Assembly (NCBI GenBank): GCA_046482545.1
Contig: JAWOEX010000028.1
Coordinates: 64,001-128,000 of the forward strand
Reading direction: 5' to 3'
Origin: Candidatus Thorarchaeota archaeon
Lineage (GTDB): Archaea > Asgardarchaeota > Thorarchaeia > Thorarchaeales > Thorarchaeaceae
DNA length: 64,000 bases
Each line of letters begins with the position of its first letter. The stretch's first letter is position 1. This document shows, piece after piece, positions 1 to 64,000 of the stretch. The notes beneath the pieces were generated by a model. That model had not been told where the DNA came from. It worked only from the letters and a program-made list of their open reading frames with translations, and made no database searches. A program made the translations under genes and the position numbers.

Positions 1-102
1 TTTATAATTGATTTGTATTGCCTCCATATAAAGCATATAATTGTATTCGTAATCTGTAGCTCAGATTTCAAAACAAACGTTTACAGAGAAAAATCTAGTG
101 GG

Positions 103-108
103 TTTATA
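103..108 (+). promoter_or_regulatory. Probable TATA box of the first gene, flanked by two CGTTTAC sites (78-84, 119-125)
   Basis: TTTATA about 25 nt upstream of the ORF-track start (133). Confidence 0.5.
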
Positions 109-132
109 TGTGGTTTAGCGTTTACTCGTTAA

Positions 133-432
133 TTGTCTGCCGCCGGGAGGGCTAGACAACAAATGATGATGATGAATCGGATGCTGAGACGATCTGGACT
201 ATGGAGAGTTAAGAATCAAGAAGAACCGGTCTACATGAAACATAATGTAGGAATCGGTGGTATATATGTACGAGTCGAAAAGAAGAAGGCTCGAATATCT
301 GTACCAGATCTGGATATCGATAAGGAATTTACGGGCGTAGCCCGACTTGAGGATTTTATAGAGGAACTGGATGAGAAAGCATACCAAAGGAAATGTATGA
401 TAGTAAATAGTATGCGCGGGTCTGGTTCCTAA
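133..432 (+). CDS. Small hypothetical protein (true start may be one of the ATGs at 163-172)
   Basis: ORF with charged, protein-like composition and an upstream TATA; no recognised motif. Confidence 0.65.
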   Translation: MSAAGRARQQMMMMNRMLRRSGLWRVKNQEEPVYMKHNVGIGGIYVRVEKKKARISVPDLDIDKEFTGVARLEDFIEELDEKAYQRKCMIVNSMRGSGS

Positions 433-1124
433 CTTCGGAGTTGCCGCGTAGTAACTGACCGCACCAGAATTCTGTACAAACCTGTTGCTCGAAATTGCAG
501 ATGAGTGTGGAGAACGCGGTCGGTTGCCCGCAAGAAAGCCTCGTACTGATAGAACACACAGCATGATACGCTGACAAGAGCATCATAGAGAGGATGTTCT
601 TGTTAATTCATTTCTTTCAATCTAACAAAGAAAAAACTAAGATAACCAAGGGGCCCCTTTCCGACGTAAGTCGAGAGTACTAATCCGGGCCCGACTTGAG
701 TGAAAGAATATTGTATCACCAACAGAATAGCGTCGTCAATTCATGCTATGATTGCCTTACAACTTCAGACGGTAAAGCACACAAAAAGCGACACCAAGAG
801 TAACAGAAGCTGGTCGGCGACGAGGCAGACTGACCAGTAGTCCGTAATCTGCTGCTGTCGTGTCTTAGTTCCACATAGGTAGGCAGACACATAACTACAG
901 AATGATACGTTCTATATCCGAAGGTGTTAACAAGCTTTGCGGGTTCCTCAAAAGTTCCTACCCTGGTACTCTCAAAATTCAAGTATCAGAAGTTTACGAT
1001 TATGCATGTCATTACTGTGATTGTTACAATTCTCGTCAACCAGTTGAATGATATTCGTAATAAGAGAGTCTCCCTTCGGTTCCTTTAAGTGTAGTTCCGA
1101 AATCTCGTCGAGAATTTGGATACG

Positions 1125-2357
1125 TCACTGCCAAAAGGCTATCCGTGACTTGATGTATGCCGGTAAACAACGAAGGATAGTGCTTCGAACCGCTCTTAGA
1201 CCAAGAAGCATTTCAGCAACCGTTTTAAGAGCAGTATCAGATTGCAGAAATTTGGAACTGGGTGCGCCTGATGAGGATCCCATGAATCTCCGCTGGATTC
1301 TACGACCCCATTTCAAATCTGAGCCCAGTGCCTTCTGCCATCGTGTTTCGTATGATTTTAGATTCTCTTCTGAGAAATCATTTTGGTCACAGCACTGCTT
1401 TGCCACAGCAGAAGCCAGCCTGCCGGCAATCATAGCATAGTGTATTCCTTCGCCAGAGATTGGTGAACAGTGGGCTGCAGCATCACCGGCCAGCATCAGT
1501 CTCTTTCCATAGCTAGGTCTAACAACACCAGCAAGAGGGATAAGAGCCCCTTCTCGTTTGACAATCTTAAGATGATTATGAGATTGTGGGCCGGAGGTTT
1601 CATCCCTGAGTAGACGGTCCAAGTATGTTGGTAAAGGGGTGTTTCGTTGACGAAGGATATTGAGTAATCCACCAGTACCTACAGCCGCATCACCTCCTCT
1701 TGGGAAGATCCATGCATATCCCTTCGGTGAATAACGGCTACCGAAATAGAAAGAATTGAGCTCAGGAAATTTGGTTTCTCGGTTTGTGTAACTAACTTGG
1801 TATTGAAAGGCGTACCCCATCTCATTATCCGACAGGTAGGGGCGAACACCATCATGCTTGGAAGACACAGGCCGAGATCCGCTGGCATCGATTACCAGTT
1901 CGCTTTCCATTCTTGACTTGTTGCCATTCAGGGTGTATGTTACTACACATCCCCGGTTATCACAATCAACAGAGGTTACTGTCGCGCCGAGTTTCATGTT
2001 CCCCGTAGAGGACTCGATCTTCTCTGTAAGGGCACTACCCAAATCAGCTCGGGTTGCATTGACGCCAACACAATCATCAAACCATACATTCTGAGGCCCA
2101 TATCTTGGGAATCTCAAGCGAGCGCCGTATACTTCATGTGAGCCTTGAAGATTTTCGAGCTGGAATCCCTCGAGAGCCGGCTGAGGTATGAACCCTCCAC
2201 ACACTTTGGAATCACCAGGAGCAGATTCCTTGCTTACTAACAGGTATTGGATATCGGATTCTTCCAAGTGCCTCGCAGCTGTCATGCCAGCTGGACCTGA
2301 ACCTATTACTGCTACCTGCGTTCTCTCAACCATTTTGGTTCTTGTGTTCTGTCCCAA
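1125..2357 (-). CDS. Geranylgeranyl reductase family FAD-dependent oxidoreductase (likely start ATG 2333)
   Basis: VAVIGSGPAG Rossmann motif, K-x-CGG, GYAWIFP, GDAA...PISGEGIHYA. Confidence 0.9.
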   Translation of the reverse strand: MGQNTRTKMVERTQVAVIGSGPAGMTAARHLEESDIQYLLVSKESAPGDSKVCGGFIPQPALEGFQLENLQGSHEVYGARLRFPRYGPQNVWFDDCVGVNATRADLGSALTEKIESSTGNMKLGATVTSVDCDNRGCVVTYTLNGNKSRMESELVIDASGSRPVSSKHDGVRPYLSDNEMGYAFQYQVSYTNRETKFPELNSFYFGSRYSPKGYAWIFPRGGDAAVGTGGLLNILRQRNTPLPTYLDRLLRDETSGPQSHNHLKIVKREGALIPLAGVVRPSYGKRLMLAGDAAAHCSPISGEGIHYAMIAGRLASAVAKQCCDQNDFSEENLKSYETRWQKALGSDLKWGRRIQRRFMGSSSGAPSSKFLQSDTALKTVAEMLLGLRAVRSTILRCLPAYIKSRIAFWQ

Positions 2358-2398
2358 ATCCCGCTAATAACCTTGGTCAATCTTAGTCATCAGAACGT

Positions 2399-2750
2399 GT
2401 AAACGTATGAATTTGTGACCTATCTTGAGACAGTAAAACGTTTACTTCTGATGAGCTAGTCATTTGAGAATGTAACCTAATGGAGATTCAAAGAGAATCG
2501 AACAGGCGCTGAAAACAAAGCAAATATCCCCAGTACACGAATCGGAAAAGGAGTAAACGTTTGGTCTCTGCATAACAGCAAGTAAACGTTAGCGAATGAT
2601 AATTTTAGCACCACATCTAGGGTATCTAAATCTGTGTCTGACTTGAAGATTCGTTAGTGGGCGACCCAAAGCTCACAATCATTACGAGTAAACGTTAGAT
2701 GCTAAGCTATGTGTATGATTCATCTCTCGAACAAGGTCCGGAGGTAAACG
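2399..2750. repeat. Cluster of six GTAAACG motifs in non-coding DNA
   Basis: Copies at 2399, 2553, 2582, 2688, 2744 (+) and 2439-2445 (-); near-palindrome AGTAAAACGTTTACT at 2432-2446. Confidence 0.8.
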
Positions 2751-3269
2751 ATGAGCTGGTCCCATCTAGTAATGCACTCTCGTTATGTACAGATACTGCG
2801 TGATCATAAGCAGAAAACAACATTGCTGAGCGATGAGATACCATTTTAGACACAGATAGCATATGCCGCAGATGCAAGGAGAGCTACTACCATCGACTGG
2901 TGGAGAGCTCGGAAGGCCAAAATAGAGCGCTTGCTTCACCTCTTGGTATAGCCATCGCTAGATACTTCCGACCATACTGCAATTATCAGAATACAGAACG
3001 TAGCTTTCGCCATTACTGTGTTCACACATCAGGGTATTCCGAGTTATACTTCAAATGGTCTCATAAAATAGAACGTACTTCAATATCGGCCTTTATCTCG
3101 TCCGGCGGATACTCGATCTTGCAGAAAGTAGCATCGAATACAGGGAAGGAAAACTGACAGGAGCCTCATAGAGAGTCGAGATTCCTCTTGGCAATTTGTG
3201 ATTGGTTTATACTGGGTAACGAAAGCACAGCCGTACCTACTATCATTCGTTCATAGTTGATTCTCGTGA

Positions 3270-3287
3270 AATCAAGTAAACTTGATT
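3270..3287 (-). terminator. Hairpin immediately after the stop of the 102-aa gene
   Basis: AATCAAG-taaa-CTTGATT perfect 7-bp inverted repeat. Confidence 0.35.
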
Positions 3288-3596
3288 CTAGTATACCTCG
3301 CGAGGGCTGGATTTCAGTCGATCAGGCATCCGTCCGCCTTCACCAACGATTTCCAGAGTGAACCCTTGGCCTCGACGGCCTCCATCATTGAAAAGATAAC
3401 CTGAGCGAGTTATACCCCGTGCAAGACGTTCTGCCTTTCTTTTGGTGACCATGCCTTTGTCATGAGGTACCGTTAGAGTTAGTTTCTGAGCTTGTTCGTC
3501 CAATTCAGCAAGAATAGAACTCGGATCGGGATTACTTGAAACCTCACGAAATTTTGAAGCACTCTTATCGTATTCCAGGTATAGCTTCTTGGCCAT
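3288..3596 (-). CDS. Small protein, possible divergent single gelsolin-like domain
   Basis: Pattern KLY...F-x-EV...S-x3-LD...RKAERLARGI...EIVGEG-x3-P follows the gelsolin-repeat layout; the conserved WxG is absent. Confidence 0.45.
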   Translation of the reverse strand: MAKKLYLEYDKSASKFREVSSNPDPSSILAELDEQAQKLTLTVPHDKGMVTKRKAERLARGITRSGYLFNDGGRRGQGFTLEIVGEGGRMPDRLKSSPREVY

Positions 3597-3682
3597 CTTC
3601 TTCCACCTACTATTAGTCTAGATGTTTCTTGTCAAGAGTCACATATTAATGGTTTTGGCACGAGCTCAGTAGGATGATTCAA

Positions 3683-4399
3683 TTACTTCGGGATGAGGTG
3701 AGCCGTACCACAATGCTCGCAGACGACAGCTTCTTGATCAGATTCAGGCATTGGTAAAGCAGCACCACAGTTCTGGCATCGAAGAGACTTAATTTCTGAA
3801 CGTCCTTCTGGAGGGATATCAAGCTTGAATACCTTGGTGGCAACATCTCTGATGGTTTTTCCTACACGAGATGCGGCTCGGGCTATAGCGCTGGTTTCGG
3901 TATCACTTAAAGATCCTAGCCCTACAGCCTTGAAAAGACTATCAATTGTTTTCCCCACCTTGCCAAACATTGAGCCAGCTTTCCACATGAAAGCATCTGA
4001 GGTGAATATCGCTGGAAGCTCATCATCTGGGTGACCCGGTATCTGATATCCTTTGTCCCAATGAGTTCTATCTTCTCTGACCTCAGAAAGCTCTTTACCA
4101 CACCCCGGACAGACCAGCTTCCATCCTCTCTTGAACCAGCCCAGTTTGACCTTGTCTTCTGCTTCATCATACCAGCATCTCTTATGGCCGATTCGGCCAC
4201 AGTTCGGGCACTCAAACAAATAGTACCTCTCGGGGGTTGCTTTTCTCTTTCGTCCCGAAGGCAGATTCATGTAAGCCAAATCAGAGGAAGAGTGATTGAG
4301 TAGGAACTTTCCACAAATGAAGCAAGTCTTGCCATCGTACTTTCTGAGTTCCTCAATTGGGACGCGCAATGGATGATACCCCGTTTTGAGGCCATGCAA
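3683..4399 (-). CDS. Zinc-finger protein: C4HC3 (PHD/RING-variant-like) finger plus C-terminal Zn ribbon
   Basis: CFIC...CPNC-x3-HKRC...CPGC; C-terminal CQNC...CEHC. Confidence 0.75.
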   Translation of the reverse strand: MHGLKTGYHPLRVPIEELRKYDGKTCFICGKFLLNHSSSDLAYMNLPSGRKRKATPERYYLFECPNCGRIGHKRCWYDEAEDKVKLGWFKRGWKLVCPGCGKELSEVREDRTHWDKGYQIPGHPDDELPAIFTSDAFMWKAGSMFGKVGKTIDSLFKAVGLGSLSDTETSAIARAASRVGKTIRDVATKVFKLDIPPEGRSEIKSLRCQNCGAALPMPESDQEAVVCEHCGTAHLIPK

Positions 4400-4476
4400 A
4401 TCTGCTTAAAGAATTTCTGAAAAGAGTCGGATACTTAAAGGAGTGAATCATTCCATTTCCTTGAGCGCGAATCAGA

Positions 4477-5163
4477 TTGTTTGATATTGTAGAGGAAACA
4501 GGAAGCGAGCCATCGTTGACTCCAAAGACCATCGTCTACGTGCTTGTCCATGGCGATCCTGACCCTGATAATGAAGGTCTATCATCACTTGGCAAGAATC
4601 AGATGGATGAGCTCGCTCGATCAAGGGTTACTAGTGGTGTCACCAGAATCTATACCTCACCGAAGAAGGTATGTCTTGAAACGGCAGGTGGCCTCAGACG
4701 AAATTTTGATGCCTCTATCAAGGTAAAGGAATGTCTCGAGGGGGTTTGTCTCCCCTTACTAAATCAACCTGCAGATGAGATAGCAGAAGTGCTTGCCTCT
4801 TACTGGGATGAAGGGTATACGCCAGAAGAAGGGGAATCACTGGAAAAAACTCGAATCAGAATTTCTGATTGTGTGAATGATATAGCAAGCCGGCATAGCA
4901 GTGATAGTATTGCAATTGTGGTTCCTCCGATTCTCAGCGTCTTATTATTATCACTCGTTCGAGGCGGTGAACCACGCATTGAAGATTGGGTAATGATGGG
5001 ATATTGTTCTTGCAGTACCTATCAATACTCGGAGACAGGCTGGGAATTGGTCATGCCACCTGATAATAGTTTTCTGAGTCGTAGAACCGCAGTGAAGGAC
5101 AAGTTGCCAGAAGGTGTTCTCGACCAGTTAGGAATACTTCAATTGAAAGAAGACGAACGTTAG
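4477..5163 (+). CDS. Histidine phosphatase superfamily protein (degenerate active site)
   Basis: LVHG, LSSLGKNQ, IYTSP, GESL motifs; RHG is VHG and the second His is missing. Confidence 0.75.
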   Translation: MFDIVEETGSEPSLTPKTIVYVLVHGDPDPDNEGLSSLGKNQMDELARSRVTSGVTRIYTSPKKVCLETAGGLRRNFDASIKVKECLEGVCLPLLNQPADEIAEVLASYWDEGYTPEEGESLEKTRIRISDCVNDIASRHSSDSIAIVVPPILSVLLLSLVRGGEPRIEDWVMMGYCSCSTYQYSETGWELVMPPDNSFLSRRTAVKDKLPEGVLDQLGILQLKEDER

Positions 5164-5239
5164 CTTTGTGGAAATGCAGAGCGCATACACCCCGCATTTA
5201 CCGAATTAATCATTCCACCAACCTAATTGAAGTCCTAGC

Positions 5240-5272
5240 AAAGAAAAAATAAGAGGGGCATGGAAGCCCCTT
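5240..5272 (-). terminator. Hairpin + U-tract terminator of the 1184-aa gene
   Basis: GAGGGGC/GCCCCTT stem (5253-5272) followed on the minus strand by TTATTTTTTCTTT. Confidence 0.65.
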
Positions 5273-5278
5273 CCGGTC

Positions 5279-8200
5279 TTACCTTCTTCTGAACAGCACC
5301 AACACTATCACAAATACTACTACAACACCACCTACTAGGACATAAAGCATCCCTTGCCCTTCGCCGTTAGTCCCAGGAGTTGTTGTGGTTGTAGGTGTCG
5401 TGGTGGTTTGGCTGGGGCCACCGCCTGTCTGCTGTGCATTGCTGTAAGAAACGAAGACGGGGTCACAGATAACTTCGTGTCCACCCCAATTTGCGTACCC
5501 AGCAGTCATGAATAGCATTGAGGTGTCCACCTGCCATTGTGTAACACTGTTGCCGGAGCTCGACTCATACATCAGACTGAAAGCGCCTATAGGAGCAGTC
5601 GAGGAGCCAGAGATGTATATCTCCGAATGGCCATCACCACCCCATGTGTACGGCAATCCACCCATTGAGACATTGGCGAATGGACTGTCGTCAGCACCAT
5701 ATTCGTAGTAGTCTGCACTGACACTACCTTGATTGGTGTCAGTAATTGGCTTATCACCGGCCTGATACTGGGTTCTAGTACCAGTACCTAGTACACCAAA
5801 GAAATTGACCGCAAGAGAGCGTCCTTCGAGCACATCATTATTGAATTCGTCCAGACTCCAGTTTCCGAACTCTTGGTCCACCTTGAACGAAACCGCGTGA
5901 TTCCACTTGGTCTCATCGTCCGGATTGTATTCAACCATGTCTACGTTGAACGTGATGTCAAATGCCATCTCGTCCACCGTAGCGTGAGTGATCCAGTAAT
6001 CGAAATCAGTCGAATTGAGACCAACTACGCCCTCGTAGGATTCTCTAAAGGCCCATGGCCCTCTCAGACCGTTCGAATTCTCTACTTGCAGTGGATACAT
6101 GCTGACCTCGACATCATAAATCGATATGCCAAAGGTTACCTCGGTATCAGGAGAGACAGTCACGTCACCAGTATCATTCGTGGCACCGAAAGGTCTGCGT
6201 AGCTCCGTATCATTGATGCTATCAATCAAGACCAAGTGGGTTACCTCATCAGTGACGACCTGCCCTTCCTCGATAGAGAAGTCAGGTGCGTTGTTCGGTT
6301 CCTTTGGACCTCCTCCATCTGGGTCGGTGTCATTGAAAATAAGCAATCCCGCGTATTCTGCTCGGAATGCCGCCCATGTCGAGGTAGTGGCATCAGTAGC
6401 AACTTGGAAAGATTGTTGAGTCCCCCAAGCAAACCACGATGTCTCCCATGAATTACTATCCAATCCTGTTATCTCAGAAAGGTCGATTGTCCTATTCTTC
6501 GATAACCAAGCTACCCATTCGTAGCCAGGAACAGCAATTTCCTGATCAAAATCAGCGTACATTGTATGCTGAACTTCCTGTATCTCACTGGAGCTGATTG
6601 GGGTGAAGTTGGATGCATGGTACCAGTGGAAGCTCTCATTTGCACTGAACTCCACCATCATCGTAGCTACACCGGTCCAGCTGTTAGAATGGAATTCATC
6701 ACCTGATTCACTAGGTGTGGGATCAAAATTGACACCAACCCACATGCCTTCTGTGCTGATATTCCCCTCGTCATGCCAATAGCCCGTTCGCTTCACGAAA
6801 TACTGATCATCGGTCGTGAATACGTTTCCGTCGAGGTCTATGGCACCATCATCGGTTACTGTCCACTCTGGTTCCTGCCATGTGGTCACACTGCCTATCA
6901 GCAGATGTGAAGGGCTCCAGACAATCTGATCATGTAGGTGTTGTACGTGTTCATCTGTGAAGGTCGTGTTATCCCAATCTGGAGGATCTGGATGCCATTC
7001 CCAACTCTCACCATCAGTTACATTCCACTGAACGGTGGTACGAAATCCAGAAGACACACCAGCATCTTCAATTTTCATGGAAGGAGTACTGTCCTCAAAA
7101 CGGAAATCAAAACCTACAGTCGTCAGATACTCTTCTATAGTGAATTCATGGTCCAGGACAGTCAAAGCGGTACTAGTCTGTTCGGTGCATCGGCCAACAA
7201 AAGTGTGATTCCGAGTATATACCCAGCGCGTTATACTGGAATTACTCCATGTTGTATTGGTCTTGAGATTCATGGTCATTGAATGGGTGCTTTCGTGGCG
7301 CCAGTAGTGAGTGGAATTAGAAGACCTCCCTGATGCTTGCATCCATACGGTAAGATTCTGTCTGTCCACATGGATACGTATCCCGTCGATATTCTCATGT
7401 TCGTAATCCTCGACGTAGAAACTCCCGTTTACATCACCAGCTGGCGCATGAACTAACATTGTCATATTCAATATATCCCCCTGTTGAGCCCTGCGAACAA
7501 CCACACCGTCTTTCCGCACAAAGGCTTCTATGTACATATCGCGGTAAGCCAATTGCACCGTGTTGTGATCTGCGATATCTGCACTAGCTTGCATTGGCTC
7601 CCCTTTGGAATCCAACGCGGTCCAGAAATATGGGTCAGGTTTAATGGTGCCTCCCCTCTTCAAGCTGTCCCAAGGATTCATGTCAACTATCTCAGTAAAG
7701 TAACCGGTCCAAGAAACCCATGCACCATCATGCTCAACATCACTATCTTTCAGATAGAAGAATGTCGAGACATCAGCTGTTTCGTTGATGAGCAAATCAT
7801 AGTCCACAGTCCATTGGTCTAATTGCCAGCTCCAAGTCCAACTTATGTTGTCCAAGTAGGAAAGAGCAACACAAGCTTCTGCCCCATTGTAGACATAGGT
7901 CAACATGGCGGGGATATAGGTGAAATTGTCCCACCCAGTCAGAGGGTTGTTCATATCCTTGGGCATTCCCCAATCATAGCTCCTGATATAGTTACTATTG
8001 TTGGTCAAATAGGCAAAGGGTATCTCAATTCTGCTGAAAGGTTCATTCGCCCGCATTCGGAAAGTGAAATTATCATGCGAGTCAACGTAATGGATTATTT
8101 CGCCTGCTTCATTGACGACTTCTGCGTAATAGTATTCAGGCAGAGCATACTGGCCAACGGTGACATCAACACCAAGGCCAATCGGCGGCGTCTCAAACTT

Positions 8201-8833
8201 CCCAGACTCCAACCTTGCAAGCCAAGAAGGAGATACAGTGTTTCCCTTGTCATCAACAGCTTTCATACCCGTCCAGAAAATGCCTTCCGCAACCTCATCA
8301 TTGAACTCTATCGAGAAAACTACTTGGTAATCTTCCGTGTCGTTGTAGTATGAGCTCTCGTTTCGATACAAGCCTATGAAATCACTTTGAACTGGCTCTT
8401 CACTTCCCGATTCGTAGTCCATGCTGAGAAGGCTCCACGAACCAGCGGTAACATTGTATTCGAGCACAAAGACAGGGCTCTGCTCTATGGCTTTTGAGCC
8501 CCAGAATCGCACGGTATCAAGCGTGTTACCTTCGCCCAGGAAGCTCTTGGGCATCGTGATATTCAAGAATAACCTTGTGCCATATTCGACATGAAAATCG
8601 TTCTCTTCGATGCTTGTCAGGTTATCAGCATAGCCGAGCCAAAATGTTGGCTGGGGCCCGAAGACCCATTGAGAAGACTGAGAGGTATGCTCGAAAGAGT
8701 CCGTCTCATTCACAACTTGCCAAGACACGTTCAGCTCGGGATCTCCACTTTCCTGAGCGGTGCTGTAGCTAACTCCATACGCAACACTCAGGACGATAAT
8801 TCCGAGAATCAGAAGCGTTCCTATTTTTTTCAT
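5279..8833 (-). CDS. Large secreted, C-terminally anchored cell-surface (S-layer-like) glycoprotein
   Basis: N-terminal signal peptide, many N-x-S/T sequons, acidic beta-rich body, Thr-rich linker, C-terminal TM + RRR. Confidence 0.8.
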   Translation of the reverse strand: MKKIGTLLILGIIVLSVAYGVSYSTAQESGDPELNVSWQVVNETDSFEHTSQSSQWVFGPQPTFWLGYADNLTSIEENDFHVEYGTRLFLNITMPKSFLGEGNTLDTVRFWGSKAIEQSPVFVLEYNVTAGSWSLLSMDYESGSEEPVQSDFIGLYRNESSYYNDTEDYQVVFSIEFNDEVAEGIFWTGMKAVDDKGNTVSPSWLARLESGKFETPPIGLGVDVTVGQYALPEYYYAEVVNEAGEIIHYVDSHDNFTFRMRANEPFSRIEIPFAYLTNNSNYIRSYDWGMPKDMNNPLTGWDNFTYIPAMLTYVYNGAEACVALSYLDNISWTWSWQLDQWTVDYDLLINETADVSTFFYLKDSDVEHDGAWVSWTGYFTEIVDMNPWDSLKRGGTIKPDPYFWTALDSKGEPMQASADIADHNTVQLAYRDMYIEAFVRKDGVVVRRAQQGDILNMTMLVHAPAGDVNGSFYVEDYEHENIDGIRIHVDRQNLTVWMQASGRSSNSTHYWRHESTHSMTMNLKTNTTWSNSSITRWVYTRNHTFVGRCTEQTSTALTVLDHEFTIEEYLTTVGFDFRFEDSTPSMKIEDAGVSSGFRTTVQWNVTDGESWEWHPDPPDWDNTTFTDEHVQHLHDQIVWSPSHLLIGSVTTWQEPEWTVTDDGAIDLDGNVFTTDDQYFVKRTGYWHDEGNISTEGMWVGVNFDPTPSESGDEFHSNSWTGVATMMVEFSANESFHWYHASNFTPISSSEIQEVQHTMYADFDQEIAVPGYEWVAWLSKNRTIDLSEITGLDSNSWETSWFAWGTQQSFQVATDATTSTWAAFRAEYAGLLIFNDTDPDGGGPKEPNNAPDFSIEEGQVVTDEVTHLVLIDSINDTELRRPFGATNDTGDVTVSPDTEVTFGISIYDVEVSMYPLQVENSNGLRGPWAFRESYEGVVGLNSTDFDYWITHATVDEMAFDITFNVDMVEYNPDDETKWNHAVSFKVDQEFGNWSLDEFNNDVLEGRSLAVNFFGVLGTGTRTQYQAGDKPITDTNQGSVSADYYEYGADDSPFANVSMGGLPYTWGGDGHSEIYISGSSTAPIGAFSLMYESSSGNSVTQWQVDTSMLFMTAGYANWGGHEVICDPVFVSYSNAQQTGGGPSQTTTTPTTTTTPGTNGEGQGMLYVLVGGVVVVFVIVLVLFRRR

Positions 8834-9046
8834 TGTAAATCATCCCCTCACGCAAGCAGCAATTAGTCTACTCGAATTTGGATTATATCCAGTCGTATGT
8901 CGTTAGTAATAAGGTGACTGGGGTGGTGACAATACAAGTCAGACCACATGTGGTTTGCGTGCTGTAATGCATATCTACTCATTTCTCTGGTTTTTGGTTT
9001 TAAAGGGATAATGAATGAAGGATATAGATTATTCATACATTCATTC

Positions 9047-11065
9047 CTATAGCTCCTCAAAGTAGAGCCTTAGCAATTCGGCGACACAGCGGGCTCTAGA
9101 AACACAGCCTCTGTCACGATAGGGTTCAGAACCGTCGAACATACCAGAGACAGTACCCAAACAACCGTTTCTGATTGATGACAGAACGGGGCGGAAGAAC
9201 TTTTTCTCAGCAGTCTGCTTGGTCTTGTGGTCTCTTCCGTAAACGTTCAGATATGCGGATATGAAGGGACCAATCAACCATGGATGGACCGTACCCTGAT
9301 GGGTAGATCCGGCTCTGCTCCGAGGACCTCCAGTATGAGCGGGGGCATACCTAGGGTCGCTGGGAGCTAGAGTCCGTAGACCGTAGGGGGTGACAAGCTC
9401 TTCTTCGACGACCGAGACAATCTTCTCTGACTTCCTAGTGTCAAGCAGGCGATAAGGAAGACTCACAGCGAAAACCTGATTCGGGCGGAGTGATTCATCA
9501 TTTCGATCGTCAGTCACAACATCATAGAGATAGCCGAGCTCCTCATCCCAGAATGTTTGGACAAAAGCTTCTCTAATCCAAGATGCCACAGCTCTGTATT
9601 CGTAAGGGTCACGCCCTATCAGTTCACAAAGGTCTCCCGCAGCCATCAACGCGTTGAACCAAAGTGCATTCACTTCAACACATTTGCCAGTTCGAGGTGT
9701 AGCCAACCAGTTTCCGACCTTCTCATTCATCCAGGAGACCTCTACACCTGGAATTCCTGAGCATATTAGGCCGTCATGGTCTTCATAGATACCGTATTTG
9801 GTTCCTGTACGAAACGCACCGATAATTGATTGAATGGTGTCCCAGATGAGACCTCTAAGAAACTCAGTGTCATGTGTATGGTCGATGTATTTCTTGACAC
9901 CAAGGATGAACCACAGTGAAGCATCAACACTATCGTATTCAGGCTGGATTCCTCTATCCGGAAAGTCGTTAGCTATCAAACCGTATCTGGAGTATCGTGC
10001 GTATGTTGTTAGAATACCTCGCGCATCTTGAAATCTTCCAATAGCTACCGTCAGACCCGGCAAGGAAACCATAGCATCGTGGCCAATATCAGCTAGGTTA
10101 TGATAACCGGCTATGACTGATTTCTGTTGTGTCGACTGACGATCCACGATGAAGGCGTCAGCATTGAAAATTAGCCATTCCATGGACTTGTCCCGCTCCT
10201 TCTCAGACATGCTATACGCTCGGCTATTGAGTATTCTTCTTCGTTTCAACTCATTAAACCGCAATCTAGCAAAATCTCTGCGCTTAGCTTCTGTCAAAGA
10301 ATCGAGATCTTTCACTAGCTCCTCTCTACTGCGGCCGGCTGCAAAGAGAAATGAAAGGAAATGAGAACCCGGTTCCAGAACAGAATGGAATACACCGGGC
10401 GTGAACAGAACATCAGTATGATCAAGTCCTCTCGACTTGTCCTTGCGGTATATCTGCAGGTTGCTTTTGTGTATCTTGGCCTCCATGAACTGGGAGTCAG
10501 GGCTATACGCGAAAACAGAAGGGCTGTTTTCACGTGAATCCGAGCAGAAATACGCATTTTCAGGTCTAGCATCGACATGTGGTTCGAATGTTAGTTCCTC
10601 AGGCCTTTCATCCAGTTCCCTGCACGTTTGGACTGGGGTTACCGTAAAGACAGTATCTTCCTTTGTCTCGATTTCGTAGTTCACTACGGTGATATTTCTT
10701 CTAAATGGCATGAATACCGATTTTTCTGCCTCGAAGCAATCTGTTTCATATCTCATTGTTGGAAGTGGATTGAGTTCGAACGACTTTATGTGCCTGTAAC
10801 CGCGACGTGTAACACCTTCAGTTGTCTCTTCTACAGAAAGATTGTACTCGCACTCGGAAGTCGCCAAAACATCGTCAAGTCGTGATATTGTCAACCACCT
10901 ATCAACTGGTGGATTGAGGGAGCATACCAGTAGACCATGATGACCTCGAGTGTTCAATCCTACTACAGTAGATGAAGCGTAACCGCCCAGCCCATTTGTA
11001 TATATCCATTCGAATGTAACAGCACGATTGAGTCTGAGATCCTTTTCGTCTAGCTCAAATGACAC
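9047..11065 (-). CDS. Archaeal-type glycogen debranching enzyme / amylo-alpha-1,6-glucosidase homologue (catalytic residues appear substituted)
   Basis: EW-x2-TNGLGGYASST, HGLL, SVDASLWF, PRTGKCVEVNALWFNAL, LRPNQ, PYGLRTL, HQGTV-x-PWL. Confidence 0.9.
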   Translation of the reverse strand: MSFELDEKDLRLNRAVTFEWIYTNGLGGYASSTVVGLNTRGHHGLLVCSLNPPVDRWLTISRLDDVLATSECEYNLSVEETTEGVTRRGYRHIKSFELNPLPTMRYETDCFEAEKSVFMPFRRNITVVNYEIETKEDTVFTVTPVQTCRELDERPEELTFEPHVDARPENAYFCSDSRENSPSVFAYSPDSQFMEAKIHKSNLQIYRKDKSRGLDHTDVLFTPGVFHSVLEPGSHFLSFLFAAGRSREELVKDLDSLTEAKRRDFARLRFNELKRRRILNSRAYSMSEKERDKSMEWLIFNADAFIVDRQSTQQKSVIAGYHNLADIGHDAMVSLPGLTVAIGRFQDARGILTTYARYSRYGLIANDFPDRGIQPEYDSVDASLWFILGVKKYIDHTHDTEFLRGLIWDTIQSIIGAFRTGTKYGIYEDHDGLICSGIPGVEVSWMNEKVGNWLATPRTGKCVEVNALWFNALMAAGDLCELIGRDPYEYRAVASWIREAFVQTFWDEELGYLYDVVTDDRNDESLRPNQVFAVSLPYRLLDTRKSEKIVSVVEEELVTPYGLRTLAPSDPRYAPAHTGGPRSRAGSTHQGTVHPWLIGPFISAYLNVYGRDHKTKQTAEKKFFRPVLSSIRNGCLGTVSGMFDGSEPYRDRGCVSRARCVAELLRLYFEEL

Positions 11066-11288
11066 GACGGGTATCTCCGAATATCAATATCTCAAGCAAG
11101 GGTCTGCACCAACAGGCTTTAAGCATTCTTCGCAGTGACCCGCCTAACGACATTGAGCTGATTGCAGGATATGTTCCTGCTCCAAGAAACCATTTGAGGC
11201 GATTCCTCTGAAAGACAGCAACAATGCCATCAGTCCGAAAAAATCCACAGACGGACCATCAATAGACCGGTCGGAACAAATCCTAGGA

Positions 11289-12458
11289 ATGAGCCGCACG
11301 CTCTGGAGACTTGCACTGGTCATAGGAGTAGCGCAATTCTCATGGAGCATTTGGGGGTGGCAGTTTAGCATTTTCCTAGCAACTCTGCTTGAACCATGGA
11401 AGATGGGCGTCACTTTCTTCGTCGGGACTCTGGCTAGTCTAATCGGATTCGCAGTCTCAGGGGTGTTGTCGGACTTCTTTGGTAGAAGAAAGGCTATGGC
11501 TCTATCATTTATCCCGATGGCGCTCGGGTTGGTTATGCTTGCTGAATTCCCTCTCTGGCCACTTATACCTCTGGAGTATGCTCTTGCTCAATTCGGATGG
11601 AGCTTTGTATTAATCATTGCTAGAGCTATGCCAGCAGATGAAACAGCGAGTCTCGGAGGAATGAATTCTGCCCGTCGATTCACAACTGTACTCATGCCTG
11701 CGTTTCTGATTGACGGTATAAGCCCAGCAGCGGCATCGGCCCTTCTTTATTTCGGATTAGGAGCCCGAGAACTCTTGCTCCTGGGTGCATTTGGAGCTGT
11801 TCTAGCTCTAATAGCAACGCTGCTATGGGTAAGAGAGACGCTCCCATCTGACACTATGAAGAAAGCCAAGAGTGGTGCTATCATTTCATTCCGTGGCTTA
11901 GGTACTCATTTCTGGAAACTTGCTGTAGGGATGATTGGATACAGCCTTATTTTCAATACCGCTATCCCCTACTACGGAAACCTATGTGTAGATGAATGGG
12001 GCATTAGCGCTCCACTATATGGTTTGACTTGGAGTGCATTTTCACTTACAGGTGGACTGCTCACCTATACATTGGGTGGTGTCTCTGATAAGAGCCCAAA
12101 GTTGTCACTTCTTATAGCCGTTGTAATGAACACCCTTGTTTGGTTTGGGCTTGGGCTAGGTAGCGGCATTTTTCTCTTAGTCGCCCTCAACATAATTTGG
12201 GCCTTTCCTGTCATGATATGGATCGGTTCAGAGCGAAGTCTTGCAGTTAAAGAAGTAAAAAGCGAAATGAGAGGCAGAGCATTAGGCACCTATCAGTTTT
12301 TGATGAGCTCCACGACCCTGTTAGGAGCCCCCCTAGGAGCTATGATTTGGAGCATAACAGGAAGTCTCAGAGCCCTTTGGCTCTTCTCAGCCTCTGCAAG
12401 TCTTTTCATGGTGGTTATACTGGCAGCAGCGCTTCATTCCCTTAACGGTTCCAGCTAG
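11289..12458 (+). CDS. MFS transporter
   Basis: About 12 TM segments; motif A GVLSDFFGRRK; RGRALG in the second half. Confidence 0.9.
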   Translation: MSRTLWRLALVIGVAQFSWSIWGWQFSIFLATLLEPWKMGVTFFVGTLASLIGFAVSGVLSDFFGRRKAMALSFIPMALGLVMLAEFPLWPLIPLEYALAQFGWSFVLIIARAMPADETASLGGMNSARRFTTVLMPAFLIDGISPAAASALLYFGLGARELLLLGAFGAVLALIATLLWVRETLPSDTMKKAKSGAIISFRGLGTHFWKLAVGMIGYSLIFNTAIPYYGNLCVDEWGISAPLYGLTWSAFSLTGGLLTYTLGGVSDKSPKLSLLIAVVMNTLVWFGLGLGSGIFLLVALNIIWAFPVMIWIGSERSLAVKEVKSEMRGRALGTYQFLMSSTTLLGAPLGAMIWSITGSLRALWLFSASASLFMVVILAAALHSLNGSS

Positions 12459-12731
12459 TTGAATAGAAAACAGATATCGCAGGTGAAGCGAGCATCAACA
12501 TTTCGCACTATACACGAAAATCTACTATCAACTCAGGTAGGATTAGATGCCGGTGTAAGCTTTAGCGCTCTATCACGTATCAGATTTGTGGGCAATCGTA
12601 GTGGACGAACAAAGTCCAGTCGATGACTACTTCAAATCAGCTGACTCCACTTCTCCAAGATTTTTTTTGGGGTGGCTCTATTCTTGCAGTCGGAATAAAC
12701 CGCAACAGTTAACTCATGTTGGTATCCTCTT

Positions 12732-13439
12732 TTGCACCATAGCGAGCTACCGAGAGGAATTGAGATGATTCGTTGCTGTAATCTGACATATAGTGAGTTG
12801 AAAAACAAGCCTGTCCTTGATTCGGAAGGAGTGAAGGTTGGGAGAGTTATAGATTTCGTCTTGCATTATGAGGACAACAAGATAGAACTTGAATCGATGC
12901 TTCTTGGTGGGACCAGATTGGAAGAGTTCCTTGAGTCCGTCGGCATGAGGGCTGACTTGGACCCACTCATCGATATTGATTCGATTGACGAAATAAGCGA
13001 GGAGATTCAGTTATCTATTCCCCGTAAACAACTAAAGAGCACTCTCGATTCCAAGCTGCTACACGAGGAGGATATAACCCTCTCAAGGTTATCAAAAATT
13101 CCTGTCGTTGATTCGGACGGCTTCAAAATCGGTCGTGTGATTGATGTTTGGTTTGACTACGAGGATAAGATTTGGTTGGTTATCGGCGGAGGATTCGTGG
13201 AGGAGATGTTGGAAAAGCTAAAAGTTCAACCCGACATCGATCCCATTGTCCCAGAAGAATACATCAAGAGCATATCTGAGAAAGAAATCTGTCTGAAGTG
13301 GACCAAGTTCCAGCTGGAGTCCACGGCCGAGGATGAGTTTGACAAGGTCAAAAGAGAACTAATGTCACGGCATACACCCAAAGACGCCAGGTACGAGTAC
13401 CTCAGGCTTATCGGGAACGCCGGAAAAGGGGAGTACTAG
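12732..13439 (+). CDS. Tandem PRC-barrel domain protein (likely start ATG 12766)
   Basis: Two repeats, SELKNKPVLDSEGVKVGRVIDF and SRLSKIPVVDSDGFKIGRVIDV. Confidence 0.85.
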   Translation: MHHSELPRGIEMIRCCNLTYSELKNKPVLDSEGVKVGRVIDFVLHYEDNKIELESMLLGGTRLEEFLESVGMRADLDPLIDIDSIDEISEEIQLSIPRKQLKSTLDSKLLHEEDITLSRLSKIPVVDSDGFKIGRVIDVWFDYEDKIWLVIGGGFVEEMLEKLKVQPDIDPIVPEEYIKSISEKEICLKWTKFQLESTAEDEFDKVKRELMSRHTPKDARYEYLRLIGNAGKGEY

Positions 13440-14155
13440 TCGGATTGGTTTTCAGCCAACTGTAACACTTTTTCAACTGATCTAGTGTCTTCATGGCGAC
13501 CTAGTAAATGGCCGCTTTTCTGCCTTTTTGTTTCCAAGTAAGGCTTGTTGTACTCATCAGGTTCAATAATCAAAGGAACCCGTTCGGTAATCTCAACACC
13601 CTGCGAGAGTAATTGCTTGACTTTCTCGGGGTTGTTGGTGAGCAGTCCTATCGACTTCACATGCAGAGTTCGCAGAATGTGTGCAGCTACTCCGTAATCA
13701 CGCTCATCTGGACAATGCCCCAAGGCTAGATTTGCATCAATGGTATCCATTCCCTCATCCTGTAAGGCATACGCCTTTAGCTTCTCTGTTAGTCCAATAT
13801 TGCGTCCTTCTTGACGCAAATACAAGAGGATGCCCTCTCCTTCCTTCTCGATTCTTCTTAGGCTCTCATGAAGCTGTGCTCTGCAATCACATCGCTTACT
13901 ACCTAAAACATCACCCGTCAGGCATTCTGAGTGCAGACGGACAAGCACATTCTCCTTATTTATGACATCACCCTTTACTAATGCCGTATGCTCCTTTCCA
14001 TCACACGGACTGACTAAGCCGCATATTTGAAATCCGCCAAAGACACTTGGCAGGTCTGCAACAGCCACGAGTTGTACACAACACTGATATGGCTCACATC
14101 GATGGTTCTCGCTCTCCTCAAGCAAATTCTCAATCTGCACTGTAGATAAGCTCAA
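13436..14155 (-). CDS. ribA: GTP cyclohydrolase II
   Basis: VRLHSECLTGDVLGSKRCDC, YLRQEGRNIGL, LLTNNPEK, YLETK-x2-K-x-GH. Confidence 0.95.
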   Translation of the reverse strand: MSLSTVQIENLLEESENHRCEPYQCCVQLVAVADLPSVFGGFQICGLVSPCDGKEHTALVKGDVINKENVLVRLHSECLTGDVLGSKRCDCRAQLHESLRRIEKEGEGILLYLRQEGRNIGLTEKLKAYALQDEGMDTIDANLALGHCPDERDYGVAAHILRTLHVKSIGLLTNNPEKVKQLLSQGVEITERVPLIIEPDEYNKPYLETKRQKSGHLLGRHEDTRSVEKVLQLAENQSD

Positions 14156-14249
14156 TTTCAGCAGGCCTCTAGTGGGAAAACACTCGAAAATATTGCTTAG
14201 ATACTTTCCCGTCGCACCTTATTAGACCTACACAACGTCATTTCTAAAT

Positions 14250-15371
14250 ATGGCTACACCAATAGCTAACTATCAGTCAGCTACCCGAGGAGCGAAATCG
14301 ATGGATGATAAATTAGCGAACAGTCTTTCCATTGCACAAGCATGGATCAAGAAGAATACAAATCGCAATCCCTTCACCAAATTGAAGGAGCATATAATCG
14401 ATACTGGGACATGCACAGAATGCGGTGCATGCGTTTCCAATTGCCCAGTTGATGCACTCACGGGACAGTACAAAGAAGGGAAATACGTTCCAAAACTCAC
14501 GGGGAAATGTATTGCCTGCGGTATTTGCTACGACGTATGTCCAAGAACGGCATCATCTCAACATCATTTGCTCGGGAGTATCAGAAGTGCGTGGAGGGTT
14601 AAAGCGACAGAAGAATATCCACGAAGTCAGAATGGCGGTGCAGTTACAGCATTGCTCTGCTATGTGCTGGAAAAGATGGTAGTAGATGGCACTGTGGTGG
14701 CATGTCAAGATCCAGACAAACCATGGCATCCCGTACCGAAAATCCGTGAGAACAAAGAAGAAGTCATTAATTGTGCTGGCACAATCTACACCCATACACC
14801 TATCGTGGAAGGTGTGATGGAAGGTTTTCGAAAAGGACTTTCAGCATTAGCTGTGGTCGGTACCTCCTGCAATCTGGACGCGATTACCAATATGCAGAAT
14901 AATCCAGCAGGAGTTTTGAATATCGACTTGAAGCATAGTGTGTTCAAAATAGGCCTCTTTTGTATGGAATCCTTCAATTATGAGAAAATGAAAGAATTTC
15001 TGAAGAAGGATGACATCTCAATTGAGGATGTTGAAAAGTTCTCAATAGAGAAAGGGAAACTGATAGTCGATACATCGGAGGTAACAAAGAAGTGGCCTAT
15101 AAGCAACCTAGCGGAAACAGCAGCTAGTTCGTGTTCATATTGTAGGGACTTGACTGCCAAGAATGCGGATATCTCATGCGGGAATTTAGGAACAGATTCT
15201 GATTGGACAACTGTTCTTGTGAGAACGATAGAGGGGGAACACATCTTTCAAGCAGCGATTGAAGCAGGCTATCTTGAGGCAGAAGATCTGTCAAGTAAGG
15301 GGCTTCGAATTCTCGAACGTATTGCCCGAATGAAGTTCAACCGACTTTATAGTCTTCAAAGCACTCATTAG
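14250..15371 (+). CDS. Coenzyme F420 hydrogenase/dehydrogenase beta-subunit family protein (FrhB-like) with N-terminal 2x[4Fe-4S]
   Basis: CTECGACVSNCP, CIACGICYDVCP, QNGGAVTALL, IGLFCMESF, CSYC-x-D-x4-ADISCG. Confidence 0.9.
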   Translation: MATPIANYQSATRGAKSMDDKLANSLSIAQAWIKKNTNRNPFTKLKEHIIDTGTCTECGACVSNCPVDALTGQYKEGKYVPKLTGKCIACGICYDVCPRTASSQHHLLGSIRSAWRVKATEEYPRSQNGGAVTALLCYVLEKMVVDGTVVACQDPDKPWHPVPKIRENKEEVINCAGTIYTHTPIVEGVMEGFRKGLSALAVVGTSCNLDAITNMQNNPAGVLNIDLKHSVFKIGLFCMESFNYEKMKEFLKKDDISIEDVEKFSIEKGKLIVDTSEVTKKWPISNLAETAASSCSYCRDLTAKNADISCGNLGTDSDWTTVLVRTIEGEHIFQAAIEAGYLEAEDLSSKGLRILERIARMKFNRLYSLQSTH

Positions 15372-15408
15372 GTAATTATCTTTTCATCAAGAGGAGCAGG
15401 TAGTTGCA

Positions 15409-15924
15409 ATGAAGAAACATGTTCTGCTTACCGGCAGACCTGGTATAGGCAAGACTACAGCCATAAGAAAGGCAATCCAGTATATTGGTATTGAAAGGGT
15501 AGGAGGCTTCTGGTCCTCTGAGATGAAGAGAGATGGCAGAAGAGTTGGGTTCGGAATTCACACCGTGGAAGGTGAAGACGGAATACTTGCTCATGTCGAT
15601 AGAAACCATGGACCACTAGTTAGCAAGTATAGAGTAAATGTTGCAGACATCAACAGAGTAGCGATCCCCGCTCTAGAAAGAGCCAGAAAATGCGGGAAAA
15701 TCATCATTATTGACGAGATAGCGAAAATGGAACTTTACTCTGAGGGTTTCAAGCAGGAGGTTTTGAAATGCCTAAATGAGGGGCGAGTATTGGGCACTAT
15801 TCAGCAATGGAGCTCGTCATTTCTCAATCAAGTACGAAACCGATCAGATGTTCGGATGGTAGAAGTCACTACTGCAAACAGAGATGAACTACCAGCTCAG
15901 ATAGCCAGTTGGTTTCAGCAGTAG
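15409..15924 (+). CDS. Nucleoside-triphosphatase (THEP1/NTPCR family)
   Basis: LTGRPGIGKTT, GGF-x-S-x-E, IIIIDEIAKMEL, NRD-x-LP. Confidence 0.9.
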   Translation: MKKHVLLTGRPGIGKTTAIRKAIQYIGIERVGGFWSSEMKRDGRRVGFGIHTVEGEDGILAHVDRNHGPLVSKYRVNVADINRVAIPALERARKCGKIIIIDEIAKMELYSEGFKQEVLKCLNEGRVLGTIQQWSSSFLNQVRNRSDVRMVEVTTANRDELPAQIASWFQQ

Positions 15925-15929
15925 CATCT

Positions 15930-17669
15930 CTATCTTGTTCGGAAATAGATGAGCGCTACGACAAGCATAGATAGCAGCCCGAGTCCGAATATCGTTCCCC
16001 AAATCAACGGGGACAAGGGTTCTTGACGCAATGACTTTATTTCAACCCGTCTCCATCCAGTGCTTCCCGCATTGTTTACACTCGAGTTATCGGTAGCGGT
16101 TATTCTGTACCAGATTTCTTCTCCAATATCGAATGCACCAAGATGTGAGAAGTAGAGATGACCTTGTTCAGGCTCCATCGTATCGTTCTCTGGGTTATCT
16201 TTGTCAACACCCCATTCAATGGTAACAGATGAAATATTATTCAAATCCCACACGTAAGCCTGAACACTTAGATTCGTCGATGCAGGGCCATTATAGGAGA
16301 GGATTGTTCTGACCTCGGATATAGCGGGATCGTGCGCATCAGGGGTAACTGTGACCGTTATAACTTCAAAGGAAGTTTGATTGAAGAAATCTGTCAAAGT
16401 CAGATTGTACTGATGGGCACCAACACTCAGGCCATCCACGTTCATTGAGAAGTTTTCTCCCCGCCATGTTCCGTTATTCAGAATCGTATCATTTCGGGTG
16501 AGATTGAAGAATCGAGGGTTGCTTTCGTCAACAGTCCAATTGATATCATACCCCGTATATCCCTCCTCATAATCTAGGTCATCCGTTGCGTTTATGACAG
16601 GGGCGCGTACATCTCGATACACTGTCACATTAACCACATCGCTCGCATTTCGTCCATATGCGTCAAAAAGTGTCAGATTGAAAGAATAATTACCAAGGTA
16701 CATATCATCCACCATAAACGAGAGATCATCGCCCTTCGGGTTCTGGAGAGTCCATTCCTGTCCAGTAATATTGCTGGGTGGACCATGAACCTTTGACACA
16801 TTCCCATAGGTTTCATTCATGCCAAAAATAATGACGGTCAAGCTGTAGTTGGCGGGATTGCTATCATAAATGTGCCAAGTGATTTTATGGCCAGAAGATC
16901 CGAATTCGTACGAAATATCATCTGGCGAGGAAATTTCGGGATCTGAAAGGTCAGGAAAGACAGTGAAATTGAATGAGCTTGTGGTATTGTGACCAAGAGT
17001 ATCGTTCAGGAAGATTGTATATTCATACCAATGTGTAGCATTGAGCCCATCGACTGATACCGAGATGTTCCCTTCTTCCCATTCACCACTCTCGATTGTG
17101 GTGAAATTATCGCTAGGCCAGTTTGATTGCCTCGTAATATTATAGAAATCAGGATTTGTTTCATTTACTTGCCAAGTTATTTTATGACCGAAGCTACCCT
17201 CTTCATAGTGGTCACCGAAATTACTTGAAACCTCAACCACAGGAGCAGCCTCATCAGCAATCACTGTAACAACAACCAAGTCAGATACACTCTCATTTTG
17301 AATATTGAATACAGTGCATTCAAAATCAAAACTGACTGGGACACTATAGGTTAGATTCTCTTCGTAGAGATGATCCAAGTCGATAGTTATATTCGAACCA
17401 TCCCAATCGCCTTCCTCGTAAACCTCCCCATCGCGAGTCACGGAGTAGTTCTTTGGGTCAGAAGCGGTTGCATTCCAAGTTATCGTCTCTCCAATGCTCC
17501 CGTTCTCAAAAGAGAAATCTGCGGGACCACTGATTGTGGGTGCAGCTGGGACAAAGATAATATCGCCAGTATCAGCTCCGATTAGAACGGTATTTGCAAT
17601 CGAAGGAACCAACAAGACTGATAATATTAACAACACAGCTCCGGGTTTGCCGAGAGTTCTTGGATACAT
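15930..17669 (-). CDS. Cell-surface protein with ~90-100-aa Ig-like repeats and C-terminal TM anchor
   Basis: Signal peptide; about four repeats P-x-I-x2-P-x-D-x2-YE-x-G...I-x-W...D-x2-P...G-x-W...VDGL; C-terminal TM + RTR. Confidence 0.8.
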   Translation of the reverse strand: MYPRTLGKPGAVLLILSVLLVPSIANTVLIGADTGDIIFVPAAPTISGPADFSFENGSIGETITWNATASDPKNYSVTRDGEVYEEGDWDGSNITIDLDHLYEENLTYSVPVSFDFECTVFNIQNESVSDLVVVTVIADEAAPVVEVSSNFGDHYEEGSFGHKITWQVNETNPDFYNITRQSNWPSDNFTTIESGEWEEGNISVSVDGLNATHWYEYTIFLNDTLGHNTTSSFNFTVFPDLSDPEISSPDDISYEFGSSGHKITWHIYDSNPANYSLTVIIFGMNETYGNVSKVHGPPSNITGQEWTLQNPKGDDLSFMVDDMYLGNYSFNLTLFDAYGRNASDVVNVTVYRDVRAPVINATDDLDYEEGYTGYDINWTVDESNPRFFNLTRNDTILNNGTWRGENFSMNVDGLSVGAHQYNLTLTDFFNQTSFEVITVTVTPDAHDPAISEVRTILSYNGPASTNLSVQAYVWDLNNISSVTIEWGVDKDNPENDTMEPEQGHLYFSHLGAFDIGEEIWYRITATDNSSVNNAGSTGWRRVEIKSLRQEPLSPLIWGTIFGLGLLSMLVVALIYFRTR

Positions 17670-17874
17670 CTAAACAACTTCCTGCGGACCCTAAAGTCAC
17701 AGCTTCGCGTGACGAGTCGGTTTTCGAGGTAACGTTTTATAGTCTTCGGTACTCCATTTCTGGACCTCAGGTTTTTTTCCTGTCTTAGATGCATCAGACT
17801 AACTCTCATAAGCAGTAGTGGAGCAATGTGTATCAACAGCGAAGAAAGAAAGCTTCTCACGGTGAATCTTAGAA

Positions 17875-18831
17875 ATGCCTCAAGCTATGTACACAGTATG
17901 GTGGCACGATACCCTAGGCCCAATGGTAGGCAGGAGTTATCCTGAATCTACCCGTCTAACTAGCGAAGAAGCGGTTACCATATTCATGAGTCATGGAAAC
18001 GATATGAAGGCAGAAATAGGTTATACCAAGCTTCCAAAGGGTCTGATTATCTCATATATGGAGCGGCCCAATTGCATAGCTGTCCTGCTCGACAAAGATG
18101 ACGAACCTTCAGTCATTGAAAGGAATCTCCAAAGAGTTGTATCAAAGATGGATTTCAACTCTGAGTCTTGGGAAGACGAAATCAAGTATGCCTTCCAACG
18201 TCTTGAGGAGCTGATTCACGAAACGACGGGAAATGAATTGCTGTCGAAACCAGAGGTGCGGCAACTCATCGTTGATATGGGTAGAAGGAGAATAGGACCA
18301 ATAAAACCCAAGCAATCGCTGATGGCAGTTACAGAATATCCAGTTGCAAAGGAGTACTTAGGGGCTGGTCATGAAGAGGTAGTACGAACACTAGAAGATC
18401 TCGAGGAGGAGGGGTTCATAGTAGGAAAAACGTACGGAAGAAGCATCCAGTGTCAGCATTGCGGAAGCACCCAAGTTGAGCTTGTACTGAAATGTCCTGA
18501 TTGTGGTTCAACAAGCTTGCATAAAGTGTACACAGTTTTCTGCCCAAATTGTAGGAGTCGCTTCCATACGGTCGTCGGTGACGAAATCTCAGAAGTGATC
18601 TGCCAAAAATGCAAAGAAGCAATTCCTCTTTCAAAACTACAAGTCTTGGAAGTAGAGCCACTATGTAATGAATGTGGAAAGGTGACTAATGAGCCCAAGA
18701 TTGATTTCAAATGTGTTACATGTGGTAAAGAATTCCAGATAATCGACCTGATGGGTGGCACCACAGTCGCTTACCACCTTTCTGATCGTATCAAAGAACG
18801 AACTAATAACATCAAAAAAGGTAAATCATAA
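17875..18831 (+). CDS. Longin (uDENN/NPR2-like) domain fused to winged helix + multi-Zn-ribbon (TackOD1-like) module
   Basis: N-terminal WHDTLGPMVGRSYPE; LEDLEEEGFI then CQHC, CPDC, CPNC, CQKC, CNEC, CVTC. Confidence 0.65.
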   Translation: MPQAMYTVWWHDTLGPMVGRSYPESTRLTSEEAVTIFMSHGNDMKAEIGYTKLPKGLIISYMERPNCIAVLLDKDDEPSVIERNLQRVVSKMDFNSESWEDEIKYAFQRLEELIHETTGNELLSKPEVRQLIVDMGRRRIGPIKPKQSLMAVTEYPVAKEYLGAGHEEVVRTLEDLEEEGFIVGKTYGRSIQCQHCGSTQVELVLKCPDCGSTSLHKVYTVFCPNCRSRFHTVVGDEISEVICQKCKEAIPLSKLQVLEVEPLCNECGKVTNEPKIDFKCVTCGKEFQIIDLMGGTTVAYHLSDRIKERTNNIKKGKS

Positions 18832-18840
18832 CAAGTTTTT

Positions 18841-19623
18841 ATGAACAGCCATATTATAATAATCATGGCAATCGGAATAATCGGCGGCTCAGGATTTTAT
18901 GAGTGGTTTGAAGGATCTACAGAGAAGAAGGAGACTCCTTTCGGTCTTAGCTCACCAATAACTATGGTTGACAGGAAGGAGGTGCCAGTATATTTTCTCG
19001 CACGGCATGGTCCCGAACATGGTCTTCCTCCGCATCTCGTGAATTATAGAGCCAACATCTATGCATTACGAGAAGTAAGTGTTACTCACATCATTGCAAC
19101 AAATGCCGTGGGAAGCTGCAAACAGGCAATAAAGCCGGGGGATTTCATGGTTCCAAATCAGCTTATAGACCTGACCACTGGAAGGCAGTCCACCTTCTTT
19201 GAAGGTAGCCGACAGAAAGATGTGCCAGAAGAATTCATGAAAGTCAAACATACCGATGTCAGCTTCCCTTACAAGGGAGATGTCCGAGATGTCATAATCG
19301 AAGTTCTCTCTGACGGGGATATTGATTTCCATGATAATGGGACATATGTGACTACAAATGGCCCCCGATTTGAAACAGCCGCTGAGATCCAAATGGCTAA
19401 ACTGTTTGGCGGCGATATTGTGGGCATGACAAGCGCCCCTGAAGCATTTCTCGCCCGTGAGCTTGAGATTGATTATGCTACAGTTTGTTTGATAACTAAC
19501 TATGCAGCCGGCATGCAGGACACAATCTCACATCAGGAAGTCATCAAGCTATTTGATTCGCGCACAGAGGATCTCAAGCGAATCATTAAGAGGTGCTTGA
19601 GCCGCTTAGATGAGAAGATTTAG
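18841..19623 (+). CDS. mtnP: S-methyl-5'-thioadenosine/thioinosine phosphorylase (MTAP family)
   Basis: IGIIGGSG, ARHG-x2-H-x2-PPH-x-VNYRANI, GPRFETAAE, VGMT-x2-PE, ITNYAAG. Confidence 0.92.
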   Translation: MNSHIIIIMAIGIIGGSGFYEWFEGSTEKKETPFGLSSPITMVDRKEVPVYFLARHGPEHGLPPHLVNYRANIYALREVSVTHIIATNAVGSCKQAIKPGDFMVPNQLIDLTTGRQSTFFEGSRQKDVPEEFMKVKHTDVSFPYKGDVRDVIIEVLSDGDIDFHDNGTYVTTNGPRFETAAEIQMAKLFGGDIVGMTSAPEAFLARELEIDYATVCLITNYAAGMQDTISHQEVIKLFDSRTEDLKRIIKRCLSRLDEKI

Positions 19624-21230
19624 CTATTCAGCTTCCCTTCTACTAGTTCTCTTGCGGCCGATATGATTTTCATCGCACCCTTCTCATTAAGGCCTTCAAC
19701 CTTCTGAGCTAACCGGTCAGCTCGTTCACCTGCAAGTTGTGCCGCTGACTCATACCCTTCTCTCTTGAGCCTATGCTCCATCTTCTCTCCCACACCGTGA
19801 ACCCTCCGCAAGGGCAATATCTTGGCTACTTTGCCGCCTAGCATATCTTCTAGGTCAGCATCAGAAACATCCGATGCTGCATCAATTATGTCCAATTGTT
19901 GTCGGATGGATTCAAAGTCTCTATCGTCAAGGTAGTTATCAACAGCCTCCTCAACCCTTTCTTCATCAAATCTGAGTTCCAAATCTTCCATCTCAATTTC
20001 TCTGGAAACTACATCTGGTACCCGCCCCATGAAATACAGCGATATGAACGCTAGGAGAATGGAAGTCTGCTCAGCTATTCTACTCGTAGCTTGGGACGGA
20101 GCAAATTCAATCGCCCCAATTTCAAGAAACCAGAAGAGTATTGCATAACCAAGATAAAGCATCCACACAGCAGCTAATCGTCTGGCTTTGGTTTTTGGAG
20201 AACCCACCTCGCCCCATATCAAGAGAAGTGTGCTTCCCATCAGGAGGCCTTCAACTAACCTCTCAAAAATCAATAATGGCAAGGCAAAGATGTAGAAGCT
20301 TTCTGCTACCCCTACTATATTGTACCCATAGAAGGCAGGACCAAATATTGTGAGTAATCCCATTCCCAATATTCCTGCGCGCAACGCCTCTTTTCGGTCG
20401 AGCAAATCCGCAATGAATCCGCCTATCAAAACTCCGGTTGCCAAAACAATGAAATCCAGACCTTCAATACCCGACAAGAAGACAAGCGAGTGATTATGAG
20501 ATAATGGCTCCATTGCTTGTGCCAATGTAGCTTTCGTAGCCGCGTACCACAGGAAATGAGCCGCCATGACGAATGCGAGCGGAACCAAATAACGGCTGGC
20601 CTTTCCCCGGACTGCAAGAGCCACCTGATCAAAATTCCATGGCCGAAAGCTCACAGAGACGAATAATGAAACCAGACATACTATCTCTGCAATTGGAGTG
20701 GTACTTGAACCGCCAACATAAGGCGACAGACTGAAGAATAGAAAAACACTATAAAAAACAAAAGCCACCGAGATAAGAACACCTGCGATCCGCCCTCTGA
20801 ATCGTGCCACAACAGTCCTGTTTAGGAAAACAGCCCAACTCCCCACCATCAAAACTAGTCCGGAGAATGTCAGAATTACTGTTGCGAACTCAAGTACGGG
20901 GGAGTATTGGTTAGGAAAGCCAAGAATCCACCCCAGAGTTCCTGCAACAAGTGGAGCCAAACCACCAATAAAAATGACTGCATCGAGCCGCTGAACCCTA
21001 TCCAAAATGCTGGCCATTAGCAATAGAGAAAACAACATTGAGAAAAGACCAAGCGTTAGAAACTTCATATTCGCATATGCCGTCCAAGCAGGAGCCACAA
21101 GTAAATAAATTGAACTAAAATGAAGCAGAATATAGGATAATGAGGGAGTAGAGAGAAGGTAGAAAATTGCCTTTTTCCATGGGAATTCTCGATATTCCAG
21201 CAAGTTATTTCCTCGAAATCCGATTTGCAA
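19620..21230 (-). CDS. Polytopic (MFS-like) membrane protein with C-terminal helix-hairpin-helix domain
   Basis: About 12 TM segments incl. GGFIADLLDRK and RFRGRIAG; acidic linker; VHGVGEKMEHRL...KVEGLNEKGAMKII tandem HhH. Confidence 0.7.
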   Translation of the reverse strand: MQIGFRGNNLLEYREFPWKKAIFYLLSTPSLSYILLHFSSIYLLVAPAWTAYANMKFLTLGLFSMLFSLLLMASILDRVQRLDAVIFIGGLAPLVAGTLGWILGFPNQYSPVLEFATVILTFSGLVLMVGSWAVFLNRTVVARFRGRIAGVLISVAFVFYSVFLFFSLSPYVGGSSTTPIAEIVCLVSLFVSVSFRPWNFDQVALAVRGKASRYLVPLAFVMAAHFLWYAATKATLAQAMEPLSHNHSLVFLSGIEGLDFIVLATGVLIGGFIADLLDRKEALRAGILGMGLLTIFGPAFYGYNIVGVAESFYIFALPLLIFERLVEGLLMGSTLLLIWGEVGSPKTKARRLAAVWMLYLGYAILFWFLEIGAIEFAPSQATSRIAEQTSILLAFISLYFMGRVPDVVSREIEMEDLELRFDEERVEEAVDNYLDDRDFESIRQQLDIIDAASDVSDADLEDMLGGKVAKILPLRRVHGVGEKMEHRLKREGYESAAQLAGERADRLAQKVEGLNEKGAMKIISAARELVEGKLNS

Positions 21231-21286
21231 GTGAAATCTAATAAGGACATCTGGTTCGAGTTATTTTTCCCAAAGGCCAAATTGCT

Positions 21287-22249
21287 ATGCCCGCAGGATA
21301 TAATTTTAATGCGAATCTTAGTCTCGTTTGGTTGGGTATTAGTTTGCAAAGAAGTCTGGGTGCGCAGGAATTCATGGTTATTGCTCCGGGAGGTGCTCCT
21401 GTATTCCATCATTCGAACAGAAATATAAAACGTCTTGATGAGCTACTTTCGGGCTTTCTTTCTGCAATCACTGCCTTCGCTAATGAATTTGGGGAGCGAT
21501 CAGTTCAGAGTCTCTCCTTCGAAGGCTCAGAGCTGCTCTATGAACATGGTAAAAATGGTCTAATATTCGTTCTTCTCATTGATGCTGATGCTTCAGAGAC
21601 GGTTCTCAGAGCAGTCCTCAAGGAGCTGAGTAAGAGATTCCAGAACAGATTCTCATCAGAAATCGGAATGGAAATCCCCATAGCTGACACATATGAGGGG
21701 TTCGATGAAGAAGTCAATGCAGTAGTGCAGAAGTATCGGAACGTTCTGAAGAAAGCCTCTCAACTCAATGGTTTTGTAGTACCACAGTTAAAGACCGAAC
21801 AGGATGAATCCGTTTTACATTCTGACATTCTGGATGAACTCCATCGCGATTATGGTAACTTGGGTGTTCGTGTCTTAGAGTCTATTGACGGAAATACCTG
21901 TATTCACGAAATCAAAGAGCAAACCGGTTTGGAGGAGAGCGACATCTTGGAAATCATAGAGCACCTAATCATCTCAGGAGCCATAGAAATCAAGTTATTA
22001 TGTCCATCTCTTCTAAAGGCCGATTCTCGTTTTGAAACTTATCTTGATCTTATCGGCTTGCCGCAGAAGGATTACCAAATTCTACAACGAGCAAGAATCC
22101 TCTGTGATGGACAGCATCCGCTTACAGAAATTAGTGAAAAAATTGATGTATCACCGGAACGTCTTTTCGACGTATTGTCTAAGATGGGGGACACGGATGT
22201 AGAGTGGTTGAAACAAGACCCAAGAGACGTTCAAAAAACGAACTATTAA
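21287..22249 (+). CDS. Longin-domain + tandem winged-helix protein (NPRL2/3-like architecture); true start probably near 21344
   Basis: N-terminal MVIAPGGAPVFH...LLSGFLSAI-x2-FA longin pattern; VVP...VLESIDG-x3-I-x2-I...IIEHLIISGAI winged helix. Confidence 0.7.
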   Translation: MPAGYNFNANLSLVWLGISLQRSLGAQEFMVIAPGGAPVFHHSNRNIKRLDELLSGFLSAITAFANEFGERSVQSLSFEGSELLYEHGKNGLIFVLLIDADASETVLRAVLKELSKRFQNRFSSEIGMEIPIADTYEGFDEEVNAVVQKYRNVLKKASQLNGFVVPQLKTEQDESVLHSDILDELHRDYGNLGVRVLESIDGNTCIHEIKEQTGLEESDILEIIEHLIISGAIEIKLLCPSLLKADSRFETYLDLIGLPQKDYQILQRARILCDGQHPLTEISEKIDVSPERLFDVLSKMGDTDVEWLKQDPRDVQKTNY

Positions 22250-22343
22250 GAGACTCAGAATGCAACAAGAGAGAAAAGCAATGTGTGGCTGAGTTATAAG
22301 TAAAAAGAAATATACCCATATGAAATCCCATAGGTGAAAGAGT

Positions 22344-23627
22344 GTGCCCCTTGAAATCATAGTTCTTCGAGATAGTGGTATTCCTCTCTTTCACTACGGC
22401 GCAGCTGGCTCAAAAAGACTTAATGAATTAGTAGCCGCCTTCTTATCTTCAGTTGGACATGTGGTTGAAAGATTCAGCAAAGAAGGAATTCGTGAAATAC
22501 GGTTTGAAGAAAGCAAGTTTGTATGGAAAAGAAAAGGAGACCTGTTTTTCATTGCCTTTGTGTCAGCACAAGATAGTAGTCAGGTTTATGATGTAATTCT
22601 GAATCAACTTGCAGATAGATTCGTTAGCAAATTCTATGAGACTCTATTGGAGAAAGAAGATGAGTCTTCCGAGTATGAGGGTTTTGCAGAAACCATAGAA
22701 GGGCTTCTGCGAAGATTTGATGGAGTTCCAGGAATGGCAAGAAGATACAAAACCTATCTTCTGCCGCTTGAGGACATGCACAGGATAAAGACTAGCCTTC
22801 GAAAGATAGAATCAACATCAGGGGTTGAAAGGGGAGCTTATCTTGTTGATGATGGATACATCATCGTCTCGAATCTGCGCACATATGAGCTAGAAGCAAC
22901 GCTAGATATGATATCAAACGGTGAGATTTCCTCTGAGAAATACCAAAGACCTGACTTCGTGGAACATCCCGCTCTCGATCAATCCAATCGCCTGCTCTTC
23001 CATGCAACGTCGAATGGTATCCTTCTGGTACTAGTTGTTGACTCCAAGGAAAGCCCTAGTGTGAGATTGAATTCGTTGAAGCGGTTAGAAAATAGAATTA
23101 TCGGGATTGATCCTGATACAGGAACGAAAATCGAACCACAAACAGAGAGAGAGCCTTTGGAATTTGAGGAGCACAAGATGCTTGTTCCACTGGTATCTGT
23201 CAATACAGAGCAGAAACATGACACGCCTTTGCTTGTTGAAGTACCCGAACACATGAAACACTTGGTTCTTCGAGTACTCCAAATTGCTGATAAAGGTCTG
23301 ACCATTGCTGAGATTCGAGAGGAGGCAGGAATGATGCGGAAAGAGATAGATGAGGTCTTGGCTCAAATAGTGGGCAGAGGCTTGGCCAGACTGTCTGAAG
23401 CTTATCCGTTTCTTACAATGGAAGATTCTCGATTCAAAGCTTATCTGGATATCGTCGGTATTCCTAAAAGGGACCAAAGAGTCCTAAACACAATTTGGCA
23501 TCACTTGGATGGAGACCACTCCATCAGGGATATAGCAGAAAAGACCACAGAATCACCCTCAAAGATTGTGAGTGTTTTACGCGCGCTCGGAAAAGTTGTA
23601 GAATGGCGAACAAGGAGAGCTGCTTGA
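22344..23627 (+). CDS. Longin + roadblock/LC7-like + tandem winged-helix protein, paralogue of the upstream gene
   Basis: IIVLRDSGIPLFHY...LVAAFLSSV; central LRKIESTSGVERGAYLVDDGYIIVSNL roadblock signature; shared DSRF-x2-YLD-x2-G-x-P...DG-x-H...VEW C-terminus. Confidence 0.7.
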   Translation: MPLEIIVLRDSGIPLFHYGAAGSKRLNELVAAFLSSVGHVVERFSKEGIREIRFEESKFVWKRKGDLFFIAFVSAQDSSQVYDVILNQLADRFVSKFYETLLEKEDESSEYEGFAETIEGLLRRFDGVPGMARRYKTYLLPLEDMHRIKTSLRKIESTSGVERGAYLVDDGYIIVSNLRTYELEATLDMISNGEISSEKYQRPDFVEHPALDQSNRLLFHATSNGILLVLVVDSKESPSVRLNSLKRLENRIIGIDPDTGTKIEPQTEREPLEFEEHKMLVPLVSVNTEQKHDTPLLVEVPEHMKHLVLRVLQIADKGLTIAEIREEAGMMRKEIDEVLAQIVGRGLARLSEAYPFLTMEDSRFKAYLDIVGIPKRDQRVLNTIWHHLDGDHSIRDIAEKTTESPSKIVSVLRALGKVVEWRTRRAA

Positions 23628-23628
23628 A

Positions 23629-24390
23629 ATGGCTGGGAAAATAGTTGCAGTTCATAGCTTTCGAGGCGGCACAGGCAAATCAAATATTTCAGCTAACCTT
23701 GCTGCTGTGGCCGCTCTCGGAGGGAAAAGAGTAGCTGTAATGGATACAGACGTTGCTTCCCCTGGAATCCATATTATATTCGGACTGGGGCGACAAAAAA
23801 TCCAGTATACCCTGAACGACTATTTGCGAGGAACATGTGATATTACAGACGCATGCATCGACATGACGGAGAGACTGGGTATAAAAGATGGGCGACTATT
23901 CCTGATACCAAGCTCGATGAGCGCTAGTGATATCACAAGAATACTCAGAGAAGGCTACGAGGTGGGCGACCTTCGAAATGGATTTAGCGAGATCATGAGC
24001 GCAAAGGACCTCGATTACCTCATAATTGACACTCATCCAGGATTGGACAGGGAAACTCTACTATCGATGGCAACAGCTGATGTTCTGTTCGTAGTCGCGA
24101 GAATCGATGAACAGGACTTGCTGGGTACTGCAGCTACTCTATCAGTTGCACGACGTTTAAAAGTACCTAGGATTTGGCTCATTATCAATAAGAAGCCCCG
24201 CATCTACGAAAACGAAGCCATCATCAAAGAGGTCGAAAATAAATTCAGAACCAAAGTTGCATCAATAATACCGATTGTTCCCATCTTGATAGAGGCTGGA
24301 AGCAGATACGTAGTGGCTCTCAAGCATCCTGATAACGTTTTCACGAAGGGGATGAACACCCTTTATCAGCTTCTGGAGAATGAAAAATAG
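23629..24390 (+). CDS. MinD/ParA family ATPase
   Basis: HSFRGGTGKSN deviant Walker A, VMDTD, IIDTHPG, IINK; 1 bp after the upstream stop. Confidence 0.9.
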   Translation: MAGKIVAVHSFRGGTGKSNISANLAAVAALGGKRVAVMDTDVASPGIHIIFGLGRQKIQYTLNDYLRGTCDITDACIDMTERLGIKDGRLFLIPSSMSASDITRILREGYEVGDLRNGFSEIMSAKDLDYLIIDTHPGLDRETLLSMATADVLFVVARIDEQDLLGTAATLSVARRLKVPRIWLIINKKPRIYENEAIIKEVENKFRTKVASIIPIVPILIEAGSRYVVALKHPDNVFTKGMNTLYQLLENEK

Positions 24391-24442
24391 TTATATTGCA
24401 GAATAATGATAGCCCTTTCTATAGAACTACGTGAGACAGTGA

Positions 24443-24886
24443 ATGATGAATGTCAGCGTACGTATGGCCGATGCGACAGACCGCGAGGAGCTGAAGGACT
24501 TCTATTCCAGAGAAGGGCAGAATTTCGAAGAAATCATGGGCCAAAGGGGTGCTTTTTCTCATTCTGAGACAATGTATATTGTGGCTGAGATGCAGGGCAT
24601 GATAGTCGCGGCACTCAGACTGAGCATAGGAAAGAAACCGGGTGTCGGAAAGGTGGGCATCATCCAGCACTTTGAGGTCGAAGATGAGCTGGAGCAGACA
24701 GAGCTCGGCCCCAGTATGCTGGAAGAAGCTGTACGGATAGCGAAGGAGAAGGGTCTCCGAGCACTTGATGCAACCGTTCGCGACGAGCGATCAGACGTTA
24801 TTCACCTGTACAAACAAGCAGAGTTTGAGGTTGAGCACAAAGAAACCTACCTGAGACGGAAGTTCAGAAAGCGCTTTTTCACTTAG
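24443..24886 (+). CDS. GNAT family N-acetyltransferase
   Basis: VRMA...D; FEV-x7-LG-x2-ML; HLYKQAEF motif B. Confidence 0.75.
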   Translation: MMNVSVRMADATDREELKDFYSREGQNFEEIMGQRGAFSHSETMYIVAEMQGMIVAALRLSIGKKPGVGKVGIIQHFEVEDELEQTELGPSMLEEAVRIAKEKGLRALDATVRDERSDVIHLYKQAEFEVEHKETYLRRKFRKRFFT

Positions 24887-24934
24887 TCAGAATCCCATTG
24901 TACTGAAACAGGATTAGGGTCCCAACCAGCATAG

Positions 24935-26764
24935 TCATTGTTCAACTATACCGGCTAGGCCCAGCTTCTCAATTGTCTCCTTCGTTGGTATTCCGTTGTT
25001 GTTCCAAGCCCTGAGCTCGTAGAAACGATCAAGTGATTTCTCAAAATCTTCCTTCGAAATGAAGGATTTCATTCCCTCTCGGGGACCTTGTGTCTCAGGC
25101 TCCCATAATCGGGGAGGCAGCTTGTCATCTTTGCGGGAAATGCCTTCTCGTACGTTGAAAAGCCGACTGAGAGTGGCTACTCGATGAGCAAAGTCAAATA
25201 CTGCCGCTTCATCATATTCCAATCCCGAAGCAGCATTCAACATGTCAATTTTCTGTTCCAGTGTTATATGGAGACGGTATGTGAAATGGCACACTTCAAG
25301 CGAATCGGTAAGCACTTTTTCATCTCTCGCCTTGACCATCGATTGAACAGTCGGAACAGCAGGTTCATTGGGTGCTTCTGCAGTATCTGGCCACCCCCGC
25401 AGATGGCTCGCACCAACATCCGCAGTTGCATATGACACACCCATTCCCCTTCTTCCGCGTGGATCCCAAGCAGGAATCTCAAGGCCCTTCACATGAACGG
25501 CAATTTTCTCAGCTTCAGAACCAATCTCTTCTGCGGCTCTTTTGACGCCCTTTGCTAGAAGGTCACCTATTCCCTCGCGAGCCGCAATCATCTTAGCAAG
25601 CTTCAGTGCAGCATCGCCATCGCCAAACTCAAGGGGGAACCCAATATCATCTTCACTCAGTATTCCTTGTTCATAGGCCTCAATTGCGAACCCTATCTGA
25701 GTGCCCGTACTAATAGTATCTAGCCCAGAATCATCACAGATGTAATTTAATTTGAATACGAACTCGGGATTACTGATTCCAAGATTCCCTCCCATGAGAC
25801 CAAGTGTTTCGTATTCCACCATCGATTCCACTTCTTCTCCAGGATTGTAGGGATTCTCGGTTCTAAACGCGTGAGTACACCGCATAACACAGTGAGGACA
25901 TGAGTGGTGAGAACCTAGGCCATACTCTTCTTTCATTTTCTGGGCATCCAAGCCTTCCCAATCTTCGAAGTAGCCACTCTGCCAGTTACGTGTTGGATAC
26001 TGGCCGAGAGCATTGCTTACTTCGGGTAGGAAAGTCGTGCCATAATTCTTGAAGGCCTCTTCATGCCCCTCTTCATTCCAGTCAGAGATGAGTTCTCGAT
26101 TGATTTTACGAATGGTGTCAACATCATGAGCCTCAATTCTATTCGTACCGTACGCGACAAAGGCCTTCAGATTTTTTGAGCCCATGACAGCTCCCGTGCC
26201 GCCGCGTCCTGTTTGGTGTGCAATCTCACAACAACCTGCAGCGGCTGAATTTAGATTTGCACCACTAGGACCAATAGAATAAACACAAGACCCTTGTGTG
26301 GTTTCTTCGTGAAGCTTCCTAGTAGATTCGTAGATTCCTTTGTTCCAGATATCCATAGCGTCCCGGAACTGGAGTTCGCCGTCATTCAAATACAGATACA
26401 CTGGTTCCTCAGACTTCCCATGAACACCAACGGCGTCGTACCCTGCTTTCTTCAGTTCTCGCCCTAATGCGCCTCCACAATGGCTATCAAGATACAAGCC
26501 AGTCAATGGAGATTTCGTCATTAGGGTCCATCGTCCTACATTCGGAGCCGGAAGGCCCTGTAAGGGTCCACTTAAGAAAAGAAGAACATTCGCGGCGTCC
26601 AATGGATCAATGCTTTCATCAAGTTCTCTATAAAGCAGATACGTACCTAGACCTTTTCCACCCACAAATTTCTCATATATATGAGTATCAACCTTCTCTT
26701 CTGTTATACTCCGAGAGGTTAAATCAATCCACAGCAGCTGCTTATTCCAACACTCATGCGTCAT
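24935..26764 (-). CDS. aor: Tungsten-containing aldehyde:ferredoxin oxidoreductase family protein
   Basis: KSPLTG-x3-DSHCGG, GRGG-x-GAVMGSKNLKA, CPHC-x3-C, EYET, CD-x2-GLDTIS, VKGLE-x-P-x2-DPRG. Confidence 0.93.
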   Translation of the reverse strand: MTHECWNKQLLWIDLTSRSITEEKVDTHIYEKFVGGKGLGTYLLYRELDESIDPLDAANVLLFLSGPLQGLPAPNVGRWTLMTKSPLTGLYLDSHCGGALGRELKKAGYDAVGVHGKSEEPVYLYLNDGELQFRDAMDIWNKGIYESTRKLHEETTQGSCVYSIGPSGANLNSAAAGCCEIAHQTGRGGTGAVMGSKNLKAFVAYGTNRIEAHDVDTIRKINRELISDWNEEGHEEAFKNYGTTFLPEVSNALGQYPTRNWQSGYFEDWEGLDAQKMKEEYGLGSHHSCPHCVMRCTHAFRTENPYNPGEEVESMVEYETLGLMGGNLGISNPEFVFKLNYICDDSGLDTISTGTQIGFAIEAYEQGILSEDDIGFPLEFGDGDAALKLAKMIAAREGIGDLLAKGVKRAAEEIGSEAEKIAVHVKGLEIPAWDPRGRRGMGVSYATADVGASHLRGWPDTAEAPNEPAVPTVQSMVKARDEKVLTDSLEVCHFTYRLHITLEQKIDMLNAASGLEYDEAAVFDFAHRVATLSRLFNVREGISRKDDKLPPRLWEPETQGPREGMKSFISKEDFEKSLDRFYELRAWNNNGIPTKETIEKLGLAGIVEQ

Positions 26765-27111
26765 TGCTTGGCCTCTGTTAGGCGTTTTACTCTCCAGATA
26801 TCTCTATCCTCGTGATTTCTTCAATTTCAACATTCTTTAGATGTGACACCACAGCCAAGTTAACATCATGAATTACATTCCGGACAAATGCATTCATTGG
26901 AATCTTTTCGCCGTTAATATAGAGGGACATTTTTGTCATACAAAATACACCAGGTTATCATCTATTCAGAGGGGTTTTTCTACATAACGGTCCCTGATGA
27001 AAAAAGGGTAACATTCAAGTAATGACCGTTAATTGGAGCTTGTTACAAGCGTACTCCGATATGCATTTATAACCCGCAGGGACGAAAACCCTTAGTGGGC
27101 GACCAACCAAA

Positions 27112-29052
27112 GTGAGGAATCTAAGAATGGAAAATATCAAATCCATAATCACTCAAGGCTCTTCTCAAGAAGAGTCCACTGAGCCAATCAGCAGGATTGC
27201 GGGTATAGGTGGTTTGCTTGGTGTCGCAGCCGCTGCTCTGGGACTATTACTAAGCGGTGGTACACCACTACTACCAATGCCAACAATGTCCGCTGCGATA
27301 TTGAAAGATAGCAGTCATTATCTACTTTCAACAGCCTTTTTGGCAATCATTGCTGTGGGACTTCTTATTCAGTTTAAAGGAATTGAAGGCCTAAGCAACA
27401 GGCTTGAAAGCGGCTATTACAATGTAATTCGATTGACGTTTCTAGCGTCTGTTGCAGCAGCAATAGTTATACTCTGGGGCGGCCTATACTGGAACAAGTC
27501 CAAAGAGGTGGTAGACTACGTAGTTCACACAGCTACAATGACGACAAGCTTTACGATTTCCTGGCAACTGCTTGCCGTTATGTACACAGATGTTTCAAGA
27601 AGCAAGTTAGGGCTTCTAACAGGTATTTTCAATGCGATGTTCATACCAGTATTGGCAATCGGGCAGGCTTTGGGTCCTATCATTGTTTATCTGGGATATG
27701 CAATACTGCTCATAGGGCAATTGCTTAACACACTCTTCTGGTGGTCACCATTAACGAGCATTAGGCAATTTGCAAGAAGCACCAGGACTGCAAAAACTGG
27801 TTTCGGAATAATGGGTGTGCTGTCAGCTGTAGTCGGACTGACAGCAGTCATGAACGGTCCTCTCAAAGAGATATCCGGGATTCAGGTTTGGTACCCCTGG
27901 AGCACCATGATTTCAGACATAATCTTTCAGACGAATCCATCTCTGATTTTTGCATTTTTGGCAGCAACACTTTCATGGGTCATGCTCGCTCCCAGATTAG
28001 GTGCTAAAGAGCTGGAGATTGCAGCGATAGGAAAGGATCTAGTTCAGACAGGACCAAAGGGCTTCTTGGCCGTTCTTATTGCACTAGGGATATTCATTGC
28101 GGGACAAGTAGGAACAAGGGTACCGCAGGTAATAGGGATTTTTCCGCAATTTCTTGCTATCATCCCAGGGGCAATCTTGATACTGATGGGTGGGCTCTAC
28201 ATCAGACATACTGACGTGGTGACCGGAGCTCCAATGGCCCTCAGCGGTTTCTTCATCATGACTCATCCTTATGTGCTGTCATGGTTGGTATTAGTCCCGT
28301 GGTTCTTCTTTATCGTTACCCAAGTACTAATCGCCATAGAATCCTATGTACGTGGCTTTACATACTTCAGTCAACCGGTACTCAATGTGATTCTAAGCGT
28401 AGTTGCCTCATCAGCATTCATCCTCGTCCTGCTAGGAGCGTTCGGAAGTGGTCCACCCGTGATATGGCCAGCAAACAGATGGTTCAACATCAATTTATTC
28501 GCTGGTGTTCCATCATATATCCAAATTTCGACAATCCTTGTCTTACCGATTTTAACACTTGTGGCAAGAAACCTTTTGCTGGGTGGTTATGCCCATGGAA
28601 GAGGATACACTGGGAGCCAGGTACTAATCGGTGCTTCATTCCTATTCTCACTACTTATTCCGATTATTGCGGCTAACTTCAATGTCTACCACATGGTGTT
28701 AACGGCCACAGCTATTATGCTGTTTCTTTATGCTATCAGTTATGCAGCTGTTCTATCACTCAATATGAATCTAGCAAATGATGTCGAAGCGGCGGGATAT
28801 GAAATGCCGGGCACGTTCATCAAGGTGGCAACAATCGTCGGCATGGTCTTTGGTGTTGTACTCATAGTTGCCGGTATGTGGGTGTTCTCGGGATTCCCAA
28901 CCAATATTTTAGTCGGGCAAGTCATAACCCTCCTAGTGACTCTGATAGTTGGATTGGAGCTTCTCTGTATCTTATCATGGCTCATTGCTGGAATCAGACT
29001 GGGTATGCTTACAAGCGGCTTCGCCATTGGAGAACAAAAAACCGCAAAATAG
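27112..29052 (+). CDS. Polytopic membrane protein of unknown function (>15 predicted TM segments)
   Basis: Long, almost entirely hydrophobic ORF; TTTATAA at 27066-27072 upstream. Confidence 0.75.
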   Translation: MRNLRMENIKSIITQGSSQEESTEPISRIAGIGGLLGVAAAALGLLLSGGTPLLPMPTMSAAILKDSSHYLLSTAFLAIIAVGLLIQFKGIEGLSNRLESGYYNVIRLTFLASVAAAIVILWGGLYWNKSKEVVDYVVHTATMTTSFTISWQLLAVMYTDVSRSKLGLLTGIFNAMFIPVLAIGQALGPIIVYLGYAILLIGQLLNTLFWWSPLTSIRQFARSTRTAKTGFGIMGVLSAVVGLTAVMNGPLKEISGIQVWYPWSTMISDIIFQTNPSLIFAFLAATLSWVMLAPRLGAKELEIAAIGKDLVQTGPKGFLAVLIALGIFIAGQVGTRVPQVIGIFPQFLAIIPGAILILMGGLYIRHTDVVTGAPMALSGFFIMTHPYVLSWLVLVPWFFFIVTQVLIAIESYVRGFTYFSQPVLNVILSVVASSAFILVLLGAFGSGPPVIWPANRWFNINLFAGVPSYIQISTILVLPILTLVARNLLLGGYAHGRGYTGSQVLIGASFLFSLLIPIIAANFNVYHMVLTATAIMLFLYAISYAAVLSLNMNLANDVEAAGYEMPGTFIKVATIVGMVFGVVLIVAGMWVFSGFPTNILVGQVITLLVTLIVGLELLCILSWLIAGIRLGMLTSGFAIGEQKTAK

Positions 29053-29458
29053 CAGAATCGCTCACTTGAGAGGACATTGGTCCCATGAGCAATCACAATG
29101 TCTCCTAACCTCATGGGACCTCCACTTGTTTTCTTTTCGTCCGTGGCCTCTCTGAAACAACTGATATCATGGAAGCACACGTTAGCTCTCTGTATAGCCA
29201 ATCTTTATGGCATGCAAGCGTGAGAACGTGAATTTTCTGTTGTCAAAGGAGACACGCCATCTGACCAGAACTGTGGAGATGTCTGATACTGATTGAAAAC
29301 AAACGCTCACAGAGTATGGAATAAAGTTCTATCCCGTGTTGTGCATAGAGTCGACACACATGAGGAATAGATTCAGACTGAGAGATAACAGAAGATGTGT
29401 TGCTGAATCACTCAACCGGTAACCTCAAGAATCCAGCAGACTATGGCTCAGAGCACTC

Positions 29459-30784
29459 TTACGCATTCCGGATGCGCTCTTTGGCTGATCGCAAGTAGGG
29501 AGTGAACCGAATCTTTGATGGGCAGACATAGGAACAGAGACCGCAGTCTATGCATACTTCGACATGGAGCTTCTGCAGGGCCTTTATGTCACCCTCTTTC
29601 TCAGCTTCCAGAATCAGTTGTGGATAGATATCGACGGGACATACCGTGTTGCAGTAGCCACACCTGATACAAGGCAGAGAGTCGGTGTATGGGTCTGGTT
29701 CATCTTTGGTGAAGGCCGTGATTCCTGATGTTGCCTTCAGGAGGGGATATGACGAGTCGGGAATTGCTGGACCCATCATGCTTGATCCGATAACAACCCT
29801 CTCAAACTCATTCGGTGAGACTCCGACAGTCTGAAGGACCTGGTCGACTGATGTCCCCATTCGAACCCATAAATTTCTCCCACCAGTCTTCTCGGAATAC
29901 ATTGTTAGACCTCTGGTGACAAGTGATTCGCCCTCAGATATTGCTCTCATCACTGCATGGGCCGTTGCCACATTGTGTACCACGACTCCAATATCCGGTG
30001 GGAATTTCCCAGATGGACACTCTTTGTTCAAGAGTTCTTTCACCAGAAGCTTCTCGCTGCCAATTGAGTAGCTAGGGCGCATTCGTGCGATGGTAATCTC
30101 ATTCTCCCTCAGCTGTTCTTCCAACTCTGGTGTCTCGCCCTCTTTCGTCCGTGTAGCAAAAATGACTTCATCCGGCTGAAGCATCCGTGCCATCAACTGA
30201 ATGCCAAGCACTATTTCAGACGGTTTCTCCAACATTAGCCGAAAATCGCATGCAATGTTTGGGTCACTCTCTTTGGCATTAATGATAAGGCGAGATATTG
30301 ACTTCTCAGATGATAATTTCACATGAGTCGGAAAAGCAGCTCCGCCCAGACCGACGATGCCTGCGTCTCTGACCCTTTCCAAAAGCTCTTCTCTTGTCGC
30401 ATGGTTGGGGTCTATGGAACTATAATAGGGCTCCTGATCCGTACTACTCGTTTCTATTACTACGGCATTCTCTTTTCGACCCGATATGGGATGGACCATC
30501 TGTTTCAAGTCCACGACACTTCCATGGACTGGGCTGTGTACTGGGACAACTAGAGGGCCTCCGTTTTGATCATCTCCGATCTTCTGTCCGTACCTTACTT
30601 CATCGCCAATGGCTACGAGGGGCTTGGTTTCAGGTCCAATATGTTGGCGAAGGAAGACAATCATCTTTTCGGCGGGAGGTACTGGCGTGAAAGCAGAGTC
30701 TACTGCTTCCATCTTCATGGCCAAATCCATCTTGAAACCGCCTTTTTCGACAAATTCCGGTACGTGTCCCTTCTCAGCCCTCAT
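29459..30784 (-). CDS. rnfC: Rnf electron transport complex subunit C homologue
   Basis: LRQHIG, VHSPVHG, GIVGLGGAAFPTHVKL, CIRCGYCNTVCP, CIDCGLCSYVCPS. Confidence 0.9.
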   Translation of the reverse strand: MRAEKGHVPEFVEKGGFKMDLAMKMEAVDSAFTPVPPAEKMIVFLRQHIGPETKPLVAIGDEVRYGQKIGDDQNGGPLVVPVHSPVHGSVVDLKQMVHPISGRKENAVVIETSSTDQEPYYSSIDPNHATREELLERVRDAGIVGLGGAAFPTHVKLSSEKSISRLIINAKESDPNIACDFRLMLEKPSEIVLGIQLMARMLQPDEVIFATRTKEGETPELEEQLRENEITIARMRPSYSIGSEKLLVKELLNKECPSGKFPPDIGVVVHNVATAHAVMRAISEGESLVTRGLTMYSEKTGGRNLWVRMGTSVDQVLQTVGVSPNEFERVVIGSSMMGPAIPDSSYPLLKATSGITAFTKDEPDPYTDSLPCIRCGYCNTVCPVDIYPQLILEAEKEGDIKALQKLHVEVCIDCGLCSYVCPSKIRFTPYLRSAKERIRNA

Positions 30785-30786
30785 GA

Positions 30787-31833
30787 TTACTTCGCTCCAT
30801 CAGTATTTCTCAATCCATATGGTGTCTTGATTCCGACCTTATCGAGGTAAGGTGTGGCCAAGTTCAAAACCAGCAAGGCGATAATTGACCCTCCGAGGAC
30901 ATTGAGCAGTTGCAACACAAAAGTCAGCACAGCCAGAATAACGCCAAAGAGGATTTGAGAGATTTCCGGCATGGGGGTGGACTGGGGTTCGGTCGCCATA
31001 AAGAAAGTCATGAAGATAACACTCCCGGTGAACACATGGAATGCAACTCGCAAAACTGGGTCGCTTCCCACAACGAGCCCGGTGATTATAGCTAGAGCTG
31101 TCATTGTGACAAGAGTGGAGACAATGATCCGCCATTTCAACTTGAGCCAGTATGTGGAAATCGCTCCCACAATGAATACGACTAGTCCACATGCCCCGCC
31201 AATCCAGCCATGGGTTTGCCAGATTACAAGCCCCTGAGCTGCTGTAAGCTCAATGTTAAGGACTGGCAAGACCTTACCGCTGAATATCCACATTGAACTC
31301 AGAAAACCCTCTGCATTCAGAAGGTCCAACTCCAGATGATGTGGGTGAAAGAGGATCCCAGTCTCTAGAGAGTTTTCCAAGAAGAACATCAAAGACAGAA
31401 ACACAAGAAGCAGGACTTTGGAGGCTGCAGCGGGGTTGAGGTATTTTCTCTTGAAATACCTCCCTTGCCCGTATTTGAAGAGAAGCATTGTAATCAATGC
31501 CACGCCAGCCGTTACGAGGAATGGACTAGCAATGGGCATTGCTAGCCCCACAATCATTCCTGCAACCATTGGAGATGAAGGGGATTGATACGTAGGTCTT
31601 CTTCCTCTCCATTTCTCATAAAAGTAAATCACGCCGTGGACCAGAAGAACTGTACCCATCGCAACCACTATGTGAATGAGGGCGTTCAGACCCATCACAA
31701 TGATAGATGCAATCGCGATAATCGACAATGCCCCAAATGTCTTGAACATCAGTTCAGCCTTGGTGAATCCCAAGTGCATGTGCGGCGGTGCAACATCCTG
31801 ATATTCCACTGGACTCACTTTGTCATTATTCAT
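30787..31833 (-). CDS. rnfD: Rnf subunit D-like membrane protein
   Basis: N-terminal PPH, NPAA, G-x-IG, FFMATEP-x-STP, N-x2-TP-x-LD; 2 bp from rnfC. Confidence 0.85.
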   Translation of the reverse strand: MNNDKVSPVEYQDVAPPHMHLGFTKAELMFKTFGALSIIAIASIIVMGLNALIHIVVAMGTVLLVHGVIYFYEKWRGRRPTYQSPSSPMVAGMIVGLAMPIASPFLVTAGVALITMLLFKYGQGRYFKRKYLNPAAASKVLLLVFLSLMFFLENSLETGILFHPHHLELDLLNAEGFLSSMWIFSGKVLPVLNIELTAAQGLVIWQTHGWIGGACGLVVFIVGAISTYWLKLKWRIIVSTLVTMTALAIITGLVVGSDPVLRVAFHVFTGSVIFMTFFMATEPQSTPMPEISQILFGVILAVLTFVLQLLNVLGGSIIALLVLNLATPYLDKVGIKTPYGLRNTDGAK

Positions 31834-32152
31834 TTCAGCGGCACCTGGCTGTTTTTATGATAAGCAATGATAAATCTTAAAGCTTTGTGCCACTGTTTTC
31901 GCCAAGCGGCCCAGTGTTCTTGGTACATAGTATAATGATAGCACAATCTTAATGGATACTAGGTCAACCAAGATATTGGGATAGTCGCAATTGCAGGTGT
32001 ATCTGAGCAGAGGGTTTTCACTACCGTTAGTTCTTGTGTATTGACTCTAAGGCTAAGCAGCAGACCAGCCCGTCTACATTAAAGACCAAGTGGACATTCA
32101 AGAAATTCTCACTTCGTAGAAGAGATCGAAGACGAGTGTTCGGCCTAAGAGC

Positions 32153-32920
32153 CTAGTCCTGTAAATGCTTATCCACAACTTGAGCACACACGCCAGGAAT
32201 ATCGCTGATTATTCCATCGGTATTCCAATCCAGCATCTGCTTCATGTAGTCTTCATCGTTGACTGTCCACGGATATACACCCAGCCCGGCTTCATGAGCA
32301 TAGGAGACCGAATCCTCAGTTAATTGATAGAAAAGGGGTGCTATGAAATCCATTCCGAGTTCCGTTGCACAATCTACAGTTTCATACCCACTGCTCTTGA
32401 CTATGAGACCTATGGCTGCCTTATCGCTCAAATTTCTCAGCGATGAAACCGCGTTCTCAGAAAAGGAACTGAAGATTACGCTTTCAATCATGTCGTGCTC
32501 CTTTACTAGGTCAAGAGCCCTGTCTTCAATTCCCTCCGTTTTGATTTCAATATCGAGGGCGAAATCACCTTTGGCCAAGTCCAAAGCCTCTGAAAGCAAT
32601 GGGACCTTTTCTCCCTCACCAGCATCCAACTCTCGTATATTGGCCAAACTGCTTTCAGCAACCTTTCCGTTTCCGCTGGTTGTACGACCCAAATCATAAT
32701 CGTGAATACAAATCAAAGAGCCATCTCTGGTCTCTTGAACATCAAGCTCAACCATATCCGCTCCAAGTTTCCAAGCAGCCGCATATCCTTTCAACGTGTT
32801 CTCGGGAGCGTGATTGGGAGCACCTCTATGCCCAACCACGATCTTCTCTCTCATTTTTGGTTTGAGGTTGATTCCTAGTGACACATCACTAACCCTCCAT
32901 GCATCTTCGAAATATATCAT
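32153..32920 (-). CDS. Glycerophosphodiester phosphodiesterase (true start probably MREKIVV)
   Basis: GHRGA-x4-PENT, VELDVQ-x-TRDG, HD, IEIK, SSF, WTVND, GIISD-x-P. Confidence 0.92.
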   Translation of the reverse strand: MIYFEDAWRVSDVSLGINLKPKMREKIVVGHRGAPNHAPENTLKGYAAAWKLGADMVELDVQETRDGSLICIHDYDLGRTTSGNGKVAESSLANIRELDAGEGEKVPLLSEALDLAKGDFALDIEIKTEGIEDRALDLVKEHDMIESVIFSSFSENAVSSLRNLSDKAAIGLIVKSSGYETVDCATELGMDFIAPLFYQLTEDSVSYAHEAGLGVYPWTVNDEDYMKQMLDWNTDGIISDIPGVCAQVVDKHLQD

Positions 32921-33222
32921 TCATCATCAGGACTAATCCCGGTTCCACCACATCTTGGACAGGTCTCGGTTCCAACATCGGTTTTGATTGTGCCTGTTCC
33001 GTCACAATAGTAGCATTGAGAAGAATCGATATCCAAGGACTTATCGAATCCTCTGGCTACTGCGGCGCCAATGCCAATCATGACTGCGGACAAAAACATC
33101 AGTGTAAGAGCATGCAAATAGAGAGATTCTATGGGCATTAAAACTAACAAGGAAAAAATAAACAACACTGAGCCAAGAACACATGATACAATCCCTTTCG
33201 TCTTTCGGTCCATAGATACCAC
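32917..33222 (-). CDS. Small 2-TM membrane protein with a DnaJ-type CxxCxGxG zinc finger
   Basis: Two TM helices then CYYCDGTG and CPRCGGTG. Confidence 0.75.
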   Translation of the reverse strand: MVSMDRKTKGIVSCVLGSVLFIFSLLVLMPIESLYLHALTLMFLSAVMIGIGAAVARGFDKSLDIDSSQCYYCDGTGTIKTDVGTETCPRCGGTGISPDDE

Positions 33223-33351
33223 ATTCTCAGGTTAGTGGATGAAGACAACCTAGAGAGAACGAATAGTTGTCTTATCAAGTGTTCACGAATCTACTGTGCT
33301 TTATAGATTACGGCTTAGCAATGAGGGAGGTAGAAGGAACAGATATGAGGG

Positions 33352-34302
33352 ATGAATTACTATGAGATAGCTGGTGTAAGAGTAGTGTCCCAGAAGGACC
33401 TGTTTTCGAAGTATAGTGATATATATAGTAAGGCAGAGGCCAGAGAGATAGTTCCAGATGGTCCCTTTGTACGCCAGTTCATAGATATTCCACATGGCGA
33501 AATAGATGTCGGGGTGTTCTTCAAATCTGAAGGTTCGAAACAGCCTGCTCAGGTTTACATAGGTAGAGCCCTCCCTGTAGAAGCTGCTTCACAGGAAGGT
33601 CTGCTAGAGACCGATGATGAAACACTATTCAGCAGAACGATAGTGTCAGAAATTAGAGATGTAGAATATGTCCGGGTCATTATGTCCGCAGGAAGGCTAT
33701 TAGAAACTCAAAAAGAGAAAAGGAGATTCCTGCAAAAATGTCAGCGTATAATTGATATTTTGGTGAGAAAAGCGAAAAACGTAATCCATATCGGAGTCAT
33801 TGGTAGCTTCAGGATGGACAAGCGCATCTACTCGCTCCGAGAGTTTTTTGAACAGCGCCTAGGCATGAATGAAGTTTCAATTGAAGCTGCATCAATCTCC
33901 TTTGATGCTGCAGCTCCAGATTGTCTCATTCTATCAGATAACACTGTTGTAACCTTAGGAGAACCAAAAGTCGCCCATGGGATATTCCATTTTGTCGGAG
34001 GGCTTGGGTATATCTTTGATAAGGAGGAGGGAGCGGTCCAAGAAGAGCGGCTCTTTCGATCTACAGTTGATCTCTCCGACAATGGGATTGATCGAGCTTA
34101 TGTCGATGGAGTAATCGAGCGTATGACCGAAGATTTTCAGAACAACGTACATTCACTCATGTTCACCGACGTTTGGAAGAAAAGCGACGAGAGGCCAACT
34201 GGAGTCGTCTTCGATCAGAACCTGCTCATCAAAATGGGAGCAAGCAGTGAAATTTGGACTGGCGTCTTCGAAGTATATGTGCGGCCTCCAGCCCAGAGCT
34301 AA
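33352..34302 (+). CDS. Hypothetical soluble protein
   Basis: 316-aa ORF preceded by GAGGG; no recognised motif. Confidence 0.7.
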   Translation: MNYYEIAGVRVVSQKDLFSKYSDIYSKAEAREIVPDGPFVRQFIDIPHGEIDVGVFFKSEGSKQPAQVYIGRALPVEAASQEGLLETDDETLFSRTIVSEIRDVEYVRVIMSAGRLLETQKEKRRFLQKCQRIIDILVRKAKNVIHIGVIGSFRMDKRIYSLREFFEQRLGMNEVSIEAASISFDAAAPDCLILSDNTVVTLGEPKVAHGIFHFVGGLGYIFDKEEGAVQEERLFRSTVDLSDNGIDRAYVDGVIERMTEDFQNNVHSLMFTDVWKKSDERPTGVVFDQNLLIKMGASSEIWTGVFEVYVRPPAQS

Positions 34303-34321
34303 TATCTCGTGATTCGTCAAC

Positions 34322-35926
34322 TCAGAAGAATATAAGGTCGAAAGCGTCTATTGCAACAAACACTACACGAAAAGCATAGATTCTGAATGTATAGGTCACA
34401 TCTACTCGTTCATTATTGCTGATCGACTCAGCCATATAATCGATTGACTCCTCACCAAATGACGCGAGTAGTGAGGTAAGCGATTCAACTGTTATGCATT
34501 CCGGCGAGCCACTAGAAGCAAGAAGAATATCATCTGAAATGATGTCTATTTCAGAATATACGGAATCGCTCACTTCGGTTGTTGTAGATATTCCAACGTT
34601 ACTCATTCTGAGTGAGTCGAAATGGGATATAGAACGAACTGTTTGTGAATAGGTATACAGGAAATACTCACCGACATCCCCCGCCATAGCTTCGGAGAAG
34701 AGAGTTCTGTTACAGCTAACTTCAATGCTGTCCCACACACTCAGAGTATCAGATATCAAACCACAAGCCCTCATGGTGTTGTCATCGCCATCCAGACTGT
34801 CATCCATAACAAAAGGCTCAACCACCAAACCGAGAGAAACGCCGAATGATTCAGCCAAGCCTCTCAATCTATTTGTCCACTCCCGGATTATGCTCCGATT
34901 GGATGAATCAAGCATGGACCTCACAACGCCTGAAAAGCCACCAAAATCGACTGCACGGATTCTTGAGAATAACAATGACCACTCGGAGCTCGAAAGGGTC
35001 ATGTCCAGAAAGACTATGCTCGGTTTTCTGAGAGCCGACGTGAAATTGACCAGATGAAATGTTTGGTTGAGGAGTGTATAGTGGCTTTCGAACACCAAAC
35101 GAAGAAGCTGAGCAGATCCCAGTGGTGAATCGATATGCTGGAAGTAGGTCTCTCGGTTGGATGAAAAAGTCATGCTATAGTTCAAATCTGTACTGTTGAG
35201 GGTATACAGCCAGTTGATGGTTTTCTGATGGCGGTCTACATCATCAGCTGAGACCTTTAGATCAAGCCCGAAATCATTCGATTCTAGAGCATTCAGACTA
35301 GGTTCTAAGAGGGATGAATTTTCGTTGACAGAAACAGAAAACCGCATTGGAGAGATTTCGTCAACTTCAACCGTCGCTATCGGATTACGCCCCATTGCAT
35401 ACGTGGCGGTTGGCATAGCAAGGCCTAGCAGATTCATGAATATGAACCAAGCAATGGCCTTCTTGCCCAATTCTTTCAAGTCCCCCTTAAATCCAAACTG
35501 GCCATAGACAAGCATGAAGAACACTGCAACTATGTTCAGCAATACAAGAAGTAGAAACCCATGGACCAAACTGGTCAGCAGGACAAATATGACTGACTCG
35601 ATCATAGTCACTATTAGATTGGTGTTTGCACTCCGAGAGGTGTAGTAGGAATAAACGAGAGAAGGAAGTATGATGAGAAGCGGAATTACGTAGAGCACCA
35701 AAGGGAGAGAATCGGTAAGTGGTACACCTGCAACAACCAACCAACCAATGACATGAATAAGGGTAAATAACATCAATGCAGTGTTGATTCCTAGGACCGT
35801 TGATATCAACAGGTGAATAGCTCGCTCAGCACCCTTGTACCCTGCTATACGGTCTCGGATATTTTCTCGTTTCGTTTGTATTTTCTCAGTTGCGTTAGTC
35901 ATGCTTGTCTTTATTCGATCAGCCAT
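34322..35926 (-). CDS. Membrane protein, ~5 N-terminal TM plus a large soluble domain
   Basis: Hydrophobic N-terminal third; no family recognised. Confidence 0.7.
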   Translation of the reverse strand: MADRIKTSMTNATEKIQTKRENIRDRIAGYKGAERAIHLLISTVLGINTALMLFTLIHVIGWLVVAGVPLTDSLPLVLYVIPLLIILPSLVYSYYTSRSANTNLIVTMIESVIFVLLTSLVHGFLLLVLLNIVAVFFMLVYGQFGFKGDLKELGKKAIAWFIFMNLLGLAMPTATYAMGRNPIATVEVDEISPMRFSVSVNENSSLLEPSLNALESNDFGLDLKVSADDVDRHQKTINWLYTLNSTDLNYSMTFSSNRETYFQHIDSPLGSAQLLRLVFESHYTLLNQTFHLVNFTSALRKPSIVFLDMTLSSSEWSLLFSRIRAVDFGGFSGVVRSMLDSSNRSIIREWTNRLRGLAESFGVSLGLVVEPFVMDDSLDGDDNTMRACGLISDTLSVWDSIEVSCNRTLFSEAMAGDVGEYFLYTYSQTVRSISHFDSLRMSNVGISTTTEVSDSVYSEIDIISDDILLASSGSPECITVESLTSLLASFGEESIDYMAESISNNERVDVTYTFRIYAFRVVFVAIDAFDLIFF

Positions 35927-36040
35927 ACACTTGCAAATCCATTACTCGGTTTATGGGACTTATATTTTATGTATATCCCATTTGCGGCATTCAGGTCCCA
36001 ACCATCAAAATGAAATATCATATAGTACGGAAAAAAGGCT

Positions 36041-37246
36041 GTGATACCCGTGTTCGATGTTCTCGTTGTCGGAGCAGGTCCCGGGGGTTCAACTACGGCA
36101 AAGTATCTTGCCGACATGGGTTATCAGGTTTGCCTGATTGATAAGAGCACCTTTCCCAGAGACAAGCCATGTGGCGGGGGTTTCTCACCAGAACTCTTCG
36201 AGTTTTTTCCGCACCTCCGCACAAAACAAGATGAATTTCTTGAGCGGGTGCTTAACGTAGGGATCCTTCATTCGCCGAGCAGGCAAATCACACTCAAAGG
36301 AAAGGCAAAGATGGCTGTAGCTCTGCGCTCAAATTTGGACAATGTCCTCTTCATGGCGGCACACGATGCTGGAGCTGATTGCTTGACGGGTGTTAGGGTA
36401 AAGTCAGTCTCAATCGATAACGATGGGGTCGAGGTGTGGACATCTAATGAAAGGAAAATCTCCGGCAAGGTCATCGTAGGTAGTGACGGGGTGAATAGTA
36501 TCGTAGCGAGAGAATCTGGACTCAATAGTAAATGGCGGCAGGACAGCATAACAGCCTGTAGAGTAGCAGAGATACCGGCAAGAGAAAAAGAGATTGTTGA
36601 TTTTTATGGAATTGAAGGGGATTATCACTTCTATGCTAATCTGTCCGGGGCGCCAGGCTATGGGTGGATCTTTCCAAAAACGGAAACAATCAATGTTGGC
36701 GTGGGTATTAAGGCGAACCATGCCAGCAATATGCAAGCAGTGTTCAACTCCTTCGCGAATTATCTGATGAAGCACGATCTACTTCCCCGAAACATTGACA
36801 TCTCAAATGCTAAGGGGGCAATTGTGCCCACAGGAGGGCCACTGAACTCCTTTGTGCGGAATCGCTGTGTCCTCATTGGTGATTCAGCTGGAATGGTAAA
36901 CCCATTGACCGGTGGGGGAATCCTTTACGCCATGGAAGCAGGCAAGATAGCGGCTGATGTTATTGGCAGATGCATAAACGAGGACAAATGGAGCAAGGAA
37001 AACTTAGAGCCATATCAGCGTGAATGGGAGAGTAGTAGTGGGCGTTCCATGGATGCAATGCTTCTCGCTCAAAGGCTCTTTACAAGTTTCTTGACTGAGA
37101 CGCTTTTCAAGATTGGCTCCCGAGATGACAAACTCCAAGATATGGTCAGTAGCGCCATGGGAGAATCCGAAGTTAGTGATTTGGACATACCTAGACTTGT
37201 TGGGAGGGCTGCGCTTGTATGCCTAAAGACATCTCTTCACATTTGA
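36041..37246 (+). CDS. Geranylgeranyl reductase family protein
   Basis: DVLVVGAGPGGS, FPRDKPCGGG, GYGWIFPK, GDSAGMVNPLTGGGI. Confidence 0.92.
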   Translation: MIPVFDVLVVGAGPGGSTTAKYLADMGYQVCLIDKSTFPRDKPCGGGFSPELFEFFPHLRTKQDEFLERVLNVGILHSPSRQITLKGKAKMAVALRSNLDNVLFMAAHDAGADCLTGVRVKSVSIDNDGVEVWTSNERKISGKVIVGSDGVNSIVARESGLNSKWRQDSITACRVAEIPAREKEIVDFYGIEGDYHFYANLSGAPGYGWIFPKTETINVGVGIKANHASNMQAVFNSFANYLMKHDLLPRNIDISNAKGAIVPTGGPLNSFVRNRCVLIGDSAGMVNPLTGGGILYAMEAGKIAADVIGRCINEDKWSKENLEPYQREWESSSGRSMDAMLLAQRLFTSFLTETLFKIGSRDDKLQDMVSSAMGESEVSDLDIPRLVGRAALVCLKTSLHI

Positions 37247-37355
37247 TTCCGTTGCAGTACTGACTTCGAAACCAACTAATTTTTACACAAAGGATAAATT
37301 AGGGGATACACAAGGCAACTAGGTTAGGTTCAAGTTAGTTAAAGGAGATATAATA

Positions 37356-39026
37356 ATGGAAAGACCATGGTACTCAAGTTATGTAGGTGACACGCCAAAG
37401 GAAATTGAAATTCCTGATGGCCCGCTTTGGAAAAGTCTCGATGACGCAGTTGAGGAGTTCCCAGATAATGTAGCATTACATTACGAGGGAGTCGAAATCA
37501 CATTCCGAGAACTTGGTGAGCTGGTGGGTCGCTTTGCAAATGGAATATCGAAAATGGGTATTGGTAAAGGCGACGCCGTAGCGCTTATGCTACCCAATTG
37601 CCCGCAATTCGTGATTGCCTATTATGGAATTCTCAAGACTGGTGCAACGGTAACACCAGTAAATCCGATGGCCATGCCGAAGGAGCTGAGAATTTACCTG
37701 CAGGGAACAAGAGCAAAGACAATAGTAACGCTGAACTATTTCTATGATGTTGTCGAGACGGTCAGAGCAGAAACCAATCTTGAAACAGCTATCGTTACGG
37801 CTCCATGGGATATGATGTCATGGATCAAGCGAGTGCTTGCAGCCAAGATTGTTTACAGAAACAAGGTTAAGGAAGTGCCACCCCTACGGGAGGGAGATCT
37901 TTTGTGGAATGATTTCATGGAAGACACCGTGCCAGAACCGCCCAAGGTCGAAATAGATCCTTCGAGCCATATCGCGGTATATCAATTCACAGGCGGTACT
38001 ACTGGTGTACCAAAAGCGGCCATGTTGACCCATGATAATCTCAAGGCAAATGTCGCACAGTGTTCTGCCTGGATGGCTTGGATGGCAGAAAGAGGCGAGG
38101 AATTATTTGTCGCAGCCCTTCCGCTTCAACACATATTTGGTCAGACGGTCTCCATGAATCTGGCAATATCATGGGGATGCGGCATGTTGCTAATACCAGA
38201 CCCCAGAGACATCTCAAACCTGTTGTCCAAAATGGACAAGCTTAGACCAACTTTCTTCCCGATAGTGGCAACCCTTGCTATATCCATCTACTCGTTTGAT
38301 CGAGTAGACGAGTATGATATAACATCGCTCAAGCTATCAATAGCAGGTGCAATGGCTCTACCCGCAGAGGTCACGAGAAAATTCGAAGATGCCACAAATT
38401 CGATTATTGTTGAGGGGTACGGTCTAACAGAAGCCTCGCCGGTAACCCATGCTAATCCCTTAGACAAGGAGCTTCGGAAAATCGGCTCAATCGGTTTGCC
38501 TTTCCCGAGTACGGACTGCAAGATTGTGGACCTTGATGATTACACAAAGGAACTTCCCTATGGCGAAATTGGTGAACTATCTGTTAAAGGACCACAGGTC
38601 ATGAAAGGATACCTCAACCGACCGGATGAAACAGATGCTGTACTGAAGCAAGGTGGATGGTTGTTAACCGGCGATATAGCACGAATGGATGAAGACGGAT
38701 GGACCTTTATCGTTGATCGCAAGAAGGATCTCATCAATGCCAGTGGTTACAAGGTCTGGCCAAGGGATGTAGAAGAAGTACTCTTTGAACACCCGAAAGT
38801 GAAAGAGGTAGCAGTCGTCGGTGTGCCTGACGAAGTCAGAGGTGAAACTGTCAAGGCATTCATCATTCTAGAGCCCGGAGAAGAAGCAACCCTCAAGGAG
38901 ATCCGTCAATTCTGCAAAGAGAAGATGGCCGCCTACAAAGTTCCCACAGATGTTGAATTTGTGGACACCCTTCCAAAGACAATGGTAGGCAAGATACTCA
39001 GGCGAGAGCTTAGAGAAGAAGAATAG
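37356..39026 (+). CDS. fadD: Long-chain fatty acid--CoA ligase
   Basis: QFTGGTTGVPK AMP-binding loop, EGYGLTEASP, TGDIA, DRKKDLI, PKTMVGKILRR. Confidence 0.9.
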   Translation: MERPWYSSYVGDTPKEIEIPDGPLWKSLDDAVEEFPDNVALHYEGVEITFRELGELVGRFANGISKMGIGKGDAVALMLPNCPQFVIAYYGILKTGATVTPVNPMAMPKELRIYLQGTRAKTIVTLNYFYDVVETVRAETNLETAIVTAPWDMMSWIKRVLAAKIVYRNKVKEVPPLREGDLLWNDFMEDTVPEPPKVEIDPSSHIAVYQFTGGTTGVPKAAMLTHDNLKANVAQCSAWMAWMAERGEELFVAALPLQHIFGQTVSMNLAISWGCGMLLIPDPRDISNLLSKMDKLRPTFFPIVATLAISIYSFDRVDEYDITSLKLSIAGAMALPAEVTRKFEDATNSIIVEGYGLTEASPVTHANPLDKELRKIGSIGLPFPSTDCKIVDLDDYTKELPYGEIGELSVKGPQVMKGYLNRPDETDAVLKQGGWLLTGDIARMDEDGWTFIVDRKKDLINASGYKVWPRDVEEVLFEHPKVKEVAVVGVPDEVRGETVKAFIILEPGEEATLKEIRQFCKEKMAAYKVPTDVEFVDTLPKTMVGKILRRELREEE

Positions 39027-39036
39027 ACAAAACAAA

Positions 39037-39063
39037 ATAGGGGCTCCAAAAAAGAGTCCCTAT
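39037..39063. terminator. Hairpin between convergent fadD and apt, likely bidirectional terminator
   Basis: ATAGGGGCTC/GAGTCCCTAT 10-bp stem with one GU pair; A-rich left flank, T-rich right flank. Confidence 0.6.
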
Positions 39064-39080
39064 CAGTAATTTATTTCCGT

Positions 39081-39647
39081 TTAATCAACGGGATTCAACA
39101 CGTCGGTCTTCAAGTTGCGGATGAGTTCATGAACCTCGGGACGACCCAACATTTTCATTCTCGTCTCAGTCAGATTATTGATTACGCATGCGACACCGAC
39201 AACAGTAGCATCGAGATTCTCCACAATATTCGCTACAGCCAAAACCGTTGTACCCTGTGTTAACCAGTCATCAACTATCGCGACCCTATCACCGGGATCG
39301 ATGGACTCGCTTACCAGAGCTAGTCGTCTATCTGCAAATCTATCTGAGGGAAGCCACTCGACGGGTCGACTGTAATCTTCTTCAAGATAAGCTATTGATC
39401 TTGCAGGAACAATCCCACAACCAAGGTAATACGCTATAGCGCTACCAATTGCCAGACCTCTTTGTTCAATACCGACAACTTTGTTAGGCTGCATCTCAAC
39501 CAGCGGCTTTGCGAGAGCCACGACAGCCTCATGAAATACAGTAGGATGTTCAAGAAGCCTACTGATATCAGCGACTGCTTGGCCTTTTTCTGGCCAGTCC
39601 TTTATGACTTCGACGTATTCTAGAAAATCAATTTCTTCATCTGTCAT
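39081..39647 (-). CDS. apt: Adenine phosphoribosyltransferase-like PRTase
   Basis: DWPEKG-x3-ADI, GIEQRG, VAIVDDWLTQGTT PRPP loop. Confidence 0.8.
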   Translation of the reverse strand: MTDEEIDFLEYVEVIKDWPEKGQAVADISRLLEHPTVFHEAVVALAKPLVEMQPNKVVGIEQRGLAIGSAIAYYLGCGIVPARSIAYLEEDYSRPVEWLPSDRFADRRLALVSESIDPGDRVAIVDDWLTQGTTVLAVANIVENLDATVVGVACVINNLTETRMKMLGRPEVHELIRNLKTDVLNPVD

Positions 39648-39829
39648 GGTCTCAACCAGTTTTATAGTTGACTTCTATGGGTCATATTTCTTTGGGTCAA
39701 GACGTATGGTCATCTTTCACGTTCATAGAGGCAGACAATATATAGGGGAAGTACTATTCAATGCACTATGATGCTGATAGGCCTTAACTAAACCCCTGCA
39801 TCTAGAAAGCCGATAAGGGTGTTGCCAAT

Positions 39830-41026
39830 ATGAAAGTTCCTGGAACTACTGTCTCATTAGCACTCCTGCCTGGCCGGGTCGAGCTACGAGATGAAGGCAG
39901 AATCAAAAAGGAAATTTCTACAAAATCAAAATCGTTCGAAGAGATAGTGAAAGAGGTCAAGTCATACTTCCGTTTCTTTGACAAAAGGTTTCCTCCAGGG
40001 CATATTGAGAATGTCCTTCGCAAGATTGGAGTGGAAGAGGAACTGAAACGCACTAAGGCAACTCCAGAAGAGCGCTCACATGTAGCCCCTGAAGGAGAAA
40101 TCGAAGAACCGTTACCTAAAGCTGAGACCTCCAAGGGAGATATCCTGACAAAAGCTCGTGTTGCAGGAAAGGAGGTAGGGGACATCTCCGAGGCCCTAGC
40201 GGCCGTCGAATCGATGAGTGATACTTTCCGATCGCCCAAAGCAACTAAAGAATCAAAAACTCCCAGTAGTGTGCATGTCAAGCTCAGCTCTCAAAAGGAA
40301 ATCGTTGCATCCGCCGCAAGTCTTCCAAAACAATCGAGACAGCAAAAGGAAATCATCAGCACCAAAATGGAATCCACGACTCCGCAGGCTGATGTGGAAT
40401 CAATAAAGACAGACACCGTAACACCAGTAAAAACCGGTACAGAAGAATCAGATGTGGCTTCTCGGCATGTAATCAAACCTGTTGTCCAGAAGAAATGTCT
40501 GATTGTAGGTGAAGAAAATGTGGGGAAGAGATCGCTTATCAAAGCAGCGGGATTAGAGCTAGTAAATGATGAGAAAGACTACATATACCACGGGATGTTT
40601 AAGACAAATGATTATCGCGTGGATTTGCATGTCTGGTCCTTTGATGATGCAGTAGACCATCGTTTACCTCGAAAGAAGTACTACGGCAATGCTGATGTTG
40701 CAATTGTAGTGTATTCCGCCTGTGATCGATGGAGTTTTGAGAGCCTTAATTTTTGGATTAAAGAGCTCTCAATTTCCGAAGAAATACTGCCTCCACTAAT
40801 CATTACAGGTAACAAGTATGACAAAAAAACGGAGCAGGGCCCTGAAGAATCCGGCGAATTTGTAACCGAGAAGGAAGGTTTCATCTACGCAGAAAATCTC
40901 TCTACTGAACTTGGGAAAGACAAGGATTTCCATCCCGTCGCTTTCCTCGAAACCTCGTGGCCGGATGCCAAGAATACTCATGAACTTTTTCAAATAGCCG
41001 CAGAGATGGCTGTCTCAGAATACTGA
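39830..41026 (+). CDS. Rab/Ras-like small GTPase domain protein with long N-terminal extension; degenerate G motifs
   Basis: CLIVGEENVGKR (G1), YY-x2-AD-x3-VVY, SF-x2-L-x2-W, GNKYD (G4), ETS (G5). Confidence 0.8.
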   Translation: MKVPGTTVSLALLPGRVELRDEGRIKKEISTKSKSFEEIVKEVKSYFRFFDKRFPPGHIENVLRKIGVEEELKRTKATPEERSHVAPEGEIEEPLPKAETSKGDILTKARVAGKEVGDISEALAAVESMSDTFRSPKATKESKTPSSVHVKLSSQKEIVASAASLPKQSRQQKEIISTKMESTTPQADVESIKTDTVTPVKTGTEESDVASRHVIKPVVQKKCLIVGEENVGKRSLIKAAGLELVNDEKDYIYHGMFKTNDYRVDLHVWSFDDAVDHRLPRKKYYGNADVAIVVYSACDRWSFESLNFWIKELSISEEILPPLIITGNKYDKKTEQGPEESGEFVTEKEGFIYAENLSTELGKDKDFHPVAFLETSWPDAKNTHELFQIAAEMAVSEY

Positions 41027-41196
41027 GGGGTCCTTTGAAAGAAGACGCGGTTATTCCAAGCATGGACAAGCCCTGAGAAATGATGCCAAGTGAAGTGCCC
41101 GTCAATCTGAAACTAAGAACAGTCATATACCCTAGTTTCTAATACCCTATCGAAGATAGTCACTAAATGTACCAAAAGGTCTTGGCTGTGAACTGA

Positions 41197-41502
41197 ATGA
41201 CTCGATGTGAAAGCTGTGGCAAGGAAATGGAGCCGCCAGAGCCAGCTAAGAACTTGGAAGACAACTTCAAAAATGAAGAAAGAATGCGTCTTTGCATCTG
41301 TTCTAAGTGTTTCAATAAACGGTTCAAGGTTGTCACAAAACACAGGAGCGGCTATGGAGGTACCATATACGAGCTTGAGGAAAAGTCAGCTCCTCGATTT
41401 GGTTTGGGAAGCAAGAAACTCTCTTGTCTCAGGTGCTCTTGGGTTGCATGGACCGAAGAAGGTCTAGCAGCACATGTCGAGCATCGACATTCAAACGATT
41501 AG
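41197..41502 (+). CDS. Small zinc-finger protein (CxxC pairs plus C-terminal C2H2)
   Basis: CESC...CSKC; CLRC...L-x2-HVEHRH. Confidence 0.75.
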   Translation: MTRCESCGKEMEPPEPAKNLEDNFKNEERMRLCICSKCFNKRFKVVTKHRSGYGGTIYELEEKSAPRFGLGSKKLSCLRCSWVAWTEEGLAAHVEHRHSND

Positions 41503-41510
41503 CCATATCG

Positions 41511-42158
41511 TCAGTTCTCGTTCTTCTTAGTGTCTGTTTGATTTGTGCGTATCATTTGATGTCCAACAACTCTAACATATTCGATTTCTTCTGCGGCCCG
41601 TCCTAGCATACCCATGCGATAGGCGGCATTCCTTGGACCGACGGCCTGCAGCCAGTCGAGCTTGGTCATGTCAAGTGCGTCATGATCTTCGAAATAGTTC
41701 CGTAGATCCCTAGCTATGGTCTTGGTTCTATCAAGCATCGCTGAAGCGAAACCCGCGCTAACCGTACCGAAGCTCACAAGCACCCAGACCATCTCAAATG
41801 GGTCTTGCCCATAATACTCAAAGAAAAAGATGAAGCCTGCAAGATGCGGTTCAATCAGTGCTAACAAGACCAAGAACAAAGCAATATGTTGGGAAGCATC
41901 ATCACTACCCAATCCAGCTACTCCGATGACATCCTGATTCGGAGGGAACAGGAAAACAAGAACACTTCCGCAAGCTGTTCCAACAACCACCGCAGAGATT
42001 AGAATAGATGTTCCAAATTCAGTCGGACGCTCGGCCCAGATTTCCGGAAAACCTATGACTGACTGAAGTATCAACGATATGCCTATTATCGTCGCTCCAG
42101 TCAAGAATCCGCGCCAGCTGAAGAATTCGTAGCATTTAACCAGTATGTCATATTTCAT
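41511..42158 (-). CDS. Hypothetical membrane protein (~4 TM)
   Basis: Hydrophobic segments and a soluble C-terminus. Confidence 0.7.
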   Translation of the reverse strand: MKYDILVKCYEFFSWRGFLTGATIIGISLILQSVIGFPEIWAERPTEFGTSILISAVVVGTACGSVLVFLFPPNQDVIGVAGLGSDDASQHIALFLVLLALIEPHLAGFIFFFEYYGQDPFEMVWVLVSFGTVSAGFASAMLDRTKTIARDLRNYFEDHDALDMTKLDWLQAVGPRNAAYRMGMLGRAAEEIEYVRVVGHQMIRTNQTDTKKNEN

Positions 42159-42329
42159 TTGGAAACATCCACTCTGATTGTTATATCCCCGTAAATGTTC
42201 TATTGGGTCATAAACCTTCTTTTTTCCAGTCCTTTTGGGAATTTTAATTCCTCATAATACAAGCGCGAGAGGAAAAGCTAATAGGTAAGTAGTGAATCTT
42301 TATTCAGACAATGGGAGAGGGAAACTCCT

Positions 42330-43028
42330 TTGGGATCGAATATACTGAAACTAGCAGGTGTCTCAAAAACCTACCACATGGGCGAAGTTGATGTTTCAGC
42401 TCTGTGTGGGGTTAATCTGGAAGTAAATAGGGGCGAAGCAATTGCCATCATGGGGCCATCTGGTTCCGGTAAGACCACGTTACTCAATATGATTGGCGCA
42501 CTTGATAAGCCAACCACAGGAACGGTCGTGATTGATGGAACAGATATCACCCAGATGACAGAAAAAGAACTGACCCGCGTAAGACGCGACAAGATTAGCT
42601 TTGTTTTCCAGTTCTTCAACCTTTTACCGGTCCTGACTGCGTATGAAAATATCGAACTGCCATTGCTCATTGCCGGTGTGGAAGAAGAACAGAGAAGACA
42701 ACGAGTTGAACATCTGCTTGGGCTAGTCGGCTTGACTGAACGAGCTTCACACAGACCTGATGAGCTATCGGGAGGGGAGCAGCAACGGGTTGCCATAGCC
42801 AGAGCCCTTGCGAAACCTGAAGGCGCCGCCAGCTCTGTAATTGTACTGGCTGATGAGCCGACGGGAGACTTGGATACGCAAACAGGACAGGAAATTGTAG
42901 ATGTGTTGGTGAAGCTGACCAAGGGAGAAGGTGGAACACTTGTTGCCGTGACCCACGATCCTGAAGTTGGCAAACAGATGGATAAAACCTACCGCATGAG
43001 AGATGGAGAAATCGTCGGTGTTGAATAG
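42330..43028 (+). CDS. ABC transporter ATP-binding protein (LolD/MacB type)
   Basis: GPSGSGKT, LSGGEQQRVAIARAL, LADEPTGDLD, VTHD. Confidence 0.95.
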   Translation: MGSNILKLAGVSKTYHMGEVDVSALCGVNLEVNRGEAIAIMGPSGSGKTTLLNMIGALDKPTTGTVVIDGTDITQMTEKELTRVRRDKISFVFQFFNLLPVLTAYENIELPLLIAGVEEEQRRQRVEHLLGLVGLTERASHRPDELSGGEQQRVAIARALAKPEGAASSVIVLADEPTGDLDTQTGQEIVDVLVKLTKGEGGTLVAVTHDPEVGKQMDKTYRMRDGEIVGVE

Positions 43029-43040
43029 AGGGGGATAGCC

Positions 43041-45824
43041 TTGGCTGTACCAGCGGGTTACGAAGCGTATCAAAGCTTGAGACGAAAGGGTCTAACTCTC
43101 ATCTGCCTGTGCCTTGCATCCGCAGTTGCAATGGGAACAAGTGTCTACGTGGATTCGTACTCCATTCACGAATGGGAAAGCTACATGGCTATTGGGCCAG
43201 TAGCTATGGTTGTTAGAGGACCCAATGTGCAGTCGAGAGTTGGTGATATCAAAGAGATCGACGGTATCGAGAAAGGAGCTGTGATAACCCTAGGAGGGGG
43301 CTCATTCACAAAGGACGATTCGATATATCATAGTCAGCAAACTGCATATATTGATAGCGATTATACAGAGCAGTTTCCTAATGTGTATTCCATACAATCC
43401 GGACGATATCCCAACAGTACAGAGGAAATCGCCCTTGATATGGACAAAGCAACAGAAATGAATGTTTCAATCGGAGAAACTATCAATTACTCCTACTATG
43501 TCCAAGGGGATGAGAATTCTCACTCGTTCAATTTGACAGTTGTGGGTTTATTCGAAAATCATCCATCACAAATGGAATACTCATACTGGGATTGCTTCGC
43601 TTCAGCTATTGTTACTCCAGAAGTACTAGGACCAGAGGACTACGATTATAATACTGAAGAGCTGGTCCATGTCGACATTGACAGGGGGCCAGTAACACCC
43701 TTCGATATGTGGAGCTCCAGTTCATACATAAACCGTATAGTGGAGGATTTGAGAGGGCTTGATCCGAGCTACGAGAAAGGGAGGCATTCTTCTTACAGCA
43801 TTGGAAATTTAATAGGCTATGCAGTCAGTGATTACGCATCATGGAGAACTGCGACAAGGATAGGGCAACTTATGCGCTCAAGCGGGATTGTCCTACTAGT
43901 TATTCTTCTCATGCTGTTAGCAATACGATACAACGTGAATGAACGGGAATACGAGACGAGTATGCTGCAGGCCAGAGGTGCATCCAAACAAGACACTGAT
44001 AGAATTCTCATACGAGAGGTAGCAATCCTGTCTGGCTCTGGAACTGTACTGGGCTTAGGTTTGGGTATATTCCTCAGTCGTATAGCTCTATCTGCGACGA
44101 GTTATTTCCAATTCGCACCTCAACTTTTCATTTCTGAACCATTTCTTGTCACGATTGAATCTCTGATATTGGCTGCCATAGTTGGATTTGTTCTTCCGCT
44201 CCTAACTCTAGGCGGTTATTTCATCATTTATGCCATGAAAGAACCTGTTGAGGAAGGTGAGGGAAAACTGGCAAAAATAGCAAAAGGCCTCAAACTCATT
44301 CGTTGGGATACAGTCGTTTTGGCCCTATCAGTCCTTGTTACCCTCGCTCTCTACTCGATGGGTACCCAAGTCCATACGAATCCATACCTATCATTCATCA
44401 TGTCCATTATCCCATTGGGAATCTTCTCGGCAATCGCTAGCCTGACTATCAAGGCGTTAAGAAAGGGCTCCTCGCGCATCTCAGATTTGTTCGAAAGGGT
44501 GATAGGGAAGCTGTCTGCGTCCGTCGGTGTTCGAAGAGTGGGAAGGAGTGCCTCATCAGCAGCACCCACAATATTAGTCCTGGTACTTGCCATCAGCTTG
44601 GCTTGGAATATGGCTGTGATTGATGCTTCACTTCCTGTAACCAAAATGAACCATGCGCGATTCGCATTTGGTGGAGATGTGACATTTCATTTGGATGAGC
44701 AGTACCCTCAGGAGTGGGATGCCTTCTTCAGCAACGTGTCATCCCATCCAATGACTGAAGAGATGGCTCTGCTATCGGTCCTAGATGTGTCCCTATCAAC
44801 CATGTATGGTGGAGAGTTGAGTCTTGCCGCCTTCAATCCAAGTGAATACAGCAAGGTAGGATACGACTATGCAGGGACATTGCTTAATGAATCTACAGTA
44901 CTTTCTCAAGCAATAGAGGAGTTGGATTCCACGCCAAACGGCGTGATAATAACTAAAGAAGTAGCCCAAGAGTATGACTTAATCGTCGGAGACTCGGTTA
45001 GAACATCTATTGAAAGCAATGAGGGTAGCCAGGTCGTCGTTTTCTCGGTACTCGCCATAGTTGAAGGACTTTCCAATGCGGGTATTTTGACGACACAATC
45101 AGAATTCTACTGGCCACAATCTTTCGGAACTGACGTTATGTACGCAAACAAAGAGTATCTAGCATCCGAAATCAACTTCACATCAGCAGCACAAAACTCA
45201 CTCTGTGTCAATGTAAAGGAAGAGGGAAACTCTACAGCAATGGTAGAACATCTGATGAATATCTCAGGCAACGCAGTAAGAGAATCACCAGCGCAGTACG
45301 GCTGGAATAATGTCTATGACGGATGGGCATGCGTAGAGTACGAAGTCTCACAATATGTCAACCAAGCAGAATACGCCATGGATCGGGCCGTTGACACAAT
45401 GATCACAGTAGGCATGGTTCTCGTCATGTTCGGATCTTTTTCAATTTATGCAGCAGAAGATGTTCGATCTAGGAAAAGAGAGGTAGCATTACTAAGAGCT
45501 ATGGGAGCTCAAACACAAGATATTGTAAAAACACAGGTAGCCGAGCTTCTCATATTATCAGTATCAGCATTGATGCTATTGCTGCTGTTCTCACCCGTTT
45601 TCATAGCAAACTCACTTCTAACGATATCCACAAGCAGCTACATATTCCCGGTTGCAATATTTCCATTTGTACCTTGGCTCACATTGTTCACCATTCTTGT
45701 GTTCTTTGTCTGTTGTATGATAACAATGGTCCTCATTGTAGCTGTTACAAATTCCAGAGTCAATCTTCACCAAGCGTTGAACGCTCATTGGGCCGAGGCG
45801 GGGCCATATAGTGGAGGAATCTAA
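43041..45824 (+). CDS. FtsX/MacB-family ABC permease (two fused halves)
   Basis: R-x2-E-x3-LQARGAS and RKREVALLRAMGA motifs; large extracellular domains. Confidence 0.88.
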   Translation: MAVPAGYEAYQSLRRKGLTLICLCLASAVAMGTSVYVDSYSIHEWESYMAIGPVAMVVRGPNVQSRVGDIKEIDGIEKGAVITLGGGSFTKDDSIYHSQQTAYIDSDYTEQFPNVYSIQSGRYPNSTEEIALDMDKATEMNVSIGETINYSYYVQGDENSHSFNLTVVGLFENHPSQMEYSYWDCFASAIVTPEVLGPEDYDYNTEELVHVDIDRGPVTPFDMWSSSSYINRIVEDLRGLDPSYEKGRHSSYSIGNLIGYAVSDYASWRTATRIGQLMRSSGIVLLVILLMLLAIRYNVNEREYETSMLQARGASKQDTDRILIREVAILSGSGTVLGLGLGIFLSRIALSATSYFQFAPQLFISEPFLVTIESLILAAIVGFVLPLLTLGGYFIIYAMKEPVEEGEGKLAKIAKGLKLIRWDTVVLALSVLVTLALYSMGTQVHTNPYLSFIMSIIPLGIFSAIASLTIKALRKGSSRISDLFERVIGKLSASVGVRRVGRSASSAAPTILVLVLAISLAWNMAVIDASLPVTKMNHARFAFGGDVTFHLDEQYPQEWDAFFSNVSSHPMTEEMALLSVLDVSLSTMYGGELSLAAFNPSEYSKVGYDYAGTLLNESTVLSQAIEELDSTPNGVIITKEVAQEYDLIVGDSVRTSIESNEGSQVVVFSVLAIVEGLSNAGILTTQSEFYWPQSFGTDVMYANKEYLASEINFTSAAQNSLCVNVKEEGNSTAMVEHLMNISGNAVRESPAQYGWNNVYDGWACVEYEVSQYVNQAEYAMDRAVDTMITVGMVLVMFGSFSIYAAEDVRSRKREVALLRAMGAQTQDIVKTQVAELLILSVSALMLLLLFSPVFIANSLLTISTSSYIFPVAIFPFVPWLTLFTILVFFVCCMITMVLIVAVTNSRVNLHQALNAHWAEAGPYSGGI

Positions 45825-48653
45825 ATGTACATGCTAGCCAGACTATCAGCAGACAAACAAAAGGTCCTTGCTACATTCCTCGTATTCTCTCTGTCAGCAG
45901 GTGTGCTCGGAGGTATCCTCTTTTACATGGATAGCATCCGCCCGGATGTACTTCAAGAGATGACCAATGATGTGTCGGTTGACATGCAGGTTGCCCTGTC
46001 ACAGCAGTTCTATGAACAGAACAGTACGACCATGGAGGAGATAGAGAATACCATTCAAGAGCAACAAGATGTGCAAGCTTCGGATATCCTGAGTATGGTA
46101 CGATCATACGACTGGAATGCTGCAACTTACGAGCTCCATGAACATATCTATCTCGGTCTCTCTCAAAACACGTTTTCATTGTTTCCACAAGCTTTTGACC
46201 TGCTTGCTAGCACAGCCACACTCAATGATTCCTCGTGTTATGTTGAAGCTGCTACTCTCGAACACTACGGGTTAGGCTTAGGAGACAATTTCACAGCTGT
46301 GGCACGAATCCACGAAGAGGGGACAGAGACTATCATAGAGAAAGAGTTCATAATTGTTGGATCTTTCCAAACAGGCCTTTACGTCCAGAGATGGTATTCT
46401 CATGAACAAGACATTTCCATGCTACGAATGGTGACCACGAAGAGCGGATTAGAAAACGCATTTCCTCAACTTGACCCTAGAGGATACGTTAGCAGAAAAA
46501 ATGTCATCTGGGTTGACCTTGATCAATCTTCAATCCTTTCATACGGCGATGCTCCACCCTCAGACAGAGCTGAGAACATTGGAAAACAAATAGAGCAGGA
46601 CACCCTGCCCTATGCCTACATATTAGAATACGCCCTAGAAAACACTTTCCGTTCATATACGGGATGGGCTCAAACAGTTACATACATTTCGCTGGCTTTC
46701 TCAATACCATCTTTGGTAATGGGCATCATGTTGGTTTACTACAATTCTGAGTTGCTTGCTAATCAGAGAAGAAAGAATGTCGGCACGCTAAAGACCCGAG
46801 GTGCATCTGGATGGCAGGCATTCAGATGGGTTCTGGTACAAGCTGTAATCGTCGCGTTTATTGGAAGCCTAGGCGCCATATTGGTCGGATTGTTATCGTC
46901 ATATCTATCAGGGTCAGTTCGAACCTTCTTGGAATTCAGCCTAGAAAGACTGGCTAGTTTCACTCTACTCCTGGAACCTGATGCCATTATGTGGGTATTC
47001 ATCTTCTCATTTGGAGTGGGACTTGTTGTTTCGATACCTACAGCAGTACAGGCACTTCTGATGTCTCCTGAGGAAGCACATGCGTCGCTCGAAAGGGAGG
47101 TGCTTCAGGAAGAGAGTAATCTCGGCAATCCATTCATCGATCTGGGAGCTGTTGGGATTTCAACATTCTTTCTGTTTTCCATGTTTTCAATGTTCTCGTA
47201 CGTTGCTTCGGGCTATGGTCCAGGAGGGGTCTACTTCAGTAGTGTTGTAGTTATCTTCATGGGTGTTTTTGTTGTGGGTCTTTCTCGACTCCTGTCCCGA
47301 GGGGGACCGAACGTGAAAGCAAAAATAGTATCTCGTCTGAAAACCAAGAAGTATGAACCTGGCTCTCGCCTGTTATCCCGCACGGTTATGATGTTTAAGA
47401 AGAGTGAATCACTTGCTGTGATATTCGTAGGTTTGGTGTTTACTGCCGGCCTGTTCTGTTCTATTTCTGCCCAAACAGGATTCAATCACACACGTTCTCT
47501 AAGCATGTTTGAAGCCGGCGGAGATATCGTTGTCAAGGTAAGGCCAGAAGTACAGAATATTACCCTGGACATGTTAGACGAAATCACCAGTATCGATGGT
47601 GTCAAGAATGCGTCTGGGGTATTGGAGACAGAGGGATACGTAGAGTACTGGCAGGCATACCGTAACGGTGAGTATTCCTACATAGAGCGTAGTATCAGTG
47701 TTTTCGGCGTGGAGGCAAAAGCTTGGGCTGAAACCGCATTCTTCCTGGACTATTTTGCCAATGACCAAACTCCAAAGCAATCCTTGCATGACATGTCACT
47801 CAGCAATCAAAGCGTAATCACTTCGTTCAAACCTATAGACGGATACTCAGGTAGTTACGGCGGTACGCAGTCCCCAATATATTCGGAGGAACTTGCAGTC
47901 AGACTAGAAGAGCCAGGATGGATCAATGAGTCTGAATGTCAAATCATTGATACGTTAGCGACTCTAGGTCAGTACGGCAGCTCAAATCAGTATTTTCCGG
48001 GAAGACCGGAGTTGAGCAGTTTTGTTATAATGAACCTTGACTATGTGCACGCATGTAAGAATACCAGTAGGGTTTCTAGCTTCTATGTTAAACTGAACAA
48101 GGGTGCAAACTATACGAGGATCATGGGAGAGATTGCAGACCTGTCTCAGTCATCATTTCAGAGTATCGAATCAGGACTCTTGAACCTTGACCAGTCACTT
48201 GACTCAAGAGCTGCACAGACGATATACGGCGTTTACACGTTGAATGTCGTTTTCTCATTGATCTATCTAACTGCCGGAATTGCGATAGTTACTTTTGTCA
48301 GAATACAGAATCTCAGGAGACCACTGTCGGTATTGAGAGCACTTGGAACAGAACGGAAATCGATAATGATTCCTATGCTTATCGATTCCTTGGCCACTAC
48401 TGCGGCAGCAGCAGGAGTTGGAGCGTTAATCGCGCTTGCTCTAACTGGATTTGCGATCCAAGTTCCCCTTAACTACATAGGAACATCACTTTCACTTACT
48501 TGGCTCAGGCTGCGAGTCGTGATTTCTGTGCCATTCTTGATTGTCGCTCTCATACTTTGCGTAACAGTGGCAGCGGTTCTTCTTACAACTTATTTTATCA
48601 CTAGAGCAACGCTGGAGAAAAATATAGCAGAGGAAATTCAGTACGTGAGTTGA
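45825..48653 (+). CDS. FtsX/MacB-family ABC permease (two fused halves)
   Basis: RRKNVGTLKTRGAS and LSVLRALG motifs; abuts the upstream permease. Confidence 0.88.
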   Translation: MYMLARLSADKQKVLATFLVFSLSAGVLGGILFYMDSIRPDVLQEMTNDVSVDMQVALSQQFYEQNSTTMEEIENTIQEQQDVQASDILSMVRSYDWNAATYELHEHIYLGLSQNTFSLFPQAFDLLASTATLNDSSCYVEAATLEHYGLGLGDNFTAVARIHEEGTETIIEKEFIIVGSFQTGLYVQRWYSHEQDISMLRMVTTKSGLENAFPQLDPRGYVSRKNVIWVDLDQSSILSYGDAPPSDRAENIGKQIEQDTLPYAYILEYALENTFRSYTGWAQTVTYISLAFSIPSLVMGIMLVYYNSELLANQRRKNVGTLKTRGASGWQAFRWVLVQAVIVAFIGSLGAILVGLLSSYLSGSVRTFLEFSLERLASFTLLLEPDAIMWVFIFSFGVGLVVSIPTAVQALLMSPEEAHASLEREVLQEESNLGNPFIDLGAVGISTFFLFSMFSMFSYVASGYGPGGVYFSSVVVIFMGVFVVGLSRLLSRGGPNVKAKIVSRLKTKKYEPGSRLLSRTVMMFKKSESLAVIFVGLVFTAGLFCSISAQTGFNHTRSLSMFEAGGDIVVKVRPEVQNITLDMLDEITSIDGVKNASGVLETEGYVEYWQAYRNGEYSYIERSISVFGVEAKAWAETAFFLDYFANDQTPKQSLHDMSLSNQSVITSFKPIDGYSGSYGGTQSPIYSEELAVRLEEPGWINESECQIIDTLATLGQYGSSNQYFPGRPELSSFVIMNLDYVHACKNTSRVSSFYVKLNKGANYTRIMGEIADLSQSSFQSIESGLLNLDQSLDSRAAQTIYGVYTLNVVFSLIYLTAGIAIVTFVRIQNLRRPLSVLRALGTERKSIMIPMLIDSLATTAAAAGVGALIALALTGFAIQVPLNYIGTSLSLTWLRLRVVISVPFLIVALILCVTVAAVLLTTYFITRATLEKNIAEEIQYVS

Positions 48654-49531
48654 GCATAATGGAAGACTTGGAGGAAATCGCAGAAGGAAACAAACTTGTA
48701 GTACGCGACCTGATGAAAGTGTATCGTAGAGGGCGCAAGGAGGTCATTGCCCTAAGGGGTATGGATTTTGAGGTAGGCCATGGAGAGTTCATTTCAATAG
48801 TTGGGCCGTCAGGATCAGGAAAATCTACGCTTCTGAAACTCATAGGAGCCCTAGATAGGCCTACTGCAGGAAAGGTGCTATTTGATGGGCATAATATCAC
48901 ACTCCTTGATGACCGGCGCGCAATGTTGTATCGAAGGAAGAAAGTAGGTTTTGTTTGGCAGGTCGGAAACCTCATTCCGGGATTGTCTGCGTTGAAGAAC
49001 GTGAAAGTCCCAATGAATCTTGCAGATGCGCCCAAAGACAAAACAGACAAACGAGCCAAGTCTCTACTAAAGACATTCAATTTGGAGCACAGGATGGATC
49101 ACAAGCCGAACCAGCTATCAGGGGGAGAGAATCAACGGGTAGCCATTTGTGTAGCACTTGCAAACCAACCAGAGCTTCTGCTCGCGGACGAGGTTACCGG
49201 CGAACTTGATACCGAAACAGCCGACATCGTCATGAAAGCTTTGCGAAAAACTAACCGCGAATTCAGAACAACGATTGTTAATGTAACGCATAATCCTCGT
49301 GTTGCTGAATATGCAGATCGAATCTTGCGTATCAGAGATGGTCTCATTGAGGGGCAGAAGCATGTGCTCTATGGTGACATATCAGAAGTAGATGCAAAAG
49401 GTCGCATGGTCATTCCTGAAGCTATCAGGCGGATGGCCGGAATTGAGAAACGTGTAGTGCTGAAAGCGACATCCAAAGGACTACTTGTTACTCCATTGGA
49501 AATGGAAGAAGAGAACAATCAAGAATCATAG
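48650..49531 (+). CDS. ABC ATP-binding protein with C-terminal AbrB/SpoVT-like domain
   Basis: GPSGSGKST, LSGGENQRV, ADEVTGELD; C-terminal VDAKGRMVIPEAIRR. Confidence 0.92.
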   Translation: MSIMEDLEEIAEGNKLVVRDLMKVYRRGRKEVIALRGMDFEVGHGEFISIVGPSGSGKSTLLKLIGALDRPTAGKVLFDGHNITLLDDRRAMLYRRKKVGFVWQVGNLIPGLSALKNVKVPMNLADAPKDKTDKRAKSLLKTFNLEHRMDHKPNQLSGGENQRVAICVALANQPELLLADEVTGELDTETADIVMKALRKTNREFRTTIVNVTHNPRVAEYADRILRIRDGLIEGQKHVLYGDISEVDAKGRMVIPEAIRRMAGIEKRVVLKATSKGLLVTPLEMEEENNQES

Positions 49532-49617
49532 AATGTGCAAACCCTATTAACCTGATTGCAGGTTTTCTGCCAGCAGAGACGAGACAATAGAGGGCTCATT
49601 CGAGACAGATAAGTGAG

Positions 49618-49902
49618 ATGGCAATCTCTATGAAGTTCCCTCTTTGAAAGGAACATGAACTAAATACGGAGCAAGACGGACTACTATAGTCGTATCATGC
49701 AATAATAATCTCGTTCGGTATTTTCTTCTTCGGTCTCAATGTATACATCTTGACTAAATGGCTTTCCCATCCCATGCGAATAAGTTGTGGCTGATTGGTG
49801 TTTTCGGGGATTATCTATACTGTTGCATTCTTCTCGATGCTTAGGAAACACCAGCAGCATTTGCTTGAAGCAAAGGGGATAGAAGAGGACATAGAGAACT
49901 GA
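49618..49902 (+). pseudogene. Small 2-TM membrane protein frame interrupted by three in-frame stops
   Basis: One frame reads MAISMKFPL*KEHELNTEQDGLL*SYHAIIISFGIFFFGLNVYILTKWLSHPMRISCG*LVFSGIIYTVAFFSMLRKHQQHLLEAKGIEEDIEN*. Confidence 0.5.
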
Positions 49903-49904
49903 GT

Positions 49905-50816
49905 CTATTCACCTCTTTCAGAACTGTTTTTGCGGTATGTGAGAAGCATATCATCCATGAAATCATCAATATAAATCAGTAGTTCTCTTGGTTCATCTAC
50001 GATGACAGTAACTCGATAGATAATCGCAGTATTAGTAGTGTCCCACACCTGATATTTCGGCTTAACGAGAAATTGTTCTTCCCACTCCTCGCAAACTCTA
50101 TCGAAATTATCTCTTAGAGCACCATAATCACAACTGTAGTGCACAGTTAAGTCGAATGTATAGCGATAAGCCGTCTCTGTGTGAGTGATAGCCTTGAGTT
50201 TGGAAATCACCGTACTCAGAGTCTTTCTCTCAGCAGAGTCCTCAGTCTGCAATCGGTAAGTGGTTATGTCCTTGATGAGATCGCTGAGATTCATTCGAAA
50301 ATTAACGACATCGCTCTTAAGGACCTTCGAATTCGGAATTCTCAGTCTTGTTTTGTCTGGTTGCAGTATTCGGGTATAGCTCAAAGTGACATCTGTCACA
50401 ATTCCTTCGTGGTTACCGATTCTGACATAGTCGCCTACCTTGAACGGGCGGGCTATGATAATGTAAAGGCCATTAACTATTTCTCCAACAGATTGTGAGA
50501 AGGCAAGGCCAAGAGCTGTTCCGAAAAGTGTGGCGAGGGAAATCAGTTCAGCATAAACGGGACGAAGCGTATCCAATACCAAGAATGCAGCAACCACGAC
50601 GAAAATCACACGAATAACCAGACTAATACCTGTAGATGCTTGGCCTGAAAGGCCCACTTTTTCCAATCTGGAACTGAGTCCACGAGTGACCACCGCATAG
50701 ACAATCACCAAGAGGAATAACTCGATGAGTAGAAAAACCAGATATTGAAAGTCGGTAAACAGCTTAACAATGGATTCAATAAGATTCTCAAAAAAGCTGA
50801 TTTGAATCACTGGCAT
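49905..50816 (-). CDS. mscS: Small-conductance mechanosensitive channel family protein
   Basis: ALGLAFSQ...G-x6-RPFKVGDYVRI-x4-G-x-V-x2-V-x-L-x-YT...IPNS. Confidence 0.85.
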   Translation of the reverse strand: MPVIQISFFENLIESIVKLFTDFQYLVFLLIELFLLVIVYAVVTRGLSSRLEKVGLSGQASTGISLVIRVIFVVVAAFLVLDTLRPVYAELISLATLFGTALGLAFSQSVGEIVNGLYIIIARPFKVGDYVRIGNHEGIVTDVTLSYTRILQPDKTRLRIPNSKVLKSDVVNFRMNLSDLIKDITTYRLQTEDSAERKTLSTVISKLKAITHTETAYRYTFDLTVHYSCDYGALRDNFDRVCEEWEEQFLVKPKYQVWDTTNTAIIYRVTVIVDEPRELLIYIDDFMDDMLLTYRKNSSERGE

Positions 50817-50952
50817 TTACCTCACTTAGCTTAACCCTCCAAGGATTTATGCCTTCGCATGCTCTTGGATACCTTGATTCTCTCACAATGGCATCACAAT
50901 AAAAGCAATCCACCATGAGTGTATTAATGCCAAACCAAGTAAAGCATTTGGT

Positions 50953-52257
50953 TCAGGGGTACGTCCTTCGTACCGTCCTTGGAAAAGGGATGACATCTCT
51001 GATATGACTAAGATTAAGCATCCATCTGATTAGTCGGTCCAAGCCCACACCGAAACCTGAATGTGGAACGCTACCGTATCTCCGTATATCAATGAACCAT
51101 TCGTACTTCGCAGGGTCGTCACCTGTTGCCTTGATATTCTCAACCAAAATATCAGGATTATCTTCTCTCTGACTGCCCCCTATGATTTCGCCGAATCCTT
51201 CAGGTGCCAACAAATCGTTGTTCTTGTATGTCCGGGAATCAGCCTCGTTGTGTTTCATATAGAAGCTCTTGATTTCTTTCGGGTAGTACTCGATAAATAG
51301 GAAAGTATCTCTACCCTCAGTAAGAACATCCTCGGCTTCGGTTCGAATATCCTCCCCCCAGCTGATATCTACGCCAGCTTCGCGACAGAGCTCAATTGCC
51401 TCTGTATAACTCATTCTCTCAAATGGCGTTTCAATCTTGAGAAGGCGGTCCTTCGGCACCGCCATTTCTTCCAGCGCCTTCACTTCATTCTCGGCCACGG
51501 AATGACAGATATGGGTGATGAGCTCCTCTTGACGCTTCACATTGCATTCATGGTCACACCAAGCTTCTTCTGCTTCTAGATGCCAGAATTCAGTAAGATG
51601 CTTCCGAGTTCGTGACTTCTCACCTCGGAAAGACGGTGCCAATGTGAACACCCGCTCCAGCGCATAAAGCTGAGGCTCAAGATGCATTTGGGATGTCTGA
51701 GTAAGATACATCGTATCGCCAAAATAATCCACTTCAAACAGCTCAGCGCCTTCTTCACCCATTGTAGATACAAACATTGGAGAGGTTGTCTCAAAGAACC
51801 CGCTATCTCGCAGATACTCTCGAGACGATCGAAATACTTCATCTCTAACCTTAAGGGCGTTCGTCATAGCCCTCGAACGCATCCAGAGGTGGCGATTGTC
51901 GTTCAGGAATTCAATGCTTTGATTCTCTGTGATTGGAAACTCGTCAGCGAAATCGAGAACGTTCAAGTCTGTAACTTGGATTTCGAAGCCGCCTTTTGCT
52001 CTTGAATCCTCTTTGACGGTTCCATGTATTTCAACGAGTGACTCTATCAGCATCTTCTGGGCATCTTCATACTCATCCTCTGACACAGCATTACTCTTGA
52101 TTACAGTTTGAATAACACCAGTATGGTCACGGACAATAGCAAAGACCATATTCTTCTGTTTGCGTATTCTGTGGATCCATCCTCTAAGATGGACTTCTTT
52201 GCCTATTAGCTCGCCTTCAAGAATCTCATCAACATGACTGTATTTCATAATCGACAC
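50953..52257 (-). CDS. asnS: Asparagine--tRNA ligase
   Basis: N-terminal OB (LRGW-x3-IR), YLTQTSQMHLE, FRGEKSRTRKHLTEFWHLEAE, GEIIGGSQRE, RRYGSVPHSGFG. Confidence 0.92.
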   Translation of the reverse strand: MSIMKYSHVDEILEGELIGKEVHLRGWIHRIRKQKNMVFAIVRDHTGVIQTVIKSNAVSEDEYEDAQKMLIESLVEIHGTVKEDSRAKGGFEIQVTDLNVLDFADEFPITENQSIEFLNDNRHLWMRSRAMTNALKVRDEVFRSSREYLRDSGFFETTSPMFVSTMGEEGAELFEVDYFGDTMYLTQTSQMHLEPQLYALERVFTLAPSFRGEKSRTRKHLTEFWHLEAEEAWCDHECNVKRQEELITHICHSVAENEVKALEEMAVPKDRLLKIETPFERMSYTEAIELCREAGVDISWGEDIRTEAEDVLTEGRDTFLFIEYYPKEIKSFYMKHNEADSRTYKNNDLLAPEGFGEIIGGSQREDNPDILVENIKATGDDPAKYEWFIDIRRYGSVPHSGFGVGLDRLIRWMLNLSHIRDVIPFPRTVRRTYP

Positions 52258-52357
52258 CAGGGAATGCTAGACCATCAAACGAGGGTGTTTTCTCACAATC
52301 AAGCGCTCGCCTGTCCGAATAAAAGGATGACGGCGCAAAGGGAGGCTGAGGCTTCTT

Positions 52358-54283
52358 TTACCTGTAGCGAACATACCAGATAATCAAGCCCGCAATCACA
52401 CCGATACCTCCAATGGCAGTAATACCAAGTAAATAGGTTTGAAGCAAAGGTGGTGAAACGACAACCTTCACGGGTGCTCTCACAGTATTTCCACCAAGAT
52501 CCTCTACTACTAGGACTACCCAATGAACGCCATCGGACAAACCACCAAAATCAAATTCGATTATTTCAGATTCCCAAGCTCCAGATTCAATCGTGAAGCC
52601 ATCAATTTCAATCGAGTAATTTGACATGAATTCATCCGTGACAGTCCAGTTGCGAACGACGTTGAGTTCACCCCGGTAATAATGAATCTCAGATGGCGTA
52701 TAGACAACTGTTGGTGCGATGTCATCTCTCTTCACCCTAACGGTTACGTTATCTATGCCTATGTTCCCACTAGTATCATTTGCAATCAGAGAATATTCGT
52801 AGAGGCCAATATTCAGTCCTTCTAGTGAAACCGTGACTCTGGGGCTATCAGGGTCAAGAGTTCCTGATTTTACCTCGGAACCATTTTGGAGTATTCGATA
52901 CCTATCCATGTGATCATCAGAGACATTCCACGTAATCGAGTAACCGGTTTCAGTATAATAGAACTCGATGGTTTCGTCTGGACCCTCAACAACAGGCGTT
53001 ACATTCTCATAAACAAGAACAGTAATTGTATCGCTGGCCAAGTTCTCGTTCTGGTCATACGCCTCTAAAGTAACCTCATAGGCTCCCAAGTCATAGCCAG
53101 TCATATTGAATGTATAGTCATAAGGAGTGCTGTTCCATGTTTCATTGGATTGCTTGGAACCATCAACATATACGGTTATGTTATGGGGGTACTCATCCTC
53201 AAGGTGCCATGTGATTGTCATATTTGGGGTGCCTATGAGGAACTCTTGATTCCCAGGCGAAACCAGAATGGGGTCGCGGATGTCTGCTGAAACTTCGGTC
53301 AGATTATACGAATAATCGCCAAGCCCCAATGGCTCGCCAGAAAGTGTCACCGTCCAGTTGATAAAAGCAACAGGCAGATCAACAAATACCAAGGTACCAT
53401 TTTCTCCAGTTAACCTTGCATCAATTACAGTTCCATTCTTGTAAGTGACATTCACGAGAGCTCCAGCAACGGGATTCAATGAATCCTCGTAATAGATGAA
53501 GATATCCAAATCATAGTAGTCCGAATCACCTGCAGTGGGTCCAATCTGCTGATGAACCTTAATCAAAGTTCCATCTGATGTGAAGTTCCCCTGATCCAAT
53601 ACATATCCATCATAGTCACCAGATGCCACGGTCACATACCATGTGTAATTTCCTTCGGGTACATCCTCCATATATACAACGCCATCTGCTCCTACCGTTG
53701 TTTGGTTGTGTATGGTAGAGTTTTCTTGGAAATGTACAGAGAAGTTCAGGCCTTCACCAGGGTTACCGTCGATATCAAGAATAGTTGCATTAAGATCATC
53801 ATCGTCGTCGTCCCAGTCAAGATTTCCAATTTCCACTTCAACGATAGCTTCAGGTCCGTCAGACACGAAGACGCCCGTTTCGTAGACATTTTCGTCATAA
53901 TCGCCCAAAGCTGTCTCAAGGGTTACATTCCAGATGTACTCTCCAACTGGAATATCGTAGAATTCTGCCGCACCGGTTCCGGACGTCAGTTTTGAACTGT
54001 ATAGGCTCAGGTCACTGCTATTATACAATGAGACATTCGCCTGGGCGATGGGATACTCAGTAGAATGGTTGTACACATGGAAGATTAGGTCATCATCATC
54101 GAAGTCACCGTCATGGAAGGTTTCATTGATGACAAGCAAATCAGTCCCAGATGTTTCAAAAGGCGATGATGGTGAAGAGATAGTTTCAACTTCTCTCCGC
54201 TCAATCAATGAAGCAGTGCTTACCAAGTTTACGAATACTAGAAACGCCAGAATAAACGCGATGGTTCTTCTCCTTGAAATCAT
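52358..54283 (-). CDS. Cell-surface protein with Ig-like repeats and C-terminal TM anchor
   Basis: Signal peptide; Asp-rich DGDFDDDD and DWDDDDDD motifs; repeats like those of 15930..17669; TM + RYR. Confidence 0.8.
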   Translation of the reverse strand: MISRRRTIAFILAFLVFVNLVSTASLIERREVETISSPSSPFETSGTDLLVINETFHDGDFDDDDLIFHVYNHSTEYPIAQANVSLYNSSDLSLYSSKLTSGTGAAEFYDIPVGEYIWNVTLETALGDYDENVYETGVFVSDGPEAIVEVEIGNLDWDDDDDDLNATILDIDGNPGEGLNFSVHFQENSTIHNQTTVGADGVVYMEDVPEGNYTWYVTVASGDYDGYVLDQGNFTSDGTLIKVHQQIGPTAGDSDYYDLDIFIYYEDSLNPVAGALVNVTYKNGTVIDARLTGENGTLVFVDLPVAFINWTVTLSGEPLGLGDYSYNLTEVSADIRDPILVSPGNQEFLIGTPNMTITWHLEDEYPHNITVYVDGSKQSNETWNSTPYDYTFNMTGYDLGAYEVTLEAYDQNENLASDTITVLVYENVTPVVEGPDETIEFYYTETGYSITWNVSDDHMDRYRILQNGSEVKSGTLDPDSPRVTVSLEGLNIGLYEYSLIANDTSGNIGIDNVTVRVKRDDIAPTVVYTPSEIHYYRGELNVVRNWTVTDEFMSNYSIEIDGFTIESGAWESEIIEFDFGGLSDGVHWVVLVVEDLGGNTVRAPVKVVVSPPLLQTYLLGITAIGGIGVIAGLIIWYVRYR

Positions 54284-54712
54284 TCAGGTGTCACTCTCTG
54301 AGCTACGATGATGAAATGGACCACTAAATCGCTTGGCGGCGTCGAACCCTTATACAGCATAAAAGGGTTTCCCAGCGTCCTACGAAAGGTACCACCAGCG
54401 GCAGCAGTCTTGAGATAATTGGTTCCAAATAATCTCATGAAATCCGGATAATGAGCTATCTATTAATCTTAGGATAGTCCCCGAAGTGTACCACAAGAAT
54501 ACGTGGACACGCCAGAAATAGGGCAGACGCATACGTTCACACAAAAGGTCTTCAAAGAAAGTTTTTCTAATTCGGTCTTTCCATGAGTTATCGTTACAGA
54601 AATGAGATCTAACACTTCAGTCATATCATCAGGATAGATTATTCCACCAAACGCTTAATATAAAATACAATCACCGTTCCTCAAAGTCCACACAGAACGA
54701 GAGGATTATTGA

Positions 54713-55384
54713 ATGAGTACTCATGACGGCAGAGAGGACCATAGCACTGGATTCCTCTTCATAATAGAAGGGATTGATGGGACAGGGAAGACTACTCAGG
54801 CAAGAAAGCTGGAAGACCGCTTGAAAGACGCCGGTTATGATGTCGTCAGACTGCACGAGCCAACGGACAGCGAATGGGGAACTAAGATCAGGAATCTTGC
54901 GATTCATGGTCGTACCGTGAATCCCAGACAGGAATTAGAGTACTTCATCAATGACAGGAAGATTGATGTTGAGAAATACATCAAACCATCTCTTTCCGCT
55001 GGACAAATAGTGATTATGGATAGATACTATCTTTCAAACGTAGCATATCAAGGTGCCCTCGGGATTGATCCAGAGGAAATACTTGAGATGAATGACTTTG
55101 CACCAAGACCGGATTTGATTTTGATTCTGGATGTTGCTCCTGAGATAGGATTGAGTAGAATCAATGATAGAGAGAATGGTCAACCGAATTACTTCGAAGA
55201 CCCCGAATATCTCACCAAAGTTAGGAAGATCTTCAGATGGCTAGAAAGGAATCTGAGTAACGCTCAGATTATCGATGCCACCCCACCTGTGGAAGACATC
55301 GCGAAAAGAATCTGGAATGTGATTATCACGTATATTGAGAAAAATGCAGGAACAACTCGACCACGAATTGAAGAGACTTCATAG
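54713..55384 (+). CDS. tmk: Thymidylate kinase
   Basis: IIEGIDGTGKTTQ, HEP, IMDRYYLSNVAYQG, PDL-x3-LDV. Confidence 0.95.
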   Translation: MSTHDGREDHSTGFLFIIEGIDGTGKTTQARKLEDRLKDAGYDVVRLHEPTDSEWGTKIRNLAIHGRTVNPRQELEYFINDRKIDVEKYIKPSLSAGQIVIMDRYYLSNVAYQGALGIDPEEILEMNDFAPRPDLILILDVAPEIGLSRINDRENGQPNYFEDPEYLTKVRKIFRWLERNLSNAQIIDATPPVEDIAKRIWNVIITYIEKNAGTTRPRIEETS

Positions 55385-55530
55385 AAGAACGAGTGAAAGG
55401 GGTCGATCCAAGGAACCTGCAAGAATGAATAGCGATTTCAGTGAGAAGGTAACGGATTCTGTGTGTATGACTATCCACATGAGTAAACATGAGAGAACTC
55501 GACGCTCCTTTCGTGGCATTTAAAAAGGCA

Positions 55531-55568
55531 TTTATATATGGCTTGACCAGCGCACCCCCCTATATAAA
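55531..55568 (+). promoter_or_regulatory. tbp promoter: TATA box (55531-55538) with an inverted TATA box (55561-55568)
   Basis: AAAAAGGCA (BRE-like) TTTATATA...TATATAAA. Confidence 0.65.
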
Positions 55569-55576
55569 GGCGGAGA

Positions 55577-56188
55577 ATGATTACAATGGACGAAAAGAAG
55601 AAGCCGGAACCAACCACGAAAATCGAGAACGTTGTTGCGTCAGTAATCCTGAATCAGAGATTGGACCTTGACGAAATCGCAGCTACAATGCCCAATGTCG
55701 AGTTCGATCCTGAGCAGTTCCCCGGACTTGTGTACAGACTTAAGAAACCAAAAACTGCCACTCTCATCTTCAATAGCGGTAAAATGGTCTGCACTGGAGC
55801 CAAGAGCGAAAAAGAATCCAAGAGAGCTGTTCATAAGATTGTAAAAAATATCCGCGAGGCGGGTATCGAAATCACAGGCAAACCAATCATCGTCGTACAA
55901 AACATAGTAGCTAGTGCAAGTCTTGGATACGAGCTTAATCTTGAGCTTGCGGCAATGACTTTAGAAAACACCTTGTACGAACCGGAACAGTTCCCTGGTT
56001 TAATTTACAGGATGAGAGACCCGAAAGTGGTTATTCTCCTCTTTGGTTCGGGCAAGCTTGTTATCACCGGAGCCAAGTTCGAGCCTCAAATCGATGAGGC
56101 TGCACACAAAGTGATGGATCGCCTGCTTGAACTCGGTGTCATGCGTCTAGAGGAAGAGGAAGAAGAGGAAATCGTGCTAGAGTTCTAG
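55577..56188 (+). CDS. tbp: TATA-box-binding protein
   Basis: Two repeats IENVVAS / VQNIVAS, each with PEQFPGL-x-YR and F-x-SGK; acidic tail. Confidence 0.98.
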   Translation: MITMDEKKKPEPTTKIENVVASVILNQRLDLDEIAATMPNVEFDPEQFPGLVYRLKKPKTATLIFNSGKMVCTGAKSEKESKRAVHKIVKNIREAGIEITGKPIIVVQNIVASASLGYELNLELAAMTLENTLYEPEQFPGLIYRMRDPKVVILLFGSGKLVITGAKFEPQIDEAAHKVMDRLLELGVMRLEEEEEEEIVLEF

Positions 56189-56220
56189 CCAAGCTTACAG
56201 GGAATATTTAAGAAAAGAAT

Positions 56221-56256
56221 AGGATTCGAAGATAATCGAATCCTTGTTTTTTTTTT
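56221..56256 (+). terminator. Hairpin + T10 terminator of tbp
   Basis: AGGATTCGA/TCGAATCCT 9-bp stem then TG-T10. Confidence 0.75.
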
Positions 56257-56435
56257 GAGGTGCAGTTTCAGAGAATACCCATCATGATTGATTTTGACTA
56301 GCGTATAAACTATACAGACATCCTTTATCTGTGCCTGCTACTAAAAAGCCCAATCGAACGTTGTAATGTAGTTATTTATTCTATAAACTACCACAAGCTA
56401 AGAAGCTTGTAACGCCAAGAACCTATCGAATCTTC

Positions 56436-56690
56436 TCATGACACGTCGGATTTTGACTCCTCCAACCTGAGATAAATCGCATAAAGAATCAGAACAATTC
56501 CAACTGGTATTAGGAGAAGGAAAACAGAACCGGACATGGTGGCAACAGGTGGTGGAGTATCCCCATAGTCATTCAAGACCGTCCAGTAGTATAACCAGAT
56601 TAGTAATTGGTTTAGAAGAAGCCCTAGAAGGACTAAAACGACTCCAGCAATAGCATATTTTGTGGATTTGCGAAGAGCCATCCAATACAA
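56436..56690 (-). CDS. Small 2-TM membrane protein
   Basis: Two hydrophobic helices with charged termini. Confidence 0.65.
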   Translation of the reverse strand: MYWMALRKSTKYAIAGVVLVLLGLLLNQLLIWLYYWTVLNDYGDTPPPVATMSGSVFLLLIPVGIVLILYAIYLRLEESKSDVS

Positions 56691-56916
56691 CTCTCAATCA
56701 TAATATACATCCGCAAATTAATTAGTCTATCTCTAGGAGGCGAGATGAGGCTTCCGCAGAAATTTGTCGGAAAATACAGATTTTTCTGGTTTCGCCAATC
56801 TCACAACTGGGTAAATCCTATATCGCATTATCTTGGGCTTTGAGATTCATGGCGAAAAGGGTTCTATGGAGATCATAGCCCTCAGTGTTTTGCTCTCTGA
56901 TTCTTGTGCAGAATCC

Positions 56917-58086
56917 TTAGAAAGTGAAGGTCTGCCATAGTGGTGGAATTGACAAGGCAACAACAATAATCGATAGCACAAACAGGCCTATCCGAGTCTT
57001 TGACACAGGTACTGTATCATTGAGTGGCCCTGGATGCTCTCCACGCGACAAGAACAGAACCAAGATGGCCATCAGATAGATGCCCATCAAAAACATCACT
57101 GCAATGGCAACATAGCCAATGTACTTGTGTTTCTTGCCACCTACAATGGCTCGGAGAGCATGACCTCCATCGAGCTGACCCGCTGGAAAAAGGTTCAATG
57201 CTGTGACAAGGCAACCCACCCAGCTAGCGAAAGCTATCGGGTGAAGGTAGATGGTGCCACCGGGGGGTATGAAATCGGAGAAAATCATCTGAAGGATGAC
57301 GAAGAGATACGGCACTGGCAAAGATCCTGTCATATCGGGGAAGGCCGCATCTATAGCTTCAAGCTGTTCTGCAGTAACGGGAACCGACATCAAGAAACCT
57401 GCAACAAGTACGACCAGTGTAACGGCGAAGCCGGCTAGAGGGCCAGCAATGCCCAAATCGAAAAGGTCTCTGCGATTCTGTGGAGGACTTTTCTGCTGAA
57501 TGAAAGCGCCGAAGGTGCCCCCGATTTGAGGTAATCCAGGAATGAAATACGGAGCAGATGCATCAATCCCACGTCGTTTCGCAGTCAGGTAGTGACCCAT
57601 TTCATGCGTAAATACGATGCCCATCAAAGCTAGCAAAAATGTTCCAGTCACAAATGCAATGTCCCAGATGTTCCAGCCATCAGGATAAAACAGTGTCAGA
57701 AAGACTGGGCTTGTTGCCTGCAGAAATCCGGCAAGGCTGATTGTTGCAAGAGTGGCAACGAAAAGAGCATAATTGATGCGCATATCACCAGCATCTTCTT
57801 TCTGTTGAGGGGCAAAACGAATGAAATACTCACCTGCTTCCTCATCCTTCCAACGAACCACAGGCCAGAGTCGGAGTCTACCCGATTCTTCCTCCAGCTT
57901 TCCAAAGACTTTACGCTGTTGTTCTATTGGTGGAATTTGATGGCTAGGCCAGCGGACTACGAATGTCGGCATCCCATATTGCATGGAGCTCTCGATGAGG
58001 TCAAAATCCTTCGATAGTATCTCGCTCAGCTCTGTAAATGTGGGATAGCTGATTACACGGTTCGGGTAACCTTCGTCAATAGACAA
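56917..58086 (-). CDS. Site-2 protease (M50) intramembrane zinc metalloprotease
   Basis: HEMGH, GTFGAFI, AGPLAG, NLFPAGQLDGGH. Confidence 0.93.
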   Translation of the reverse strand: MSIDEGYPNRVISYPTFTELSEILSKDFDLIESSMQYGMPTFVVRWPSHQIPPIEQQRKVFGKLEEESGRLRLWPVVRWKDEEAGEYFIRFAPQQKEDAGDMRINYALFVATLATISLAGFLQATSPVFLTLFYPDGWNIWDIAFVTGTFLLALMGIVFTHEMGHYLTAKRRGIDASAPYFIPGLPQIGGTFGAFIQQKSPPQNRRDLFDLGIAGPLAGFAVTLVVLVAGFLMSVPVTAEQLEAIDAAFPDMTGSLPVPYLFVILQMIFSDFIPPGGTIYLHPIAFASWVGCLVTALNLFPAGQLDGGHALRAIVGGKKHKYIGYVAIAVMFLMGIYLMAILVLFLSRGEHPGPLNDTVPVSKTRIGLFVLSIIVVALSIPPLWQTFTF

Positions 58087-58348
58087 ATCGAAAATCCTCT
58101 CTACTTATGCGCCTTTGAAGTAATCAGTCAAATCTCCACCTATAAGGCTATGTTCTTTGGCAGACGCCTACTAGCAGTCTTCAATTCATGTGGGTGTTAG
58201 TTGCCATTCTTCTCTATCAAATTCATCTGCCGTTCCCAGAATGGGGCAAAAACGGAATATAGGCAAGTTATATGAACTGAATGTATTCAGTTGTGTTCGT
58301 GAATCTTACTGAGATCAGAGAATCTGTGCATGCCTAGCCGCATCGAGC

Positions 58349-59227
58349 TCACTGGTAGAATTCAAACAGCCTTTCTACTGCACTCTGCTTACGACCTTCT
58401 GAGCCTTCATCATAGTAGCTGGGTGTACGTCCTTCGTCTATGAACTTCTCTGGGCTTATACCCTCATCGATGGCCCGCAGTACTTCACCTCTCAGGCTTC
58501 TGAAGAATTTGATGTGTCGGTCGATTTCCTCAGTACCGCATATGTCGCCATGGCCGGGAATGATTTTTTCAACCTCTGCATTTGTAATTCCTTGCAGCGC
58601 TGCAATCCAGTCATCAGGGTTACACGTAGGATCTCCAGCATACGGGAAAGTTCCATTGAAAACCAAATCTCCAGCAAAGATAACATGGTCCGGTTCAATA
58701 ATGACTATCGAAGACCCTTTTGTATGACCGCCTGTGAGTTCGACCGTAAGGTCACTTGCAGAACCGATTTGAATTCTCTTTTCAAATATGATATCAGGCA
58801 GCTTGAGTTCAAGACTCTGTACGGCTCTCCACATTTCAGGGCGCTCTTCCTTGCTCTCTTCTGCTTGAGCGACCAGTTTCTCCTTCCTCCATTCAGTATC
58901 TACCAATTCCTTGCAAATAGCTCGCGTAGGCGCTGAAGCTATCAGGCTGACTGGGCTTAGGGCTTGTGCACCGAATAGATGATCGGGATGGTAATGCGTT
59001 AACAGCATCTTCAGAATCGGAAGGTCGAATTCGCTCTCAACTTCTTCTCTGAAGTCTGAAGTCAGCGTGTGATACATGCCGCTGTCCACAACCACCACTT
59101 GATCTTCGAGTACCACTATACCGTAATTGCCTGCGTTTTCACCAGTGGTATCTGCATAGATACGATCTGTGACTTGAGTCAGCTTCATGGCGTACTGTTT
59201 CACATTACAACAGATATACTTGGTCAT
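58349..59227 (-). CDS. MBL-fold metallo-hydrolase (likely start MKLTQ)
   Basis: THYHPDH, GHTKG, FAGDL, IPGHG. Confidence 0.9.
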   Translation of the reverse strand: MTKYICCNVKQYAMKLTQVTDRIYADTTGENAGNYGIVVLEDQVVVVDSGMYHTLTSDFREEVESEFDLPILKMLLTHYHPDHLFGAQALSPVSLIASAPTRAICKELVDTEWRKEKLVAQAEESKEERPEMWRAVQSLELKLPDIIFEKRIQIGSASDLTVELTGGHTKGSSIVIIEPDHVIFAGDLVFNGTFPYAGDPTCNPDDWIAALQGITNAEVEKIIPGHGDICGTEEIDRHIKFFRSLRGEVLRAIDEGISPEKFIDEGRTPSYYDEGSEGRKQSAVERLFEFYQ

Positions 59228-59275
59228 AATCTAGCAAATGGATTGCTCCAGAAGAGTCGGACATCGGCATTGTTG

Positions 59276-59926
59276 TCATAGATTGTTCAGTTTCTGGGAT
59301 ATCGCATAAGCAGTCTTTGCAGGCCCTTTGAAGTCCCTAATACGGAAACCAACGCCCATGTCCTTGGCTATGTGTCGGCATGCTTCCATATCCACTTCCG
59401 GAACCTTCACAACCGACAGGATAACCCGCATCGATTCTCTGCACTTTCGAGCAAATTGCAATACAGCCTCATAAGCACGTGGCCCATACTCAGGTTGACA
59501 AAGCAAATCATAGGTTCGAGCAGAAGATGCGTTAAGTGAAATCTGAACTTCTTCTAGTCCCGCGTTGTCGAGCTCACAAGCCACATCACGCTTGGGATGA
59601 ATCAACGATGCTTGACCATTTGTATCCATGCGAACCGAGACATCTGAGAGTTCTGTGATTGTGGTAATGGCTTCCAGTGAAGCATCAAAATTCAGCAAAG
59701 GTTCTCCGAAACCTACTATCGCAGCATAAGTGAATCTCTCATTCCAAGTATTCTCTATGGCAGTTCTGATTTCTTCAGCTTTTGGATTCATCTCACCAGC
59801 CAGTTTGAAACCATATACACCATCCTGGAAATTCCTGACGCAAAACAAGCAATGGTTGCTACATTTGACAGAGGGATTGACATAGAAGATGTTCTTGCGC
59901 CAGTATGTTAGATTCAATAACACCAT
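59276..59926 (-). CDS. Radical SAM protein (TatD-associated-like family)
   Basis: CSNHCLFCVR, GFGEPLL, RMDTNG, ISLNA, RIR. Confidence 0.85.
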   Translation of the reverse strand: MVLLNLTYWRKNIFYVNPSVKCSNHCLFCVRNFQDGVYGFKLAGEMNPKAEEIRTAIENTWNERFTYAAIVGFGEPLLNFDASLEAITTITELSDVSVRMDTNGQASLIHPKRDVACELDNAGLEEVQISLNASSARTYDLLCQPEYGPRAYEAVLQFARKCRESMRVILSVVKVPEVDMEACRHIAKDMGVGFRIRDFKGPAKTAYAISQKLNNL

Positions 59927-60110
59927 CTAAGACTAGTCCTCGGAAACAACAAATAAGGCTTCAGAACTCAACAAAAAGCTGACAGTACATGTAGCCACGT
60001 TTGGCGCTTGAAAAAGACTTAACTTGAACTTGGCTCCAGTAGAAGTGTTGAATTGAAGATTGTACAAGTAACATGTCGTTGATTATACAGGATATGATTG
60101 AGGTGTTCGT

Positions 60111-60983
60111 TTGAGAATATTCGATACATTGCGTAGATCCGCTGACCATCTAGAGAAAAATTTCATGACATATGCCATCGCCGTCTCACAGATGGCCGTC
60201 ATTTTCGTATTCCTTGCTGCGGGTTTGGCCGGGTTAGGAGGGTTGATTGCCGCGGTTTTTTCAGGATGCCACCCATATGTTGTATTTCGAGACCTCATGG
60301 AAACCTGGTTGCCTCTTATTTCCACAGGAGACCTCATTTTCATCTTAACTAGTGTGTTTGTATTGGTTGTCATTCCCGCTTTTGCCATTGGTGCATGGGT
60401 GATGACACCAGTTTTCGGAATGACTAAGCAACTAATTGAAAGCAAGGGAAAAGAGGCCGACACCCCATATAGTTGGTTCAAAACGAACCTAGTCAACTTC
60501 GCTTTAGGCGGCGTCACTATTGCCATCGTTACACTCGGGCCGCCGGTCGTGACAGCTACGGCGTTCTCATTTGCGTTTGGTCCATCTGTGAGTGGCCCTC
60601 CGAATTTTGTTCTTGGAGCCATCGGTTTCGGATGGGTCTTCTTTGCCGGGGGAGCTCTAACCATGTTCGTTCCGAGCCTTGTAGAAGGAAATTCGCCCAT
60701 ACAAGCACTAAGGGATTCATTTCGTACTGTTGCGAAACACCCATTGTGGACGTTCACCACTTGGATAGTGTTCCTTTTTCTGTTTACTATTTGGTTTGCC
60801 CCCTTGACAGCCTGGGATACACTCATTGGAACCATTAGGCCCCCGATTGTCAATCCATTTGCAATTGCCGTCGTTGCGCTAGCGGTTATAGGAGTCTTTG
60901 TGGATATCGTTGTGATCCTTCCGTTCTACATAATTTCGCTTATCTCACTTTATCAATCAATAAGGGAAGAAGCTCCAGCATGA
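60111..60983 (+). CDS. Hypothetical multi-pass membrane protein
   Basis: About 6 TM segments; ALRDSF...Y pattern seen in GDPD membrane-domain-like proteins. Confidence 0.7.
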   Translation: MRIFDTLRRSADHLEKNFMTYAIAVSQMAVIFVFLAAGLAGLGGLIAAVFSGCHPYVVFRDLMETWLPLISTGDLIFILTSVFVLVVIPAFAIGAWVMTPVFGMTKQLIESKGKEADTPYSWFKTNLVNFALGGVTIAIVTLGPPVVTATAFSFAFGPSVSGPPNFVLGAIGFGWVFFAGGALTMFVPSLVEGNSPIQALRDSFRTVAKHPLWTFTTWIVFLFLFTIWFAPLTAWDTLIGTIRPPIVNPFAIAVVALAVIGVFVDIVVILPFYIISLISLYQSIREEAPA

Positions 60984-61039
60984 CAAATAAATGCCAATGA
61001 GATAGCAAAATTTCAACCGAATACTTACAAAGGCTGAAC

Positions 61040-61047
61040 TTTATATA
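61040..61047 (+). promoter_or_regulatory. TATA box upstream of the SSB gene
   Basis: TTTATATATGG, identical to the tbp promoter core. Confidence 0.55.
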
Positions 61048-61174
61048 TGGATTCTGAAAGATAACTCCAAAGACCCAAAAGAAGGCACTTACCCGAAATC
61101 ATTCGGAAGTTTGTATTGTGTTGTTGATTGAGGGATATTTGAAAAGCCTATGTTAGAAGAGTACGTGATTAATT

Positions 61175-61687
61175 ATGACAAATAAACCTGAACCTGTAGA
61201 TGCAACTGTTTCTGAATTGAAGCCGAAGATGAAAAATGTCAATATCCGCTTCAAAGTTGTCGATAAAGGAGAAGCCCGAGAAGTAACATCAAATAGTGAC
61301 GGGTCCAAGCACAGAGTCTTGGACGCGACTGTTGGAGATAGTACTGGTACAGTGGTCGTCCCACTATGGGATGATTCCATCGAAGAAGTGGAAACTGGCA
61401 AGACCTACAATCTAGAAAATGGCTATACGGGAACATTTAGAAATCAACTTCGCCTTAAAATCGGAAAGTACAGCGAACTTGAAGAAGCTGATGAAGAGAT
61501 AGAAGAAGTCAATTTTGACGTCAATATGTCGGAGGAAGAACACCGAGGAAGGCGAAAGCGTGACTATAAGCGCAAGTCGAGGACAAAGAAGAAGAAGAAA
61601 TCGGAAGGTTACGGTCGTCCGAATAGAAGCTTTGGTGGCTATGTAGGAAACTACAAGCGTAACAGTAAAGCAGAATCAAGTGATTAG
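61175..61687 (+). CDS. ssb: Single-OB-fold single-stranded DNA-binding protein with basic C-terminal tail
   Basis: V-x-ELKP-x3-VN...GDSTG-x5-LWD...ENGY-x3-F-x3-L-x-L-x-IG-x-YS. Confidence 0.88.
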   Translation: MTNKPEPVDATVSELKPKMKNVNIRFKVVDKGEAREVTSNSDGSKHRVLDATVGDSTGTVVVPLWDDSIEEVETGKTYNLENGYTGTFRNQLRLKIGKYSELEEADEEIEEVNFDVNMSEEEHRGRRKRDYKRKSRTKKKKKSEGYGRPNRSFGGYVGNYKRNSKAESSD

Positions 61688-61697
61688 TAGTTTCAAG

Positions 61698-61726
61698 GGG
61701 CCCCTTAGGGCCCAATTTTTCTTTTT
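61698..61726 (+). terminator. Hairpin + U-tract terminator of ssb
   Basis: GGGCCC-ctta-GGGCCC then AATTTTTCTTTTT. Confidence 0.7.
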
Positions 61727-61824
61727 GTAATTGGATAAACACAAATCTTGCGTATACAGCTTACTATCCGAAAGACAAGAACATTGTTAGTCCTACCACA
61801 ACTGCAGCCATTAGCATTGCAATG

Positions 61825-62817
61825 CTAGCCCCGCCTCTCTAAATAACCGTTCTCGTAATACCAGTCGATTGCTCTCTTCAGACCCTCCTCCATGGTTATT
61901 TGTGGTTCCCAGTCCAGCAGCCTCTTCGCCTTCTCATTACTGTACCAGCGTTCTTCGTCCATGCTTTGTATCGTCTGTGGATGCCAGAGAAATGTATTTT
62001 CTTTCCAATTCTTGAACGGGCTCATCAATGCTATGCTCAACTTTGCCAGCGCCGTAGGAACGTGTCTTTTTGGTGGTTCAACACCGAGAATATCAGAAAT
62101 ATACTCAATCATCTGGTTGTACTTCATGGGTTCATCTGGACAGATAATTATCGTCTCGTTGTTAGCTGCGGGTACCATCGCAGCCTCGAATCCCCGTGTC
62201 ACGTCGTCTACGTGCGTGTACATGATGTGTTTCTCGCCATCACCAGGAAGCACAGGCACCTCCTTTCTGTTGAGAGCTCTGATTGTCTCATAGGCAGTGT
62301 AAAGGTCCCCTTCGCCCATCACGCCAGTTGGCCGAACAATGGTGTGAATCAGGCCCGTATTAGTCGAAACTTCTCTAACAGCTTCTTCCGCGAGCACTTT
62401 GCTTTTCCCATAGTCGAATGCCGGTTGTGGTTCGGTTGCCTCATCTGCGGGAGGATCATTGACAGATCCTATAGCTTCAGTGCTGGAGCAATAGATGAAT
62501 TGGGAAACTGAAGCCTCTGCACTAGCTTCTGCTAACATTCTAGTCCCATCAACATTCACACGATACATCAAATCGGTATCGCTAGGGTAAAAATCAAAAT
62601 ATGCTGCAAGATGAATAACGATTTCGTTGTCTTTCACAATCTCATCAAGAGATTCCCGGTCAAGTAAGTTGCCCTGCTCCAGCTTTACCACATCTGGGAG
62701 GACGGATGTGTCACTGGTTTCTCGAACAAGAACGCTGACATGATGATTGTGGGAAAGAAGCCTTCTCACCAGCTTCTGACCGATGAAGCCGGTTCCGCCG
62801 GTTACCAAGATATCCAA
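61825..62817 (-). CDS. NAD-dependent epimerase/dehydratase (extended SDR)
   Basis: ILVTGGTGFIG, HLAA, YGKSK, RP-x2-V-x-G, HVDD. Confidence 0.92.
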   Translation of the reverse strand: MDILVTGGTGFIGQKLVRRLLSHNHHVSVLVRETSDTSVLPDVVKLEQGNLLDRESLDEIVKDNEIVIHLAAYFDFYPSDTDLMYRVNVDGTRMLAEASAEASVSQFIYCSSTEAIGSVNDPPADEATEPQPAFDYGKSKVLAEEAVREVSTNTGLIHTIVRPTGVMGEGDLYTAYETIRALNRKEVPVLPGDGEKHIMYTHVDDVTRGFEAAMVPAANNETIIICPDEPMKYNQMIEYISDILGVEPPKRHVPTALAKLSIALMSPFKNWKENTFLWHPQTIQSMDEERWYSNEKAKRLLDWEPQITMEEGLKRAIDWYYENGYLERRG

Positions 62818-62901
62818 TGAATTGCCACCCTAACAAACGTCTTGTCTGTTCCCTGCATTTATCTCTTGTCTGCAATCAACTTCTGCCAGAATGATCCGCA
62901 A

Positions 62902-63636
62902 TCATGGCTGCTTGAGCATGGAATCTAAGCGAGGAAGGATAGAACCCGCTTTTCCTTCAAGATATAAATCAGCGACGGAAGTCAAGGGAGTCCGTTCAAT
63001 ATTGACTTCGATGACCGAACCTCCAGATTTCTTGACCATGAGTGGAAATGATGCTGCAGGTTGCACGATGCCTGATGTGCCTATCACAAGACAGGCATCA
63101 GCTTTTTCAAGCTCCAAGTAAACCTGATTCATTATTCTTCCATCTAGGCTTTCGCCAAACCACACAACATCAGGTCGCAATATAGATCCGCACTCCTGGC
63201 ATAGAGGTACTCCATCTGCAGGTTCATCAAGCCTGCTATGGTAATCGCAGGTCGTACACTTCACAGCCCAGATATCTCCATGCACCTCAAGGATATTCTC
63301 TGAGCCCGCTCTATGATGTAAACCATCCACATTCTGCGTAATTACGCAGTTGAGTAATCCCTCCTCTTCCCACTTTGCCAGTGTAAGATGGGCTGGATTT
63401 GGTTCACATCCCGCAATCAATCCCTGCCTCCACGAATACCACTCCCAAACCAATTCTGGGTCATTCCTGAAACCCGATGGGGTTGCCAAGTCCATTGCAT
63501 CGTATTCTTTCCATAGGCCATCTTCACCACGAAAAGTTGGTACATTCGATTCCTTTGAGATTCCGGCTCCAGTGAGCGCAACAAGGTGATTGGATTCACG
63601 TATTATGGCCGCGCTAGATGTAATGTCTTCGGACAT
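62902..63636 (-). CDS. cobB: NAD-dependent protein deacylase (class III sirtuin)
   Basis: TGAGISKES-x2-PTFRG, YxxR, TQNVDGLH, HG, two CxxC, RPDVVWFGE, GTSG-x-V-x-PAA. Confidence 0.95.
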   Translation of the reverse strand: MSEDITSSAAIIRESNHLVALTGAGISKESNVPTFRGEDGLWKEYDAMDLATPSGFRNDPELVWEWYSWRQGLIAGCEPNPAHLTLAKWEEEGLLNCVITQNVDGLHHRAGSENILEVHGDIWAVKCTTCDYHSRLDEPADGVPLCQECGSILRPDVVWFGESLDGRIMNQVYLELEKADACLVIGTSGIVQPAASFPLMVKKSGGSVIEVNIERTPLTSVADLYLEGKAGSILPRLDSMLKQP

Positions 63637-63894
63637 TGTTGTCTCCTCTGAATCTCTGTAATGCTGTGGACTACACCTATCTAATGTTGGGAAGACCCTA
63701 TCAAATCTGGCGGAACAGCGGAAGAACAGCTATCTTTATTTTTTCAGTTTTCTTAGAAACGGGAGTTTACTATTGATTATCCGCTAATGAATTGAATATC
63801 GGTAAGAGGTGGAGCAGATGAATATTCATATTGACTCTAATCATACTAACGAAACGGATGATGCTGAGTAGACAGGATTGAAGGGTAAAGTAAA

Positions 63895-64000
63895 ATGAAT
63901 GAAACATTATCTAGAATTGGAGTGGGAGTGGTTCTTACCATTCTTATTTTATTATCGATTCCTACACACTGCGTTGCCATAACAGGAATTCAAGAGGGGC
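63895..64000 (+). CDS. Partial CDS running off the window, with a signal-peptide-like N-terminus
   Basis: MNETLSRIGVGVVLTILILLSIPTHCVAITGIQEG, open to the window end. Confidence 0.55.
   Translation, partial: MNETLSRIGVGVVLTILILLSIPTHCVAITGIQEG

Follow-up and report, generated by a model that had tools for sequence, protein, structure and literature searches.

A gene coding for a longin domain followed by two winged helices lies next to a gene for a MinD/ParA-family ATPase in two classes of Asgard archaea, Thorarchaeia and Hermodarchaeia, so that the linkage supposed in the original prediction is conserved. We give about an even chance to the reading that this longin-winged-helix protein became the partner and regulator of the adjoining ATPase, the two forming a small switch module of these lineages. 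The 64,000-nucleotide stretch of Candidatus Thorarchaeota DNA analysed here (the window) carries two such paralogues, A and B, upstream of the ATPase (Table 1). All three predicted open reading frames were recovered at the positions and on the strand given for them, with the ATG codon of the ATPase following the stop codon of B after a single base pair, and the sequence segments quoted at the time are present in A and B. The start codon of A is probably a TTG (21344) because its homologues are mostly 290-302 residues long and begin about 10 residues before Met30; the structure model and the complex prediction of A started from Met30, so about 10 N-terminal residues and part of strand 1 are absent from them. 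The spacer between A and B may hold a separate promoter for B and the ATPase, as judged from its sequence; a sigma-70 promoter scan, a model unsuited to archaea, stayed at chance level. The locus genes sit amid metabolic genes.

Table 1. Features of the locus, with positions in the window.
Feature	Position	Strand	Description or basis
MFS-like membrane protein, C-terminal helix-hairpin-helix	19620-21203	-	divergent; HHH_5 E 5e-7
Gene A, open frame	21287-22249	+	320 aa
Gene A, probable TTG start, about 301 aa	21344-22249	+	longin + winged helix 1 + winged helix 2
Longin domain of A	21365-21757	+	structure model, VIA, column counts
Tandem winged helices of A (n=2)	21812-22216	+	structure model, domain and profile searches
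A-B spacer	22294-22337	+	TTATAA, TATA-like, 22294-22299; GGTGA ribosome-binding site, 22333-22337
Gene B, 427 aa, GTG start	22344-23627	+	longin + roadblock + winged helix 1 + winged helix 2
Roadblock (MglB/LAMTOR-like) domain of B	22752-23108	+	VIA and Foldseek
MinD/ParA-family ATPase, 253 aa	23629-24390	+	HS(F/Y)RGGTGKS subfamily
Deviant Walker A of the ATPase, RGGTGKS	23662-23682	+	subfamily alignment

The paralogy of A and B, proposed at the outset, is far above chance: BLASTP of their two halves returned E of 1e-23 and 1e-18, and their profile-profile comparison gave 99.8% for the longin domain, 98.3% for the first winged helix (wH1) and 99.7% for the second (wH2). A has 203 homologues; the named ones are nearly all from Thorarchaeota. 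The longin fold was borne out by structure comparison with VIA, with Z scores of 12-13 to Sec22b, VAMP7 and a CPLANE chain (for the longin of A, 12.8 to Sec22b and 12.5 to CPLANE chain 7q3d_C), and weak Fuz_longin_1 matches are found in 71 of the 79 A proteins. The longin plus winged-helix architecture also holds, the 13 best Foldseek matches of A being GATOR1/SEA entries (best E 5e-7). In B, where the same anatomy had been described, both parts were found (winged helices at residues 276-421 by domain search and model), but a roadblock domain at about residues 137-255 had been missed. This domain occurs in B-type proteins only; VIA aligns it with the MK-D1 roadblock 7YH1 (Z 11.4), MglB (10.5) and the Thor roadblock 7F8M (9.6), the last also matched by Foldseek (E 4e-5). 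The tree places A as the sister group of all B-type proteins (87/94), so both may already have existed before Thorarchaeia and Hermodarchaeia separated.

The gene directly upstream of the ATPase is B in 41 and A in five of the 51 Thorarchaeaceae with an ATPase orthologue (46/51 abutting); an insertion lies between the genes in two, the ATPase is unlinked in one genome (G164, 93% complete) and two are unplaced. B is directly upstream in 18/18 Hermodarchaeia and in another Thorarchaeales genome, G108 (all these tallies were counted by hand from genome and neighbourhood searches). A and B stand in tandem in most Thorarchaeaceae, while the 18 Hermodarchaeia and G108 have a B-type gene only and five genomes of one Thor genus (g12; L072-L076) have A only; there, with B deleted, A becomes the abutting neighbour of the ATPase. 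Since either sister alone stays beside the ATPase, A and B are its probable partners. The A/B family is present in 50 of 59 other Thorarchaeaceae and its distribution is nearly identical to that of the ATPase orthologue. The MFS-like gene is the third conserved neighbour in Thorarchaeaceae and Hermodarchaeia, but is not upstream in G108. Because the whole region is syntenic within Thorarchaeaceae, genomes of this family are not independent observations. As background, 28 of 122 neighbour pairs (23%) are common to one Hermodarchaeia genome and the source genome, and these belong for the most part to recognisable complexes or pathways. In some relatives A and B are set apart by insertions (L044, L045, L047/L048). 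Judged by eye, the inserted genes look like passengers: an apparent ADP-ribosylglycohydrolase gene in G016, and two-component genes in both G046 and G069. Left out of the module were the GNAT and aldehyde oxidoreductase genes, which lie 3' of the ATPase in Thorarchaeaceae and do not do so in Hermodarchaeia, and, on neighbourhood comparison, the longin-TackOD1 gene at 17875.

Within Thorarchaeaceae the ATPase is 72-91% identical; identity falls to 51-59% for Hermodarchaeia and the second Thor family, and to 43-48% for cyanobacterial and Deinococcus proteins. It matches Pfam CbiA, AAA_31 and ParA over their cut-offs, with P-loop and switch motifs kept. The signature lysine of the Walker A motif is an arginine in 18/18 aligned subfamily proteins (a lysine in 1HYQ and 4V03), and the subfamily is mostly bacterial, its members occurring mainly in signalling operons. 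The idea of a patterning MinD is left unsupported by these two features, by scores far under the MinD cut-offs (83 versus 201.75 bits for TIGR01969, archaeal MinD; 57 versus 212.9 for TIGR01968) and by the apparent lack of the MinD C-terminal extension with its membrane-targeting helix (17 residues after the aligned region versus 44 in 1HYQ). A quick tree joins the Thorarchaeia and Hermodarchaeia ATPases in one clade (SH-aLRT 99, long stem of 0.72), sister to Helarchaeota-type proteins and within bacterial diversity, its root being unsure because the outgroup is very long. ParA/MinD ATPases dimerise on ATP, and a partner encoded by a neighbouring gene recruits them and switches them off. The present ATPase resembles those of MinDE, ParAB and FleN-FleQ in its SIMIBI fold, deviant Walker A, switch motifs and neighbouring candidate partner; it differs in the arginine, and its candidate partner has eukaryote-type longin and roadblock domains. 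Literature searches found no study of the arginine-variant subfamily, and nothing relevant for MinD with Asgard or Thorarchaeota.

The commonest neighbour of this subfamily is a small winged-helix protein, found near the ATPase as 25 stand-alone copies and 8 within large proteins (80 metagenomic and 6 plasmid loci). Its orthologues are clear in Helarchaeota (40-42 bits); in the source genome nothing scored above 20 bits. Comparison of wH1 of B with the small partner gave 94% in hhalign; a specific homology of the A/B winged helices to the bacterial partner did not emerge, the scores being generic (B ranks 16th among the genome's ORFs, at 12 bits). Relatives of A and B occur in Helarchaeota, and relatives with profile E of 1e-13 to 1e-16 adjoin Ras-family GTPases in L195, L216 and L227, the one in L195 being from Helarchaeota. 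Most outgroup longin-winged-helix genes examined have no NTPase within 1.5 kb, so that the GTPase link is based on three or four loci. A more far-reaching version of the partnership, which we put forward tentatively and trust less than the partnership itself, is a change of partner from one NTPase class to another: a family of longin-winged-helix proteins found with Ras-type GTPases in other Asgard archaea, and resembling the ancestor of NPRL2/NPRL3, would have taken over a bacterial-type MinD-like ATPase in the Thorarchaeia-Hermodarchaeia lineage, replacing the small winged-helix partner, directly controlling the ATP cycle and linking it to a membrane transporter-like sensor.

When A was modelled in complex with a dimer of the ATPase plus ATP and Mg, the score was 0.48 (best of three controls 0.00), which lies in the tool's range that is more often wrong than right unless binding is likely beforehand. 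At least 72% of contacts agree between runs and the pLDDT of the partner is at least 68. The mark applied is reached by 58/80 solved and 2/110 mismatched pairs; those scoring 0.60 or less within it are only seven solved pairs and both mismatches. Binding of A to the ATPase is thus weakly predicted. In the mechanism that we propose, the ATP-bound ATPase dimer would bind A or B through a part common to both. The winged helices are the likeliest such part and would take the place of the small partner that was lost; this contact is a guess, as the prediction gave no interface. Longin and roadblock domains make dimer platforms (PMC10933270). The longin domain would dimerise the partner (B-B or A-A where there is a single gene, A-B being optional) and, with the roadblock of B, could couple ATPase cycling to some cargo or site. 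The MFS-like membrane protein of the divergent gene may be that target, or else a small GTPase whose gene lies elsewhere. The module would probably serve to position a signalling complex or to turn it on and off, and not to place septa or to perform Rag-GAP chemistry.

The alternative that survives best, although we hold it to be unlikely, is that A and B act as platforms, GEF-like or scaffolding, as Mon1-Ccz1 and MglB do, for a small GTPase encoded elsewhere, the ATPase acting in the same pathway or being co-regulated without contact. B finds its best structural matches among Rab GEFs (Mon1-Ccz1, Fuzzy-Inturned, BLOC-3; Foldseek E 2e-9), some outgroup relatives adjoin Ras-family GTPases as described above, and GTPases of MK-D1 lie mostly outside the operons of their roadblock/longin genes (PMC10933270). 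B, and not A, shares with the tri-longin Rab GEFs (Mon1-Ccz1, Fuzzy-Inturned, HPS1-HPS4) a longin followed by a roadblock-type domain; unlike them, it has two winged helices instead of a third longin-type domain, and there is no Rab in the locus. The nearly equal distributions of the ATPase and A/B, an adjacency that outlasts loss of either paralogue and the weakly predicted complex also speak against a platform without ATPase contact.

Less probable still is the arrangement first envisaged, an obligate GATOR1-like longin heterodimer of A and B holding the ATPase on its longin face as its GAP/GEF. Like NPRL2-NPRL3 (yeast Npr2-Npr3; the GATOR1/SEACIT core), which are subunits in eukaryotic nutrient signalling, A and B are two paralogues with an N-terminal longin (models; VIA Z up to 12.8) and then tandem winged helices (full-length Foldseek E 5e-7 to 9e-4, TM only 0.22-0.32); structure atlas matches include NPR2 (TM 0.36) and NPRL3 (TM 0.45), and VIA places 191 residues of A (longin through wH1) on an NPRL2-sized GATOR1 chain (Z 9.8, rmsd 10). 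The GATOR1/SEA entries heading the Foldseek matches of A, the tandem genes and the possible age of the pair fit this arrangement too. Against it, the longin of A taken alone is nearer to Sec22b/VAMP7 than to NPRL2 (VIA), Pfam NPR2 (PF06218) has no match anywhere in the genome, HTH_NPRL3 (PF24064) reaches 13.4 bits versus a cut-off of 27.2, and sequence searches of solved structures with A and B, singly or as profiles, returned no NPRL2/3 or Mon1 match. In NPRL2, Arg78 on a longin loop is the catalytic arginine finger (PMC8534245), and a GP motif precedes longin strand 2 of NPRL2/NPRL3 (PMC12290439). Column counts show no conserved arginine in the b4-b5 loop of A, and B has at a strand end R in 42/63 and K in 19/63 proteins, with none in G108, positions judged on models without superposition on NPRL2; in place of GP, A carries GGxP (first longin loop) and B GI(L/P). 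An NPRL2-like GAP mechanism is unsupported because neither the arginine finger nor the GP motif is conserved. An obligate heterodimer is unlikely because Hermodarchaeia keep only B and one Thor clade only A, and both retain the ATPase. A and B differ from NPRL2-NPRL3 in probably not being mutually required, in the extra roadblock of B and in their linkage, which is with a MinD-like ATPase instead of a Rag GTPase; neither DEPDC5 nor a Rag GTPase was found within the locus.

We consider it about as improbable, or slightly more so, that the winged helices bind DNA, either in a ParA/ParB- or SegAB-like segregation pair or in a FleN/FleQ-like transcription regulator that the ATPase controls and in which longin and roadblock serve for sensing or dimerisation. 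Weak matches to TrmB and HTH_47 in nearly all members, the kinship of the ATPase to ParA/FleN, the helix-hairpin-helix domain that ends the conserved neighbour and the signalling operons of the bacterial members would agree with it. However, both winged helices of A are strongly acidic (K+R 4 versus D+E 13, and 7 versus 13) and those of B about neutral in charge, the genes have metabolic surroundings, and the winged helices of NPRL2/3 serve protein contacts, their C-terminal domains forming a large contact surface (PMC8534245). Very improbable is an inherited gene order without functional meaning, for in spite of the long-range synteny within Thorarchaeaceae and the 23% of pairs that persist, the genes that remain together across classes are just three, MFS-like, longin and ATPase, spaced by about 1-100 bp, with insertions falling in the A-B interval more often than in the B-ATPase interval, and the ATPase is among the better conserved proteins (50% versus a median of 37%).

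The preferred reading, a longin-winged-helix partner of the ATPase, has a parallel in eukaryotic SRP receptor alpha, in which an SRX longin and a SIMIBI GTPase are fused. VIA matched the longin of A to SRX, among others, and both cases bring a longin and a SIMIBI-class NTPase into one machine. Unlike A and B, SRP receptor alpha has no winged helices and its longin binds Arf-like SR-beta, not the SIMIBI domain. An 'NPRL2-like' Asgard family with a longin and a small C-terminal domain was described in most Thor and a few Loki genomes (Liu et al. 2020, bioRxiv 10.1101/2020.10.19.343400). A and B are similar in domain layout and in being widespread in Thorarchaeaceae with relatives in Helarchaeota; matched by description, they are probably that family, and the family itself is probably not new. 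The Liu et al. text makes no mention of MinD, an operon or a roadblock insert.

Ras-superfamily GTPases are known to use longin and roadblock domains as platforms, and which NTPase each platform serves is rarely evident from Asgard genomes (PMC10933270). A two-gene core kept in two classes names a candidate partner for one such platform, a ParA/MinD ATPase, and brings to notice an arginine-variant MinD subfamily, widespread in bacteria, that has a winged-helix partner. Genomes with only A or only B provide natural two-protein systems open to in vitro testing. If the binding is true, longin and roadblock domains would not be GTPase-specific, and an NPRL2-like architecture would have existed before and apart from Rag signalling.

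The three ORFs and the tight B–ATPase spacing described in the original prediction were confirmed, as was the paralogy of A and B (BLASTP E 1e-23 and 1e-18; domain profiles 98-99.8%). The source genome (3.05 Mb) is 99% complete, and its homologues carry the name Thorarchaeota. TTG 21344 is probably the start codon of A because its homologues are ~300 aa long and start about ten residues ahead of Met30.

Operon encoding A, B and the ATPase, and its neighbours (window positions)
Feature	Position	Strand	Remarks
318-aa protein	17875-18831	+	N-terminal region fused to TackOD1 (Pfam E 2e-18)
MFS-like membrane protein	19620-21203	-	third conserved neighbour
A	21287-22249	+	longin and two winged helices
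B	22344-23627	+	longin, roadblock and two winged helices
ATPase	23629-24390	+	1 bp after B
GNAT-like gene	24443-24886	-	convergent on ATPase; kept in Thorarchaeaceae only

Structure models built from 79 and 63 homologues (mean pLDDT 79-80) have an N-terminal longin fold (VIA Z 12.8 to Sec22b, 12.3 to VAMP7) and two C-terminal winged helices in both proteins, an anatomy that had been predicted. A roadblock domain spanning roughly residues 137-255 of B, which matches an MK-D1 roadblock with Z 11.4 and MglB with Z 10.5, had been overlooked. The top Foldseek matches of B are Mon1-Ccz1, CPLANE and BLOC-3, via longin and roadblock. For A, the best 13 matches all belong to GATOR1/SEA (E 5e-7 to 9e-4); with TM-scores of just 0.22-0.32, they mirror a common arrangement in which winged helices follow a longin. 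Taken by itself, the longin of A is closer to Sec22b/VAMP7 than to the GATOR1 chain (VIA Z 9.8, in an alignment of 191 residues reaching into the first winged helix).

Neither mark of GAP longins, the arginine finger or the GP motif (PMC12290439, PMC8534245), is conserved in the alignment columns of A or B. In A these positions hold GGxP and a b4-b5 loop that varies; in B they hold GI(L/P) and, at a strand end, an R/K that is absent in G108, a genome of the second Thorarchaeales family. Pfam NPR2 has no match anywhere in the source genome. The proposed likeness to NPRL2/NPRL3 stands for the build, as in the GATOR1/SEA matches, but fails for sequence and catalysis marks. The NPRL2-like family reported in most Thorarchaeia genomes, without an ATPase link, by Liu et al. 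(bioRxiv 10.1101/2020.10.19.343400) is probably the A/B family; our literature search found no paper on a longin-winged-helix/ATPase link. The 318-aa TackOD1 protein agrees with the fusions between longins and signalling domains described by Liu et al. On reading its sequence, an N-terminal GP motif resembles GAP-type longins (putative longin fold). In Thorarchaeaceae, but not in the Hermodarchaeia loci, its gene is kept within a few kb of the operon.

Linkage to the ATPase is conserved in related genomes, as anticipated. A survey of 251 Asgard genomes placed close orthologues of B and those of the ATPase in one and the same set of families: Thorarchaeaceae, the second Thorarchaeales family (G108) and a Hermodarchaeia family. 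By hand count, the gene directly upstream of the ATPase is B in 41 of 51 Thorarchaeaceae and A in 5, the others having an insertion (2), an unlinked ATPase (1) or an unplaceable one (2); B precedes the ATPase in 18/18 Hermodarchaeia and in G108, all these counts being of related genomes and not of independent events. In both Thorarchaeia and Hermodarchaeia the longin gene faces the divergent MFS-like gene head to head. The MFS-like product carries a helix-hairpin-helix domain at its C-terminus besides an acidic linker, and may be a sensor rather than a plain transporter. Insertions within the operon of relatives carry, as read by eye, an apparent ADP-ribosylglycohydrolase gene and PAS-like and response-regulator genes (L043:7587-8540; L044:9032-12227; L048:9110-10588).

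The ATPase belongs to the ParA/MinD superfamily, scoring far under MinD cut-offs, and has a deviant Walker A in which arginine replaces the signature lysine in every aligned subfamily member. The search returned almost 6000 proteins at E <=1e-40. Homologues with 34-48% identity are found on plasmids of Nostoc, Deinococcus and Streptomyces, often amid two-component, SpoIIE/anti-sigma and cyclic-nucleotide-binding genes. Across 80 metagenomic loci and 6 from plasmids, the commonest neighbour of the subfamily is a ~110-aa winged-helix protein (25 stand-alone copies and 8 within ~965-aa proteins). Helarchaeota have its orthologue close to the ATPase (40-42 bits); a profile search of the source genome gave nothing above 20 bits. 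In a quick tree of unsure root, the Thorarchaeia and Hermodarchaeia ATPases form one clade with support 99 and a long stem; its sister is the Helarchaeota type, and it is nested in bacterial sequences.

The bacterial pair of arginine-variant MinD-like ATPase and 110-aa protein, the latter with a C-terminal W-x-x-L-D motif, is widespread (L123, L131, L136, L151, L154, L160, L164, L080 and others) and often lies within signalling operons; our literature search found no study of it. The same domain lies inside ~965-aa proteins adjoining the ATPase in L126, L141, L142, L156 and L186. In L122, L132, L152 and L153 a degenerate second ATPase copy (Walker A RRGTG or RPGTG) directly follows the first, possibly as an active/inactive pair. 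The Helarchaeota-type order (L064, L066, L068, L070) is TPR-like, 107-aa helical protein, ATPase, (CoA ligase) and winged-helix partner, with an MCR alpha gene close by in L068.

When 1.84 billion proteins were searched by profile, longins with two or three winged helices turned up in several Asgard groups, Helarchaeota and Baldrarchaeia among them. Ras-family GTPases directly adjoin such genes in three loci (L195, L216, L227), which favours the view, unlikely in our judgement, that A and B are a platform for a GTPase encoded elsewhere. An Arf-like GTPase lies two genes away in L206, and most other loci have no NTPase within 1.5 kb. Pairs of a Ras-family GTPase and a longin-3-winged-helix gene, candidate GTPase-regulator pairs, occupy L227:654-3165, as tandem repeats, and L216:1456-3687, behind a small longin. 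On a Helarchaeota contig, a Ras-like protein without a normal P-loop, possibly a pseudo-GTPase (L195:6614-7147), has a longin-3-winged-helix gene on one side and an intact Ras-family GTPase on the other. Micrarchaeota proteins (P0333, P0337, P0339, P0351; L197) have three or four related winged-helix repeats and no longin; one such gene adjoins secretion ATPase and T2SSF genes.

The original prediction of a GATOR1-like obligate A/B heterodimer is quite improbable, since A-only and B-only genomes keep the ATPase. Hermodarchaeia and G108 have the B-type gene only, also by A profile search, and in five genomes of one Thorarchaeia genus (77-90% complete) A lies directly against the ATPase and B was not found. 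The longin and winged-helix tree has a firm A+B clade (99.5/100) with A sister to all B-type proteins (87/94). With that root, an old duplication would have been followed by acquisition of the roadblock by B and later loss of one or other copy, the ATPase being retained. Either paralogue was lost while the ATPase stayed, and its tie thus rests on something common to A and B. We also strongly doubt a DNA-binding segregation or transcription module, as the acidity of the winged helices of A speaks against their binding DNA. Neutral gene order is very improbable. For background, 28 of 122 neighbour pairs are common to the source genome and one Hermodarchaeia genome, mostly complexes or pathways (hydrogenase subunits, UvrABC, ABC transporter).

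Beside the domain anatomy, linkage and gene-loss pattern observed, complex prediction for A together with a dimer of the ATPase plus ATP and Mg lends weak support (score 0.48; runs 0.43, 0.48, 0.61; best control 0.00), the runs sharing at least 72% of contacts with partner pLDDT of at least 68. The mark was reached by 58/80 solved and 2/110 mismatched pairs, with just 7 solved pairs and both mismatches at scores <=0.60, and the score shifts the odds of binding only slightly. We hold it most likely, at an even chance, that the longin-winged-helix protein is the partner of the ATPase, and infer its binding, contact surface, dimer state and output as follows. In its ATP form the ATPase dimer would attach to A or B, probably through the winged helices, which would take the place of the lost small partner. 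Dimerisation of the partner protein would fall to the longin, and longin and roadblock would tie it to cargo, perhaps the neighbouring membrane protein. Without amounting to proof, the wider family is consistent with a partner change along the Thorarchaeia-Hermodarchaeia line.
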